DNA of 64,000 nt from Phycisphaerales bacterium UBA2396 (GTDB taxonomy: Bacteria; Planctomycetota; Phycisphaerae; Phycisphaerales; UBA1924): contig DDSG01000029.1 of assembly GCA_002343325.1 (NCBI GenBank), positions 4,718-68,717 of the forward strand. Reading direction: 5' to 3'. A model generated the notes under the pieces. The model had not been told where the DNA came from, ran no database searches, and saw only the letters and a program-made list of their open reading frames with translations. How positions within the stretch are numbered: position 1 is the stretch's first letter; every line of letters starts with the position of its first letter. Positions 1-64,000 of this stretch are shown one piece after another. The translations under genes and the position numbers were made by a program.

Positions 1-195
1 CCAAAGCGAGCACGGGCCGATCCGCGGCGATGAGGCCCAAATCGGTCACGCCGACAAGCGTGGCAAAGGCCGGCCCCGCCCGAGCGGCCTCGCCACCCAT
101 CGCCGCGGCGACGCCGAAGCCCACGACCCCAGCGAAGCCCCCACAAAAGAGTGGATCCTTGTCATCGAAGCCGAAGCCTGTGGCGGGTCGATAAT
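1..195 (-). CDS. hypothetical hydrophobic protein, N-terminal fragment; gene runs off the window edge
   Basis: The reverse-strand frame from GTG 195..193 (or ATG 100..98) reads MHYRPATGFGFDDKDPLFCGGFAGVVGFGVAAAMGGEAARAGPAFATLVGVTDLGLIAADRPVLAL with no stop to position 1. It is hydrophobic and membrane-like. No family was recognised, and the start codon and even the frame are uncertain. Confidence 0.25.
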
Positions 196-224
196 GCACG
201 AGGGTTCGGGCGGGCGGGCCGGAC

Positions 225-1424
225 GTGTTTGCGTCCGTCCCGGGATGCCGTCGCGAGCGTGCCGTGTTTGTCGCCCAAGCCCACTCATTTTCTCAGCAGG
301 CCCGTCTGGCGATCACGCTGGCCTGGGTGGCGGGCTATACGAACATTCTGACAATTCTGACGTGCGGGCACGTGACGAGCCACGTGAGCGGGACGACCAG
401 CAACCTGGGGCGTGATGTCGTCGAGGCGTTGCGGGGCGCGGGGTCGACGTGGTCGCTGGTGACTTTCGGGTTCTTCCTGCTCGCCACGTTCATGCTCGGA
501 GCGTTCTTGTCGGGGTTGGCGACGGAGGTGGGCAGGCGTCGCAACTGGGAATCGGTGTATGTGCTGCCGATGGCGATGGAAGCGGTGCTGCTCGCCGGGT
601 TTGCGGTCGGGGTCGAGGTGCAGGACCCCGAAGTGCCGGCGTGGACGTACGTGCTGACGGGGCTGGCGTCGGCGGCGATGGGGCTTCAGAACGCGACGAT
701 CACGCGTATCAGCGCGGGGGTGGTGCGCACGACGCACGTCACCGGGGTGCTGACGGATCTGGGGGCCGAGGCGGCGCAGTTTGCGATGGCGGCGTGGGAC
801 GCGGCCCGGAAGCCCTCGATGGGCACATTGTGGGAACTTCGGCGGCACGTGTCGGTGCGTCGGCTCGCGCTGCTGGCGTCGATCATGGGGTCGTTCGCCA
901 TGGGGGCGGGGCTGGGGACCCTGGCGTTCGACACCATCCCGAGGCACGCCATGTTCCCGCCGGTGCTGTTCCTGTTGTGGATCATCGCGCAGGATCTTGC
1001 GCGGCCGATCGTGGAGATCGAATCGAGCGACCTGGTCGGCGATGCGTCCCTGCGGCTGCCGCCGGAGCTGGCGGTGTACCACCTCCGGCGGGACCGTGCG
1101 CGGGCGAAGGCGCCCCATCGGCTCCCGGACTTGGTCGGATGGGCGGAGCGGCTGCCGGCGCGGATCCGGCTGGTTGTGCTCGATCTCACGGACGTGACGA
1201 TGCTCGATCAGGACTCGGCATCGGAGCTGGTGGCGCTGGTGCGGCGGATGAACCAGACGGGTCGGCGGCTGCTGCTGGCGGGCGTGGATCGGGAGCAGTA
1301 CGCGGCGCTGAGCGGGGCCGGCGGGCCGCTGGACCCGATGGCGGCCTTCCCGGATCTGGAGATTGCCGTTGCGTTCGGGCTGTCATGGCTTGAGCACGAC
1401 CGATCGGGAGCGGGGCGGCACTGA
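225..1424 (+). CDS. DUF1275 (YoaK-family) membrane protein fused to a C-terminal STAS domain
   Basis: The N-terminal ~260 aa are multi-TM with YoaK-like motifs (LAWVAGYTNILT, HVSGTTSNLG). The C-terminal ~100 aa (RIRLVVLDLTDVTMLDQDSASELVALVRRMNQTGRRLLLAGVDREQYAALSG) have the SpoIIAA/STAS anti-sigma-antagonist pattern. Exact start codon uncertain. Confidence 0.7.
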   Translation: MFASVPGCRRERAVFVAQAHSFSQQARLAITLAWVAGYTNILTILTCGHVTSHVSGTTSNLGRDVVEALRGAGSTWSLVTFGFFLLATFMLGAFLSGLATEVGRRRNWESVYVLPMAMEAVLLAGFAVGVEVQDPEVPAWTYVLTGLASAAMGLQNATITRISAGVVRTTHVTGVLTDLGAEAAQFAMAAWDAARKPSMGTLWELRRHVSVRRLALLASIMGSFAMGAGLGTLAFDTIPRHAMFPPVLFLLWIIAQDLARPIVEIESSDLVGDASLRLPPELAVYHLRRDRARAKAPHRLPDLVGWAERLPARIRLVVLDLTDVTMLDQDSASELVALVRRMNQTGRRLLLAGVDREQYAALSGAGGPLDPMAAFPDLEIAVAFGLSWLEHDRSGAGRH

Positions 1425-1558
1425 TTTTGTTGGTGCGTGGTGGAGTCGTCGTGCGTTGGGGACTATTCTGTCCCAGTTTGCGCCGAACGGGCGGGTCGTG
1501 GTGACGTAAACCCGCGCCGTCGCGCTTGCGTGCCGCACCTTCCTCGCCGGGGATTCCC

Positions 1559-5095
<3,537 letters not shown>

Positions 5096-5161
5096 GGAAG
5101 GTCGTCGGCTTCGAGAAATCCCCCAGTCTGACGCGCGGGTCCGGGCAACCTTCGGGCAGTC

Positions 5162-5190
5162 TTGACACGGGCTGCCGACGCGGTACGCTG
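5162..5190 (+). promoter_or_regulatory. sigma70-like promoter (-35 TTGACA, 16-17 nt spacer, -10 TACGCT) driving the riboswitch leader
   Basis: TTGACA at 5162-5167 and TACGCT at 5184-5189, immediately 5' of the riboswitch P1 region. Confidence 0.4.
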
Positions 5191-5191
5191 C

Positions 5192-5410
5192 GGGTGCCGA
5201 AGGTTCCCGGGGCGGAGTTCGCCGCCGGGATGAAAAGGGAAGCGTGGTGAGGCCGAGCATGGCCGATTCCACCGCGGACGCGCCGCCGTAACGGGTGTGG
5301 ACGCAACCCCACGAGGGCACTTCAGAGCGAAGTGCCGCACCACTGGGCACGCCACAGGGCGAGCCTGGGAAGGTGGGGGTTGCCGAGCCCGGAGCCGGAA
5401 GACCTGCCTG
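5192..5410 (+). promoter_or_regulatory. cobalamin (adenosylcobalamin/B12) riboswitch
   Basis: GGUGCC start. GAAAAGGGAAGCGUGGUGAG, GACGCGCCGCCGUAACGG and CCACUG...GGGAAGGUG elements and the B12 box GCCGGAAGACCUGCC are all present. Order and spacing closely parallel the E. coli btuB leader. Confidence 0.85.
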
Positions 5411-5634
5411 ACGCCGCGCGTGCCGGAGCACGCGTCGAGCCGAGCGGCCCTCGCGATCTGGCACCCCGTGGTGCCGGAAAGGGGCAGTCGGGCAGCGGTG
5501 CCGGTTCCCCTCGGCACGCGCACCCACTCCACCCCGATTCCCGATTGGCCCCGGCGTACCGGTCAGGGGCCTGCCTGCGCGCGAGCGGGCACGGAACGTC
5601 GGTCGCGTGCGCGCGCCCGAGGATTGGTTTGGTC

Positions 5635-6408
5635 ATGCTTCGAATCGCTGTCGTGGTTTCTTTGGGCCTGGCTGGCTCGACGCTTGGGGCGGATCCGTTT
5701 GCCGACCGAGTTGTCTCGTATGTTGCGGGCGAAGGCGTCGCTGCGGGGTACGACGACCCCACGACCGCCATCGGCTCGCCCACACGCGTCAACTACTTCG
5801 GCGACACCGTCACCCCCTTCAACACGCCTTACTGGAGCACCGACGTGGTCAGCGTCGGCCGCGGCGGCTCGCTCGTCGTCGCCTTCGACGAAGCGATCCT
5901 CGACAACCCCCTCAATCCCTTCGGCATCGACCTGCTCGTTTTCGGCAACCAGTTCTTCATCACCGACTCCAACGGCCGGCTCACCGGGCTCTTCGACGAG
6001 GGCGGCCAGATCGAGCTGTCGGCCGATGGCAACACCTGGATCGCCGTCACCGGGCTCACCGCCGAGGGTGGATTCCCCACGCTCGGCTTCGTCGGCATCA
6101 CCGATCTGCAGTTCGGCAGCGACCAGGGCACAGGGCCCACCGACTTCACCAAGCCCGTCAACCCGCAGCTCAACTGGATCGGCATGACCAGAGAAGAACT
6201 CGCGGCGGCCTACGACGGCTCAGGCGGCGGTCTCGGGATCGACATCGGTGCGTACGGGCTCGGCAGTGTGAGCTATGTGCGCATCTCCAACGCGATCGAC
6301 GCGGTCGGCATCCCGGAGATCGACGGCTTCGCCGCCGTCACCCCAGTGCCGGCACCCGCGGCGATCCTCCCCTTGGCGGCGTGGTTCATGCGCCGCCGTT
6401 CTCGATAG
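5635..6408 (+). CDS. secreted protein with PEP-CTERM-type C-terminal sorting signal (riboswitch-controlled)
   Basis: Signal peptide MLRIAVVVSLGLAGSTLGA. C-terminus TPVPAPAAILPLAAWFMRRRSR (VPAP motif, TM helix, Arg cluster). No recognisable catalytic domain. Start chosen at the internal Met of the 5332 ORF, since the upstream part overlaps the riboswitch. Confidence 0.75.
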   Translation: MLRIAVVVSLGLAGSTLGADPFADRVVSYVAGEGVAAGYDDPTTAIGSPTRVNYFGDTVTPFNTPYWSTDVVSVGRGGSLVVAFDEAILDNPLNPFGIDLLVFGNQFFITDSNGRLTGLFDEGGQIELSADGNTWIAVTGLTAEGGFPTLGFVGITDLQFGSDQGTGPTDFTKPVNPQLNWIGMTREELAAAYDGSGGGLGIDIGAYGLGSVSYVRISNAIDAVGIPEIDGFAAVTPVPAPAAILPLAAWFMRRRSR

Positions 6409-6600
6409 CCGCTTCGACGCGGGCTGTTCGTGCTCGTGCCCATGGCGCGGGGAGAGGTGCGGCGGGTCGTGGTCGCCCTGCTGGTTGGAGAGAGACGTCC
6501 AACGGCACAGAACCAGACGACGCCGCCCTCCCCCTTCGCGGGGAATTGACCGAGAGATTGACGAGGGGTGTTTGCCCCATCCGTTCGGAAGGAAGAAGCG

Positions 6601-6855
6601 ATGCCCGTGACCCGTTGCGTGTGCAAGGAAGTGCCGCTGGAACATGTCGCGAGAGAAGCACGCGCAATGCGTGCGCGGGGTTTGCCTGTGTCGCTCGCCG
6701 AACTCTGCGATCGCACGCTCGCGGGCACGGGTTGTGGGACGTGCAGGCCCTATATAGCGCGAGCCGCGATCACGGGCGAATCGATCCAACCTGTGATGAG
6801 CCCAGCAGACAGCGAGGTCTGGATTCGTCGCCTGTCGGCCGTGGCACATGCATAA
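6601..6855 (+). CDS. BFD-like [2Fe-2S]-binding domain protein
   Basis: MPVTRCVCKEV...GTGCGTCRPYI gives the C-x-C...C-x2-C pattern of bacterioferritin-associated-ferredoxin-like domains. Good RBS GGAAGGAAG upstream of the ATG. Confidence 0.7.
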   Translation: MPVTRCVCKEVPLEHVAREARAMRARGLPVSLAELCDRTLAGTGCGTCRPYIARAAITGESIQPVMSPADSEVWIRRLSAVAHA

Positions 6856-6931
6856 ACGATCAACTACTCTGATATTCTCCTTCTAATGTTCGCTCTGGAT
6901 GTGAGCGCTTTCGTTCCGATATATTGGGTAC

Positions 6932-7255
6932 GTGCCCGGGGACCATGAACAACAGGCTGTGACGAAGTGCGTCTGCTTCGACGTGACGTTTGAGGCGTTG
7001 CGTTCGCTGTACTACTCGCTGCCCGAATCGCTGCGAACGATCGGCACGCTGCATTCGCGTACCGGCTGTGGCGGTCGGTGCGGACTGTGCGTGCCGTACA
7101 TCCAGGTGGCGATCCGCAGGCAAGTCGACACGCTGCCCGTGATGTGGACGGAGGACTTCCGATCCGAGGGCGTTCATCCCGGCGCGATCCGTCGGCTGGA
7201 AGAGACGATCAAGGAACTGATGGCGGAGTTGTCACAGCAGCCTCAGCCGCGGTGA
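6932..7255 (+). CDS. BFD-like [2Fe-2S]-binding domain protein (paralog of the preceding gene)
   Basis: VTKCVCFDV...RTGCGGRCGLCVPYI has the same cysteine pattern. GTG start, 77 bp after the previous gene. Confidence 0.65.
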   Translation: MPGDHEQQAVTKCVCFDVTFEALRSLYYSLPESLRTIGTLHSRTGCGGRCGLCVPYIQVAIRRQVDTLPVMWTEDFRSEGVHPGAIRRLEETIKELMAELSQQPQPR

Positions 7256-7307
7256 GCAGTTCGACTCTGATGCTGAGGCGGCCGGAGTGACCGGAACCAA
7301 AAAGAAA

Positions 7308-7337
7308 GCCGGCCCGCGCGAGAGAGCGCGGGCCGGC
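7308..7337. terminator. bidirectional rho-independent terminator between the BFD-like genes and rpoC
   Basis: Perfect GC hairpin GCCGGCCCGCGC-GAGAGAG-CGCGGGCCGGC, preceded by AAAAAGAAA and followed by GTGTGATTG, between convergent genes. Confidence 0.6.
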
Positions 7338-7357
7338 GTGTGATTGACTCGGGCCGA

Positions 7358-11692
<4,335 letters not shown>

Positions 11693-11782
11693 GGTTCGTT
11701 CCTTGCCTGCTCAGCCTGATCGGCCGGGTTCTCTGGGTTCGTTGGCGTCTGCTACCGGGGTCGTTTGATCGATGGGCAAGCC

Positions 11783-15628
<3,846 letters not shown>

Positions 15629-15904
15629 GCTTGCCCTCGCCAGAAACGATGCATGCCGCCGGCGGAGAGAACTCCGCCGCGGTCGATGCAAACCGTGTCG
15701 TCAGATCGTTCGAAGTGTCACGCCCGCTGCCGTACCGAGTCAGTGGTGCTTGCCCAGGATCGCCGCCGCTGATTCGTTCGCCTGCGGGTACGGAAGGCCG
15801 CCCCAATCGGCAGAACCCACCAGTCTAAGCACCCCCGCGAGCGGAATCGACAACAATTCTTGAACTTTTCGGCAAAGCACGTGCCACTTCGGACCGAGTC
15901 CCGC

Positions 15905-15952
15905 AGTTACCCAAACAAAAACAAACCGGGCCGACCCTTTCGGATCGGCCCG
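15905..15952 (-). terminator. rho-independent terminator downstream of the PEP-CTERM gene (minus strand)
   Basis: On the minus strand: CCGGGCCGATCCGAAAGGGTCGGCCCGG followed by TTTGTTTTTGTTTGG. Confidence 0.6.
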
Positions 15953-16006
15953 GCAGAATGCTAGCGTTGCTCACGAGATCAGGGTGTTGATCCCGCGAAG
16001 CGGTGC

Positions 16007-16687
16007 TCAGCGACGACGACGGCTGGCGACCAGACCGCCCAGACCCAGAAGGGCCAGAGCGCTCGGGGCCGGGACGACATCGCCCGACAGGGTGAAGGCC
16101 AGATCGGAGGGCCCGCCGAAGATGGCCGTACCAGCAGTCGGGTTCGTCCCGAAGCCGAAACCACCACCCGGGTTGTGGAAGAACGACTCGCTGCCGTTGG
16201 CGGTGGCCGCCTCGGCCCAGAACCACTGACCACCGCCGGTGAAGGGGCGGTCAACCCACGCCGCCAGCCAGTACGTGCCCGCGCCGAGCGTCACGCCGGT
16301 GAGGTCGAACTGGAGGTCCGAGCCGACCTGAACGCCAACGCCGGCAGCGTAGACCACGCCGGGCGTGTTGCTCGCCACGTCCACGATCGCGTAGCGGACC
16401 GCGGCATTAAAGCTGCCGTCGCCCGCCTCGACGCCGTAGACCGTCAGCGACGTCAGGTTGTACGCGGACGACAGGGTGAAATCATCGAAACCGAGCGTCG
16501 AGAAATCAGGGAAGTCGCCGAAGGCCTGCGAGACGCGGCCGATGCCCGTGCCGGCAGGCTGCTGATCGATGATCGTCGAACGCTGCGACGCGCCACCCGT
16601 GACCGCGCCCTGGCCGGACGTGGTGGGGTTGGCGACAGCGACGCCGGCGAGACCGGCCACGGAAACGAGAGCGAGCAAACGAGTCAT
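16007..16687 (-). CDS. secreted protein with PEP-CTERM-type sorting signal, inserted between rplL and rpoB
   Basis: Signal peptide MTRLLALVSVAGLAGVAVA. C-terminus GDVVPAPSALALLGLGGLVASRRRR. Gly/Thr/Ala-rich body with no known domain. Confidence 0.7.
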   Translation of the reverse strand: MTRLLALVSVAGLAGVAVANPTTSGQGAVTGGASQRSTIIDQQPAGTGIGRVSQAFGDFPDFSTLGFDDFTLSSAYNLTSLTVYGVEAGDGSFNAAVRYAIVDVASNTPGVVYAAGVGVQVGSDLQFDLTGVTLGAGTYWLAAWVDRPFTGGGQWFWAEAATANGSESFFHNPGGGFGFGTNPTAGTAIFGGPSDLAFTLSGDVVPAPSALALLGLGGLVASRRRR

Positions 16688-16809
16688 GTCTACCTCTCCT
16701 TCAAAGAGCGAACCCCACGCCACATGGCGGGGGCCAACAAACCTCATGCTCGAAGGAGTGGGCCGCGCAACGCGCGCGGGTCTTGTCCCTCTCTCCCTCG
16801 GGCTGTGTC

Positions 16810-16838
16810 AATCTATCCGACCCCTGAGAAGGTGTCAA
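16810..16838 (-). promoter_or_regulatory. sigma70-like promoter for the PEP-CTERM gene (-35 TTGACA, 17 nt spacer, -10 TAGATT, minus strand)
   Basis: Reverse complement reads cgcTTGACAccttctcaggggtcggaTAGATTgacac. A second TTGACA lies just downstream. Confidence 0.45.
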
Positions 16839-16929
16839 GCGATTCATGAAGTCCCCAGCAACTCCTCACCGCCGCTGCCAGCTCAATCCCACGAGCAAGC
16901 CGTTCTCGGACGACCGAAACGCCGCGGAA

Positions 16930-16962
16930 ATGAAAAAACCCCGGGATATCCCGGGGTTTTGT
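16930..16962. terminator. rho-independent terminator after rplL (bidirectional hairpin)
   Basis: AAAAAACCCCGGGATATCCCGGGGTTTTGTGTG: a perfect 7-bp GC stem flanked by an A-tract and a T-tract, 20 bp downstream of the rplL stop. Confidence 0.65.
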
Positions 16963-16983
16963 GTGCCTTGTTGGGGCAGAAAC

Positions 16984-17373
16984 TCAGGCGAGCTCGACGG
17001 TGGCGCCGGCCTCGGTGAGGGTCTTCTGGAGCTTCTCGGCCTCGGCCTTGTCGACGCCCTGCTTGACGGCCTTGCCCGGGGCGTCCACGAAGGCCTTCGC
17101 CTCCGCCAGACCCAGGCCCGTCGCCTCGCGGACGACCTTGATGACGCCGATCTTCTTGGCGGCGTCGACCGCCTTGAGGATCACGTCGAAGGAGGTCTTC
17201 TCCTCGGCCTTGGGAGCGGCAGCAGCAGCGGCCGCGACAACGACACCACCGCCCGCGGCGGCCTCGATGCCGTACTTGTCCTTCATGTACTTCCCGAGCT
17301 CGACCGCGTCCTTGAGGGACAGGCCGGCGAGTTTGTCACCCAGTTCAGCGATGTGCGTAGCAACGTCGGACAT
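16984..17373 (-). CDS. rplL: 50S ribosomal protein L7/L12
   Basis: [40 protein letters not shown]...[16 protein letters not shown]...ATVELA. Start at the internal Met (the longer ORF's N-terminal extension is not L12-like). Confidence 0.95.
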
Positions 17374-17538
17374 GGAAACTTCCTTTCCTGCCGCGGAGGA
17401 TGCCCCCCGCGTCGAACACTCCTGAGAGGGGCCGAAACACTCGGCCTTTACCCCGGACACGCCGGGCCAGTCGGGAGCTGATCTGCTTGCAAACCAACCA
17501 CTGCGGATCGACCGACCCATCCGGATCGGCCGACCTGA

Positions 17539-18084
17539 TCAACCAACCTTCGCGATCGTCTCGCCCTTTTCGAGCTTCTGCTCGATGGCCTTGACGATCC
17601 CCGCGACGTTCGAGCCGGGGCCCTTGATCGCGCCCAGGAGCTTGCGCCCGGGGCTGATGACCAGGGTGACCGCCTGCCCGATCGCCTCGTCCCGCGTGGG
17701 GAACTTGGACAGCTCGGTCACGCCGGCCTTGCCGGAGTAGAGCGTCCCGTCGAGCACCGCGCCCTTGAGCTCAAGGGCGGGCATCTTCTCGACGAACTTG
17801 CAGACTTCGCGGGCGATCTCAACGACGGACTGACCGCCGTACGCCACCGCGCTGGATCCGCCCAGGAGCCCGGCGAGCGGGGAAAGCCCCGTCCCCTCGA
17901 ACACCTTGGCGGCAAGCGCGTTGCGGACGACCGTCACGCGGATCTTCTTCTTCGAGAGCTCGCTGCGCAGCTTGACCTGATCCTTGGACTTCAGCCCGCG
18001 GATCCCGATCAGCAGCCCGTCGCTGCTCTCGCCCAGGCGGGACTTGTAATCCCGCATCATGATGGACTTGATGGTCTTGGACAT
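17539..18084 (-). CDS. rplJ: 50S ribosomal protein L10
   Basis: MSKTIKSIMMRDYKSRLGES...KVFEGTGLSPLAGLLGGSSAVAYG, typical of L10. Confidence 0.95.
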   Translation of the reverse strand: MSKTIKSIMMRDYKSRLGESSDGLLIGIRGLKSKDQVKLRSELSKKKIRVTVVRNALAAKVFEGTGLSPLAGLLGGSSAVAYGGQSVVEIAREVCKFVEKMPALELKGAVLDGTLYSGKAGVTELSKFPTRDEAIGQAVTLVISPGRKLLGAIKGPGSNVAGIVKAIEQKLEKGETIAKVG

Positions 18085-18119
18085 GGTTCACCTCGCGGCG
18101 CCGAGCCGGCGCTTGTGCG

Positions 18120-18818
18120 TTACTCGGCAGCCACTGCGGACACGTACTTGATCTGAACACTCGGCGTCATCGCCCCGCTCACCACGACCTTCTTGATGTA
18201 CGTCCCCTTCACCGTCGAAGGACGAATCTTCTCGATGGCCTTGATGAAGTGCTCGATGTTCTCGGCGAGCGCCTCGGGGGCGAAGCTCATCTTCCCCACC
18301 ACCGCATGGACGTTCCCGCCCTTGTCGGTGCGGTACTCGACCTTGCCGGCCGCGTACTCCTTCACCGCCTCGGGGACGTTCGTCGACACTGTGCCGGCCT
18401 TGGGGCTGGGCATCAGGCCCTTGGGGCCCAGGACCTTACCCAGACGCGACACGATGCGCATCATGTCGGGCGACGCGACCGCAACGTCAAAGTCCATCCA
18501 GCCCTTCTCGATCTCCGCCACCAGCTCTTCGCCGCCGGCCTTGATCGCGCCCGCCGCCATCGCCTTGGGGGCGATGTCGCTCTGGCAGAAGGCCACCACG
18601 CGCTTCGTCTTGCCGATGCCCTTGGGCAGGCTGATCGAACCACGCAACGCCTGATCCGCCTGCGCCGGGTCAACGCCCAGGTGCATGCAGATGTTCACGG
18701 TCTGATCGAACTTGGGCGCCTTGAACTTCTTCAGCGCCTGCACCGCTTCCGAGGCCGGCAGAGACTGAGCCGGGACCAGGGCCGCGTTCGCCTTTGCTCG
18801 CTTGTTGATTCGCGACAT
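18120..18818 (-). CDS. rplA: 50S ribosomal protein L1
   Basis: MSRINKRAKANAALV...KFDQTVNICMHLGVDP...KGIGKTKRVVAF...GKMSF. Confidence 0.95.
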   Translation of the reverse strand: MSRINKRAKANAALVPAQSLPASEAVQALKKFKAPKFDQTVNICMHLGVDPAQADQALRGSISLPKGIGKTKRVVAFCQSDIAPKAMAAGAIKAGGEELVAEIEKGWMDFDVAVASPDMMRIVSRLGKVLGPKGLMPSPKAGTVSTNVPEAVKEYAAGKVEYRTDKGGNVHAVVGKMSFAPEALAENIEHFIKAIEKIRPSTVKGTYIKKVVVSGAMTPSVQIKYVSAVAAE

Positions 18819-18822
18819 GGGT

Positions 18823-19254
18823 TCAGCCCTCCACCACGGTAATGCCCATCGAACGGGCCGTGCCCTCGATGATGCGGATGGCCGCCTCGGGTGACCCGGC
18901 GTTCAGGTCCGCCGCCTTCACGTCGGCGATCTTCTTGCACTGGCTCTTGGTGATCTTCCCGACCTTGTTCTTGTTCGGGACGCCCGAGCCCTTCTCGACG
19001 CCCGCCGCTTCCTTGATCAGGACGCTCGCCGGGCTCGACTTGATCTCAAGCTCGAAGCTCTTGTCGCTGTACAGCGTGACCAACGCCACAACGATCTTGC
19101 CCTTAAAGGCCTGCGTCGCCGCGTTGAACTTCTGCGTGAACTGCCCGGGGTTGACACCCTTGGAGCCCAGCACGGGACCCAGAGGCGGTGCAGGCGTCGC
19201 CTGCCCACCGGGCGCCATCACCTTGAAAACGTTGATGACTTCTTTCTTGGCCAT
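18823..19254 (-). CDS. rplK: 50S ribosomal protein L11
   Basis: MAKKEVINVFKVMAPGGQATPAPPLGPVLGSKGVNPGQF...KITKSQCKKIAD. Start at the internal Met. Confidence 0.95.
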   Translation of the reverse strand: MAKKEVINVFKVMAPGGQATPAPPLGPVLGSKGVNPGQFTQKFNAATQAFKGKIVVALVTLYSDKSFELEIKSSPASVLIKEAAGVEKGSGVPNKNKVGKITKSQCKKIADVKAADLNAGSPEAAIRIIEGTARSMGITVVEG

Positions 19255-19465
19255 TGTCCTCACCTCCCACCGGCCGTGGAACGGGATTGCCCGGTCCAAC
19301 CGCGGCCCCTGGCTTCGAGGGCCGCCGGCTCGGTGGTTCTGACGGTTCCACCCTGATTGTCACCCCGGGCACGCGCCCGAAGAGAGGGGCCTCAACACTA
19401 GCCCTCCACCCCTCGGCAAACAACCCTCCCACTCTGTTCTGACACCCACATCCCCCTCCCACGCC

Positions 19466-20419
19466 TTACTTCACACCCTGTTCTGGAGAACCCGGGCCGG
19501 GCTGCGGCGGCGACTTTGGTGCCGCCGCTTCCTGTGGCTTGATGTCCGCCGGTTTATTCCTGCGCGGATCGACCGCGGCGATCGCCGCCGCGAATCGGTC
19601 CGCGATCTCACGCTCCAACCCGGCCTCTCTCGCCCGTTCAAGGGGCTTGGTCGCCAGCGCGAGGCGTCCCTCGCTCTGAAGCAGAACGACCACGGCGAGC
19701 CACGCCGACGCCGACTTGGTCCGGTTCGCGTGCTTGGTCGCCTCGACGACCATGTCGCGGATCCGGCCGGCGTCCTGACCGGTTGAAGATCCCTCGAACG
19801 GGCGATCGACCAAGGTCGGGTCCTTCCGGTAGATCTCCCGCCACAGGGCGACGGCGTCGTCGAGCTGCTTGGATTCGAGCAGGGCCGCCCCGTACTGGCG
19901 GGTGGCGTCGAGATCGCTCGGATTCTCCTTCAGGTGGATCCGAAACTGGGTACGTGCCTCGTCGAAGTTCCTCTGACGAACCGCGGTCCGGGCTTGCTCG
20001 ATCGGGGGAGGTGGAGGGGGCGGGGGTTGCTTGTCCAGTTCCTCGCGGATCTGCTTCATGACGGCGGCGTTCATGCCGGGGACGAGGTTGGCGTCGGAGG
20101 TTCGCGGGATGAAGCCCGTGACCTGCGGGTATTGGCGGTTCCATTCGCGTTGGTAGTAGACGGGGTAGCCCCATCCGCCGGCCCAGCCGTTGTTGAGCCA
20201 GCCGGAGCCGTTGGACCAGATGGTGGTTTGGCCGGTGCAGGTGCTGCCCCAGTTGATGTTGTTGTTGAGGTTGAAGCCGAGGCTCCATTTGCGGCCGGTG
20301 TACGAGCCGCTGAGGTTGAAGCCAGAGTTGTTGTTCTTGGATTGTGCGAAGGCGGGAATCGCAGGGAGGAGCGACAGACCCGCGGCAAAGAGCAAGGGCA
20401 GGTAACCGCGCGTGTTCAT
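19466..20419 (-). CDS. secreted protein with an Asn/Gly/Trp-rich low-complexity region, a poly-Pro linker and a TPR-like helical C-terminus
   Basis: Signal peptide MNTRGYLPLLFAAGLSLLPAIPAFAQS. Then NNNSGFNLSGSY...GWLNNGWAGGWGYPVYY, PPPPPPPPP, then a helical repeat region. Start at the internal Met of the 428-aa ORF. Confidence 0.55.
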   Translation of the reverse strand: MNTRGYLPLLFAAGLSLLPAIPAFAQSKNNNSGFNLSGSYTGRKWSLGFNLNNNINWGSTCTGQTTIWSNGSGWLNNGWAGGWGYPVYYQREWNRQYPQVTGFIPRTSDANLVPGMNAAVMKQIREELDKQPPPPPPPPIEQARTAVRQRNFDEARTQFRIHLKENPSDLDATRQYGAALLESKQLDDAVALWREIYRKDPTLVDRPFEGSSTGQDAGRIRDMVVEATKHANRTKSASAWLAVVVLLQSEGRLALATKPLERAREAGLEREIADRFAAAIAAVDPRRNKPADIKPQEAAAPKSPPQPGPGSPEQGVK

Positions 20420-20526
20420 TGGGGAACTCCGATCTGGAAGGGGCCCAGTGCGATAGTACGAGCGAGCGGCGTGCGGGTTCCCGTGGGAATCGTGCTGGGG
20501 CGATCGGGTTCGGCTAGGGTTTCGGC

Positions 20527-21180
20527 ATGAGAACGAACGACAGCGGCGGAGCAGCGGGGTGGGGCGCGGGGCTGATGCTGATGTCGGTCGCGTGTGTGAT
20601 CGGGGGTTGCGGCGTGGTGTCGAGTGATCGGCTGGTGACCCGCTCGACGGGGACGAACACGGCGCTGATGCCGACGGTGCGGGCGGTGGTGTATCGGGCG
20701 ACGGACCGGAGCACGGCGGATATCTACCTGACGGACCTGCCGGCGAACGCACCGGAGGCCGATTGGACGACGCTCGAGGGGACGCTGGTGCATCTGCACG
20801 TGTTCATTCGGCCGCGGGCTGGGCGGACGCCGATCGCGGATTCGGCGTGCAGTTTCACGCTTCGGCAGTTCGTGCTGGCGGGCGGGCAGGTCGGGGTATA
20901 TGGCGGGGGAGGCTTCTTTCTGCCCAAGGAAGCGATCGGCTCGGAGGAGATGCGGGTGGAGTTCAACGGCGCGACGCTGAGGCTGAATGCAGCGACGGCG
21001 GGGTTTCAGGATCTGCTGGGCCCGAGCACGATGGACGCGTCGTGGACAGCGACGCGGGACGACGCCGCGGCGGCGGGTTGGGCGCGTCTGGCGGGACGGC
21101 TGATGGAGGAAGCTGCTCGCGGGGGCGGGGCGAGCGTGGGCCCGGCGGCGGGGTCAGACGCCGGCGGCGGGGGGCGCTGA
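20527..21180 (+). CDS. hypothetical lipoprotein
   Basis: Lipobox LMLMSVACVIGGC near the N-terminus. No recognised domain. The 3' end overlaps the convergent phoU by ~27 bp. Confidence 0.5.
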   Translation: MRTNDSGGAAGWGAGLMLMSVACVIGGCGVVSSDRLVTRSTGTNTALMPTVRAVVYRATDRSTADIYLTDLPANAPEADWTTLEGTLVHLHVFIRPRAGRTPIADSACSFTLRQFVLAGGQVGVYGGGGFFLPKEAIGSEEMRVEFNGATLRLNAATAGFQDLLGPSTMDASWTATRDDAAAAGWARLAGRLMEEAARGGGASVGPAAGSDAGGGGR

Positions 21181-21894
21181 CTTGTCGCGGTGGCGGACGA
21201 TTTTGCCGGTCACGAGGTAGATGAGGTCCTCGGCGATGTTCTTCATGAGATCGCCGACGCGTTCGAGTTCGCGTCCGACACGCGCGATGTGGAGCCCGAT
21301 GGCGAGGGCGGCGTCGGTCTTGCCCTCGGCCTTCATCATCTCGATGACTTCCTCGAAAAGGCGCCGGTCGAGCTGATCGATGGTTTCGTCGGCCTCAACG
21401 AGCCGGCTGGCGGCCTGGGCGTCCTCGTCGAGCACGGCGCGGAGCAGCTCGTGGCACTGCATGGGCAATCGCTGGCCGAGATCGCGCAACGCGGTGGGCC
21501 ACTGGGGCACCACGCCCGGGGGGAGCTTTTTGGCGATGCGGTTGGCGATCTTGGCGATCCCGGTGGCGTGATCGGCGACGCGCTCGATGTCGGCGTTGAC
21601 CTTGAGGACGAAAGTGATGGTGCGGAAGTCGCGTGCGAAGGCGTGCTGGAGGGCGAGGATCTCGAAGCCCTCCTGCTCGATGGCGACCTCCTCGCGGTCG
21701 ACCTGGTCGTCCTCCTGGCGGACGAGCTTGGCGCCGGCGGTGTCGAGAGTCCAGAGGGCGTCGAGCGCGGACTCGAGCATGCCGATGGCGAGCGTGGCCT
21801 CGCGCACAAGGCGACGCTTGAGCAGGATGATGCGGCGTTCGAAGACGTGCGAGCCGGGTTCGTTGGGTTCGTTGCCTTGTTGGAATGTGCTCAT
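21154..21894 (-). CDS. phoU: phosphate signalling complex protein PhoU
   Basis: Two PhoU-repeat helical bundles (ADHATGIAKIANRIAKK, RVGDLMKNIAEDLIYLVTG). Start at internal MSTFQQ. Confidence 0.85.
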   Translation of the reverse strand: MSTFQQGNEPNEPGSHVFERRIILLKRRLVREATLAIGMLESALDALWTLDTAGAKLVRQEDDQVDREEVAIEQEGFEILALQHAFARDFRTITFVLKVNADIERVADHATGIAKIANRIAKKLPPGVVPQWPTALRDLGQRLPMQCHELLRAVLDEDAQAASRLVEADETIDQLDRRLFEEVIEMMKAEGKTDAALAIGLHIARVGRELERVGDLMKNIAEDLIYLVTGKIVRHRDKSAPPAAGV

Positions 21895-21928
21895 CGTGCC
21901 GATCGGCTCCTCGGGAGGGTGCACAACA

Positions 21929-22900
21929 CTACGCGGTTGCGGGGCCCGGAGTGGAACCGGCGGTGAGCGCATCGCGGGCGGCGGCGTAGCGGCGGCGGGT
22001 CCCCTCGACGACTTCGGGCGGGAGCAGCGGGCCCGGGGACTGCTTGTTCCAGGACCCGGCATCGACGAGGGTTTCAAGATGTTCGCGGAGGAACTGCTTG
22101 TCGTAGCTGGCCTGCGGGCCGCCGGGGCGATAGGTCTCCCTGGGCCAGAACCGCGAGCTGTCGGGGGTCAGCGCCTCGTCGATGAGGATGGGGGTTTGTG
22201 AACCCTCGACGAGCCCGAACTCGAACTTCGTGTCGGCGATGATGATGCCGCGTGATTCGGCGTGGGCGGCGGCGGCCTGATAGATGGCGAGGCTGAGGCG
22301 ACGAAGTTCTTCCATCAGGGGCAAGCCCACGAGCGAGGCGGCCCGATCGAAGGTGATGTTCTCATCGTGCTTTCCGGCGTCTTCCTTGGTGGCGGGGGTG
22401 AAGATGGGTTCGGGGAGTTTGTCGCACTGGCGGAGCCCCGGGGGGAGCGACACGCCGCACACAGCCCCGGTGGCACGGTATTCCTTCCAGCCGGAGCCTT
22501 CGAGGTAGCCGCGAACGACGCACTCGATGGGGATGACGCGGCAGCGACGGCCGATCATGATGCGGCCGGCGAGTTGCTCGCGGGTGGTGCCTCCTGACTT
22601 GAAGGCGTGGGCGGGGACTTCGGCGGGATCGGTGGAGAGGAGGTGGGTTTGGCAGATCCCGCGGCGTTCGACGAAGCGCAGCCAGAAGACGGCCATATCG
22701 GTCAGCAGAGCACCCTTGCCGACGATGGGGGTGGGCATGACCACGTCGAAGGCGCTGATGCGGTCGGAGGCGACGATGAGGAGGCGTGAGCCGCCGTTGG
22801 CGTCGGGCAGTTCATAGACGTCCCGGACCTTGCCACGGCGGACAAGCGGGAGATCGAGATCGGTGGAAAGGACGGGGGGTGGGGAGTGCTGGGCGGGCAT
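21929..22900 (-). CDS. purC: phosphoribosylaminoimidazole-succinocarboxamide synthase (SAICAR synthetase)
   Basis: LVRRGKVRDVYEL...LLIVASDRISAFDVVM...IIADTKFEFG...YDKQFLREHLE is the long-form PurC signature. Start at internal MPAQHS. Confidence 0.9.
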   Translation of the reverse strand: MPAQHSPPPVLSTDLDLPLVRRGKVRDVYELPDANGGSRLLIVASDRISAFDVVMPTPIVGKGALLTDMAVFWLRFVERRGICQTHLLSTDPAEVPAHAFKSGGTTREQLAGRIMIGRRCRVIPIECVVRGYLEGSGWKEYRATGAVCGVSLPPGLRQCDKLPEPIFTPATKEDAGKHDENITFDRAASLVGLPLMEELRRLSLAIYQAAAAHAESRGIIIADTKFEFGLVEGSQTPILIDEALTPDSSRFWPRETYRPGGPQASYDKQFLREHLETLVDAGSWNKQSPGPLLPPEVVEGTRRRYAAARDALTAGSTPGPATA

Positions 22901-23009
22901 GCCGCAGGGTAGCGGCACCCCCTGCGTGCGGGGAAATGTCCGGGGCAACTTGCGTCGGGGCGTCAGGTGGGGACAATAGAAGCCCGACCCGGAGCGTTGC
23001 CGACCGCCT

Positions 23010-24692
23010 ATGCCGACCTTCATTGTTCTTGACCGGACAGGACAACCCGCGACCGCGGAAGCGGTCGGGTCGATGCACGCGTTCGGGCCGGATGATCTGC
23101 CGGTGCAGTCGGAGATCACGTTCGAGCGTGGGGTGATCGGGGTGAAGCGGTCGGTGCCGGACTCGACGGGGCTGTGCGTTCAGGTGGAGGTGCCCAGCCC
23201 GAGCGGGTCGGGCTCGCTGGGGCGGCTGACGTTGCAGACGGCACTTTTGCCGAATCGGGACGAACCTTACCTGCTCTCGCTGGAGTTGGCGCGTCGGCAG
23301 ATCATGCTGTTCCTCAACAAGCTGGAGGAATGGGGGCTGTTCGACTTTGGGCCGGCGGAGATGGTGCTCAGGCAGTTCGAGGCCGCGCGTCAGCGGTTCA
23401 CGGCGTCGCTGGTGGCGGCGCACCGGGCGCCCACGGCGGAGCTGGACCCTCGGGCCGAGGCGGATCGGCTGGCGTGGGAGGCGTTGTCGCTCGCGGTGGA
23501 CGCGGGCGAGCGGCTGGCCTTGCTCGACGCGGAGAAGCAGTTCCCGGGTCGGCTGACGGGGCAGGGGTATGCCGAGGCGGTCCGGACGTACACGAAGCTG
23601 ACGGCGGAGACGCCCGCGCAGGGCGCGGCGATTGCGCTCTCGAGCCACACCGGGGTGGTGCTGCCCGGGCTGGCATCGATGGGGATCTGCGTCGAGCCGA
23701 CGCAGTTCGCCGAGCCTTTGCACAAGGCGGTGGCGGCGGCGGCAGACTTTGTCGCGGTGCCCATGCGCTGGTCGGAGATGGAGCCGGGCGAGGGCAAGTA
23801 CGCCTTTGGCAACACGGACCGGTGGATCGAGTGGGCGATCCGCAGCGCGAAGCTGCCCGTCGTGGCGGGGCCTCTGCTTGATTTCCGGGCGGCGTGCCTG
23901 CCCGAGTGGCTTTTCATCTGGGAGAACGACTACGAGACGCTGCGCGACCTGGTGGTCGAGCACCTGCAGCAGGTGGTGACGCGGTATCGCCGGACGGTCT
24001 CGCGGTGGACGGTGGCCTCGGGGCTGCACGTCAACAGCGACTTCAACCTGTCGGTGGATCAGATCATCGACCTGACGCGGGTGGCGACGGCGGTGGTGCG
24101 GAAGCTGCACCCGCAGGGGCGGATTCAGCTCGCAATCGACGAACCTTGGGGCGAGTATCACGCCGCGCGGAAGCGGTCGATCCCGCCGCTGCTGTACGCG
24201 GACGCGTTGATGCAGGTGGGCGTGAACGTTGACGCACTGGGCGTCCGGGTGGCGATGGGGCAGGGCGCCTCGGGGCGGACCACGCGCGACCTGATGAGCC
24301 TGTCGTCGATGCTGGACCGGTACGCCCAGTTCAATCGCCCGCTGGCGATCACGGCGGTGGGCGTCCCGAGCACGGCGAGCTCGGCCGAGCCGGACGCCGA
24401 GAGTGATCGGCCGGTGCACGGTGGGAGCTGGCGTGCGGGGTGGAGCGAGGCGGGCCAGGCGGACTGGACGAGCCAGGCGCTGGGGATCATGCTGGCCAAG
24501 CCTTATGTGCAGTCGGTGTGCTGGCAGCAATTGGCGGATCCGGCGGGGTCGGGGTACGCGGAGATGCCCGGGGGCGGGCTGGTGAACGCGGGCGGGCAGC
24601 CCAAGCCCGTGCTGGAGCGTTGGATGCAGGCTCGAGCCGCGATGCGGGCCGGGCGTGCGCCGGCGGGCATTCCGAACTTTGGCGCGTTCTAG
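23010..24692 (+). CDS. cytoplasmic GH10-like (xylanase-like TIM-barrel) domain protein, possibly non-catalytic
   Basis: AVPMRWSEMEPGEGKYAFGNTDRWIEWA resembles the GH10 WNEM-x-EPG-x-F-F block. No signal peptide. The usual ITELD nucleophile block is not evident (RPLAITAVGV). Confidence 0.5.
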   Translation: MPTFIVLDRTGQPATAEAVGSMHAFGPDDLPVQSEITFERGVIGVKRSVPDSTGLCVQVEVPSPSGSGSLGRLTLQTALLPNRDEPYLLSLELARRQIMLFLNKLEEWGLFDFGPAEMVLRQFEAARQRFTASLVAAHRAPTAELDPRAEADRLAWEALSLAVDAGERLALLDAEKQFPGRLTGQGYAEAVRTYTKLTAETPAQGAAIALSSHTGVVLPGLASMGICVEPTQFAEPLHKAVAAAADFVAVPMRWSEMEPGEGKYAFGNTDRWIEWAIRSAKLPVVAGPLLDFRAACLPEWLFIWENDYETLRDLVVEHLQQVVTRYRRTVSRWTVASGLHVNSDFNLSVDQIIDLTRVATAVVRKLHPQGRIQLAIDEPWGEYHAARKRSIPPLLYADALMQVGVNVDALGVRVAMGQGASGRTTRDLMSLSSMLDRYAQFNRPLAITAVGVPSTASSAEPDAESDRPVHGGSWRAGWSEAGQADWTSQALGIMLAKPYVQSVCWQQLADPAGSGYAEMPGGGLVNAGGQPKPVLERWMQARAAMRAGRAPAGIPNFGAF

Positions 24693-24715
24693 GTCGTGCG
24701 GTACACTGAGCGGCC

Positions 24716-25201
24716 GTGACGCAGACCACTTCAACCGAGCCCTTGTCACTCGCCAAGCCCGCGACGCGCGGCAGCGAAGCGACGTCGTGGACGCACGGGC
24801 CCGCGCGATGGTTGGCGGCGGGCTTTCTGCTCGGATCCTCGTCGGTCGGACTGGTGTGGTCGCTCTCGAGCGGACGCGTCGCGCCACCCGCGTTGGAAGT
24901 GGCCGAGGAGATGGATCCGGGTGCCGGATCCGTCGCCGGGCCCGAGGCCGCCCGGAGCGACCAAAGCAAGAGCACACGCGAGGACGCGGGCGCGGCGGGC
25001 GGAGGGTTGATCGATCTGAACGCGGCGGGCGTGGCGGAGCTCGACCTGTTGCCGGGCGTGGGCGAGGCGACCGCGCGGGCGATCATCGAGCATCGCACGA
25101 AGCACGGGCGGTTCCGGAGCATCGAGGAACTCGATCGGGTTCCCGGGATCGGCCCGGCGAAACTCGCGCGGATCAGGCCTTTGGTCACCGTCGGGCCGTA
25201 A
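24716..25201 (+). CDS. comEA: ComEA-like helix-hairpin-helix DNA-binding protein
   Basis: TM anchor, then C-terminal IDLNAAGVAELDLLPGVGEATARAIIEHRTKHGRFRSIEELDRVPGIGPAKLARI (tandem HhH). Confidence 0.8.
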   Translation: MTQTTSTEPLSLAKPATRGSEATSWTHGPARWLAAGFLLGSSSVGLVWSLSSGRVAPPALEVAEEMDPGAGSVAGPEAARSDQSKSTREDAGAAGGGLIDLNAAGVAELDLLPGVGEATARAIIEHRTKHGRFRSIEELDRVPGIGPAKLARIRPLVTVGP

Positions 25202-25209
25202 AGGCGACG

Positions 25210-25755
25210 TTACCTCCTTCGCGTCAGGACGAACGCTGGATCGTGGGCTGCGTCGGACTTGCCCTCGCGGTTGAGGTGCTTCCAGAAGTAGGTGACCTCG
25301 TTATCGTTCTTGAACTCAACGACGACGCTGCCCATGTAGCCCTCGTGCGTGGGGAGGAAGTTGGTGATGCTGTCGGGCCCGAATTCGACGCGGTTGCCCT
25401 GAGCGCTGGTTGCGCGCATGCGCGGCTGGTTGCCGATGGCGCAGTAGTGGGTCATGACCAGGCTTTGCCCGTCCATGTGGTACATGTTCGTCATTTCGTG
25501 GGGCGTTCCGGGGAACATGACCTCGCGGACGGCAAACCCGGCGGACGTCACCTTGAAGACGGCGGCGAGCTGAGGGACGCCCTTCTCGTCGGGCATGGTC
25601 CACTCGCCTTCGAGTGCTTTGAAGCGGTCGAGCAATTGGGCCTGCTGTTCCGGGGTCGCGGGTTGGACGGGCTTGGGTCCTGCGCCCGAGCAGCCGGCGA
25701 GCCATGCTGTTGCGGTGATCGTGATGAGCAGTAGGACCGTTCGTTCGGACATCAT
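25210..25755 (-). CDS. hypothetical lipoprotein
   Basis: Signal peptide and lipobox LLLITITATAWLAGCS. Beta-rich body (HYCAIGNQPRMRA) of unknown family. Confidence 0.55.
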   Translation of the reverse strand: MMSERTVLLLITITATAWLAGCSGAGPKPVQPATPEQQAQLLDRFKALEGEWTMPDEKGVPQLAAVFKVTSAGFAVREVMFPGTPHEMTNMYHMDGQSLVMTHYCAIGNQPRMRATSAQGNRVEFGPDSITNFLPTHEGYMGSVVVEFKNDNEVTYFWKHLNREGKSDAAHDPAFVLTRRR

Positions 25756-25920
25756 GCTGCGTCTCCTGAGTGATGCGGGCAGGATACTGGACGCACGAGG
25801 GCGGCATGGGCGATATCGTGGGGAGGAACACTGGGACGACGGACCGGGCGGGCGTGCCGCGCGGCCGAGGATGTACGCGCGGGCCCGAGCTACCCCGGGC
25901 TTTCCCGGGCATCACGATCG

Positions 25921-28900
25921 ATGAAGACGCCGCTCGACATGCTGAGGGAGTTGCCGGGGGTGCGGGCCCTTGCACGCGCGGCCGGGGAGGGCATGCGGTC
26001 GGTCGCTCGCGGGTCGGCGGGCTCGGCGACACACCTGATCGCCGGGGCGATGGCTCGTGAGACGGGACGGCCGGTGCTGCTGGTGGTGGCCCACCTCGAC
26101 GAGGCCGACGAGGCGGTGGACGAACTTCTTTCGGCGGGGATCGGGGCCCAAAGGCTGCCCGCGCTCGAAGGTCTTCCCGGCGAGTCGGCGGGCGCGTTGG
26201 ACCTGTTCGCCGAGCGGCTGGTGTGCGTGCGCACGGCAACCCAGGGCCCGATGCCGGAGGTTCTGGTCACGCCCGTGCAGGCGTTGATGCAGGCGGTGCC
26301 CACGCCCACGTCGGTGCCGACGCTCTCGCGAACACTCGCGGCCGGGCGAGATGCCCCGATGTCGGACCTGGTGCGGTGGCTGGAGCACGCGGGGTATCAG
26401 CGGCGGGAGGTGATCGAAGAGATCGGGGAGTTCGCCGTTCGGGGCGGGATCCTGGACATCTTCCCCCCCACCGGCGGCGCGGGGGGCAAGGGCGTCCCGG
26501 TGCGCCTCGACTTCTTCGGGGACACACTCGAGAAGATCACCGAGATCGATCTGGACACGATGGGATCGGACCGATCGCTGCCGTCGATCGACCTGGTCGC
26601 GGCGGATCCAAGGGCGGTGCAGAGCGAGGCGGGCGTTCTGTTCCCGAGCCTGCTGCCCAAGGGTGTGGTGGTCGTTCTGAGTGAGCTGGCCGAGATCGTC
26701 GAGCAGGCGCGGGGGTACTTCGAACGGGCGACCGACGATCGCGGGCTGTTCGGCCCGCCCGCGGTGCTGGCATCGCTTCAGAAGCACGCTCACGCGCTGG
26801 TGGAGATCAACCGGTTCTCGGCCGGGTCGGCCCAGGCGGACGCGCTGGTCGAGCTTCCCGCGAGGCCTGTGCAGCCTTTCAGCAAGGAACTTGCCGAGGC
26901 GATTCAAGAGCTGGTTTCGCTCGGGCAGGACGGGCGGGTCGTCGTCTGTTGTCAGAACGAGGGAGAGCACCAGCGATTCGGCGAGTTGCTGGCGCAGCAC
27001 GCGACGGAGCCGACCGTCCGCCCGGAGGCGCTCATCGCCTACGTGCACGAAGGGTTCGGCTGGGGGATCGAGAACGATCGGACGCTGTGGATCATCCCGT
27101 ATCACGAGCTGCTGAACCGGTTCACGGTTCGGCGTCGTGGGGGGAGGATCTCCGCGGGGCGGGCGATGGACACGTTCCTCGATCTGTCGATCGGGGATCA
27201 CGTGGTGCACGCCGACCACGGGATCGCGCTGCTGAGCGGGCTGGCGCTGATGAAGCCGCGCGACCTTCCCTCGACGGGCGGCAAGCCAAGGAAGGAACAG
27301 GACGAGCAGGAGTACCTGGTTCTTGAGTTCGCCGGCAAGAGCAAGCTCTATGTGCCCGCGACGCAGATCGATCTGATCCAGAAGTACGTCGGCGGATTCC
27401 ACGGCAAACCCCCACTGTCGACTCTTGGAGGAACGCGGTGGCAATCGCAGAAGGACCGGGTCGGGGAATCCGTGCGCGATCTGGCGGGCGAACTTCTGCG
27501 CGTGCGGGCGACGCGCGAGCACATGCCCGGCGTCGCGTACCCGCCCGACACGCCGTGGCAGGCGGAGTTCGAGGAGGAGTTTCCCTACGAGGAGACGGAG
27601 GACCAGCTCGCCGCGCTCGCCGCGATCAAGGCCGACATGGGCAAGAGCAAGCCCATGGATCGGCTTGTCTGCGGCGACGTTGGATTCGGGAAGACGGAAG
27701 TGGCGATCCGGGCGGCGTTCAAGGCGGCGGAGTTCGGCAAGCAGGTCGCCGTGCTCGTGCCGACCACGGTGCTCGCCGAGCAGCACGAGCGGACGTTCCG
27801 CTCTCGCTTCGCGGGGTACCCCTTCCGCGTCGAATCGCTCTCGCGGTTCAAGGAGCCCAGAGAGGTCCGCGAGATCGTGGAGGCGACGCGGAAAGGGCAG
27901 GTCGACGTGCTCATCGGGACGCACCGGGTGCTCTCCGAGGACGTGCGTTTCAGCGACCTGGGGCTCGTGATCGTGGACGAGGAGCAGCGGTTCGGGGTCG
28001 AGCACAAGGAGCGGCTGCTCCGCCTGAGGCTGACCGCGGACGTGCTGACGCTTTCCGCGACGCCCATCCCCCGCACGCTGCACATGGCGCTATTGGGGAT
28101 CCGCGACATCAGCAACCTCACGACGGCACCGGTCGATCGACGCGCGATCGTGACGGAGGTGCTGCCTTACAACGAGCGGCGGATCCAGCAGGCGATCCGC
28201 CGAGAACTCGCGCGCGAGGGGCAGGTCTTCTTCGTCCACAACCGGGTCCACAACATCCGAGAGGTCGCCGACAAAGTGCGCTCGCTCGCGCCCGAGGCCC
28301 GGGTGGTCTTCGGGCACGGGCAGATGGACGGCGTAGAACTCGAGAAGGTCATGCTGAGCTTCATCCGCGGCGAGGCGGACATTCTCGTCTCGACAACGAT
28401 CATCGAGAGCGGGATCGACATCCCCAGCGCCAACACAATGATCATCGCGGACGCGGACCGGTTCGGGCTCGCGGAGCTTCACCAGTTGCGAGGGCGGGTT
28501 GGGCGTTCGAAGCACCGGGCGTACTGCTACCTGCTTCTGCCCGAGGACCGCCCACTGACCGAGCCGGCGAAGAAGCGGCTGCAGGCGATCGAGCAGTACT
28601 CGATGCTGGGCGCGGGGTTCAAGATCGCGATGCGCGACCTGGAGATCCGCGGCGCGGGGAACATCCTGGGGCCCGAGCAGAGCGGGCACATCGCGGCGGT
28701 CGGGTACGAGATGTACTGCCAGTTGCTCGATGCCGCCGTGCGAGACCTGCGCAACGAGGCGCCGCCGACCGTCGCCAGCCGGACGAGCATCGAAATCGGC
28801 ATCTCCGGCACGATCCCCAAGGCGTACATCCCCAGCGACCAGCGACGCCTTGAGGCCTACCGGCGCCTGGCGACAGCCATGTCGAAGGAAGCGCTCGACA

Positions 28901-29235
28901 AGGTCCGCAGCGATCTCGCCGATGCGTACGGCGACCCGCCCAAGCCCACCGTTCGGCTCTTCCTGCTCGCGGAACTGCGGGCGGCGTGCGCGCAGCTCGC
29001 GGTCAAGTCCGTCAGCATCCGCGACAAGGACGTGGTCTTCCTGACGACCAACGCCAAACCCCTGGCCGAGAAGCTCGCGGCGGTGCCGTCGGGGCAATCC
29101 AAGGCGATCGAGGCCCGCGTCTCGATCCTGCCGAGCCAGACCTCCGACAAGGTCGCCGAGGTCTATTTTCGCCCGCCCGAGAAGTACCTTGAGCCCGAGA
29201 CGCTGCTGGGCGTGCTGCGCAAGCGGCTGCTCTAA
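25921..29235 (+). CDS. mfd: transcription-repair coupling factor
   Basis: 1104 aa. UvrB-homology N-terminus, RNAP-interacting domain, superfamily-2 helicase motifs (GDVGFGKTEVAIRAAF, DEEQRFGV) and the TRCF C-terminal domain. Confidence 0.95.
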   Translation: MKTPLDMLRELPGVRALARAAGEGMRSVARGSAGSATHLIAGAMARETGRPVLLVVAHLDEADEAVDELLSAGIGAQRLPALEGLPGESAGALDLFAERLVCVRTATQGPMPEVLVTPVQALMQAVPTPTSVPTLSRTLAAGRDAPMSDLVRWLEHAGYQRREVIEEIGEFAVRGGILDIFPPTGGAGGKGVPVRLDFFGDTLEKITEIDLDTMGSDRSLPSIDLVAADPRAVQSEAGVLFPSLLPKGVVVVLSELAEIVEQARGYFERATDDRGLFGPPAVLASLQKHAHALVEINRFSAGSAQADALVELPARPVQPFSKELAEAIQELVSLGQDGRVVVCCQNEGEHQRFGELLAQHATEPTVRPEALIAYVHEGFGWGIENDRTLWIIPYHELLNRFTVRRRGGRISAGRAMDTFLDLSIGDHVVHADHGIALLSGLALMKPRDLPSTGGKPRKEQDEQEYLVLEFAGKSKLYVPATQIDLIQKYVGGFHGKPPLSTLGGTRWQSQKDRVGESVRDLAGELLRVRATREHMPGVAYPPDTPWQAEFEEEFPYEETEDQLAALAAIKADMGKSKPMDRLVCGDVGFGKTEVAIRAAFKAAEFGKQVAVLVPTTVLAEQHERTFRSRFAGYPFRVESLSRFKEPREVREIVEATRKGQVDVLIGTHRVLSEDVRFSDLGLVIVDEEQRFGVEHKERLLRLRLTADVLTLSATPIPRTLHMALLGIRDISNLTTAPVDRRAIVTEVLPYNERRIQQAIRRELAREGQVFFVHNRVHNIREVADKVRSLAPEARVVFGHGQMDGVELEKVMLSFIRGEADILVSTTIIESGIDIPSANTMIIADADRFGLAELHQLRGRVGRSKHRAYCYLLLPEDRPLTEPAKKRLQAIEQYSMLGAGFKIAMRDLEIRGAGNILGPEQSGHIAAVGYEMYCQLLDAAVRDLRNEAPPTVASRTSIEIGISGTIPKAYIPSDQRRLEAYRRLATAMSKEALDKVRSDLADAYGDPPKPTVRLFLLAELRAACAQLAVKSVSIRDKDVVFLTTNAKPLAEKLAAVPSGQSKAIEARVSILPSQTSDKVAEVYFRPPEKYLEPETLLGVLRKRLL

Positions 29236-29246
29236 GGTCGCGAGGA

Positions 29247-30197
29247 TCACTCGCCGGGCGATTCGTCCATCGCCCGCACCACAAGCCCCGCCCACAGCTC
29301 CCGCGGCACGTGCTGCGCGTCGATCCATAGGCTCGCGGGCGTGCGCTTCAGACGGCGTAGCCAGGTGCGCTGGTTCTTGCCGAATCGGCGCGTTTCGATC
29401 TTGATCGCTTCGACCGCCTCGTCAAGAGTGCAGCGTCCTTCGAGGTGATCGACGATCTGCTTGTACCCGAGCGCTTCGCGTGCCTGGGTTCCGAGCCGTC
29501 CGGCGGCGTGCAGCGACCGCACCTCGCCGACCAGGCCTTGCTCGATCATCGTTCGCACGCGGGCGTTGATCCGCCGGTTGATCTCCTCGATCCCCCACTC
29601 CAGCCCGACGAGCACCGCGTCACGGCGGACACGATCCTCGCGGTCCCACTGGGCCTGATGCTCGGAGATCGCCCGTCCGGTCAGCCGGTACACCTCGATC
29701 GCCCGGATCGTCCGACGCTCGTCGTTGGGGTGGATTCTCCGGGCGGCCGCGGGATCGATCCGCTCCAGCTCGGCACGCAGGCCGGGCAGCCCCACACCGC
29801 GCAACTCGTCGCGGAGGGCTTCGTCCGCCCCCGGGCCGTCGAACATCCCTTCGAGAAGAGACTTGATGTAGAGGTGAGTCCCGCCGACGACGATGGGCAC
29901 GACGCCCTGAGCGCGGAGGGAGTCGATGAGGCGGTTGGCCTCCGCGAGCCAGTCATGGACGGTAAACGGCGGGCCCGCGGGATCGCAGATGTCGATCAGG
30001 TGGTGCACGTTCCCGCCGCGTTCCTCGGGGGTGGGTTTGGCGGAGCCGATATCCATCCCACGGAAGATATGGACCGAATCCGCCGAGATGATCTCGGCGT
30101 GGCGTCCGGCGGCGGCGAGCACGCGAGCAACCTCGACCGCCAGCGCGCTCTTGCCGCCGGCAGTGGGCCCCACGATGATCGGGAATCTGGACGTCAT
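29247..30197 (-). CDS. miaA: tRNA dimethylallyltransferase
   Basis: P-loop IIVGPTAGGKSALAVEVA, ISADSVHIFRGMDIGSAKP, VVGGTHLYIKSLL. Start at internal MTSRFPI. Confidence 0.9.
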   Translation of the reverse strand: MTSRFPIIVGPTAGGKSALAVEVARVLAAAGRHAEIISADSVHIFRGMDIGSAKPTPEERGGNVHHLIDICDPAGPPFTVHDWLAEANRLIDSLRAQGVVPIVVGGTHLYIKSLLEGMFDGPGADEALRDELRGVGLPGLRAELERIDPAAARRIHPNDERRTIRAIEVYRLTGRAISEHQAQWDREDRVRRDAVLVGLEWGIEEINRRINARVRTMIEQGLVGEVRSLHAAGRLGTQAREALGYKQIVDHLEGRCTLDEAVEAIKIETRRFGKNQRTWLRRLKRTPASLWIDAQHVPRELWAGLVVRAMDESPGE

Positions 30198-30231
30198 GCC
30201 GGGGAACAGTACCCCGCGATAGACTGCCCGC

Positions 30232-31659
30232 GTGCCCCCCGAGAACTTCGCGGCCATCTTCGCGGCGTCCTATCTCCTCGTCGAGCTGGTCGCGCTCCTG
30301 CTGGCGATGGACGCGGTGATGAAAGGCCGCACGCCCCAGGGCACGGTGGCGTGGGTGGCCGGGCTGCTGGCGTTCGCCCCGATCACGATCCCGATGTACA
30401 TCGTTTTCGGATCGCGGCGCTTCGCGGGGTATGTCAAGGCACGTCGGCGTGGCGTGTCGGCGCTGAACCGCCTGGCGAACCGGTACGCCGAGCAGCTCAC
30501 GCCGTATCGCGTCGCGCTGGGTCCCAAGGCGACGGAACAAGGCCAGGACGCGCTGTTCCTGCCGGTGGTTCGTGGGAACACGGTGAATCTGCTGATGAAC
30601 GGCGAGGCGACCTTTGACACGATTTTCGCCGCCATCGCCCACGCAACGCGCTCCGTCGCGGTGCAGTTCTATATCGTGCGGGACGACGGGCTGGGCGGGC
30701 GGCTCAAGGCGGCGATGATCGACGCCGCCCGACGAGGCGTTCACGTCTACTTCCTGTACGACGGGCTGGGGTCGGCATCGCTGGGCCGCCGGTACGTGCA
30801 GGACCTGCGCGACGCCGGGGTGCACGCGCAGGAGTTCAGACCGAGCCGGGCGCCGCGGCTCCGCGTTCAGCTCAACTTCCGCAATCACCGCAAGATCGTC
30901 ATCGTCGACGGGCAGACCGCCTTCGTCGGCGGGCACAACGTCGGCGATGAGTATCTGGGCAAGAACCCCACGTTCGGTCCTTGGCGCGACACGCACATGA
31001 GCATCGAAGGGCCGGCGGCACGATCGGTGCAGCTCTCGTTCGTCGAGGACTGGTACTGCTGCACTCGCAAGCTGCCCGACCTCTGCTGGCCCGACCCGGT
31101 CTCGACGCCAGACGATGCCCGTGTCGGCATTCTCGCGACGGGGCCCGCCGACGAGGTGGAAGGATGTCTGCTCGCCTTTGTCCATCTGATCCACGCGGCC
31201 CGGACACGCCTCTGGATCGCGACGCCTTACTTTGTTCCGGACCCGGCGATCGTGGCCGCGATCCAGGCCGCCGCTCTGCGCGGGGTTGACGTGGCGCTGC
31301 TGATCCCCGCGCGGGGCGACAACCGTCTGGTCGATCTTGCCGCCCGAGCCTACCTCGAGGATTTGTTCCCGCTGGGGATCCGTATCCACGAGCACATCAA
31401 CGGGTTCATGCACCAGAAGGTCATGCTCAGCGACGACACCGCCGTGGTCGGAACCGCCAACCTCGACAACCGGTCCATGCGGATCAACTTTGAGATCTCC
31501 GCCGTGACCGATCACCCGCCCTTCGCCAGGGCGGTCGAGGCGATGCTCGCCGGGGACTTCGCCGGCTCGCGCCGGATCAACGCGGACCGTTTCGCCAAGC
31601 GGGCGTTCCACGTGCGCCTGGCAAGCCGGCTCGCGAGCCTCGCCTCCCCGGTGCTCTGA
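30232..31659 (+). CDS. cls: cardiolipin synthase (PLD superfamily, two HKD motifs)
   Basis: Two N-terminal TM helices, then HKD motifs NHRKIVIVDG and FMHQKVMLSDD, with GTANLDNRS. Confidence 0.9.
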   Translation: MPPENFAAIFAASYLLVELVALLLAMDAVMKGRTPQGTVAWVAGLLAFAPITIPMYIVFGSRRFAGYVKARRRGVSALNRLANRYAEQLTPYRVALGPKATEQGQDALFLPVVRGNTVNLLMNGEATFDTIFAAIAHATRSVAVQFYIVRDDGLGGRLKAAMIDAARRGVHVYFLYDGLGSASLGRRYVQDLRDAGVHAQEFRPSRAPRLRVQLNFRNHRKIVIVDGQTAFVGGHNVGDEYLGKNPTFGPWRDTHMSIEGPAARSVQLSFVEDWYCCTRKLPDLCWPDPVSTPDDARVGILATGPADEVEGCLLAFVHLIHAARTRLWIATPYFVPDPAIVAAIQAAALRGVDVALLIPARGDNRLVDLAARAYLEDLFPLGIRIHEHINGFMHQKVMLSDDTAVVGTANLDNRSMRINFEISAVTDHPPFARAVEAMLAGDFAGSRRINADRFAKRAFHVRLASRLASLASPVL

Positions 31660-31672
31660 CGTACGATCCCGC

Positions 31673-32641
31673 GTGGGAGACAGCGACCCATCCAAGCGCA
31701 GACCCGGGATTCTTGGGCGAGCGAAGTTCCTCTCCTCCGCGGCACGATCCGCGATGCGACGCTACCCCGCCTCGCTCTCGCGTTCGCTGCGAGAGACCCC
31801 GCCGCCGCTGGCCGCCGATCAACTCGCCGAGTCGTGGCGTCAGCTCGCCTTGCCATCCGGTCTGTCGGCCGCGTGCTGGCTCGGGCATTGCTCGGTCATG
31901 CTCAGGCTCGGGGGGCTCACCATCCTCACCGACCCGGTGCTCTCGCACGTGGTGGGGCCCAGGCTCGCAGGCCGCACCTTCGGCGCACACCGGCTCTCCC
32001 CCGCCGTCGCCTCGGCGGGCTCGCTCCCATCCCCCGACCTCGTGCTCATCTCGCACGCCCACTACGACCATCTCGATCGCCCCACGCTGGCGGCACTGGC
32101 GGGCTCGCCCGCGAGCCAGACCCGCGTGATCACCGCCCGCCGAACGAGCAGGCTGATCCCCCGGGGCTTCTCATCCATCAGCGAGCTCCATTGGGGAAGC
32201 ACGATCGAAGTTCAAGGGCTTCGGATCACCGCCCTTCGGCCCAAGCACTGGGGCGCCCGGCACATCTGGGATGTTCACCGCGGGTACAACAGCTATCTGC
32301 TCGAGGCCGATGGCTCACGAGTGCTCTTCGCGGGCGATACCGCGATGACCTCCGCCTTCGACAGCTTGGGGCCGATCGATCTGGCGATCTTCGGCATCGC
32401 CGCCTACGACCCGTGGATCCACGCCCACGCCAACCCCGAGCAGGTCTGGTCGATGGCCACCTCGATGCCCGCCCGAGCCCTGCTCCCCGTCCACCACTCC
32501 ACCTTCAATCTCAGCAACGAACCCCCGGACGAGCCCGTCCGCCGGCTTCTGGAAGCCGCGGCAGCACCGCTGCCCCTCCCACAGGCACCCCGCATCATCC
32601 TCGCCTCCCCGGGCGAGATCGTCCCCCTGGCAACCACCTAG
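31673..32641 (+). CDS. MBL-fold metallo-hydrolase (NAPE-PLD/RomA-like)
   Basis: LTDPVLS...ISHAHYDHLD, then later His/Asp ligands (HWGARH, VHHSTFN). Start codon uncertain. Confidence 0.7.
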   Translation: MGDSDPSKRRPGILGRAKFLSSAARSAMRRYPASLSRSLRETPPPLAADQLAESWRQLALPSGLSAACWLGHCSVMLRLGGLTILTDPVLSHVVGPRLAGRTFGAHRLSPAVASAGSLPSPDLVLISHAHYDHLDRPTLAALAGSPASQTRVITARRTSRLIPRGFSSISELHWGSTIEVQGLRITALRPKHWGARHIWDVHRGYNSYLLEADGSRVLFAGDTAMTSAFDSLGPIDLAIFGIAAYDPWIHAHANPEQVWSMATSMPARALLPVHHSTFNLSNEPPDEPVRRLLEAAAAPLPLPQAPRIILASPGEIVPLATT

Positions 32642-32649
32642 TGTTCTCC

Positions 32650-32997
32650 ATGCGCAACCTCATCCTCGCTGCTGTTTCGCTCGGCGTCGCCTTTGTCCTG
32701 CCCGCGTGCCACAAGGACAGCGCCGAAACGCCCCGAATGACGAGCCTCGATTCGCTGCCTCCCAACGTCGCGGTCTATCGCGTCGCGGGGATGTCGTGCC
32801 TGGGCTGCGTCGAGGACGTGACCGAAGTGCTCAATGGCGTGCCGGGCGTCGCAAAGGTCGAGGTCAAGCTCAATGAGAAGCGTGCCTTCGTCACGCTCGC
32901 CGCCGACGCCCCGGCGACCAACGACGCCCTGCTGGCCGCGCTGAACGCCAACCCGAGCCACGAGGCCACCCTCGAACGCGACGCCGCCCGCCGCTAA
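32650..32997 (+). CDS. heavy-metal-associated (HMA) domain lipoprotein / copper chaperone-like
   Basis: Lipobox VAFVLPAC. HMA motif GMSCLGCVEDVTEVLNGVPGVAKVEV. The 387-aa ORF starting at 31834 is an artefactual extension. Confidence 0.7.
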   Translation: MRNLILAAVSLGVAFVLPACHKDSAETPRMTSLDSLPPNVAVYRVAGMSCLGCVEDVTEVLNGVPGVAKVEVKLNEKRAFVTLAADAPATNDALLAALNANPSHEATLERDAARR

Positions 32998-33449
32998 CCG
33001 CGCTTGATCAGCACCAGCCCCCCGAGCATGAGCGCCACCCCGGCGACCCGCTGCACCGAGATCTCGCGCACCGCCAGCCCGAGCAGCCCGTAGTGGTCGA
33101 GCACCATCGACGCGATCAACTGCCCGACGATCATCGCGGCAAGGTAGTTCGCCGCGCCGACCTTGGGCACCAGCACGAGCGCGAGCGTGACGAAAAACGC
33201 CCCGCAAAGCCCTCCCGCCCACATCCACCAGGGCCCCGCGCCGAGCGACTCGGCCCGAGGCACGCCCGGGCGGAACGCCGCCGTCACCACGAGCATCGCG
33301 AGCAAGCCGACCGCGAAGTTGATCACCCCACCATAGACCTTTGCCCCCGCGTGCTGGGCGAACTTCGCGTTGATGGCGGGTTGAAGGGCCGTCGCCACCC
33401 CGGCCAGCAAGGCCAGTGCCAGGTACAACAGATTCTGCGGTGAGAGCAT
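32994..33449 (-). CDS. DMT-superfamily membrane protein (DUF606/YdcZ-like)
   Basis: Four TM helices (LLYLALALLAGVATALQPAINAKFAQ...), typical of the YdcZ family. Start at internal MLSPQNL. Confidence 0.6.
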   Translation of the reverse strand: MLSPQNLLYLALALLAGVATALQPAINAKFAQHAGAKVYGGVINFAVGLLAMLVVTAAFRPGVPRAESLGAGPWWMWAGGLCGAFFVTLALVLVPKVGAANYLAAMIVGQLIASMVLDHYGLLGLAVREISVQRVAGVALMLGGLVLIKRG

Positions 33450-33543
33450 GGGTCGAGCGTAGCCCTTCCTGTGCGCACGCAACATCCTGTCGCCCCGCGA
33501 CGCCACGCACATAAACCACGCCGATCTCACCACCCACTCGCGA

Positions 33544-33960
33544 TCAGATCCAGACCTGCGCGATCAGGGCCGGCTCGCGCCCCGTCGCCGTCGGCATGTC
33601 GCCCACCTGCAGCGTGGCGAACTTCACCTCCGCGTCCGGGTGCGTGTCGAGCCACTCGTTGATGTGCCGGTCCAGATATTCGAGCCCCTGCTGCGACAGC
33701 GAGCCCACGAACGTGCGCACGTGCGTGGCGCCGGCCCCGTCCTTGTTGAGAGGCCGCTTCCACCGAGACTCGACGCTCTCGACCTTTGCCGACGACAGGC
33801 TGTGGATCTTCGACACGCCGATCGAGGAGCCCACCCCAGCCCCCACTCCTGCACCGGACGCGACCCCGGGACCTGTCGGCCCTCCCCCCGCCGCCGTCGG
33901 CGTCGCCCCCGTGTTGGGCACCAGATTGGAATGCTGCGGACGGTACACATGCTCGGCCAC
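33544..33960 (-). CDS. hypothetical protein
   Basis: 138-aa ORF downstream of asnS on the same strand. Gly-rich N-terminus. C-terminal half (FVGSLSQQGLEYLDRHINEWLDTHPDAEVKFATLQV) of unknown family. Confidence 0.4.
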   Translation of the reverse strand: MAEHVYRPQHSNLVPNTGATPTAAGGGPTGPGVASGAGVGAGVGSSIGVSKIHSLSSAKVESVESRWKRPLNKDGAGATHVRTFVGSLSQQGLEYLDRHINEWLDTHPDAEVKFATLQVGDMPTATGREPALIAQVWI

Positions 33961-34158
33961 GCGACACCTCCTTCAGAACGAAGGCGGCTCAGGCCACGCC
34001 CGACCACACAAGGAGAGGCCCGGCTGCCGGGACTCGACCACTGGCATCAGTATGGCTCGCCGAGGCGGCGTCCGCAACCACGATCTGCTCGCGCCGGACA
34101 ATCTCTCCACATTTCGAACGATCTTCGCCGGACGACCCTGGGATCACCGACACCTCGC

Positions 34159-35628
<1,470 letters not shown>

Positions 35629-35771
35629 ACCAAGTACCTCCCCCCCACCGCCTGCAGAATCGGGCCCATCCTAGGTTCAACTGAACGCCGAACATCGCGA
35701 AACCCGGCCGACCCGTTCCCCTATGATCCCGCGACTGGGGGAGGTTCCCCGTCGCTCGAAAGGGGTGCACG

Positions 35772-37466
35772 ATGGCGTTGATCTCGCTTCTGATCGGTGT
35801 CCTGCTGGCCGTCGCGGTGACGGCGGCCTCGCTCAAGTCCGAGAGCCAGGCGGTCCGCAAGGCCGGGGCGTTCGTCGGGCTTCTCTTCATCATCCTTGGG
35901 TTCCTTGCCGGGTCGATCGTCTACGTCAGCCCGGACAAGGTCGGGATCATCTCAAAGAACGCCTTCGGTGCCCGGCTCGATGGGAGCAAGATCATCGCCA
36001 CCAGCGGCGAGATGGGCATCCAGGCCCGCACGCTCGCCCCGGGCTGGCACCTGGGCTACTGGCCGATCATCTTCGAAGTCCGCACGGTCCCCCTCACCGA
36101 GATCAAGTCCGACGAGGTGGGCATCATCGAAACGGCCGACGGGCTCCCCGTCCCGACGGGCGAGCTCTTCGCGCCCGAGTGGAGCGAGACGCAGTTCCAG
36201 CAGATGCTCGACGCCGAGCACTTCCTGACCGCGGGCAAGGGCTTCAAGGGCAAGCAGACCAGCGTTCTCAAGCCCGGCAAGTACCGACTCAACACCGAGC
36301 TCTACAAGGTGCGCACGGTCAAGCAGACCGAGGTCAAGCCCGGCGAGGTCGCCGTGCTCAAGAGCAACTTCGGCAAGCCGGCGTCGGTGATCGTTCGCGG
36401 CGTCGCGGGCGCGGCCGATCCCGCCGCCGACGGCACCAAGCTCCCCGAGGAGAAGCTCCTGCGTCTCGGAGACGAGGGCGAGATGGGCATCCGCGCCGCC
36501 CCGCTCCTCCCGGGCAAGTACGCCATCAACACCGACGCCTTCGAGGTCACCGAGATCTGGACCACCCAGATGATCGCCCACTACACCGCCGCCCACAGCG
36601 GGAACCCCGTCTCCTCCGACACGACGGACAGCAAGACCCTGCAGACCGACGAGCGCGAGATCCGCGTCACCACGTCCGACGGATTCCAGTTCCCTGTCGA
36701 CGTCCGGGTCGAGTACTACGTCGAGCCGCAGAACGCGCCGATCGTGGTCGCAAAGCTCGGCGACGACGAGGGCGAGCGTTTCCGCAACGTCCTCAACTCC
36801 GCGGTCCGCGCGATCTTCCGCAACAACGCCGAATCCGTCCGCGCGCTCGATTACGTGCAGCAGCGCTCTCACCAGGAAAGCCAGTCCCTCACCATGCTCC
36901 GCCAGCAGATGGCAGTCTTCGGCGTCTCCATCAGCGCCGTCCGCATCGGCAACGTGGGCGACCAGCAGACCCTCGGCAAACTCCTCGAAACCCAGACGCA
37001 GCGCGAAATCGCCAAGCAGGAGCAGGTGACGATTCAGGAGCAGCAGAAGGCGGCCGAGCAGAAGAAGCTCCTCGCCAAGGCGACGCAGGAGGCCGAGGAA
37101 GAGAAACGCCTCGCCACGGCGACCTACGAGGTCAAGATCGCCGACGAAACGATGAAGAAGCGGGTCAAGGAGGCCGAGGGCGAGGCCGAGGCCACCGAGA
37201 TCAAGGCCAAGGCCCAGGCCGACGCCTACCGCCTGATCGCCGAACAGATCGGCAAGTCCAACGCCGCCCTCATCGAGCTGCTCAAGGTCGTGGGCGAGCG
37301 CAACATTCAGATCACGCCGCGCATCCTCATCAACGGGTCGGGCGCCGACACGTCACAGGCCAACACCGCCCTCATCGGCACCATGCTGGACCGCATGATC
37401 GCCGATGACGAGAAGACCCCGCCAGCACGGCCGAACACGCCGCCGCAGGCCCCCTCCCAGCGATGA
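35772..37466 (+). CDS. SPFH/band-7 (flotillin/YqiK-like) membrane protein
   Basis: N-terminal TM helix, SPFH domain, then a long Ala/Glu/Gln/Lys-rich coiled-coil region (EQQKAAEQKKLLAKATQEAEEEKRLATA). Confidence 0.85.
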   Translation: MALISLLIGVLLAVAVTAASLKSESQAVRKAGAFVGLLFIILGFLAGSIVYVSPDKVGIISKNAFGARLDGSKIIATSGEMGIQARTLAPGWHLGYWPIIFEVRTVPLTEIKSDEVGIIETADGLPVPTGELFAPEWSETQFQQMLDAEHFLTAGKGFKGKQTSVLKPGKYRLNTELYKVRTVKQTEVKPGEVAVLKSNFGKPASVIVRGVAGAADPAADGTKLPEEKLLRLGDEGEMGIRAAPLLPGKYAINTDAFEVTEIWTTQMIAHYTAAHSGNPVSSDTTDSKTLQTDEREIRVTTSDGFQFPVDVRVEYYVEPQNAPIVVAKLGDDEGERFRNVLNSAVRAIFRNNAESVRALDYVQQRSHQESQSLTMLRQQMAVFGVSISAVRIGNVGDQQTLGKLLETQTQREIAKQEQVTIQEQQKAAEQKKLLAKATQEAEEEKRLATATYEVKIADETMKKRVKEAEGEAEATEIKAKAQADAYRLIAEQIGKSNAALIELLKVVGERNIQITPRILINGSGADTSQANTALIGTMLDRMIADDEKTPPARPNTPPQAPSQR

Positions 37467-37482
37467 ACTTCGCACATCAGTC

Positions 37483-38376
37483 TTACTGACCGACGCGGGG
37501 GTTGTTGACCCAACCCCACTTGACCGCCCCGAAGCGGTACAAGCGGTACCAATCCTGCTTCGTGCCCTTCATGTTGATGTACAGGTGGTTCGCGTTGAAA
37601 TCGCGGGCCGCATCCCCGGGGGCCACTTCCCGCGGCCCGGTCGGTGCCTTGAACAGATACACCGTGTTGTCCAGGTTCGCCACGTGCCCGCCCTTGCTGT
37701 GCCGCCGCGTCACCTGGTCATAGTTCCCCCACAGCCCGTCGACGTACGTGTCGTTGTACACCGGCGTGCTCTCCTCCACGAAGATCGGCAGCCCCGGCAT
37801 CGGCACAAGCCGGTTCACCACCTGCACGTTCGTCAACCGGATCACTCCCTCCAGCGTCCCGTCCGGCGGCAGATACGCCACCTGCGGCTTGATGTAGTTC
37901 CTCGCTCCCTCCAACTCACCCGGCATCGTGTAGTCGAACAGAATCCCCACGTCCGAGTTCCACATGTTGTTGCTGTTGGCCGAGTAGTTGCCCCGGTTCC
38001 GCTTGTTCGTCGGACACTCCGCGATCTGTGGCACGTTCGCCGCGTACTGGAACGCCCATCCCGGAGTATCACGCCGCGGATCATTCGGAGCGGCCCGATC
38101 CTCGATCCGCGCCCACCAAGCGTTGCCCGACCAGTTCGCCGTGTTGCGGACCCCGCCGTTGGGCATCCGCGGCGCAATGATCCACACCTGTTCCTTGTAG
38201 TCGTTCGCGTAGAACAGCGACGTCCACGACAACTCGCGGATGTTGCTCAGGCACTTCACCTCGCGAGCAATCTCCCTCGCCTTTCCCAGCGCGGGCAGCA
38301 GCAGCCCCACCAGCATCGCCACGATCGCGATCACCACCAGCAGCTCGATCAACGTGAACGCGCTTCGACGAACCAT
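37483..38376 (-). CDS. DUF1559 (H-X9-DG) protein with prepilin-type N-terminal cleavage/methylation domain
   Basis: [35 protein letters not shown] is a type IV pilin-like signal. The C-terminal [15 protein letters not shown] fits the H-X9-DG motif. Abundant family in Planctomycetota. Confidence 0.85.
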
Positions 38377-38564
38377 CACCGGCCTCCTCGCGCCCACTCA
38401 CCCCGGCCCGAACGGCACGCCGAGAACTCGACGCTCGAACCCGCTCGGGCCATCCACCCCCGCACTATACCGATTCCTCATCCCTCCACAACACCCGCAT
38501 CCCCCTAGACTTCCCTTCGAACCGCCTCCGCAGGCCCCGTTGGTCCCCACGAACGCCCTCCACC

Positions 38565-39785
38565 ATGACACCGCCCGATCCATCCCTTTCGAACGCAACC
38601 CCAACAACACCGGGCGACTCTCTCCCTCATCCGCTCGGCCTCACCTCCGATCAATTCATCAAGGCCTACGCCGGTCGCATCATTCTCGACCGCATCGGCG
38701 GTGCCCCGGGAGCGCTGCTGGCCTATCGACGCCTTTTCCGGTCCGCCAATCTTGAGGGACTCCGCCAGGCCGTTCCCCACTTCGAGACCCCCGCCGTCGC
38801 CACGCTCCTGCGCGACCAGTGCCCCGAGGGCGATGTCCTCAAGTTCTCCCTCCGAGTCCCCGGCACCACACTCGGCATCCCCGGCTCGCTCCACGGCACC
38901 CGCACCTTCGACCAACTCGCCACCGAGAGCGTCCTCATCCCCATGATCGGCCGCAAACGCCGACTCACACACACCCTCTGCGTCAGCAGCCAGGTCGGGT
39001 GCGCCATGGGCTGCCGATTCTGCGAAACCGCCCAGATGGGGCTCATCCGACACCTCGAACCCCACGAGATCGTCGCCCAGTGGTTCGCCGCCACGCACGC
39101 CGTGGGCATCCGCCCCGCCAACATGGTCTTCATGGGCATGGGCGAGCCCATGGACAACCTCGACAACGTGCTGCAGGCGATCGATGTCCTCAAGGACAAC
39201 AACGGCGCGGGGATGCCCATCTCCAAAATCACCATCTCCACCGTCGGGCGGGTCGACGGCATCCTCCGCCTCGCGGAGCACATCCACCAGCCCGGATGGC
39301 GCCGTCTCAACCTCGCGATCTCCCTCAACGCCCCGAACGACGAGGTCCGTTCCGACCTGATGCCCATCAACCGCCGCTGGAACATGGCCGAACTCCAGGC
39401 CGCCCTGCTCCAGTTCCCCATCTACGGCGGGGGCAAGCTCTGCATCGAGTACGTCCTGATCCCGGACGTCAACGACCTCCCGCATCACGCCAAAGAGATC
39501 GCCGACTTCGTCGCCCCCATCAACGCCCACTACCAGCACGAAACACTCCGCGGCGTGCCCCGCGTGATGATCAATCTCATCCCCTACAACCCCCGCCGAA
39601 ACAGCCCCTGGCCCGCCCCAACCGAAGAAGCCGTCGATCGCTTCATCGATCTCCTCAACGCCCACAACGTCTACGTGAAGCGCCGCCGAACCAAAGGCCG
39701 CGACCTCATGGGCGCCTGCGGCCAGCTCGGCTCCGCAGAGATCCGCCAGCGCAAGCTCGTGCAGGTCGGTCTGCCCAAGCCCTGA
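38565..39785 (+). CDS. rlmN: 23S rRNA (adenine2503-C2)/tRNA methyltransferase, radical SAM
   Basis: CVSSQVGCAMGCRFCETAQ radical-SAM cluster motif, MGMGEPMDN, C-terminal GACGQL. About 45-aa N-terminal extension. Confidence 0.9.
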   Translation: MTPPDPSLSNATPTTPGDSLPHPLGLTSDQFIKAYAGRIILDRIGGAPGALLAYRRLFRSANLEGLRQAVPHFETPAVATLLRDQCPEGDVLKFSLRVPGTTLGIPGSLHGTRTFDQLATESVLIPMIGRKRRLTHTLCVSSQVGCAMGCRFCETAQMGLIRHLEPHEIVAQWFAATHAVGIRPANMVFMGMGEPMDNLDNVLQAIDVLKDNNGAGMPISKITISTVGRVDGILRLAEHIHQPGWRRLNLAISLNAPNDEVRSDLMPINRRWNMAELQAALLQFPIYGGGKLCIEYVLIPDVNDLPHHAKEIADFVAPINAHYQHETLRGVPRVMINLIPYNPRRNSPWPAPTEEAVDRFIDLLNAHNVYVKRRRTKGRDLMGACGQLGSAEIRQRKLVQVGLPKP

Positions 39786-39902
39786 CCGATCCAACACGGC
39801 CGCCCCAACCCCGCTTCAACCCCACTTCAACTGAGGCCAGATCCCTCCACCGCGGCATGCCCCCGCGCGGTAGGCTCACGCCCGAACCGCAGGAGCACAC
39901 CC

Positions 39903-40766
39903 ATGCACCGCCGAGAGTTTTTCCGCGCCGCCGCCGCCACGGGCGTCACCATGTCCGCCATCCCCGCCGCCAATGCCTCAGCCTCCGAGACCATGCCACA
40001 ACCCAAGAACCGACTCAAGCAGTCGATCTGCCGCTGGTGTTTCGGCTCCTTCAAGCTCGACCAGCTCGCCCAGCACGCCAAGGACATCGGCTACCAGTCG
40101 ATCGAGCTGCTCAACCCCGACGAGTGGCCTGTGGTCGCCAAGGCCGGGCTCACCTGCGCCGTCGCCTCGTTCGTTCCCTCCAACACCATCCCGCGCGGGT
40201 TCAACCGCGTCGAACATCACGACTCGATCATCAAGGAACTCGAAGAACGCCTCCCGCTCGTCAAGGAGGCCGGCATCCCCGCCCAGATCGTCTTCTCCGG
40301 GAACCGCAACGGCCTCTCCGACGCCGATGGCCTCAAGAACTGCGCCGCCGGGCTCAAGCGGATCGTCCCCCTCGCGGAGAAACTCGGCGTCACGATCGTG
40401 ATGGAGCTCCTCAACTCACGCCGTGACCACCGCGACTACCAGTGCGACCGCACCGAGTGGGGCGCGAACCTCGTGAACGAAGTCGGCTCCGACCGCTTCC
40501 GCCTTCTCTACGACATCTACCACATGCAGATCATGGAGGGCGACGTCATCGCCACGATCCAGAAGCACCACAAAGCCATCGGCCACTACCACACCGCCGG
40601 GAACCCGGGCCGAAACGAGTTCGACGATTCGCAGGAACTCAACTACAAGGGCATCTGCAGCGCCATCGTCGCCACCGGCTACACAGGGTTCCTCGGGCAG
40701 GAATTCATGCCCCGCAAGGACCCGCTGACCTCGCTTCGCGAGGCGTTCGCCATCTGCGACGTCTGA
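39903..40766 (+). CDS. Tat-secreted sugar phosphate isomerase/epimerase (xylose isomerase-like TIM barrel, hydroxypyruvate isomerase-like)
   Basis: Twin-arginine signal MHRREFFRAAAATGVTMSA, then an AP-endonuclease-2/Hyi-like TIM barrel (VTIVMELLN, YHMQIMEGD, GHYHTAG). Confidence 0.8.
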   Translation: MHRREFFRAAAATGVTMSAIPAANASASETMPQPKNRLKQSICRWCFGSFKLDQLAQHAKDIGYQSIELLNPDEWPVVAKAGLTCAVASFVPSNTIPRGFNRVEHHDSIIKELEERLPLVKEAGIPAQIVFSGNRNGLSDADGLKNCAAGLKRIVPLAEKLGVTIVMELLNSRRDHRDYQCDRTEWGANLVNEVGSDRFRLLYDIYHMQIMEGDVIATIQKHHKAIGHYHTAGNPGRNEFDDSQELNYKGICSAIVATGYTGFLGQEFMPRKDPLTSLREAFAICDV

Positions 40767-40795
40767 TCAAGAAACACGGCACGCCCCGGAATGAC

Positions 40796-40828
40796 AGCAC
40801 GCGCGCCCGTCGCCGGACGCGCGTGCCG
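40796..40828. terminator. GC-rich hairpin between convergent genes (possible terminator)
   Basis: GCACGCGCGCCCGTCGCCGGACGCGCGTGC inverted repeat, followed by a weak T-containing tract. Confidence 0.35.
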
Positions 40829-40849
40829 TTCGATTCGCGTGCGTCTGTC

Positions 40850-41392
40850 TCAGCGAACGGCCGGGGCCTGCGGCTCGTCCTTCTCAAATTCCTTGTGCGC
40901 AGCGTCCTTGTGCGACTTGATCTTGCCGAGCGTGGCCTTCGCCTCGGCCGTCTTCCCGTCCAGGACCTGCTCCTCCAGCTCGATCAGCATCTTCAGCAGC
41001 GTGATGTGCGACCGGCGGTACGCCTCCTGGCCCTTCTCGGAAGGATCCTTGATGTTCGAGGGCTTCATCCGCTTCGCGCCCACGCACGCGCTCTGCATCT
41101 GCGAGATGTCCGCGAGATTCGCCTCTTTCTGATCCGCCTTGTCGATGTTCGCCTCGAGGTTCTTCATCGAGCGATTCATGATCTTCATCGCCTGCTCGAG
41201 CGCCCTCGCGCTGTCCACCGCCGCGGGCCTCTGACCCGCCGGAGGGGCCGTCGGCTGCACCGGCCGACCCTCGGGCTGCGTGGGCGCCACGCCCGTCGGC
41301 TTCTCTCGCACCGGCGCAGGCTGCGCCACCACCGCCGCACACGCCACCGCCAGCCCCAGAACGCCCATCGCCAACGTGCCATTCCCTGCCAT
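40850..41392 (-). CDS. periplasmic cytochrome b562-family four-helix-bundle protein
   Basis: Signal peptide MAGNGTLAMGVLGLAVACAAVVAQP. Helical body with Met near the N-terminus and C-terminal ...SHKDAAHKEF resembling CybC ...NAYHQKYR. Start at the internal Met. Confidence 0.55.
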   Translation of the reverse strand: MAGNGTLAMGVLGLAVACAAVVAQPAPVREKPTGVAPTQPEGRPVQPTAPPAGQRPAAVDSARALEQAMKIMNRSMKNLEANIDKADQKEANLADISQMQSACVGAKRMKPSNIKDPSEKGQEAYRRSHITLLKMLIELEEQVLDGKTAEAKATLGKIKSHKDAAHKEFEKDEPQAPAVR

Positions 41393-41514
41393 AAACGATG
41401 CCTCCTTCGTCGTATCCCAAACCTGTTCCGAACCAACCCGAGTATACCTCCATCGGCACCGGAACCCTCGGCTCTCGACAAACCCGCCGCCGCCCCGCAC
41501 AGTACAGTCCCATC

Positions 41515-44500
41515 ATGCGAACGCTGCGTTCATCGCTCCACTTGCTCGCCCTGCCCATCGCCCTTGCTTCGTGCGCCCACACTCTTCCCTCCGCCGACGC
41601 CACCACCCCCACGCCGCCCCCCAAACCCACCCCCAACGCGGTTCGTGCCGATGGGTCCGCCCTGCGCGACGAGTACCAGCTCTATTGGGCCGACGAGTTC
41701 AACGGCACCTCGCTCGACGAGTCCAAGTGGGGGTTCTGGCTCCAGGGCAAGTACCGCGACGGTTTCAACTCCCGCGACGCCGTCTCCGTCGCCGACGGCG
41801 TCCTCTCCATCACCATCTCCAAACAGCCCCGCCTCAACGCCCAAGGCGTCCGCGAAGATCGCTTCCTCTCCGCCATGCTCACCACCGAACGCAAGTTCGA
41901 GACCACCTACGGCTACTTCGAGGCACGCCTCAAGTTCCAGACCCAGCCCGGCTTCTGGTCCGCTTTCTGGATCAACACCCCCACCATGGGCAAGCCCACA
42001 CACGACCCCGCGCGATCCGGCGTCGAGATCGACATCATCGAGTACCTCGCCACGCCCACCTACCGCAACCGTGCGCTCCACACGATCCACTGGGACGCCA
42101 AGACCCCGCACCACCAGCGCGACCACACCAACATCCCCATCAAAGGCTTCGGCGAGTCGTGGCACACCGTCGCCGCCGAGTGGACACCCACCGAGATCGT
42201 CTTCTTCGTCGACGGCAAAGAGACCTGGCGCACCACCAAAGCCATCTCCAAACGCCCCCAGTACCTCGTGCTGAGCTGCGAGATCGGCGATTGGGCCGGC
42301 GACATCCGCACCGCGACCCTCCCCGACCGCTTCCAGGCCGACTACGTCCGCGTCTACAAGCGCAACAAGAGTGACGCACGCGCCGCCGCCGCCGATGAAT
42401 CGCCCCGCCTCCAGCCCCCCGAGCCCAACGCCCTGCGGGCCTACTTCACTCGCCATCCCAATGACCGCATCGACGCCGCCGCACCTTGGAACCCAGCCGC
42501 CCCCGTCACTAAGGCCGACGCTCAGCGTTATCGCGACGCCATGTGGCAGGCCTACGCCGCCGCACCGGGTCCGATGCAATCCGCCTTGAAGAGCATGGTC
42601 GAGGCCGGCGCGATCACTGTCGGCAACGCCTCCATGCCGTACGTCCTCCAGCAGCGCGGGCCGCTCCCCCCGCGTGGCTGGCCCACCACGATCTCCCTCC
42701 ACGGCGGGGGCAACGTCGCCAAGGACATCAACGACCGCCAATGGCAGAACCAGCAAGGCCGATACCAGCCCGATGGAGTCGCCATCTTCCCCCGCGCCGC
42801 GATCGACGGCCCCGGGCTCTGGCACGCCGCCCACAACTACGACCTCTTCGATCGGCTCGTCCGCGCCGCCATCCTCTTCCACAAGGCCGACCCCGATCGC
42901 ATCTACCTCATGGGCTACTCCGAGGGCGGCTACGGCGCCAACCGGCTCGCCCCCAACATGGCCGACCGCTTCGCCGCCTTCTCCGTCGCCGCCGCGGGCG
43001 AAATGCTCGACCGCGCTCCCGCCGAGAATCTCCGAAACCTCCCCATGAACCTGCAGGTCGGCGAGAAAGACCCCGGCTTTGACCGCATCGGCCTGGCACG
43101 AACCTGGGCCGAGCGGCTGCGTTCCCTCGCCGCCAATGACCCCTTCCCGCAGGACTCGCCCTACCAGATCGAGTTCGTCGAACACCCCGGCAAAGGCCAC
43201 GCCATCGACGACCGATCCTCCACCGCCTGGATGCTCGCCCGCGTCCGCAACCCCGTCCCGCGCCGAATCGTCTGGACTCAATCCGGCCCAGCCCAGACCC
43301 ATCGTTACTGGCTCAAGCTCGACCAGCCCATCCCCCATGGCACGCAACCAGCCTGGGAGAACCGCCCGCAGTCCATCGACGCCCGCGTCGACGGGCAGAC
43401 CATCACCCTCGATGTTCGCGGCGGGCTCCCCTCCGTCACCGTCCGCCTCGACGATCGCCTCCTCGACCTCGACAAGCCCGTCTCCATCGTCGTCAACGGC
43501 TCCCAGGCCTTCTCGGGCATGATCGCGCGAAGCCTCAAGACCCTCGCGCAAACCCTCGAAGAACGCGGCGACCCCAAGCTCATGTTCTCCGCCGAGGTCA
43601 CCGTCCAGGTGCCCGCCTCACCCCCGCTCCCCGCCGATCAGGCCGAAGCGCAGGCCGTCCGCGACGCCCTGACCCGCGCCGGCCCCAACGCCGCCGAGTT
43701 CGAGTCGGCCCTCGCCCAACTCTCCGGCGAAGAACGCGAGTCGCTCTGGTTCCTCATCCGCACCATGCCCGACCGCGACCTCCGCGAGCTCAAGGCCGAC
43801 CTCCTCCTCAGCAACGTTCGCCTCGCGCACCGCGCCTGGAAGGAATCCCCCTGGGGATCGACCATCAGCCAGGCCCATTTCCGCCAGTACATCCTCCCCC
43901 TCGCGCACCTCAACGAGAAACGCGAAGACTGGCGCACAGGCTTCTTCGAACGATTCCGCGAAAAGGCCTGGTCCTTCCGCGACCCCATCGAGGCCACCAA
44001 GTGGCTCAACGACACCCTCAACAACACCCTCAACGTCCATTACCACGCCACCAAACGCCCCAAGCCCGACCAGAGCCCCTCCGAATCCATCGCCGCCGGC
44101 TACGCCTCGTGCACCGGGCTCAGCATTCTCCTCGCCGACGTCTGCCGCGCCGTCGGGATCCCCGCCCGAATCGTCGGCGTCCCACTCTGGACCAAAATCG
44201 AAGGCAATCACAACTGGGTCGAGGTTTGGGGCGGGCCCATCGAGGGCGACCGCTTCGTCCGCCGCTGGTACAACGTCGGCGGCACCGGCAGCGACCCCCG
44301 CGACGGCGACTGGGTCAACGAACGCTGCCGCGAACAGACCGACCCCGACAAGCCCGAGCACATGGTCTACGCCGCCGTCACCAGGCAGGCCGATCGCCAC
44401 TTCCCCCTCGTCTGGGACCGCTCCATTACCTACGTCCCCGCCCACAACGTCACCCGCTTCTACAAAACACCCGTCGACGTCGCGCCGCCCCTCGGCACCG

Positions 44501-44646
44501 ACGCCTCAGCCGAAATCTGGTGGAACGGCGAACTCGTCGCGTTCGTCCGCGGCGACATCAAGGTTCCTCTCGCCGCAGGCGAGCGATTCGTTGTCCGCCG
44601 CCGCGACGCCTCCGGCGCCTGGATCACCAGCGACCTCAACCCCTGA
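41515..44646 (+). CDS. multidomain lipoprotein: GH16 beta-glucanase domain + alpha/beta-hydrolase (esterase) domain + transglutaminase-like cysteine protease domain
   Basis: Lipobox LLALPIALASC. GH16 catalytic motif EIDIIE in a laminarinase-like jelly roll (YGYFEARLKFQ...WSAFW). GxSxG nucleophile elbow LMGYSEGG. Transglutaminase core GYASCTGLSILLADVCRAVGIPARIVG...NHNWVEVW. Confidence 0.8.
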   Translation: MRTLRSSLHLLALPIALASCAHTLPSADATTPTPPPKPTPNAVRADGSALRDEYQLYWADEFNGTSLDESKWGFWLQGKYRDGFNSRDAVSVADGVLSITISKQPRLNAQGVREDRFLSAMLTTERKFETTYGYFEARLKFQTQPGFWSAFWINTPTMGKPTHDPARSGVEIDIIEYLATPTYRNRALHTIHWDAKTPHHQRDHTNIPIKGFGESWHTVAAEWTPTEIVFFVDGKETWRTTKAISKRPQYLVLSCEIGDWAGDIRTATLPDRFQADYVRVYKRNKSDARAAAADESPRLQPPEPNALRAYFTRHPNDRIDAAAPWNPAAPVTKADAQRYRDAMWQAYAAAPGPMQSALKSMVEAGAITVGNASMPYVLQQRGPLPPRGWPTTISLHGGGNVAKDINDRQWQNQQGRYQPDGVAIFPRAAIDGPGLWHAAHNYDLFDRLVRAAILFHKADPDRIYLMGYSEGGYGANRLAPNMADRFAAFSVAAAGEMLDRAPAENLRNLPMNLQVGEKDPGFDRIGLARTWAERLRSLAANDPFPQDSPYQIEFVEHPGKGHAIDDRSSTAWMLARVRNPVPRRIVWTQSGPAQTHRYWLKLDQPIPHGTQPAWENRPQSIDARVDGQTITLDVRGGLPSVTVRLDDRLLDLDKPVSIVVNGSQAFSGMIARSLKTLAQTLEERGDPKLMFSAEVTVQVPASPPLPADQAEAQAVRDALTRAGPNAAEFESALAQLSGEERESLWFLIRTMPDRDLRELKADLLLSNVRLAHRAWKESPWGSTISQAHFRQYILPLAHLNEKREDWRTGFFERFREKAWSFRDPIEATKWLNDTLNNTLNVHYHATKRPKPDQSPSESIAAGYASCTGLSILLADVCRAVGIPARIVGVPLWTKIEGNHNWVEVWGGPIEGDRFVRRWYNVGGTGSDPRDGDWVNERCREQTDPDKPEHMVYAAVTRQADRHFPLVWDRSITYVPAHNVTRFYKTPVDVAPPLGTDASAEIWWNGELVAFVRGDIKVPLAAGERFVVRRRDASGAWITSDLNP

Positions 44647-44670
44647 ACCCCTTCATCCAGAACCGACTGT

Positions 44671-45576
44671 TCACGACGTCGCGGGACGTTCCAGAATCGC
44701 CCGAAGATTCTCAAGCCTCGACGCCCAGTACACACGCGACCGCTTCACAGCCTCGGCGTCCGCCAATCGCCGATGGTCGATCCGCACCATCGTGCGCCCG
44801 CCATCCCGCGCGTCAAACGTCGCCTCCACGCTCGTCCCCTCGTCGTGTCCCGGCGTCGTCCACGTCGCACGCACGCTCTTGTCATCCTTCGACGAACGAA
44901 CCTCGATCGGCGAACCCGACAACCAACGATCACGCAGCGTCGGCTCCATGAACGCGGCATACAGCTTCGGCGCCGGCGCCGCGATCGTCTTGCTCACGCT
45001 CACCTGAAACCCATCCGCCGCCTGATTCGCCTCCCGCTTGCCCCGCGCCTGCTCATACCCCACCGTCACCTGCTGGCTCCACCAATCACCCACGCCGTGC
45101 TCCGCCACCAGCGCCACGATCCCCCGGTGATCACGATCCGCCGCGCCGGCCCGGTCCAGAATGCTGAGCCATTCCGTCCAGCCCTTGCCCGTCGCCTGAT
45201 GCACCGCCGCGTTCGAGATCCCCGCCACCTTCAGCGACGTTCCCGCCGCGGGCTTGGCCGTCGCCCCTCCCGATCGGCGCGACACCTTCTTCGCCCCAGT
45301 CTCCGCCGATGCCGCACCCGCTTCCACAACCTCCGCCTTCTTCGCAGACACCTTGCCCACGCCCTTCTTCGCGGCAACCGCCCTCCCCGGCTTCATCGCA
45401 GCAGCGACTTTGGCACCCTTCGCACCCGCACCCCGCGCCGGCTTGCCCACACCCTTGGACCCCGACGCCTTGGTCTTTCCGCCCGCTCTGGCCGAGGTCG
45501 TCGGCCCGCCCGATGCCCCCTTGCCCCCGCGCGAACCCTTCCCCTTCCCGGCGGCCGATCGTGCTTTCTTCGCCAT
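44671..45576 (-). CDS. DUF4287/SRPBCC-domain protein with histone H1-like Lys/Ala-rich N-terminal tail
   Basis: First ~115 aa are AKKA/KGxG repeats (MAKKARSAAGKGKGSRGGKG...). Then WTEWLSILDRAGAADRDHRGIVALVAEHGVGDWWSQ (DUF4287-like) and a beta-rich C-terminus. Confidence 0.6.
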   Translation of the reverse strand: MAKKARSAAGKGKGSRGGKGASGGPTTSARAGGKTKASGSKGVGKPARGAGAKGAKVAAAMKPGRAVAAKKGVGKVSAKKAEVVEAGAASAETGAKKVSRRSGGATAKPAAGTSLKVAGISNAAVHQATGKGWTEWLSILDRAGAADRDHRGIVALVAEHGVGDWWSQQVTVGYEQARGKREANQAADGFQVSVSKTIAAPAPKLYAAFMEPTLRDRWLSGSPIEVRSSKDDKSVRATWTTPGHDEGTSVEATFDARDGGRTMVRIDHRRLADAEAVKRSRVYWASRLENLRAILERPATS

Positions 45577-45804
45577 GGCGTACGCTCGCAGCAGACGACC
45601 CGGGCGCTCACGTTGGTCACCAACGCCCCAGAACCTCGGGCCCGTCTAGTAAGACGATACGGCCTGTGACGCCCCCCCGCAAGGGTGTCCACGCAACACT
45701 CGCCCCACACACAACGCGAACCCGGCCGCCGACCGATCAGTAGGAGAGACCTCCCCCCGCACGTACGATGCTCGGGGGACGGAAGACCGAAACGAGGACC
45801 AACC

Positions 45805-47634
45805 ATGTGCGGGATCGTCGCCTACATCGGGAACAAGCCGGCCCAGAACATCCTCATCGAAGGGCTCAAACGCCTTGAATACCGCGGCTACGACTCCGCC
45901 GGCGTCGCCACCATCGAATCCGATGGGCTCCACGTCGTCCGCGCCGTCGGACGCGTCAGCAACGTCGAAGACCGGCTCGAGTCCATCGGCGGCCTCCGAG
46001 GATCCGTCGGCATCGCCCACACCCGCTGGGCAACCCACGGCGGCGTCACCGAAATCAACGCACACCCCCACAAGGACGATCGCCACGGCATCGCCGTCAT
46101 CCACAACGGCATCATCGAAAACTACGCCGCCCTCAAGACCTGGCTCGAAGAACGCGGGCACACCTTCTCCTCCCAGACCGACACCGAAGTCATCTCCATG
46201 CTCGTCTCCGAGCTCTACGAGGGAGACCTCGAAGCCGCCGTCCAGGCCGCACTCCGCGAAGTCACCGGCGCCTACGCCATCGCCGTCATGTGCGCCAAAG
46301 AACCCGGCACACTCGTCGTCGCCCGCAAGGGCTCGCCCCTGATGGTCGGCGTCGGCAACGGCGAATACATCGTCGCCTCCGATCCCTCCGCCATCGTCGC
46401 CCACACCACCCAGGCTTTCTCCCTCGACGACTACAACGTCGTCAAAATCACGCGCGACGGCTTCAAGACCTCCGATACCAACAACACCCCGGTCTCCCCC
46501 AAGATCATGCAGCTCGAACTCGAACTCCAGGAGATCGAACTCGGCGGCTACGCCCACTTCATGCAGAAGGAGATCTTCGAGCAGCCCAAAGCGCTCACCA
46601 ACTGCTTCCGCGGCCGCATCGACGACCGCGAAGGAAAGGTCGTGCTCGGCGGCGTCTCCGCCTTCGCCAAGGAACTCACCAAGGCCAAGAAGTTCGTCCT
46701 CCTCGGACAGGGCACCGCGCTCCACGCCGCCATGATCGGCGAGTATCTCCTCGAAGACCTCGTCAAGGTCCCCGCCGTGGCTGAGTACGCCTCCGAGTTC
46801 CGCTACCGCAACCCCATCATCGAAGAGAACACCGTCGCCATCGCCGTCAGCCAGTCCGGCGAGACCGCCGACACGCTCGCCGCACTGCACGAGGCCAAGG
46901 ACCGCGGCGCCCTCTCATTGGGCGTCATCAACGTGGTCGGCTCCACAATCTCCCGCGAGACCGACGCGGGCGTCTACCTTCGCGTCGGTCCCGAGATTGG
47001 TGTCGCCTCGACCAAGGCCTTCACCGGGCAGGTCGCCGTCCTCACCCTCATCTCCCTCTACCTCGCCCGCCGACGCTTCATGTCCGCCGACCAGTGCGCC
47101 GAACTGCTCCTCCAGCTCGAAACCGTCCCCTCCAAAATCGAGCGCATCCTCGAGCAGGACCACAAGATCCGCGCCGTCACCGAAAAATACTGCCACCGCG
47201 AGAACTGGCTCTTCCTCGGTCGCGGGTACAACTACCCCACAGCCCTCGAAGGCGCACTGAAGCTCAAGGAAATCTCCTACATCCACGCCGAAGGCATGCC
47301 CGCCGCCGAAATGAAGCACGGCCCCATCGCCCTCATCAACGAGGGCATGCCCGCCGTCTTCATCGCCAACAAGGGCAGGCAGTACGAAAAAGTCATGTCC
47401 AACATTCAGGAAGTCAAATCCCGAGGCGGGCACGTCATCGCCGTCGCCACCGAGGGCGACGAGCAGATCAAGAAGTACGCCGAGGACGTTCTCTACATCC
47501 CCGACATCCCCGAACCCCTCTCGCCACTCCTGGCTGTCGTTCCCCTCCAGCTCATGGCCTACCACGCCGCCGTCGTGCGCGGTCACGACGTCGACAAGCC
47601 GCGAAACCTCGCCAAAAGCGTCACCGTCGAGTAA
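45805..47634 (+). CDS. glmS: glutamine--fructose-6-phosphate aminotransferase (isomerising)
   Basis: MCGIVAYIG Ntn-glutaminase start, tandem SIS domains, C-terminal ...KPRNLAKSVTVE. Confidence 0.95.
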   Translation: MCGIVAYIGNKPAQNILIEGLKRLEYRGYDSAGVATIESDGLHVVRAVGRVSNVEDRLESIGGLRGSVGIAHTRWATHGGVTEINAHPHKDDRHGIAVIHNGIIENYAALKTWLEERGHTFSSQTDTEVISMLVSELYEGDLEAAVQAALREVTGAYAIAVMCAKEPGTLVVARKGSPLMVGVGNGEYIVASDPSAIVAHTTQAFSLDDYNVVKITRDGFKTSDTNNTPVSPKIMQLELELQEIELGGYAHFMQKEIFEQPKALTNCFRGRIDDREGKVVLGGVSAFAKELTKAKKFVLLGQGTALHAAMIGEYLLEDLVKVPAVAEYASEFRYRNPIIEENTVAIAVSQSGETADTLAALHEAKDRGALSLGVINVVGSTISRETDAGVYLRVGPEIGVASTKAFTGQVAVLTLISLYLARRRFMSADQCAELLLQLETVPSKIERILEQDHKIRAVTEKYCHRENWLFLGRGYNYPTALEGALKLKEISYIHAEGMPAAEMKHGPIALINEGMPAVFIANKGRQYEKVMSNIQEVKSRGGHVIAVATEGDEQIKKYAEDVLYIPDIPEPLSPLLAVVPLQLMAYHAAVVRGHDVDKPRNLAKSVTVE

Positions 47635-47754
47635 TCCCGGCTTCCCCCCAGCCCCCGTCAGCCCTCCTCAAGCAGATAACTCCCACCCGGACGTCCACGG
47701 ACACCCCCGCAAACTGCGGAACCGCGCCCACCTTCCGCCGATAGCTGGGGCACC

Positions 47755-48429
47755 ATGGACGAGCCCCGTCCCAACACGCACCGCGATCGCCCCCCGCTGT
47801 CGCTCCGCGATCGGCTCGCCCGGATCCTCCCCGCACGTCCCGTCGAGATTCTCGGGCCCGAACTCGTCCGAACCTCCAGGCTCGAACTCAGGCCCATCGT
47901 CGACAAAGACCGCTCGTCCTTCCTCGAAGCCATCGCCCAAAGCCGCGACGAACTCTCCCGCTACTACGACCTCTGGCACCCCGGCGACCGAGACGAAGAT
48001 GTCTTCCGACGCCAACTCGCCCTCTGCCACGCCGGTTCCGCCAGCGGCAAAGCCTGGCGACGCGGCGCCTTCACTCCCTCGGGCGACTTCGTCGGCTGTT
48101 TCAACCTCTGCAACATCGAGCACGGCCTCGAAGAAACCGCCGAAGCCGGATGGTGGATCCGCTCCGACGTCGGTCGCCTCGGGCTCGGCAGCGAAGGCGT
48201 CTCCGCGCTCGTCCAATTCGCCCTCGACACCGGACACGGCGGCCTGGGCCTCACCCGCGTTACCGCACTCATCCACGCCCAGAACACCCCGAGCCTCCGC
48301 GTCGCAGAACACGCCGGCATGACCCACGCCCCCAACGAAACCGCCTCCGTCCTCCTCAACGGGCAATGGGTCCCCCACGTCGTCTACTCGCGCAGCGCAA
48401 CCCCGCTCGGCGGTATGCTCGCGGGATGA
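47755..48429 (+). CDS. GNAT-family N-acetyltransferase (RimJ/RimL-like)
   Basis: RLELRPIVDKDRSSFLEA...GCFNLCNIEHGLEETAEAGWWIRSDVGRLGLGSEGVSALVQFAL... gives the acetyl-CoA binding fold. Confidence 0.8.
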   Translation: MDEPRPNTHRDRPPLSLRDRLARILPARPVEILGPELVRTSRLELRPIVDKDRSSFLEAIAQSRDELSRYYDLWHPGDRDEDVFRRQLALCHAGSASGKAWRRGAFTPSGDFVGCFNLCNIEHGLEETAEAGWWIRSDVGRLGLGSEGVSALVQFALDTGHGGLGLTRVTALIHAQNTPSLRVAEHAGMTHAPNETASVLLNGQWVPHVVYSRSATPLGGMLAG

Positions 48430-49550
48430 ACCCTCTCTCTCGCCGGATGGTCCTCGCCAGCGGTGCCGCTGCAGCCGCCTCAGCGATCACGCACACCTCA
48501 CACGCCCAGCCCACCTCCGCCGGCGAACCCTGGCGCGGCGCTCCAGGTGCCTCCGGCGAACCCATGGGCGACGCCCATCGCGGCCCATGCTCCATCGCCT
48601 CCGGCAACGGCCTCCGCTCCGTCACACGAGCACGCCAACTCCTCGACCAGGGTTTCGACCCCGCCGATTGCATCGTTCAAGGCGTCGCCATCATCGAAGA
48701 CGACCCCGAAGACATGTCCGTCGGCCTCGGCGGCCTCCCCAACGCCGACGGCATCGTCGAACTCGATGCCTCCGTCATGTACGGGCCCACGCACAAGTCC
48801 GGCGCCGTCGCCTCCCTCCGCAACATCCGCAACCCCGCTCAGGTCGCCCTTCTCGTCCTCCGACGTACCGACCACTGCCTCCTCGTCGGCGAAGGCGCCC
48901 TCCGCTTCGCCACCAGCATGGGCTTCAAGGAAGAAAACCTCCTCACCGAAAACGCCCGCCGCGAGTGGCAACGCTGGCGCGAGAACATGAGCAAGAACGA
49001 CGACTGGCTCAACGACGACGAACGAGACACCCCCAAGGGCAAACCCTTCGAACAGCCAGGACAACTCGCCGCATCGAAGGACCCCGCCTTCACCTACGGC
49101 ACCGTCCACTGCTCCATCGTCACCCCCGACAAGGACGTCGCCTCCTGCACCAGCACCAGCGGCCTCTCCTGGAAGATCTCGGGTCGCGTCGGCGATTCGC
49201 CCATCATCGGCGCGGGCAACTACTGCGACAACGCCGTTGGCGCCGCCGGTTGCACAGGTCGCGGCGAATCCTGCATCACCAACCTCGCCGCTCACACCAT
49301 CGTCATGCTCATGGAACGAGGCCTCACCCCCGCCGAAGCCGCCCTCGCCACCGCCAAGAAAATCGCCGATAACACCAAGGAAAAACGCCTCCGCGACGCC
49401 AAGGGACGCCCCAACTTCAACGCCAGCTTCTACGCCCTGCGCAACGACGGCGCCTGGGGCGGGGCCTGCCTCCATCCCGGCGGGAGCATGGCCGTCGCCG
49501 ACGCCGCCGGCTCGCGCGTCGTTCGCCTCCCCGCACTCTTCGCCGACTGA
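48426..49550 (+). CDS. Tat-signal Ntn-hydrolase of the asparaginase-2 family (glycosylasparaginase / isoaspartyl peptidase-like)
   Basis: Twin-arginine signal MNPLSRRMVLASGAAAAASA. Autoproteolytic site YGTVHCSIV. GDSPIIGAGNYCDNAVGAAGCTGRGE. ATGA start/stop overlap with the GNAT gene. Confidence 0.8.
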   Translation: MNPLSRRMVLASGAAAAASAITHTSHAQPTSAGEPWRGAPGASGEPMGDAHRGPCSIASGNGLRSVTRARQLLDQGFDPADCIVQGVAIIEDDPEDMSVGLGGLPNADGIVELDASVMYGPTHKSGAVASLRNIRNPAQVALLVLRRTDHCLLVGEGALRFATSMGFKEENLLTENARREWQRWRENMSKNDDWLNDDERDTPKGKPFEQPGQLAASKDPAFTYGTVHCSIVTPDKDVASCTSTSGLSWKISGRVGDSPIIGAGNYCDNAVGAAGCTGRGESCITNLAAHTIVMLMERGLTPAEAALATAKKIADNTKEKRLRDAKGRPNFNASFYALRNDGAWGGACLHPGGSMAVADAAGSRVVRLPALFAD

Positions 49551-49557
49551 CGCCCGC

Positions 49558-51240
49558 TCAACGCTTCTTCCGCTTCTCGAACCGATCCTTGATGCTCGGC
49601 GTGTAGCTCGACCCCTTCGTCCGAACCCCCGGCATCCCCGACAGCCCGGGCAGCAGCCCGTTCAGCCCCCCCTTGCTCGACGCCGCCGCCTTCACCGCGT
49701 CGACCTTGTCCTTCCCGCTCATCCCCGCCATCGTTCGGCTCAGCGTCGAGATCATCTCGAACTGCTTCACCAACTGCCCCACATCCTCCGGCTTCACCCC
49801 CGACCCCTTCGCGATGCGCTTCCGACGCGAGAAGTCGATCTCGCCCGGTCTCGACCGCTCCACCTTCGTCATCGAGTTGATCATCGCCTCCACGCGATCG
49901 AGCTGCTTCTCGTCGATGTTCACGTTCTTCAGCATCGGCCCCACGCCGGGCAAGAGCCCCAGCAGATGACGCATCGGCCCCATCCGCCGCAGCGTCTTGA
50001 GCTGCTTGAGGAAGTCGTCCATCGTCATCTCGCCACGCGAGATCTTCTCCTGCAGCCGCTCCGCTTCCTCCTGGCTCACCTGCTCGTGCGCCTTCTCCAC
50101 CAGCGCCAGCACGTCGCCCATCCCGAGAATCCGCCCCGCGAACCGATCCGCGTGGAACTCCTCCAGCGCATCGATCTTCTCACCCATACCCACGAACCGG
50201 ATCGGCGCGCCCGTCACATGCTTCACCGACAACGCCGCGCCGCCGCGCGTGTCGCTGTCGAACTTCGTCAGCACGATCCCGTCCACGTCCAGCTTCTCGT
50301 GGAACGACTTCGCCGAATTCACCGCATCCTGCCCGGTCATCGCGTCCACGACCAGGAAAATGTGGTGCGGCACCAGCACCTTCCGCACCGCCCCAAGTTC
50401 CCCCATCAGCTCGTCATTGACGTGCAGCCGACCCGCCGTGTCCAAAATCACCGTGTCGACGCCCCGGGCTCTCGCCTCCGCCAACGCCCGCTGGCACACC
50501 TGCACCGCCACCCCCACCGCTTTCCCATACTCCGCCGACTTGTCCGGCTCCCCATAGAACGTGACGCTCCCGCCCCCCGGCGCCTCCGCCTGCACCTGCT
50601 TCGCCACGATCTCGAGCTGCTCCACCGCCGCCGGCCTCTGCAAGTCCGCCGCAACCAGCATCACGCTCCGACCGCGCTTCTTCAGAAACGCCGCCAACTT
50701 CCCGCACGTCGTCGTCTTTCCCGATCCCTGCAACCCGCACATCATCACCACCGTCGGCCCGGGCGAGACCCGCATGATCGGCTCGGTCTTCGACAGCCCC
50801 CCAAAACCGCCCGGCATACCCGCTCCGGGCAACCCCGGCGCACGCCCCGACATCTGGCCCGCCACGCCGCCGCTCGCCCCAAGCCCACCACCCGCCCCAC
50901 CCGGCGTCAGCCCCGCCGTCAAAGGCCCCGCCAGTTCCGCCGCCGCCTGCCTCGCCTCTTCCTCGCTCTTGGGCACGCCCCCGAGGAACCGCACCAGCTC
51001 CTCGTGCACGATCCCGATCATCTCCTGCTCCGGGCGCAGCGTCTTGGACACCTCCCGACCGACCGACGCCTTGAGCACCCGATCACAGAACGCCTCCACC
51101 ACCTCCACGTGCACGTCCGCGTCGATCAGTGCCGAACGCACCTCGACCATCGCCTCACGCACATTCGATTCGCTGATCGCGTTCTGACCCGCCAGCCGGC
51201 GATACAACCCCTGAAACGCGTCGGTAAGCCGCTCAAACAT
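49558..51240 (-). CDS. ffh: signal recognition particle protein Ffh, with Gly/Pro-rich insertion between N and G domains
   Basis: MFERLTDAFQGLYRRL N-domain, GLQGSGKTTTCGKLA P-loop, DTAGR, TKFDSDTRGG, Met-rich M domain. 560 aa versus ~450 typical. Start at the internal Met. Confidence 0.93.
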   Translation of the reverse strand: MFERLTDAFQGLYRRLAGQNAISESNVREAMVEVRSALIDADVHVEVVEAFCDRVLKASVGREVSKTLRPEQEMIGIVHEELVRFLGGVPKSEEEARQAAAELAGPLTAGLTPGGAGGGLGASGGVAGQMSGRAPGLPGAGMPGGFGGLSKTEPIMRVSPGPTVVMMCGLQGSGKTTTCGKLAAFLKKRGRSVMLVAADLQRPAAVEQLEIVAKQVQAEAPGGGSVTFYGEPDKSAEYGKAVGVAVQVCQRALAEARARGVDTVILDTAGRLHVNDELMGELGAVRKVLVPHHIFLVVDAMTGQDAVNSAKSFHEKLDVDGIVLTKFDSDTRGGAALSVKHVTGAPIRFVGMGEKIDALEEFHADRFAGRILGMGDVLALVEKAHEQVSQEEAERLQEKISRGEMTMDDFLKQLKTLRRMGPMRHLLGLLPGVGPMLKNVNIDEKQLDRVEAMINSMTKVERSRPGEIDFSRRKRIAKGSGVKPEDVGQLVKQFEMISTLSRTMAGMSGKDKVDAVKAAASSKGGLNGLLPGLSGMPGVRTKGSSYTPSIKDRFEKRKKR

Positions 51241-51352
51241 GTTCGTCGCCGGCAAAAACGCCGACCTCCCTCGCCGTTCGGCCAGGGGCTTGACCGACCA
51301 AGCGTACGCCCTTCCACCACCCCGCGGTCCACCCCGATACACTCCCCCCGAC

Positions 51353-52141
51353 ATGTGGCAGTGGATCCAGCAAAACATCGGCCTGCAGAACCTCGTCGTG
51401 ATCCTCCTGCTCGGCAGCGGGTTCCTCCAATGGATCATCGCCCAGCTCCAGGCCCAGCGCGCCGCCAAGAAGGCCCGTGAAGCCATGCAGGCCTCCGAAC
51501 TCGAAGCGCTCCGCACCGGACGCCCCATCGCCTCTCAGAACGCCTCTACTCCGGTCGCCCAGCCCCCGCTGCAATCCTCCCGCGAACGCCGACTCGAAGA
51601 AATCGCCGCCGCCCGCCAAAAGCAGCTCGAAGAGCTCCGCCGCCGCGCCGCTCAACGTCGCTCGGCCCAACCGCCAGCCGAAGCCAGATCCGCGCCGACC
51701 ACGCCCATCCCGCGCGACGCCACCGACGACACCAACGCCCAGCGCCGACAGGCCGAGGAACGCCGACGCGCCCGTCAGGAAGCTCGCGCCCGCCAGGAGG
51801 CAGCCCAGCGACAGGAAGCCGCCGCCAACGAGCAGGCGCTCCTCCGCCAGGCCGACGAACGCCGAGAAGTCGAACGCCGTGCCCTGCTCGACCGTGCCGA
51901 TTCCGCCGCTCGCGCCGCCGCGGCACGCGCTACCGCCGCCGTCTACGCCGAACCCGCCGTCAAGGGCAGCCCCCAGGCCGCGATTGCCGCCGCCGCCGCG
52001 AACGCCAAACGCTCCCTCCCCGACCCCGCCATCTCCGGCTCTCTCTCCCCAGCCGACCTCCGCCGGGCCATCATCCTCCGCGAGATCCTCGGCAACCCCG
52101 TCGCCCTCCGCAACCCCGCGGCCGAAGGGGCAATCCCATGA
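51353..52141 (+). CDS. membrane-anchored Arg/Ala/Glu-rich coiled-coil protein (hypothetical)
   Basis: One TM helix (NLVVILLLGSGFLQWIIAQL), then charged low-complexity coiled coil (RRQAEERRRARQEARARQEAAQRQEAAANEQALLRQADERREVERRA). Divergent from ffh. Confidence 0.45.
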   Translation: MWQWIQQNIGLQNLVVILLLGSGFLQWIIAQLQAQRAAKKAREAMQASELEALRTGRPIASQNASTPVAQPPLQSSRERRLEEIAAARQKQLEELRRRAAQRRSAQPPAEARSAPTTPIPRDATDDTNAQRRQAEERRRARQEARARQEAAQRQEAAANEQALLRQADERREVERRALLDRADSAARAAAARATAAVYAEPAVKGSPQAAIAAAAANAKRSLPDPAISGSLSPADLRRAIILREILGNPVALRNPAAEGAIP

Positions 52142-52974
52142 ATCGAGCCCTTTGCCTCGCCACGCTCGGCACCATCGCCCTCACACTCCCGGGATGCACC
52201 GGACTCCAGGCCGATCCCAACAACCCCTCCGAAAGCGTCCTCGACCTTCTCTTCGCCGAACCCAACTTCGCCAACATCGCCGCCAACGCACAGGATCCCT
52301 TCGACAGCGACAACCGCTTCCGCGGCACCCTGCAGCTCTCCGTCTCCCCCGCCGGCAGCGACCCCGTCAACGTCGCCCTGTACGCCGCCAACTCCGAAGA
52401 CGAAGAAGCCTCCGTTCGCGCCGCAGCATGCCGCGCTCTCGGCCGCCACGGCAGCCCCGAACACGTCCCCCTCCTCGTCCGCCGTCTCACCGATGCCGAC
52501 GTCGGCGTCCGCAAGGAAGCCGCCCGCGCTCTCCAACGCATCCACAGCCCCGCCGCCATCGACCCACTCCTCACCGCACTCCGCGAGCCCGGGCTCACCC
52601 GACGCGCCGGCGGCGAGGTCGACCCTGACGTTCGCGCCGAAGCCGCCATCGCACTCGCCCAGTACCGCCGACCCGACGTCCTCCAAGGGCTCATCGAAGC
52701 CCTCGGCGACTCCCGCCTCGCCGTCAACCACAACGCCCTCGAATCCCTCCGCGTCACCACCGGACAGGACTTCGGCTACGACCGCGCCGCCTGGCTCGCC
52801 TGGCTCCAGGGCCGCCGCGAACCCTTCGCCGCCGGCTCCCTCTTCACCTTCCCCGCCTACTCCCGCGACCTCTGGATCATCGAGCGACTCCCCTTCATCC
52901 CCAAACCCGTCAACGAGTCCTCCTCCACCCCAGCCGGTATGCCCCTCACCATCGCGCCCACCGGCTCCCGATAA
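52138..52974 (+). CDS. HEAT/PBS-lyase-repeat lipoprotein
   Basis: Lipobox ALTLPGCTG. Repeated DEEASVRAAACRALGRHGSPEHVPLLVRRLTDADVGVRKEAARAL... blocks. Start overlaps the previous stop by 4 nt. Confidence 0.65.
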   Translation: MNRALCLATLGTIALTLPGCTGLQADPNNPSESVLDLLFAEPNFANIAANAQDPFDSDNRFRGTLQLSVSPAGSDPVNVALYAANSEDEEASVRAAACRALGRHGSPEHVPLLVRRLTDADVGVRKEAARALQRIHSPAAIDPLLTALREPGLTRRAGGEVDPDVRAEAAIALAQYRRPDVLQGLIEALGDSRLAVNHNALESLRVTTGQDFGYDRAAWLAWLQGRREPFAAGSLFTFPAYSRDLWIIERLPFIPKPVNESSSTPAGMPLTIAPTGSR

Positions 52975-53032
52975 CGACACCACGCACTCAACCCCACTCC
53001 CCACGCGGCCGATCCCGGGGGTGGAGGACACT

Positions 53033-54037
53033 GTGCGCGCCCTGCGGATGCTCGGAGGAAAGCCCACCATCGATCCGCTGGCCGAGCTCCCACCGCTCGC
53101 CCCGGGCGAAGCCCTCGTCCGCATCCGCCGAGCCTCCCTCACCTCCGTCGAAGCGCTCGCAGGACTCTCCGCCGCCGATGGGCGAACCCTCGGCCACGAA
53201 GCGGTCGGCGTCGTCGAACGCATCGAACACAACGGCCGCCCGGACTGGAAGCAGCTCGAAAACGCCCGCGTCGCCATCCACCCCGTCGTCTCCTGCGCCG
53301 CCTGCGCCCTCTGCCGCGCAGGACTCGCCTGGCACTGCGCCGCCCGTCGCGTCATCGGGCTCTCCACGCCGCAGGGCGCACTGGCCGACCGCCTCGTCGT
53401 CCCCGCACGAAACCTCATCCCCATCCCCAACACTCTCGACGACGACAAAGCCTGCCTCGCCGTCACCGTCGGCGCCGCCATCCAGCTCACCCACGCCGTC
53501 CGCGTCGAGGGAAAGACCTTCGTCACCGTTCTCGGCGACGGACCCATCGGCCTCCTCGCCGCCCAGATCCTCGCACGCAAAAACGCCTCCGTCCGCCTTC
53601 TCGGCCGACATCCCGATCGCTTCTCACTCTGCGAACGCTGGGGCATCAAGCACCGCCACGAGTCCGAAGCCGGCCGACGCGCCGACCAGACCATCGTCCT
53701 CGACTGCACAGGCTCCCCCGCAGGCCTCGGGCTCGCCGCCCGTCTCGTCAGACCCCGCGGCACCGTCGTCGTCAAAGGCCCTCCCACCGGCTTCACACGC
53801 GACGGCGTCTGGCCCGCTGACCTCATGACCCTCATCGACCGCGAGGTCGCCATCCTCCCCTGCTCCTCCACCAACCTGCGCGAAGGTCTCGACGCCATCG
53901 CCTCCCACGCCGTCGATCTCGACCCCTTCCTCGGCCGCCGACTCCGCCTCGAACAAGCCCCCGACGCCCTCGCTCTCCTCCGCCAACGCGCCATCCTCCG
54001 CGCCATCGTCGACTTCGAACGCCCCAACGCCGCCTGA
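53033..54037 (+). CDS. zinc-binding alcohol dehydrogenase (MDR) family oxidoreductase
   Basis: GHEAVGVV, Cys cluster SCAACALCRAGLAWHC (structural Zn), Rossmann VLGDGPIGLLAAQIL. GTG start assumed. The 514-aa ORF from 52493 is an upstream-overlapping artefact. Confidence 0.75.
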   Translation: MRALRMLGGKPTIDPLAELPPLAPGEALVRIRRASLTSVEALAGLSAADGRTLGHEAVGVVERIEHNGRPDWKQLENARVAIHPVVSCAACALCRAGLAWHCAARRVIGLSTPQGALADRLVVPARNLIPIPNTLDDDKACLAVTVGAAIQLTHAVRVEGKTFVTVLGDGPIGLLAAQILARKNASVRLLGRHPDRFSLCERWGIKHRHESEAGRRADQTIVLDCTGSPAGLGLAARLVRPRGTVVVKGPPTGFTRDGVWPADLMTLIDREVAILPCSSTNLREGLDAIASHAVDLDPFLGRRLRLEQAPDALALLRQRAILRAIVDFERPNAA

Positions 54038-54053
54038 CGACATAGCCTCACCC

Positions 54054-54902
54054 ATGCGGTTCGAATTCCTCGGCACCGGCACCTCCGCAGGCGTGCCCAA
54101 CATCGGCTGCGATTGCCGCGTCTGCACCAGCTCCGACCCGCGCGACCAACGCCTCCGAACCTCCGCCGCCATCCGCTGGACCGATCACCTCGGCCACGAC
54201 CGCTGCGTCCTCCTCGACGCCGGCCCAGACCTCCGCGCCCAGGCCCTCCGCGCAAAGCTCGCCCGCTGCGACGCCATCTTCTTCACCCACAACCACGTCG
54301 ATCACACCTTCGGCCTCGACGAGATCCGCCGCTTCAACGCCGTCCAACGCGCGCCCATCTCCCTCTTCGCCGAAGACCACACCATGAAGTTCCTCGAACG
54401 CGTCTACCAGCACATCTTCGACCCCTCCCGAAACATCAACGACTCCTTCGTCGCCTCCGTCATCCCTCACCGCATCCCAGCCTCCCTCCCCCCCATCTCA
54501 CTCCACGGCCTGCGCTTCACACCCATCCGCCTCCTCCACGGCAAACTCCCCATCCTCGGCTTTCGCATCGACCCCGATCCCGCCGCCCGCCTCGCCGCAC
54601 CCTGGCTCCCACTCGCCTACTGCACCGACGTTTCTGGAATACCCCCCGAAAGTTGGGGACTCCTCTCCGGCCTCTCAACCCTCGTCCTCGACTGCCTCCG
54701 TCACCGCAAGCACCCCACCCACCTCTGCGTCGACCAGGCCCTCTCCATCGCCGACCGCGTCGCCGCGAGGCGAACCTTCTTCATCCACATGTCGCACGAC
54801 GTCTTGCACGCCGAGTTCGCCGCCGAACTCCCCCTAGGCATCGAGCCCGCCCACGATGGCCTCGTCCTCGATCCCCTCGATCCCATCCCAAACAAACCCT
54901 GA
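54054..54902 (+). CDS. MBL-fold metallo-hydrolase, PhnP-like
   Basis: MRFEFLGTGTSAGVPNIGCDCRVCTSSDPRDQRLRTS...DAGPD...FFTHNHVDHTFGLDEIR gives the PhnP/YhfI-type beta-lactamase fold with a CxC zinc ribbon. Confidence 0.75.
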   Translation: MRFEFLGTGTSAGVPNIGCDCRVCTSSDPRDQRLRTSAAIRWTDHLGHDRCVLLDAGPDLRAQALRAKLARCDAIFFTHNHVDHTFGLDEIRRFNAVQRAPISLFAEDHTMKFLERVYQHIFDPSRNINDSFVASVIPHRIPASLPPISLHGLRFTPIRLLHGKLPILGFRIDPDPAARLAAPWLPLAYCTDVSGIPPESWGLLSGLSTLVLDCLRHRKHPTHLCVDQALSIADRVAARRTFFIHMSHDVLHAEFAAELPLGIEPAHDGLVLDPLDPIPNKP

Positions 54903-54946
54903 TCAACCCCGTCCCCGCCACGCCCCAAGCCTATAGTCGCCTCCTT

Positions 54947-55858
54947 ATGGCCAAGACACGCGAGATCAAGAAGCGCATCAAAGCCGTCGGCAACATCCGC
55001 CGCATCACCAAAACGATGCAGATGATCGCCACCGCCAAGTTCGCCGCCGCTCAGCAGCGAGCCACCGCCAGCAAGCCCTACACCGAGGCGCTCTTCCAGC
55101 TCGTCGCCGATCTCGCCGCCAGCGTCGAAGGCGTCAGCCATCCGCTCTTCGGCTCCGACGCCGACAAGGCCAAGAACGCACAGCCTCTCACCCTCATCAT
55201 CACCTCCGACCGCGGCCTCTGCGGCGCGTACAACAGCAACGTGCTCCGCACCGCCATGGCCTTCCTTCGCGCCAACCCCGCCGCCAAGGCCGGCAGCATC
55301 GAGCTCGTCGGCAAGAAGGGCGTCGCCTTCCTCCGCTTCAACGGCATCAAGATCGCCAAGTCCCACACCTTCGGCGACAAGCCCTCCTACGACGCTGTCC
55401 GCGCCCTCGCCGATTCCTACATCGAACGATTCTCAAGCGGCGAAATCTCCGCCGTCAACGTCATCTACATGCGCTTCATCTCCGCCGGCAAGCAGGCCCC
55501 AGCCGTCCTCCAGCTCCTCCCCTTCAGCCCCGACGCCGCGTCGCAGCTCGCCCGTTCGCAGAAGAAGAGCGACGACCCGACCCCCGCGCCCGCCGCCAAG
55601 GTCCCCTACGAGTTCACCCCCAGCGCACGCCAGCTTCTCGACGATCTGCTCCCCGCCGCCGTCCGCGCCGTCCTCTTCCAGGGCTTCAACGACGCCGTCG
55701 TCAGCGAGCACATCGCACGCATGGTCGCCATGAAGTCCGCCACCGACGCCGCCGGCAAGATGGGCAAGCTCTACACCCGCAAGTTCAACCGCGCCCGCCA
55801 GGCCCAGATCACCACCGAGCTCACCGAGATCATCTCCGGCGCCGCCGCCCTCGCCTGA
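54947..55858 (+). CDS. atpG: F0F1 ATP synthase subunit gamma (stand-alone copy)
   Basis: MAKTREIKKRIKAVGNIRRITKTMQMIATAKF...ITSDRGLCGAYNSNV...ARQAQITTELTEIISGAAAL. Confidence 0.9.
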   Translation: MAKTREIKKRIKAVGNIRRITKTMQMIATAKFAAAQQRATASKPYTEALFQLVADLAASVEGVSHPLFGSDADKAKNAQPLTLIITSDRGLCGAYNSNVLRTAMAFLRANPAAKAGSIELVGKKGVAFLRFNGIKIAKSHTFGDKPSYDAVRALADSYIERFSSGEISAVNVIYMRFISAGKQAPAVLQLLPFSPDAASQLARSQKKSDDPTPAPAAKVPYEFTPSARQLLDDLLPAAVRAVLFQGFNDAVVSEHIARMVAMKSATDAAGKMGKLYTRKFNRARQAQITTELTEIISGAAALA

Positions 55859-55881
55859 GCCCGATCCTTCCTCACACAATG

Positions 55882-55920
55882 AAAAACGCCCGCGAGGCCT
55901 TCCCCGCGGGCGTTGTCTTT
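55882..55920. terminator. bidirectional rho-independent terminator between atpG and icd
   Basis: AAAAACGCCCGCG-aggccttccc-CGCGGGCGTTGTCTTT. Confidence 0.6.
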
Positions 55921-55951
55921 GGCTCATGCTCAGGACACCACGCCCGGCCGC

Positions 55952-57439
55952 TCACTGACCCTGCGCCAGGCTGTACCCCTTCACCCCATCGAACGTCCGC
56001 AGCAGCTCATACGAGCACACCGTGAACGCCTCCGCGATCTTGTCCATCAACGCCACGCACCGGCTCTGCCCGAACGCGCCCGGCGACACCCCGTCCTTCA
56101 GCTCAAACCGCACCCGGTAGTAATCCACGCACTCCGTGTACACCGATCCCGTCGGCCACACCTGCGTACCACGGTTCGAAATCAGCGACAACTTGAACGG
56201 CGTGTCCTGGCACGCTCGCGTCATCTCCTCCGCCAACGACAGCGGACTCAGCGTCGTATCCAGATAGATATCGCACCCCACCACCTGCGTCACGATGTTC
56301 TTGAACGTCCGGATCACCTGCTGACCCGTCGGCCGCGGCGGCCTCATGAAACAGTGGTCCCCCTCCGCCGCCTCCGGCACCGCCGCCACCGTCTTCGGCA
56401 GGTTCCCAAGATTGTCCATCACCGCCCGCGTAAACGCCGACGTCCCCACCGCGGGCTTGCTCTTGTCCCCAAAGTCCCCCGTGTGCACACCGCTCTCAAG
56501 CGTCGCCAGAAGCGCGTTCTCGATCGCCGCAGCCTCCCTGAACAGACACACATGCCTCAGCAGCATCAGCCCCGACAAAATCAGGCTCGTCGGGTTCGCC
56601 ACGCCCTTGCCCGCGATATCCGGCGCCGTCCCGTGCACCGCCTCAAAGATCGAAATATGATTCCCGATGTTCGCCGACGGCGCAAAGCCCAGCCCGCCAA
56701 CCAGCCCCGCCACTAGGTCCGACACGATGTCGCCCTGCAGATTCGGCAGCACCACCATCTTGTACTGCTGAGGCTTCATCACCAGGTTCATGCACAACGC
56801 ATCAACGATCACGTCCGCCTGCTCGATCTCCGGAAAGTCCTTCCCCACCGTCTTGAACCGCTCCAGGAACAGCCCGTCCGTCATCTTCATGATGTTGGCT
56901 TTGTGCCCGCAGTGCACCTTCCCGATCTTCAGCTTCCGCGCCGTCTGGTACGCGAACCGATGAACCTCGTCACACCCAGGCGCCGAAATCAGCCGCTTGC
57001 ACTGCACCATGTCGTTCGAAAGCCGGTGCTCCACGCCCCCGTACGTATCCTCGATGTTCTCCCGGACAATCGTCATGTCGATCGACACGCCCGCCTTCGA
57101 GTACACCGTCTCCACGCCCGGCAGCGTCTTGAACACCCGGTAGTTCGCGTACGCGTTCCACAGCTTCCGCGCTGTCACGTTGATGCTCTTCCCGCCCCCG
57201 CCCTTGGGCGTCTCCATCGGGCCCTTGAACAGGATCCCGCAGTCCTCCACCGTCCGGATCGCCTGCTCCGACATCCCCCGCGAGTTGCCCTTGGCAAACT
57301 CCGTCGCCCCCATCTCCACAGGCACAAAGTCCGCCTGCTTCATCACCCCCGCCGCTTTGAACAGCTCCAGCGTCGCCGCCATGATCTCAGGACCAATCCC
57401 GTCGCCCGCCGCCAGCGCAATCTGCAGTGTGGACGCCAT
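55952..57439 (-). CDS. icd: isocitrate dehydrogenase (isocitrate/isopropylmalate dehydrogenase family) with ~130-aa C-terminal extension
   Basis: IALAAGDGIGPEI, NLQGDIVSDL, GTAPDIAGKGVANP. Core ~365 aa plus a Cys-containing extension (CFMRPP...VGCDIY...RACQDT...TECVDYY...SRCVAL...TVCSYE). Start at internal MASTLQ. Confidence 0.8.
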   Translation of the reverse strand: MASTLQIALAAGDGIGPEIMAATLELFKAAGVMKQADFVPVEMGATEFAKGNSRGMSEQAIRTVEDCGILFKGPMETPKGGGGKSINVTARKLWNAYANYRVFKTLPGVETVYSKAGVSIDMTIVRENIEDTYGGVEHRLSNDMVQCKRLISAPGCDEVHRFAYQTARKLKIGKVHCGHKANIMKMTDGLFLERFKTVGKDFPEIEQADVIVDALCMNLVMKPQQYKMVVLPNLQGDIVSDLVAGLVGGLGFAPSANIGNHISIFEAVHGTAPDIAGKGVANPTSLILSGLMLLRHVCLFREAAAIENALLATLESGVHTGDFGDKSKPAVGTSAFTRAVMDNLGNLPKTVAAVPEAAEGDHCFMRPPRPTGQQVIRTFKNIVTQVVGCDIYLDTTLSPLSLAEEMTRACQDTPFKLSLISNRGTQVWPTGSVYTECVDYYRVRFELKDGVSPGAFGQSRCVALMDKIAEAFTVCSYELLRTFDGVKGYSLAQGQ

Positions 57440-57585
57440 GCCGTGTTCCTTCCCTGTTCGAATCCTCTCCAACGGGCCCAAGGATAGTCCCCACTCCGAC
57501 ACCCCCGGCCGCCCCGTCGTCTCCATCGTCCGAAAACCCAAGCCCCTTCACCCCACCTACAACTTCCTCTCAAGGAGCCCCATCC

Positions 57586-58164
57586 ATGGCCAAGAAGTCC
57601 ACCCGCAAAGCCCCCCGCGCCTCCGCTCGCCGCGCCAAGCCCGCCGCCCGTTCGGCACGGCCCGCCAAGAGCGCCCCCTTCGACGCCAAGGCCGCCATGG
57701 AGCACGCCATCACTTCCCTCGACTTCGCCCGTGAGATGACCCTGAAGCTCCTCACCGATTGGCCCAAGAACAAACTCGCCCACCAGTTCTCCCCCGCCGA
57801 CAACCACCCCCTCTGGACCCTTGGCCATCTCGGCACCAGCGCAGAGTGGTTCGCCTCCGTCCTCGACAAAAAGGCCGGCCCCTCCGCAAAGCTCAACGCC
57901 ACCTTCGGCGGCGGGTCCAAGCCCTCCGCCAACCCCAAGGACTACCCCTCCCTCGCCAAACTCATCACCCTCTACAACGCCGGCCACCAACGCCTCGTCA
58001 ACGCACTCCGAAACACCAAAGACCCGCTCGCCAAGCCCGACGCCAAGATGGACTGGCTCCGCGACGGCCTCCACGCCGCCGAAATGGCCATCTGGCACGA
58101 AGGTTGGCACGCCGGGCAGCTCTCCACGCTCCGCCGCCAGCACGGGCTCCCGGGCGTCATGTAA
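57586..58164 (+). CDS. DinB-family (DinB_2) four-helix-bundle protein with Lys/Arg/Ala-rich N-terminal tail
   Basis: MAKKSTRKAPRASARRAKPAARSARPAKS tail, then HPLWTLGHLGTSAEWF...AIWHEGWHAGQL (metal-binding His triad). Confidence 0.65.
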   Translation: MAKKSTRKAPRASARRAKPAARSARPAKSAPFDAKAAMEHAITSLDFAREMTLKLLTDWPKNKLAHQFSPADNHPLWTLGHLGTSAEWFASVLDKKAGPSAKLNATFGGGSKPSANPKDYPSLAKLITLYNAGHQRLVNALRNTKDPLAKPDAKMDWLRDGLHAAEMAIWHEGWHAGQLSTLRRQHGLPGVM

Positions 58165-58194
58165 CCCCGCTCCCAGCCGCTCGGCCCGTCCGCA

Positions 58195-59712
58195 TCACCC
58201 ATCCGCTCGCGGTACCTCTCGGCCTCCCGCCGGCACCGCCGCTGTCTCCACGCCCAAAGGCCGGGTGATCTCCACCACCAGCGTGTCATCGTCCGCCACC
58301 CCGGAACGATGATGCTCCACCGCCTCCAGAATCCCCCGCGTCCAGATCCCGCACCGGTGCTCGATCACCCGGTTCGACAGCGTCCGCCTCGACATCATCC
58401 CCAGCGGCGACTGCGCCGTCGCCACCAGCGACCGCATCCCGCACACCCCCAGCATCCGCCCACGATCGTCCCTCGCCTCCATCGCCCCGTCCGTGTACGC
58501 GATCAACGCATCACCGGGCCCAAATCTCAGCGACCGAGGCTCCGCCTGAAACTCCGGATGCGGGCACACCCCGAGCACAAATGCCGTGCTCTCGATCTCG
58601 TGCACCGTCCCATCCACCGCCCGCACGAACGCCGGCGGATGCCCACCGCTCGCATACTCCAGCGTGTCCGAATCACAGTCAATCCGAACGCACAACGCCG
58701 TCGCATAAATCGAGTGCTTCGCCAGCGTCAAATGAATGTACCGGTTCAGCAGTTCCAGCACATCCCCCGGCGGCGCCAGCGGATTTTCCGCGAACACACG
58801 CTCAAGCTCCCCGTGCAGCCGGTTCACCGTCAGCGCCGCCGGAATCCCGTGCCCCGTCACATCCACCAGCACCACCGACATCTTCCGACCCCCGAACTCC
58901 TTCGGGCAGTGCGCAAACACGAAGTCCCCACCGATCGACCGCATCGGCTCATACTCGTACCAGAAGCAGATCGGCCCGTCCGTGATCGCCTGCGGGAATA
59001 GCGACTCGTGGATCTTCCGCGCGTCCAGCAGCTCCCGCCGGAACTCCCCGTACCGCCGCGCCAACGCCTTCAGCTTGTACGCCTCGATCCGCCTCGAATG
59101 CTTCAGCCACGCCACCACCGCGCCCGGAATCCCCAGCGCCGGACTCAGCGCCAGGCTCACCCACGTCTCCGCCTCCCCATGCGGCGCAAACAACAGCGTG
59201 AACAACGCGTTCGCGCCCAGCAGCACCAGCATCGGCCGGATCGCCTGCCACAGATTCCACGGCAGGAACAACGCCGCCGCAAAGTGCGTCATCGCCACCG
59301 GCGCCAAAGGCGATGACGTCGGCACAAGCGTCCACGCCATCAGCCCGATCAACCCCTCCGCCACCACCAGCCCCACCGAAATGTCCGTCAGCCGTGTCCG
59401 CGGGATCCGAACATTCCGCACCACCGCCCACACCGCGCCATACAACGCCAGCACCAACGCCCCGGCCAGCAGCATCGTCGTCCACTGACCGCCCGTCCAC
59501 GCCGCAGGCGTCCCCAGAAACCACAAATCCCGCTCCGGAAAGAACCGCCGCTCGATCACCGCCCCGCCAAACCGCATCACGAACGCCACCACCCCGACCA
59601 ACCCCCACACCATCGTGAACCGCGCCAGCCGCCGCGAAAACAGGGACGCCGTGTCCGCCTCAAACTCGTGGCGGAACTCCGTCGTGTACTGGTTCGTCCC
59701 GTGATTGCTCAA
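58195..59712 (-). CDS. membrane-bound PP2C-type Ser/Thr phosphatase (SpoIIE/RsbU family) with multi-TM N-terminal sensor
   Basis: About 8 TM helices, then GGDFVFAHC...VVLVDVTGHGIPAAL...YASGGHPPAF...AYTDGAMEA. Confidence 0.8.
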   Translation of the reverse strand: MSNHGTNQYTTEFRHEFEADTASLFSRRLARFTMVWGLVGVVAFVMRFGGAVIERRFFPERDLWFLGTPAAWTGGQWTTMLLAGALVLALYGAVWAVVRNVRIPRTRLTDISVGLVVAEGLIGLMAWTLVPTSSPLAPVAMTHFAAALFLPWNLWQAIRPMLVLLGANALFTLLFAPHGEAETWVSLALSPALGIPGAVVAWLKHSRRIEAYKLKALARRYGEFRRELLDARKIHESLFPQAITDGPICFWYEYEPMRSIGGDFVFAHCPKEFGGRKMSVVLVDVTGHGIPAALTVNRLHGELERVFAENPLAPPGDVLELLNRYIHLTLAKHSIYATALCVRIDCDSDTLEYASGGHPPAFVRAVDGTVHEIESTAFVLGVCPHPEFQAEPRSLRFGPGDALIAYTDGAMEARDDRGRMLGVCGMRSLVATAQSPLGMMSRRTLSNRVIEHRCGIWTRGILEAVEHHRSGVADDDTLVVEITRPLGVETAAVPAGGREVPRADG

Positions 59713-59733
59713 GCGACCGGCTTCCTTCCAAAC

Positions 59734-60336
59734 TTACCCCACCGTCCGGTTCTTCCCGGGAACCCAGAGTACATCCCCCTTGCCACCGCCGTTCGCCACC
59801 CGCGACAGCACAAACAACAGGTCGCTCAGCCGGTTCAGATACCGGATCGCCTCCGCGTTCGTCTCCGTCGGCTCAAGCCGCAACAACGTCACGCTCCGAC
59901 GCTCCGCCCGCCGAACCACCGTCCGCGCCACATGCAGCGACGCCGCCGACGCCGTACCCCCAGGCAGCACGAACGACGTCAACGCCGACAGCCCCTCGTT
60001 GTACCGGTCGATCGCTCGCTCCAGCCGCTCCGTCTGCGCCGCAACCACCCGCAACGCCGCCCCGGGCTTCTCCCCCGGTTCGAGCGGCGTCGCCAGGTCC
60101 GCCCCCAGATCAAAAAGATCCTGCTGGATCCCCGACAGCAGCGCATCGATCTCCCCCCGCTCCGCCATCTCCGACCCGCGCACCGCCAGCACCGCCACCC
60201 CGATCGCACAATTCGCCTCGTCCACGCTCCCGTACGCTTCCACGCGCGCCGAGTCCTTCGACGCTCGCTGACCGCCCACCAGCCCCGTCGTCCCATCGTC
60301 CCCGGTGCGCGTATAGATCTTGTTCAGCTTGACCAT
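59734..60336 (-). CDS. pduO: ATP:cob(I)alamin adenosyltransferase, PduO type
   Basis: MVKLNKIYTRTGDDGTTGLVGGQRASKDSARVEAYGSVDEANCAIG... canonical PduO/MMAB N-terminus. 200 aa. Confidence 0.85.
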   Translation of the reverse strand: MVKLNKIYTRTGDDGTTGLVGGQRASKDSARVEAYGSVDEANCAIGVAVLAVRGSEMAERGEIDALLSGIQQDLFDLGADLATPLEPGEKPGAALRVVAAQTERLERAIDRYNEGLSALTSFVLPGGTASAASLHVARTVVRRAERRSVTLLRLEPTETNAEAIRYLNRLSDLLFVLSRVANGGGKGDVLWVPGKNRTVG

Positions 60337-60366
60337 CGGGTTCTCGTTTCACTCAGAGGGGTGCGC

Positions 60367-62202
60367 ATGACCGTCAATCACTCGGGAGGCCCTTCCTCCC
60401 TCCACCAACGGTATGGGCCCCCCTCAGCACCCAGCGTGCGAGGCCTCCTCAAACGCTGGATCCCCCGTTCCTCGTCCACTTCCCCCACCCCCTGCACTCA
60501 GGACGCACCCCTCCTCGCCCGCGTCCTCCACGCCCGCGCCCTCTCCCCGGACCTCGCCCACAACTTCCTCCAACCCTCCCTCCTCCACCTCCACGACCCC
60601 GCCTCCATGCCCGACATGGACCGCGCCGCCGCACGGCTCCTCGACGCCGCTCGCCAACGACAACCCATCGTCATCTACGGCGACTACGACGTTGACGGCA
60701 TCTCCGCCACCGCCATCCTCTTCCACACCCTCCATCACCTCGTCCCAAACGCCCTCGTCTCCACCTACGTCCCCCACAGACTCGACGAAGGCTACGGCCT
60801 CAACGCCGACGCACTCCGCGCTCTCGCCGCCCAAGGCGCCAAAGTCGTCGTCTCCGTCGACTGCGGCATCACCGCCGTCCAGCCCGCTCTCGTCGCCGCT
60901 CAAGCCGGCATCGACCTCATCATCACCGATCACCACAACCCCCCAGCCTCCCTCGACGATCTCCCCGACGCCTACGCCGTCGTCCACCCGCGCCGCCCCG
61001 ATTCCTCCTACCCCTTCGGCGATCTCTCAGGCTCCGCCGTCGCCTACAAACTCGCCTGGCGACTCTGCACCCTCGCCGCCGGATCTCCGCGCGTCGCCGC
61101 CAACACACGCGAACTCCTCCTCGACCTCCTCGCTCTCGCATCCCTCGGCGTCATCGCCGACATCGTCCCACTCGTCGGCGAAAACCGCGTCATCGCACGC
61201 TTCGGCCTCTCCAGACTCAAATCCTGCTCCCTCATCGGTGTCCAATCCCTCATCGACGCCTCAGGCCTCTCCGGAGACCGCGTCGACGCCTACGACGTCG
61301 GCTTCAAGCTCGCCCCTCGCCTCAACGCCTGCGGCCGCCTCGGACACGCCCGCGAAGCCGTCGAACTCTTCACCACCGCCAACCACACCCGCGCCAACGA
61401 GATCGCCCACCAGCTCACCACACTCAACAACGAACGCCGCGCCGTCGAACGCGCCATCACCGACGCCGCCACCGACATGGCCCAACTCGCCGGCATGACC
61501 TCCGACCACCGCCGCGCCATCGTCCTCGCACACCCAGACTGGCACCAGGGCGTCGTCGGAATCGCCTGCTCGAGGCTCGTCTCTCTCTTCCACAGACCCA
61601 CCATCCTCCTCGCCCAACGCGGCGACGAATGCCACGGCTCAGGTCGAAGCATCGACGGCTTCAACCTCCACCTCGCCCTCGAATCCTGCCGCGACTCCCT
61701 CCTCTCCTTCGGCGGGCACGACATGGCCGCCGGCCTCCGCCTTCACGCCCACCGCCTCCCCGAATTCACCGAACGCTTCATCGAGCACGCCAACAACGCC
61801 CTCACACCCGAACACCTCACCGCAACACTCCTCCACGACGCCGACGCACAGCCCCACGAACTCTCCCTCGACGCACTCCGCGACCTCGCCCGCCTCGCAC
61901 CCTTCGGCCGGGACAACCCGCCCGTCCGCCTCCGCCTCACCAACATCCGCCTCGACGGCCGACCCCGCACCCTCGGCGCCGACGGCAAGCATGCCTCGCT
62001 CTTCGTCCGCTCCCGCGATCGCCACCACGACCGCGTCCTCCGACTCGTCGGCTGGGACTGGGCCTCCAGACTCGCCGACATCCCCGCCGGCGCGCCCATC
62101 GAGGCCGTCGTCGAACCCAAAATCAGCACCTTCTCCGGATCCCCCACCGTCGAGGCCGAACTCCTCGACCTCCGACTCCTCCAGGACCCCCGCACCCGCT
62201 AG
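60367..62202 (+). CDS. recJ: single-stranded-DNA-specific exonuclease RecJ
   Basis: DHH motifs IVIYGDYDVDGISATAIL, VSVDCGI, ITDHHNP. DHHA1 GGHDMAAG. OB-fold C-terminus. Start uncertain (ATG 60367 or GTG 60436). The 844-aa ORF from 59668 is an artefact. Confidence 0.9.
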   Translation: MTVNHSGGPSSLHQRYGPPSAPSVRGLLKRWIPRSSSTSPTPCTQDAPLLARVLHARALSPDLAHNFLQPSLLHLHDPASMPDMDRAAARLLDAARQRQPIVIYGDYDVDGISATAILFHTLHHLVPNALVSTYVPHRLDEGYGLNADALRALAAQGAKVVVSVDCGITAVQPALVAAQAGIDLIITDHHNPPASLDDLPDAYAVVHPRRPDSSYPFGDLSGSAVAYKLAWRLCTLAAGSPRVAANTRELLLDLLALASLGVIADIVPLVGENRVIARFGLSRLKSCSLIGVQSLIDASGLSGDRVDAYDVGFKLAPRLNACGRLGHAREAVELFTTANHTRANEIAHQLTTLNNERRAVERAITDAATDMAQLAGMTSDHRRAIVLAHPDWHQGVVGIACSRLVSLFHRPTILLAQRGDECHGSGRSIDGFNLHLALESCRDSLLSFGGHDMAAGLRLHAHRLPEFTERFIEHANNALTPEHLTATLLHDADAQPHELSLDALRDLARLAPFGRDNPPVRLRLTNIRLDGRPRTLGADGKHASLFVRSRDRHHDRVLRLVGWDWASRLADIPAGAPIEAVVEPKISTFSGSPTVEAELLDLRLLQDPRTR

Positions 62203-62684
62203 GCCGACCGCACGCCGCCACCCGCCACGCGCTCCGGCGTTCGCCGCACGATCTCCGCCACGTACGCCTGAAAGTCGTCGTGCAGAATCTTCATCGATCG
62301 GTTTGCAAACATCTCCCGGAAGCTCTTCTCCGCCGCAATCTCGTACATCCGCCGCTCCCAGCTCCCAAAGTAGTCCTTCGGCAGCAGCCCCTCCCGATAG
62401 CTGAACCACACGATCTCGAACACCGACAACTGCATCAGGTTGAAGAAGTACTCCCGGATCGCCTTGTCGTCCCGCTGACCCTCCACATCGTGCGAATACA
62501 CCTCCGCCAGCCTCGGGTCATGAACCCGCAGCTCCCGAAGGTGCATCTGCAACTCCACCATCTTCGTGTAGTTCGCCACGTGCGCCACCCGACGCCAGTG
62601 CCGGAACTGAAGCCCCGTAAACACCAGACCGCACGCGATCACCAGCGACGAGATCGATTGCACAATCACCGGCAGGTATTCCAT
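62199..62684 (-). CDS. hypothetical small membrane protein
   Basis: MEYLPVIVQSISSLVIACGLVFTGLQF TM helix, then a helical domain. The 5' part of the 342-aa ORF is a Gly/Asp/Glu-rich antisense artefact over mutS. Stop overlaps the recJ stop. Confidence 0.4.
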   Translation of the reverse strand: MEYLPVIVQSISSLVIACGLVFTGLQFRHWRRVAHVANYTKMVELQMHLRELRVHDPRLAEVYSHDVEGQRDDKAIREYFFNLMQLSVFEIVWFSYREGLLPKDYFGSWERRMYEIAAEKSFREMFANRSMKILHDDFQAYVAEIVRRTPERVAGGGVRSA

Positions 62685-62756
62685 ACGCCGCCCATCGTAC
62701 CCCTCCCGACGCCTCCCCCTTCGCCCTCGCCCCCGCACGCGATACCCTCTCCTCCC

Positions 62757-64000
62757 ATGGCGGGCGACCCGCGCGAAACCCCGGCGATGCAGCAGTACTA
62801 CCGCTTCAAGCGGGCACACCCGGGGTGCGTCCTCCTCTTCCGCGTCGGTGACTTCTTCGAAACCTTCGACGACGACGCCGTCACCATCTCCAAAGCCCTC
62901 GGCCTCACCCTCACCAAACGCTCCGAAGGCGTCCCCATGGCCGGGGTCCCGCACCACCAACTCGAAAACTACCTCCGCCGACTCCTCGCCCAGGGCTTCC
63001 GCGTCGCCGTCGCCGACCAGGTCGAAGACGCCGCCCAGGCCAAAGGCCTCGTCCGCCGCGAAGTCACCCGCGTCGCCACGCCCGGCACCATCGTCGAAGA
63101 AGGACTCCTCGACGACGACGCCAACGCCCTCGCCGCCATCTGCTTCCTCGATCAAGGCGACGCCGCACCCGCCGCCTTCGCCATCGCCGAAGCCTCCACC
63201 GGCGAATTCGTCGTCGGCGACGCCCAAGGACCCTCCCTCGCCGACGAACTCGCCCGCCGACGCGTCCGCGAAATCATCTACCCCGAAGCCGGCCTCTCCC
63301 CGCCCCCACGCGTCCTCAAGCTCGCCGAATCACTCGGCATCTCCGCCACGCCACGCCCCGTCTGGCACTTCCGACGCGAAGAGTCCCTCGAATCCATCCT
63401 CTCCCACTTCGGCGTCCGAACCCTCTCGGGCTTCGGCCTCCCCGACGACGACCCCTCCATCCCCGCCGCCGGCGCTCTCCTCAGATACCTCCGCGAAACA
63501 CAAACGCCCGCCGCTCACCTCGACACCGACAACCAAGACCCCTCCAAACCCTCCCTCGCCCCCCGCGGCTCCCTCGCCCACCTCCGCCCGCCACGACGCG
63601 AAAGCCGCCACCTCGCCTGCCTCGTCGACGCCGTCAGCCTCCGCGCCCTCGAAGTCGAACGCGTCCTCCGTCAAGCCTCCGCTCCCTCTCTCGCCGACCG
63701 CTCCCTCGTCGGCCTCTTCCTCGCCCAAGGCTCCCGCTGCGTCGCCCGCACGCCCATGGGCAAACGCCTCCTCCGCGACTGGCTCGTCCGACCCCTCGCC
63801 GACCTCGACGCCATCCGCGCACGCCACGACGCCGTCGCCGTCCTTGTCTCCGACCGCCGCGCCGCCGCCGAACTCGCCGAACAGCTCGACGGCGTTCAGG
63901 ACGTCGCCCGCATCGCCGGCCGCCTTGCCCTCGACCGCGCCACACCCCGCGATCTCGTCGCCCTCGGCAAGTCCCTCGACCGCGCCGCCACGCTCGCCGC
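62757..64000 (+). CDS. mutS: DNA mismatch repair protein MutS (5' part, continues beyond window)
   Basis: MAGDPRETPAMQQYYRFKRAHPGCVLLFRVGDFFETFDDDAVTISKALGLTLTKR...PMAGVPHH is the MutS mismatch-recognition domain. Open to the window end. Confidence 0.9.
   Translation, partial: MAGDPRETPAMQQYYRFKRAHPGCVLLFRVGDFFETFDDDAVTISKALGLTLTKRSEGVPMAGVPHHQLENYLRRLLAQGFRVAVADQVEDAAQAKGLVRREVTRVATPGTIVEEGLLDDDANALAAICFLDQGDAAPAAFAIAEASTGEFVVGDAQGPSLADELARRRVREIIYPEAGLSPPPRVLKLAESLGISATPRPVWHFRREESLESILSHFGVRTLSGFGLPDDDPSIPAAGALLRYLRETQTPAAHLDTDNQDPSKPSLAPRGSLAHLRPPRRESRHLACLVDAVSLRALEVERVLRQASAPSLADRSLVGLFLAQGSRCVARTPMGKRLLRDWLVRPLADLDAIRARHDAVAVLVSDRRAAAELAEQLDGVQDVARIAGRLALDRATPRDLVALGKSLDRAATLA

Follow-up and report, generated by a model that had tools for sequence, protein, structure and literature searches.

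Most bacteria require vitamin B12 without making it, and the systems that capture the vitamin therefore shape microbial communities. Dedicated surface proteins that bind B12 (BtuG, BtuH and BtuJ) have so far been known mainly from gut Bacteroidota. Cobalamin riboswitches are known to control B12 synthesis, transport and B12-independent isozymes, and in nearly all of them bound cobalamin switches the downstream gene off. The presence of btuH correlates inversely with cobamide biosynthesis. BtuH has been reported only in Bacteroidota and three Firmicutes (PMC8941943; PMC13616437), and a review of September 2026 still assigns it to Bacteroidota, three Firmicutes excepted (PMC13616437). The structures used for comparison here come from Bacteroides thetaiotaomicron: BtuH2 (BT_1956; PDB 7BIZ) and BtuG1 (BT_1490; PDB 8BLW), the latter a fusion of a propeller with a BtuH domain. 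BtuG is a seven-bladed propeller lipoprotein (DUF5074) and BtuJ (DUF4465) a secreted jelly roll. B12 binders of the BtuJ / DUF4465 type occur in many phyla, and one tested member is from a Phycisphaerae species (10.1101/2025.08.21.671476).

The only Rfam match in the whole 64-kb stretch of DNA analysed here (the window) is a cobalamin riboswitch aptamer (RF00174) with its B12 box, at positions 5201-5409 of the + strand. The cmscan score of 56.5 bits (E 2.3e-11) is well above the gathering score of 31.5 and bears out the cobalamin riboswitch that an earlier note had read from the sequence. The B12 box AGCCGGAAGACCUGCC is aligned with model positions 157-173, and the GGGAAG, GGUG, CCACUG and GGGAAGG blocks are likewise aligned to the model; because the match spans positions 18-173 of the 189 in the model, P1 is unscored. 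An nhmmer profile made from 12 homologous aptamers confirmed by Rfam widens the match to 5184-5410. The aptamer is separated by 225 nt from a same-strand ATG at 5635.

The promoter that had been proposed upstream fared less evenly. The -35 hexamer TTGACA is present at 5162-5167 (+) and kept in a relative of 82% identity (L163), but a consensus scan returned no full promoter because the best candidate -10 hexamer, TACGCT at 5184-5189 (+) after a 16-nt spacer, matches TATAAT at just 3/6 positions. TACGCT is kept in L163 and in a second relative, L165, and the 16-nt spacer differs in L163. Since L163 keeps both hexamers although its spacer and upstream flank have changed, a real promoter is supported. 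The leader that follows the aptamer (5410-5634, +), which would contain the expression platform and includes a GAGGA Shine-Dalgarno sequence at 5619-5623, is about 95% conserved in L163, whose protein is 82% identical. A terminator scan of this leader found no intrinsic terminator, and its folding stability is not above that of shuffled sequence (z -0.12).

Behind this Shine-Dalgarno sequence lies, as claimed, an ORF (5635-6408, +, stop codon included) whose 257-aa product begins with a predicted signal peptide; its translation, its homologs and an AlphaFold model (pLDDT 89.9) support it. The predicted signal peptide (approximately aa 1-19, MLRIAVVVSLGLAGSTLGA; 5635-5691, +) forms a low-pLDDT N-terminal helix in the model, and the homologs have hydrophobic N-termini aligned with it; it is not of the lipoprotein type because it has no cysteine. 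It is followed by a jelly-roll domain of about residues 20-235 (5692-6339, +) and by a tail, VPAPAAILPLAAWFMRRRSR, that consists of VPAP, a hydrophobic helix (241-256 in the model) and RRRSR (6340-6405, +). This resembles the layout of a PEP-CTERM anchor, as had been proposed, and in 27 of 78 relatives PF07589 (PEP-CTERM) is matched at the homologous position, but neither PF07589 nor NCBIfam matches the tail of the window protein itself. We infer that this tail is a degenerate PEP-CTERM-like anchor.

The protein as a whole has no match in Pfam or NCBIfam, even at E<=10, and the view that it carries no recognisable domain holds for these libraries; it does not hold at the level of profile comparison. 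Pairwise searches show no similarity to BtuH: phmmer of the protein against the PDB gave only noise, and the published BLAST criterion for BtuH (E<=0.03, PMC8941943) would therefore not be reached. A narrow profile of 33 members also returned only noise from the PDB with hmmsearch (FCP17 and Rbg1 were the noise matches across these searches). The 78-member family profile (A2), searched with hmmsearch against the whole PDB, matches residues 426-514 of 8blw_B (E 2.4e-4), and BtuH domains are the only PDB entries that the sequence-profile search reaches. When A2 was aligned by hhalign with a profile of 14 BtuH domains (A3), the match was 97.4% with E 1.5e-11, the confident region being the N-terminal half only. 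A query of a large protein database with an 89-aa fragment of BtuG1 had yielded only gene fragments on contigs rich in frameshifts, and the BtuH-type sequences for comparison were then taken from a metagenome scan. Among the loci compared, one of B. thetaiotaomicron type (L085) has a 280-aa single-domain BtuH-type lipoprotein (1360-2202), close in size to the window protein, about 2.5 kb upstream of btuG1.

Structure comparison agrees with the profiles. The two best matches of the model in the PDB are both B12-binding BtuH domains, and the window protein shares its fold with the B12-binding globular domain of 7BIZ; a search of a viral fold library with the model gave nothing informative. The motifs SxGxGGxLxVxF, DLLVFGNxF and EGGxIEVSxDG are common to the family and to BtuH, and FPTLG, TDFTxPVxP and YxGSGGGxGxD are specific to the family. 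Judged by these alignments, the window domain is distantly homologous to the BtuH-type jelly roll found in BtuH2 and in the C-terminal domain of BtuG1. The BtuG-like role suggested in the earlier note is supported, and each checkable element of that proposal was borne out. The resemblance to Bacteroides B12-binding surface proteins runs through the BtuH jelly roll and not through the BtuG beta-propeller. Like BtuG, the protein is proposed to capture B12 at the surface and comes from a riboswitch-controlled locus, but it is a jelly roll in the model, not a propeller, and has no PF16819 match. It shares with BtuJ / DUF4465 the character of a secreted jelly roll; membership in that group was considered and rejected (PF14717 in 0/78 members, hhalign only 2.4% as a control for the BtuH comparison, GTPAYF loop motif absent).

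The residues that line the BtuH2 pocket are only partly represented. In BtuH2, Asn399 contacts the phosphate and Phe401 the lower ligand (PMC8941943). These align with N105 and F107 of the window protein, both within the DLLVFGNxF motif; N105 is invariant in a first family alignment (A1) and conserved to 90% or more in A2, and F107 is the majority residue in the family. Asp393 and Glu406 of BtuH2 align with D99 and E122, and Q333 aligns with G38, which is not conserved. The residues that hydrogen-bond the corrin ring in BtuH2 are His476, Tyr510, Trp511 and Trp577; together with Leu578 they lie in the half that aligns poorly, where nothing conserved in the family corresponds to them. By alignment, then, conservation is seen just in the part of the BtuH2 site for the phosphate and nucleotide loop and not in the corrin-contacting aromatics, and corrinoid binding by the window protein is putative.

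The riboswitch and the gene belong together across a large family. More than 431 homologs of the 257-aa protein were found, with relatives in 319 species-level genomes, chiefly Phycisphaerae and other Planctomycetota, and the family comprises 2099 clusters at 50% identity. Of the related loci retrieved, 78 had upstream DNA that could be used, and in 73 of these a same-strand cobalamin riboswitch, scored by the nhmmer profile and Rfam checks, precedes the gene. Rfam confirmed it at 11/11 loci and then at 7 further ones, and the linked loci span Phycisphaerae, Pirellulales, Isosphaeraceae and Myxococcota-type MAGs. With the same arrangement in 73/78 related loci, chance coincidence does not account for it, and riboswitch control of the BtuH-like family is, by these sequence matches, almost universal. 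Like the classical regulons (btuB, btuFCD, cob/cbi, metE, nrdJ-independent isozymes), the window gene carries this RNA element in its 5' leader. Unlike them, it encodes a predicted stand-alone exported binding-domain protein, and the product fits none of the classical classes, as the earlier note had maintained.

The company that the gene keeps varies between lineages. Across the clade of the window it is solitary, the riboswitch unit consisting of the BtuH-like gene alone. In the majority of related Phycisphaerae it shares the unit with genes for a dockerin-tailed beta-propeller of BamB type and for a DUF1559 prepilin-like protein, and one cultivable carrier of this operon is Lacipirellula limnantheis I41 (NZ_CP036339.1, L021). 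The propeller gene lies directly 3' of the BtuH-like gene in 25 of 80 related loci, an order that recalls the propeller-BtuH fusion of BtuG1. A BtuG-like nature of this propeller was considered and rejected at sequence level (hhalign 0.4%; BamB and PQQ dehydrogenases are what it matches in the PDB). No propeller homolog is encoded in the window, and a prepilin-like gene is present in it but unlinked. Among approximately 35 window ORFs scanned there is no exosortase, BtuB, BtuF or BtuCD. A TonB-dependent receptor adjoins the family gene solely in Myxococcota-type loci; in the one tested, L044, a PEP-CTERM homolog (PF07589, E 4.1e-5) and the receptor stand back to back, each with its own cobalamin riboswitch.

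Set against BtuH, the window protein is alike in the motifs around the nucleotide-loop site, in being predicted to be secreted and attached to the envelope and in coming from a cobalamin-riboswitch-controlled locus. It differs in that its family lives in other phyla, cannot be detected by pairwise BLAST or phmmer, the way in which BtuH homologs were defined, and does not conserve the corrin-contacting His/Tyr/Trp. Its domain is about 55 residues shorter, and it has a PEP-CTERM-like C-terminal tail in place of a lipobox cysteine. There is no btuB in its operon, and the partners in relatives are the propeller-dockerin and prepilin-like proteins.

Building on the riboswitch and its conserved linkage to the family, on the fold and on homology to BtuH at profile level, we propose that a sigma-70-promoted, riboswitch-repressed BtuH homolog with a PEP-CTERM-like anchor captures cobalamin or other corrinoids at the cell surface, a reading that we consider moderately probable. 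A sigma-70-type promoter (TTGACA at 5162) would give a transcript that starts with the cobalamin riboswitch, and bound cobalamin would turn the downstream gene off; the 257-aa protein would therefore be made when B12 is scarce. Its Sec signal peptide would direct export and the hydrophobic and basic tail retention at the cell envelope, where the conserved site containing Asp, Asn and Glu, which corresponds to the part of the BtuH2 pocket for the nucleotide-loop phosphate, probably captures corrinoids and may pass them on to an uptake route. A broader extension, tentative and rather doubtful, is that Planctomycetota and some Myxococcota-type lineages possess their own riboswitch-controlled module for corrinoid acquisition, built on a PEP-CTERM-anchored BtuH-like binder that mostly works with the BamB-type propeller-dockerin and DUF1559 proteins and not with BtuB.

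The protein could bind corrinoids without feeding their uptake: outside the cell it might store them, shield them from competitors or keep B12 made by the cell itself. The absence of any transporter or partner from the riboswitch unit in the window clade would fit this role, and for BtuJ1 of Bacteroides the role of an extracellular vitamin reservoir has been put forward (10.1101/2025.07.01.662609). We nevertheless think it unlikely, as an off switch suits scavenging in scarcity better than storage in plenty, and in other lineages the gene shares its unit with genes for envelope proteins or stands beside a TonB-dependent receptor. The fold of the window protein is also similar to carbohydrate-binding modules, and a CBM32- or discoidin-like jelly-roll lectin or adhesin could bind a glycan instead of a corrinoid and be controlled by B12 only indirectly, for example to attach cells, at times of B12 shortage, to algae or bacteria that produce the vitamin. 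This reading, its example included, strikes us as quite improbable: both of the top structural matches are BtuH, which is also all that the profile reaches in the PDB, the family keeps the Asn/Phe pair of the BtuH2 nucleotide-loop site, the L044 gene adjoins a riboswitch-controlled TonB-dependent receptor, and the known cobalamin-riboswitch regulons cited at the outset speak against it.

Conservation of just the phosphate/nucleotide-loop part of the site leaves room for a real riboswitch link with another B12-related role, such as binding cobalt, a lower-ligand precursor or cobinamide for salvage, and the invariant Gly- and Asp-rich motifs GSGGGxGxD and TDFTxPVxP, which have no counterpart in BtuH, point the same way. 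No positive evidence supports any of these ligands, however, and the conserved Asn contacts a phosphate, which cobalt and free bases lack and some intermediates have; we hold such a role to be very improbable.

These results carry the BtuH domain into a large environmental family with another predicted anchor and other partner proteins, and point to a hitherto undescribed B12-scavenging system in Planctomycetota. The family is in any case a named and easily testable candidate for B12 acquisition in this phylum, and the linkage ties DUF1559 prepilin-like proteins, which have no known function, to a defined nutrient-regulated operon. Should the module in Planctomycetota prove true, it would amount to a newly designed route for B12 uptake at the outer envelope and would offer a first functional lead on the very large, unexplained planctomycete DUF1559 family.

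The window also contains, unlinked to the riboswitch, the PduO-type cobalamin adenosyltransferase previously claimed (59734-60336, - strand; PF01923, E 1.3e-61), and the organism therefore handles cobalamin. Closer to the BtuH-like gene lie two small ORFs for BFD-like [2Fe-2S] proteins, at 6601-6855 (+; PF04324, E 4.2e-6) and 6932-7255 (+; PF04324, E 9e-6). The nearer one may or may not be co-transcribed with the BtuH-like gene, and its place in the gene order is the same in three relatives (L163, L164 and L165).

A scan of the whole window against Rfam returned a single match, a cobalamin riboswitch aptamer (RF00174) at 5201-5409 on the plus strand, with a bit score of 56.5 where the gathering threshold is 31.5 (E 2.3e-11). 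The earlier note had recognised the blocks of this riboswitch class by eye; the B12 box and the remaining conserved blocks do fit the model in the Rfam alignment, the strong plus-strand match was recovered where it had been predicted, and the element is a member of the RF00174 family. The next plus-strand gene downstream (5635-6408) encodes a 257-aa protein and begins with an ATG at 5635, and a Shine-Dalgarno-like GAGGA can be read at 5619-5623 on the same strand. We regard it as almost certain that this gene is under the control of a cobalamin riboswitch at 5201-5409.

A promoter had also been claimed ahead of the aptamer. Its TTGACA hexamer can be read at 5162-5167 (plus strand) and is kept in relatives, but a consensus scan called no promoter at 5162-5189, because the best -10 hexamer, TACGCT (5184-5189, plus strand, 16-nt spacer), matches at only 3 of 6 positions. 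In alignments with two close relatives both hexamers are kept, whereas the 82%-identity relative has diverged in the spacer and in the flank upstream. A real promoter would leave such a footprint, and the element can be called promoter-like. The 225-nt leader that follows the aptamer (5410-5634) is ∼95% identical to its counterpart in a relative with only 82% protein identity (the equivalents in the close relatives L163 and L165 were compared). No intrinsic terminator was found in this leader, and shuffled versions of it are predicted to fold just as well (z -0.12). Conservation of such a leader without a terminator-like feature suggests an unusual conserved expression platform, for which either Rho-dependent termination or translational occlusion is possible.

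The product of the gene belongs to a large, unannotated family. Its homologs number more than 431 with 90% clustering and form 2099 clusters at 50% identity (E ≤ 1e-3), nearly all of them without a name, and 319 genomes encode relatives when one genome is scanned per species. From these carrier genomes the 80 best loci were surveyed, comprising 48 Phycisphaerae-type, 15 unclassified Planctomycetota, 7 Pirellulales-type, 3 Isosphaeraceae, 2 Planctomycetaceae, 2 Omnitrophota, 2 Myxococcota/Deltaproteobacteria-type and 1 unclassified locus. Rfam placed a same-strand RF00174 element upstream of the homolog in all 11 loci tested first, and an nhmmer profile built from their aptamers matched upstream on the same strand in 73 of the 80 loci. 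Weak or missed nhmmer cases were confirmed by Rfam at L019, L021, L042, L044, L059, L068 and L077; an Rfam-confirmed riboswitch is absent at L026, L039, L048, L052 and L056, the last of which has a weak nhmmer match only. Two loci (L013 and L037) come without upstream DNA, so that the arrangement is found in 73 of 78 informative loci, bearing out the riboswitch association that the earlier note had looked to in orthologs. Genomes carry only a handful of cobalamin riboswitches, and coincidence is therefore excluded. The five members without an Rfam-detectable riboswitch may be under some other regulation, or they may be paralogs that serve a different role; two of them (L048 and L052) sit in one Omnitrophota MAG, JAMOOT01.

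The window protein had been described as a signal-peptide protein with a PEP-CTERM-like tail and no recognisable domain. It does start with a hydrophobic, signal-like segment without a cysteine and ends in the tail VPAPAAILPLAAWFMRRRSR, but the PEP-CTERM family PF07589 does not match it. Within the broad family profile (A2, 78 members), PF07589 matches the homologous C-terminus in 27 relatives, and alternative tails are dockerins (6 members) or EF-hands (2 members). The Myxococcota-type member at L044 matches PEP-CTERM too (E 4.1e-5). Judging from its composition (VPAP, a helix, RRRSR), the most apt label for the window tail is a degenerate PEP-CTERM-like putative anchor. The C-terminal anchoring module thus differs between members, and some representatives are multidomain proteins of up to 1948 aa in which the domain is embedded. 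At L009 (5080-6741), Pfam recognises a PEP-CTERM motif at residues 258-280 of a single long ORF, and the BtuH-like domain comes after it in frame; read-through of two tandem PEP-CTERM genes may account for this, or an artefact of assembly or annotation.

Pfam and NCBIfam matched no family in the window protein, even at E ≤ 10, but profile and fold comparison reveal a BtuH-type domain. AlphaFold2, given 33 aligned sequences, produced a confident model (mean pLDDT 89.9, pTM 0.85), and the top-ranking Foldseek match of this model, the sole PDB match at E ≤ 1e-3, is 8blw_B. The fold comparison thus led to the C-terminal BtuH domain of BtuG1. BtuH2 (BT_1956, 7BIZ), a lipoprotein on the surface of Bacteroides thetaiotaomicron, binds B12 through its C-terminal globular domain, and BtuG1 (BT_1490, 8BLW chain B) has the same ∼270-aa domain C-terminal to its propeller (PMC8941943); both top structural matches therefore represent one domain type. 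In a whole-PDB search the A2 profile matches 8blw_B at residues 426-514 (E 2.4e-4). We also aligned 14 BtuH domains (A3), taken from clean BtuG1-type and single-domain BtuH-type genes on gut metagenome contigs together with the BtuH2 domain from a PDB alignment. In hhalign, A2 and A3 match with 97.4% probability over 128 columns (E 1.5e-11; window residues 18-153 against BtuH2 322-444), and the narrow 33-member profile (A1) reaches 93%; controls gave 2.4% for the family against BtuJ/DUF4465 and 0.3% for BtuH against BtuJ. Permissive or global alignment pairs C-terminal strands too (VSYVRIS with IDFIKIQ, PEIDGF with STEVFSF). Very probably, then, the window protein is remotely homologous to the BtuH domain. 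In a B. thetaiotaomicron-type locus (L085, 1360-2202), a single-domain BtuH-type lipoprotein of 280 aa, probably BtuH1/BT_1488, is similar in size to the planctomycete proteins and shows that the domain can work as a stand-alone unit.

The confident part of the alignment includes part of the ligand site. Adding 100 to the 7BIZ chain index gives native BtuH2 numbering, and each of the eight published contact residues (PMC8941943) bore this out. Asn399, which contacts the phosphate, and Phe401, which contacts the lower ligand (PMC8941943), align with N105 and F107, which belong to the family motif DLLVFGNxF; N105 does not vary in A1, and its conservation in A2 is at least 90%. D99 and E122 pair with Asp393 and Glu406, two residues invariant in BtuH domains. 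The published ConSurf pattern agrees with this, as it places the conserved BtuH surface in the pocket region around the phosphate group (PMC8941943). Gln333 pairs with a variable position, and His476, Tyr510, Trp511, Trp577 and Leu578 have no conserved counterparts. These five fall in the half in which the planctomycete proteins are ∼55 residues shorter and have invariant, family-specific motifs instead (FPTLG, TDFTxPVxP, YxGSGGGxGxD). We infer corrinoid binding with good support from these comparisons rather than demonstrate it, and lean towards the protein binding corrinoids at the cell surface.

The window protein differs from the described BtuH family in several respects: it fails the pairwise-BLAST definition, lacks most corrin-contact residues and the lipoprotein anchor, and shows no linkage to a btuB operon. 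It is a member of neither BtuG nor BtuJ/DUF4465. The latest review confines BtuH to Bacteroidota and three Firmicutes (PMC13616437), and a DUF4465 preprint tested a Phycisphaerae protein of another family (10.1101/2025.08.21.671476). Full-text literature searches found no published link of Planctomycetota/Phycisphaerae, PEP-CTERM or DUF1559 to cobalamin riboswitches. The observation in the earlier note is thus confirmed and its interpretation supported with one correction: the Bacteroides counterpart is BtuH instead of BtuG, and the likeness is one of homology, not mere analogy.

The locus combines a bona fide cobalamin aptamer with an exported BtuH-like domain protein, in a linkage that is near-universally kept. 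As a rule, ligand binding to cobalamin riboswitches turns expression off, and cobalamin binding to the aptamer would for this reason switch the 257-aa gene off. The exported protein would use its C-terminal tail for display at the envelope, capture corrinoids and pass them to an uptake route, which is not identifiable within the window. The finding bears on how Planctomycetota import B12 and on what DUF1559 proteins do.

In the window, carB (1526-5095, plus strand) ends just ahead of the promoter. On the 3' side of the 257-aa gene, after a gap of 192 nt, lie two tandem BFD-like [2Fe-2S] small ORFs (PF04324; 6601-6855 and 6932-7255, plus strand), on which rpoC (7358-11692, minus strand) converges, with rpoB (11783-15691, minus strand) beyond. 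Contigs encoding 97%- and 82%-identical proteins (L163, L164 and L165) share the order DUF1275, carB, BtuH-like gene, BFD-like gene(s), rpoC, so that the stand-alone arrangement is stable in this clade. The PduO-type cobalamin adenosyltransferase previously noted is present (59734-60336, minus strand). Other genes are housekeeping (PhoU, purC, mfd, miaA, glmS, ffh, icd, recJ and others), and a class II aminoacyl-tRNA synthetase (Asp/Lys/Asn type) is also encoded. The ORFs scanned include no transporter, B12-dependent enzyme or exosortase.

Clustering of the same-strand neighbours of the 80 loci, with Pfam scans of representatives, revealed two recurrent partners. In 25 loci, the start of a ∼550-aa beta-propeller of BamB/PQQ type, dockerin-like at its C-terminus, coincides with the stop codon of the homolog or lies within ∼70 nt of it (L018 6786-8354; L006 6877-8415; L055 6749-8437); the window has no homolog of the propeller. 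Kinship of this propeller with that of BtuG was rejected at the sequence level (hhalign 0.4%; its PDB matches are BamB), and the parallel between a separate propeller plus BtuH-like gene and the BtuG1 fusion is at most an analogy. The other partner, found within the riboswitch unit in 59 loci, is a DUF1559/N-terminal-methylation (prepilin-like) protein (L021 3598-4791; L018 8293-9195; L009 6738-7505), which belongs to a planctomycete family that is hugely expanded and has no known function. Its gene lies downstream of the homolog in Phycisphaerae and is the first after the riboswitch in Pirellulales, as in Lacipirellula limnantheis I41 (L021), where the order is riboswitch, DUF1559, dockerin protein, homolog, methyltransferase. 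A prepilin-type N-terminal methylation motif protein in the window (37483-38397, minus strand) weakly resembles these partners and is unlinked to the riboswitch. Finally, both Myxococcota/Deltaproteobacteria-type loci carry two cobalamin riboswitches back to back (L044, 5472-5657 minus and 5730-5954 plus; L059, 5474-5657 minus and 5757-5946 plus); in L044, whose genes were scanned, one precedes a TonB-dependent receptor gene (3405-5444, minus strand) and the other the PEP-CTERM BtuH-like homolog.

Follow-up and report, generated by a model that had tools for sequence, protein, structure and literature searches.

A rare predicted lipoprotein from a Phycisphaerales bacterium joins a GH16 module to a recurrent pair of alpha/beta-hydrolase and transglutaminase-fold modules

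Introduction

We found that a single gene of Phycisphaerales bacterium UBA2396 encodes a predicted lipoprotein on which a GH16 beta-glycanase, an alpha/beta-hydrolase (E) and a transglutaminase-fold enzyme (T) follow one another, and that E and T are repeatedly paired in Planctomycetota and Verrucomicrobiota, either encoded by neighbouring genes or fused in one of two orders, T-E or E-T. The triple fusion, GH16-E-T, is very rare. The gene lies in a 64,000-nucleotide stretch of contig DDSG01000029.1, hereafter the window. Our best explanation, in which we place about even confidence, is an exported lipoprotein with three hydrolytic sites acting on one decorated glycoconjugate through backbone, ester and amide or peptide cuts.

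Planctomycetota and Verrucomicrobiota play a major part in degrading complex glycans, yet the majority of the enzymes that they export have still to be characterised. GH16-E-T is a 'Rosetta stone' fusion, as it links a widespread, unstudied hydrolase pair to a recognisable type of glycoside hydrolase. The pair combines a serine hydrolase resembling LC-Est1 with a cysteine enzyme of transglutaminase fold, and the fusion offers a concrete starting hypothesis. We found no characterised member of the GH16-E-T architecture or of the E/T pair in the literature.

Results

The triple fusion is an intact, conserved gene

The GH16-E-T gene and its N-terminal features are as follows.

41515-44646, + strand: GH16-E-T gene, 1043 aa; signal peptide and lipobox followed by three modules (GH16; E, alpha/beta-hydrolase; T, transglutaminase-fold)
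41515..41574, + strand: signal peptide with lipobox L17-A-S-C20, MRTLRSSLHLLALPIALASC; Cys20 at 41572-41574; predicted lipoprotein by pattern match
41575..41673, + strand: Pro/Thr-rich tether, residues 21-53, AHTLPSADATTPTPPPKPTPNAVRADGSALRDE; low-complexity and outside all homology matches

The open reading frame that contains the gene runs from 41398 to 44646 on the + strand and ends with a TGA at 44644-44646. Public calls of exactly this gene start at ATG 41398, which gives 1082 aa. We consider ATG 41515 (1043 aa) to be the better start because the orthologues P0002 and P0003 open directly with an equivalent signal peptide (MLxRSTLT...LAAC) and because a JGI gene call, 90% identical, is 1037 aa. 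The GC3 of the reading frame is 0.87 versus a GC2 of 0.50 in a window of 66% GC, a contrast that is expected for a genuine coding sequence.

The initial annotation had described three separate catalytic modules on one lipoprotein, and this description holds: the active-site residues are intact and the lipobox is conserved. Each motif that it quoted was found at the expected place, namely EIDIIE at residues 171-176, GYSEGG at 467-472, ASCTG at 864-868 and NHNWVEVW at 898-905, and we located the lipobox LASC at 17-20 and HGGG at 396-399. Its concern that the catalytic residues might be mutated in all three modules was not borne out; all nine are also retained in two diverged orthologue clusters (P0002 and P0003, 54% identical).

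These data bear on whether the architecture could be an error of assembly or annotation, or the gene could be in decay. High GC content does yield long spurious reading frames, and the start codon differs among public gene calls. However, the same architecture is present in independent data (NCBI/ENA, JGI and Logan members of the P0001 cluster), the two orthologue clusters keep every catalytic residue, the GC3 is high, and E and T, modelled singly by AF2 in place of the multidomain model that had been suggested, both reach a pLDDT above 93. Given the conserved orthologues, we regard an artefact or decay as effectively refuted and its probability as negligible.

The residues L17-A-S-C20 match the lipobox pattern [LVI][ASTVI][GAS]C and are preceded by a basic n-region and a hydrophobic h-region. 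The equivalents in P0002 and P0003 are ...LLAAC and ...ILAAC. This suggests that the protein is an exported, membrane-tethered lipoprotein that is probably exposed at the surface. Most stand-alone E and T proteins also have signal-peptide-like N-termini as judged by a crude regular-expression heuristic rather than a trained predictor.

Among PDB structures, the GH16 module is closest to laminarinases

41674..42363, + strand: GH16 beta-glycanase module, residues 54-283 (PF00722 and PDB matches)
42025-42027, 42031-42033 and 42040-42042, + strand: GH16 catalytic residues E171, D173 and E176

Pfam PF00722 matched residues 86-278 with 68.2 bits (cut-off 22, E=8e-19), which places the module in family GH16. 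The PDB beta-1,3-glucanases 9voq and 3atg matched at E about 1e-19 to 5e-20, and E171-I-D173-I-I-E176 aligned with the EIDIME of both, giving the E-x-D-x-(x)-E signature of GH16; variants of this motif were present in 90 of the 99 GH16 homologues checked. When PDB entries were ranked, laminarinases came first (1e-20 to 1e-11), followed by carrageenase (7e-10), the O-glycan-active GH16 enzyme 6t2r (3e-9), porphyranase (6e-8) and lichenases (1e-5 or weaker). The closest relatives, at 45-53% identity, are uncharacterised planctomycete multidomain proteins, and thus the substrate may differ from plain laminarin. Within this clade the GH16 module is fused to SASA (P0032), to GDSL (P0040 and P0088), to the same hydrolase type as E (P0374), and to GH29 (fucosidase), BNR (sialidase-like), GH3 and beta-helix modules. 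A fucoidan paper (PMC11685898) was considered as a GH16 source and set aside, as its matches are GH168 and irrelevant here.

The E module is an alpha/beta-hydrolase, probably an esterase

42424..43239, + strand: E module, helical N-terminal part (residues 304-364) and catalytic core (365-575), from AF2, Foldseek and conservation
42919-42921, 43069-43071 and 43198-43200, + strand: E catalytic residues Ser469, Asp519 and His562, with HGGG at residues 396-399
43264..43608, + strand: beta-sandwich, residues 584-698, invariably present after the E core (strands 285-399 by DSSP in the E model)

The E module covers about residues 304-698. No Pfam model scored above threshold over it, and most E family members are without a Pfam hit. 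The AF2 model (m5485b36ddd36) has a pLDDT of 93.3, and Foldseek related it with probability 1.0 to the esterases 3doh and 3wyd. The triad and the oxyanion motif are invariant in 83 sequences (HGGG97-100, G168-x-S170-x-G172, D220 and H263 in module numbering), and the beta-sandwich is kept in stand-alone E proteins with R279, W288, W300 and D387 invariant. Thus the fold, the G-x-S-x-G elbow, the Ser-Asp-His order and the oxyanion motif are those of an alpha/beta-hydrolase serine esterase.

In a profile search the best matches of the E family were again 3wyd (6e-15) and 3doh (3e-10), which ESTHER puts in 'Abhydrolase_5', beside the CE1-type Esterase_phb (PMC12103068). Membership of CE1/PHB-depolymerase (Esterase_phb) itself was rejected: the NCBIfam PHA-depolymerase models NF050058 (36.7 bits, cut-off 150) and TIGR01840 (17.6 bits, cut-off 107.85) stayed far short of their thresholds, both matches being confined to the region around the elbow.

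Foldseek also placed S9 dipeptidyl peptidases high for E, which we count against our best explanation. A possible alternative is that E and T are a proteolytic pair, E as an S9/DPP-like serine peptidase and T as a cysteine protease, which would degrade the protein part of a glycoprotein after GH16 opens the glycan. However, all matches of the E family profile were to esterases, cutinases or enzymes of the PHB-depolymerase type, with peptidases absent, E has no counterpart of the beta-propeller that gates S9 peptidases, and its identity to S9 enzymes is 12-17%. We consider a proteolytic pair unlikely. The initial annotation had named the module an alpha/beta-hydrolase esterase; the fold stands on the model, Foldseek and the triad, and remote similarity tips the choice towards an esterase over a peptidase.

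The T module is a divergent transglutaminase-fold enzyme

43639..44031, + strand: T helical N-terminal domain, residues 709-839 (AF2 model m896dd6d1b139, helices 10-140, pLDDT 95-99)
44032..44469, + strand: T transglutaminase-fold catalytic core, residues 840-985
44110-44112, 44209-44211 and 44293-44295, + strand: T catalytic residues Cys866, His899 and Asp927
44470..44646, + strand: T C-terminal small beta-sandwich, residues 986-1043, and stop codon (DSSP strands 287-342 of the T model)

The T module covers about residues 709-1043. Transglut_core (PF01841) matched it with 48.1 bits (cut-off 23), so that the Pfam scan proposed in the initial annotation put both GH16 and Transglut_core above their cut-offs. 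This match and the core fold place T in the PF01841 superfamily. C866 and H899 are invariant in 75 T sequences and, with D927, would form a Cys-His-Asp triad. D927 lies within an S-D-P motif; a second T clade has E-P instead. The helical N-domain is conserved in stand-alone T proteins. E and T were modelled separately, as a joint MAFFT alignment placed E proteins that stand alone across the T module (12-17% identity). The T family sequence profile detected no solved relative. Assignment of T to the PNGase subfamily was rejected, as T is without the CxxC zinc site and PNGase reached only a moderate fold rank and was not the closest.

T could in principle be a genuine transglutaminase, an acyl-transferase that covalently joins proteins to one another or fixes them in place, attaching for instance the enzyme or its target to a matrix of glycan or protein, and GH16 might then transglycosylate. 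The identity of T to transglutaminases is 12-14%, there is no acceptor substrate evidence, and the company that T keeps, a hydrolytic esterase and a GH16 module with relatives of catabolic type, suits degradation better. A transferase role therefore seems very unlikely.

E and T recur as a pair

Species-representative genomes contain at least 586 T loci, and 80 of these were analysed. T-E fusions accounted for 29/80, E-T fusions for 4/80 and adjacent genes for 6/80, with operon-like T then E gene pairs at L007 and L008. Among the best 150 of 1.84e9 representatives we counted 58 T-E, 9 E-T, one G-E and one G-E-T architecture (G being GH16), and the triple fusion forms a single 50%-identity cluster in these 1.84 billion representatives. 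The nearest relatives of the window's T are Phycisphaerae T proteins that stand alone (50-57% identity, versus 37-42% to the T of T-E fusions), from which we conclude that the E-T fusion and the T-E fusions are of independent origin.

In 16 of the 80 loci, and also in L090, E/T has a CBM9-like module fused to it or encoded next to it. We take its family, PF06452, to belong to the DOMON-like group, and the label 'carbohydrate-binding' is therefore a weak one.

The genomic context is housekeeping

40850..41392, - strand: gene for a cytochrome b562-like exported protein, divergent from the GH16-E-T gene (PF07361; in L001 and the orthologous locus L002)

The surroundings of the GH16-E-T gene are of housekeeping type (RlmN-like radical SAM, glmS, ffh, rpoBC, carB and mfd), both within 10 kb on either side and in the remainder of the window. 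No transporter, regulator or other glycoside hydrolase lies beside it, and the locus lacks what would mark a polysaccharide utilisation locus (PUL): a transporter or SusC/D pair nearby, a regulator and additional CAZymes. The orthologous locus has one GH116 upstream and is otherwise unrelated apart from the cytochrome b562-like gene, whose product shows 39% identity by tblastn and which among the 80 loci occurs in L011 only. The suggestion of a 'new polysaccharide-utilisation architecture' finds no support here. Neighbours of stand-alone T, stand-alone E and T-E fusion genes differ by locus, the only consistent partners being E, T and the CBM9-like module; sulfatase and SASA/GDSL esterase genes adjoin E or T at two loci only (L009 and L003). 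Genomic context gives no substrate clue.

Such surroundings raise the question of whether the protein remodels the glycans of its own envelope or periplasm with no part in nutrient acquisition. It is predicted to be anchored in the cell's own membrane, its gene lies next to glmS amid core genes with no uptake or regulatory genes, and stand-alone T and E genes are similarly scattered among housekeeping genes. In contrast, restriction of the triple fusion to one cluster is unlike a core envelope function, the GH16 relatives carry fucosidase, sialidase-like and GH3 modules of a kind usual in catabolism, and E or T genes adjoin the sulfatases and esterases at L009 and L003. On balance we think envelope remodelling improbable.

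Discussion

Our data show that E is evolutionarily coupled to T, and the GH16 clade to E, with catalytic residues intact throughout the triple fusion. In the reading that we favour, attack on one decorated glycoconjugate, the Pro/Thr-rich linker would tether the enzyme. GH16 would act as a retaining, laminarinase-like endo-beta-glycanase that cuts a beta-1,3(/1,4)-linked backbone; E, a carboxylesterase-like hydrolase with a Ser-Asp-His triad whose nearest group is LC-Est1/TmEstA, beside CE1, would take off ester-linked substituents; and T, a Cys-His-Asp transglutaminase-fold enzyme presumably working in the hydrolytic direction, would cut an amide, peptide or isopeptide link on the same material. 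The acylated or decorated glycan target put forward in the initial annotation is plausible, considering the esterase-type fusions of the GH16 clade and the CBM9-like partners of E/T.

A bolder proposal, which we hold tentatively and think rather less probable, is that E and T, often with the CBM9-like module, are an unrecognised PVC-wide two-enzyme system that severs glycan-protein or glycan-acyl cross-links in wall or exopolymer glycoconjugates, E cutting the ester bond and T the amide or isopeptide bond. If so, the rare fusions GH16-E-T and GH16-E would give a first hint of what this system acts on, namely a matrix of the beta-1,3-glucan type, for instance the walls of fungi or algae or the exopolymers of sludge, and T would be a glycan-directed amidase or isopeptidase and a new branch of the transglutaminase fold. 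Should T prove to be a glycoconjugate amidase or isopeptidase, the breakdown of polysaccharides would gain a new auxiliary activity; should it not, the gene is one more multi-domain CAZyme.

Each module can be set beside known enzymes. The GH16 module has the beta-jelly-roll fold and E-x-D-x-x-E motif in common with the laminarinases of Cellulosimicrobium cellulans (3atg), Thermotoga (3azx) and Zobellia (ZgLamA/C, 4bq1/4crq), and its WSAFW and W(A/S)DEF(N/D)G motifs align with theirs (E-values to 5e-20). However, identity to characterised laminarinases in the alignments is low, and known laminarinases are without fused E or T modules. E shares its fold and Ser-Asp-His order with the C-terminal esterase of LC-Est1 (3wyd) and Thermotoga maritima EstA (3doh), at 18-23% identity, but is set apart by a helical segment of its own at the N terminus, by the oxyanion motif HGGG and by a beta-sandwich that is always present at the C terminus. 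T has the core fold and Cys-His-Asp(Glu) triad of the PF01841 superfamily, which includes animal transglutaminases, the putative cysteine proteases 3isr and 3kd4, PNGase, LapG, TgpA and PeiW. It differs from these relatives in carrying a family-specific helical domain of ~130 residues at its N terminus and a small beta-sandwich at its C terminus. It is also exported, belongs to PVC bacteria and is regularly coupled to the E hydrolase.

As a whole, GH16-E-T resembles multi-catalytic CAZymes such as the xylanase-glucuronoyl esterase CkXyn10C-GE15A, a fusion of glycoside hydrolase and carbohydrate esterase on one chain (PMC8280721). It also resembles the Ruminococcus flavefaciens cellulosome, in which transglutaminase-like modules are found inside polysaccharide-degrading machinery as dockerin-bearing proteins, with tabulated expression fold changes of 3-4 (PMC2930009). 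Both of these systems are from Firmicutes, and neither combines a glycoside hydrolase, an esterase and a transglutaminase-like module on a single chain as GH16-E-T does.

The gene and its product

The target gene lies in one uninterrupted open frame (window 41398-44646, +). The codon-position GC of this frame (GC3 0.87, GC2 0.50; sequence 66% GC) resembles that typical of real genes at 66% GC. Public gene calls start the gene at ATG 41398, which gives 1082 aa, and the initial annotation started it at ATG 41515, which gives 1043 aa. The upstream start adds 117 nt (window 41398-41514) and thereby 39 residues ahead of the signal peptide. Since the orthologues in clusters P0002 and P0003 start straight at the homologous signal peptide, and a JGI gene call with 90% identity to the window protein is 1037 aa, ATG 41515 is the preferable start. 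The N-terminus MRTLRSSLHLLALPIALASC has a lipobox at its end (Cys20), kept as LAAC in both orthologues, and in the target a Pro/Thr-rich tether comes after it.

The initial annotation described a lipoprotein with three catalytic modules, and we found every motif it quoted where expected. Pfam supports the GH16 and transglutaminase-like modules and a fold model supports the hydrolase. All nine catalytic residues are intact and 9/9 are kept in P0002 and P0003, whose identity to the window protein is only 54%. That the fusion is an artefact is effectively excluded.

Modules of the target protein
Residues 54-283: GH16 module (G); Pfam PF00722, 68.2 bits, cut-off 22
Residues 304-698 (about): alpha/beta-hydrolase module (E); AlphaFold model, invariant catalytic motifs
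Residues 709-1043 (about): transglutaminase-fold module (T); Pfam PF01841, 48.1 bits, cut-off 23

The three modules

The first module belongs to GH16. Its best solved relatives are beta-1,3-glucanases (9voq, 3atg, 6xof, 5wut and 3azx; E 5e-20 to 1e-14), and it scores far more poorly against carrageenases, porphyranases and lichenases. E171-I-D173-I-I-E176 aligned with the catalytic motif of the solved beta-1,3-glucanases, and a motif of six residues is the form seen in laminarinase-type enzymes. Elsewhere this GH16 clade is fused with esterases (SASA, GDSL) and exo-glycosidases (GH29, GH3, BNR). One metagenomic representative, P0374 (680 aa), joins a GH16 module (52% identity to that of the window) to an E-type hydrolase and lacks T. 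Because its E part is just 31% identical to the window's, this fusion is an independent one.

Module E matched no Pfam model at or above threshold. Membership in the CE1/PHB-depolymerase family was rejected, as the NCBIfam PHA-depolymerase models match the nucleophile elbow only, with scores far under their cut-offs. E has the features of an alpha/beta-hydrolase: the confident AlphaFold model (pLDDT 93.3, alignment of 83 homologues) comprises a helical N-segment, the hydrolase core and a C-terminal beta-sandwich, and HGGG396-399, G467-x-S469-x-G471, D519 and H562 are invariant in the alignment. Foldseek and the sequence profile agree on the closest solved proteins, LC-Est1C (3wyd, 6e-15 by profile) and Thermotoga EstA (3doh, 3e-10). 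ESTHER places both in 'Abhydrolase_5', whose physiological activity is undefined and which neighbours the CE1-type Esterase_phb family (PMC12103068). A rival reading makes E and T a proteolytic pair; S9 peptidases did match E in the fold search, only not by sequence profile, and esterase rather than peptidase chemistry seems probable. Stand-alone E proteins (446 matches, E-only search) are about 400-450 aa and mostly lack Pfam annotation.

Module T belongs to the transglutaminase-like superfamily. In its confident AlphaFold model (pLDDT 93.5, pTM 0.92) a helical domain, about 130 residues long, is joined to the transglutaminase core and a small beta-sandwich. All 75 T sequences aligned have C866 and H899; the catalytic acid is D927, set in an S-D-P motif for which a second clade has E-P. 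The T family profile matched no PDB sequence at E <= 0.1. A PNGase-like identity was ruled out, the protein having five cysteines only and no CxxC pair. T could alternatively be a true cross-linking transglutaminase; we infer the hydrolytic direction. Stand-alone T proteins are about 370 aa and occur in Phycisphaerae and other Planctomycetota (835 matches, T-only search; best 50-57% identical). At seven loci (L027, L029, L031, L034, L038, L073, L087) T forms the C-terminus of 740-1050 aa ORFs whose N-terminal 480-700 aa have no Pfam match and are not E, so T has other, uncharacterised partner domains as well.

The triple fusion is rare and the E/T pair is widespread

When 5.8 billion clusters were searched by word index, the full GH16-E-T architecture turned up in three, namely P0001 (the window protein's own), P0002 and P0003. 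Phmmer, run exhaustively against 1.84 billion representatives at 50% identity, gave 17,679 matches; among the best 150, which were classified, only P0002 spans all three modules.

Architectures among the best 150 of 17,679 representatives (phmmer)
T-E: 58
E-T: 9
G-E (P0374): 1
G-E-T: 1
E alone: 34
T alone: 33
G only: 10

T loci number at least 586 in species-representative genomes. Most labels among the best 80 are PVC, chiefly Phycisphaerae, Planctomycetia and Verrucomicrobiales.

Arrangement at the best 80 T loci
T-E fusion: 29/80
E-T fusion: 4/80
T then E, adjacent or frameshifted: 6/80
T without E, flanks adequate: 24/80
Flanks too short for judgement: 17/80

At two loci (L007, L008) stand-alone T and E genes lie side by side in the same direction. 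The window's T is nearer to stand-alone Phycisphaerae T proteins than to the T found in T-E fusions, and the E-T fusion therefore originated independently of these. Two independent fusions together with operon pairs are strong evidence that E and T act together.

At 16 of the best 80 T loci and at L090, the E/T pair has a CBM9-like module (PF06452) joined to it or immediately alongside, in varying order. In the window lineage the N-terminus, the place most often taken by this module, holds the GH16 catalytic domain. As a trio, T, E and the CBM9-like module recur in Pirellulales, Verrucomicrobiales and related groups.

Loci with a CBM9-like module, fused or adjacent and co-directional
L045, L053, L057, L058, L060-L063, L065, L069
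L070, L074, L077, L079, L083, L084, L090

Genomic context

The window, from a bioreactor-sludge metagenome contig, represents core chromosome, its genes including carB, rpoC, rpoB, mfd, ffh, icd, recJ and glmS. The proposal of a new polysaccharide-utilisation architecture was not supported, as the genes flanking the target in the window include no transporter, regulator or other CAZyme. The sole neighbour common to the target and the orthologous GH16-E-T locus (L002) is a divergent cytochrome b562-like gene, 122 bp from the target in the window. The arrangement is kept at L002 (39% identity), and this neighbour was found at none of the other 79 of the 80 T loci looked at.

Window 40850-41392 (-); L002 9009-9587: cytochrome b562-like exported protein (PF07361), divergent from target
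Window 37483-38397 (-): DUF1559/N-methyl prepilin-like protein
Window 23010-24692 (+): 560-aa ORF with GH10-like domain (Pfam E=1.7e-9)

The DUF1559 protein, of a type typical of Planctomycetota, agrees with the Phycisphaerae-like relationships of the proteins homologous to the target. Lying by itself between mfd and the ribosomal-protein/rpoBC block, the GH10-like ORF is, like the target, a lone glycoside hydrolase amid housekeeping genes. The + strand shows strongly negative GC skew over 26 kb (window 38000-64000; -0.22 to -0.40 in 2-kb windows), even though both strands carry genes there, and the cumulative curve has its maximum near 28 kb. A switch related to replication, or else an oddity of composition, could explain this. 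The surroundings of T-E genes and of T and E genes standing alone differ between loci: two have sulfatase and SASA/GDSL esterase neighbours, the others housekeeping genes.

Proposed function and comparison with known systems

The best-supported reading, to which we give an even chance, is that the target is an exported, membrane-tethered and probably surface-exposed multi-enzyme for one decorated glycoconjugate, its presumed substrate. GH16 would cut a beta-1,3-type backbone, E would take off ester-linked groups and T would cut an amide, peptide or isopeptide link. This reading is based on the catalytic integrity of the three modules, the E-T, G-E and CBM9-like associations, and the GH16 clade's fusions with esterases and exo-glycosidases. 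A rival is that such an enzyme remodels the cell's own envelope, to which the membrane tether would also be suited.

Each of the three modules falls within a known superfamily or resembles one, and GH-esterase fusions are common. Our literature searches turned up no account of either the E/T pair or the triple fusion. On its own the GH16-E-T fusion is a curiosity, and a rare one; what makes it useful is the pointer it gives to what the E/T enzyme pair, widespread in the PVC superphylum yet unstudied, does. The cellulosome of Ruminococcus flavefaciens, in which transglutaminase-like proteins occur with no function assigned, shares with the target the presence of transglutaminase-like modules (PMC2930009).
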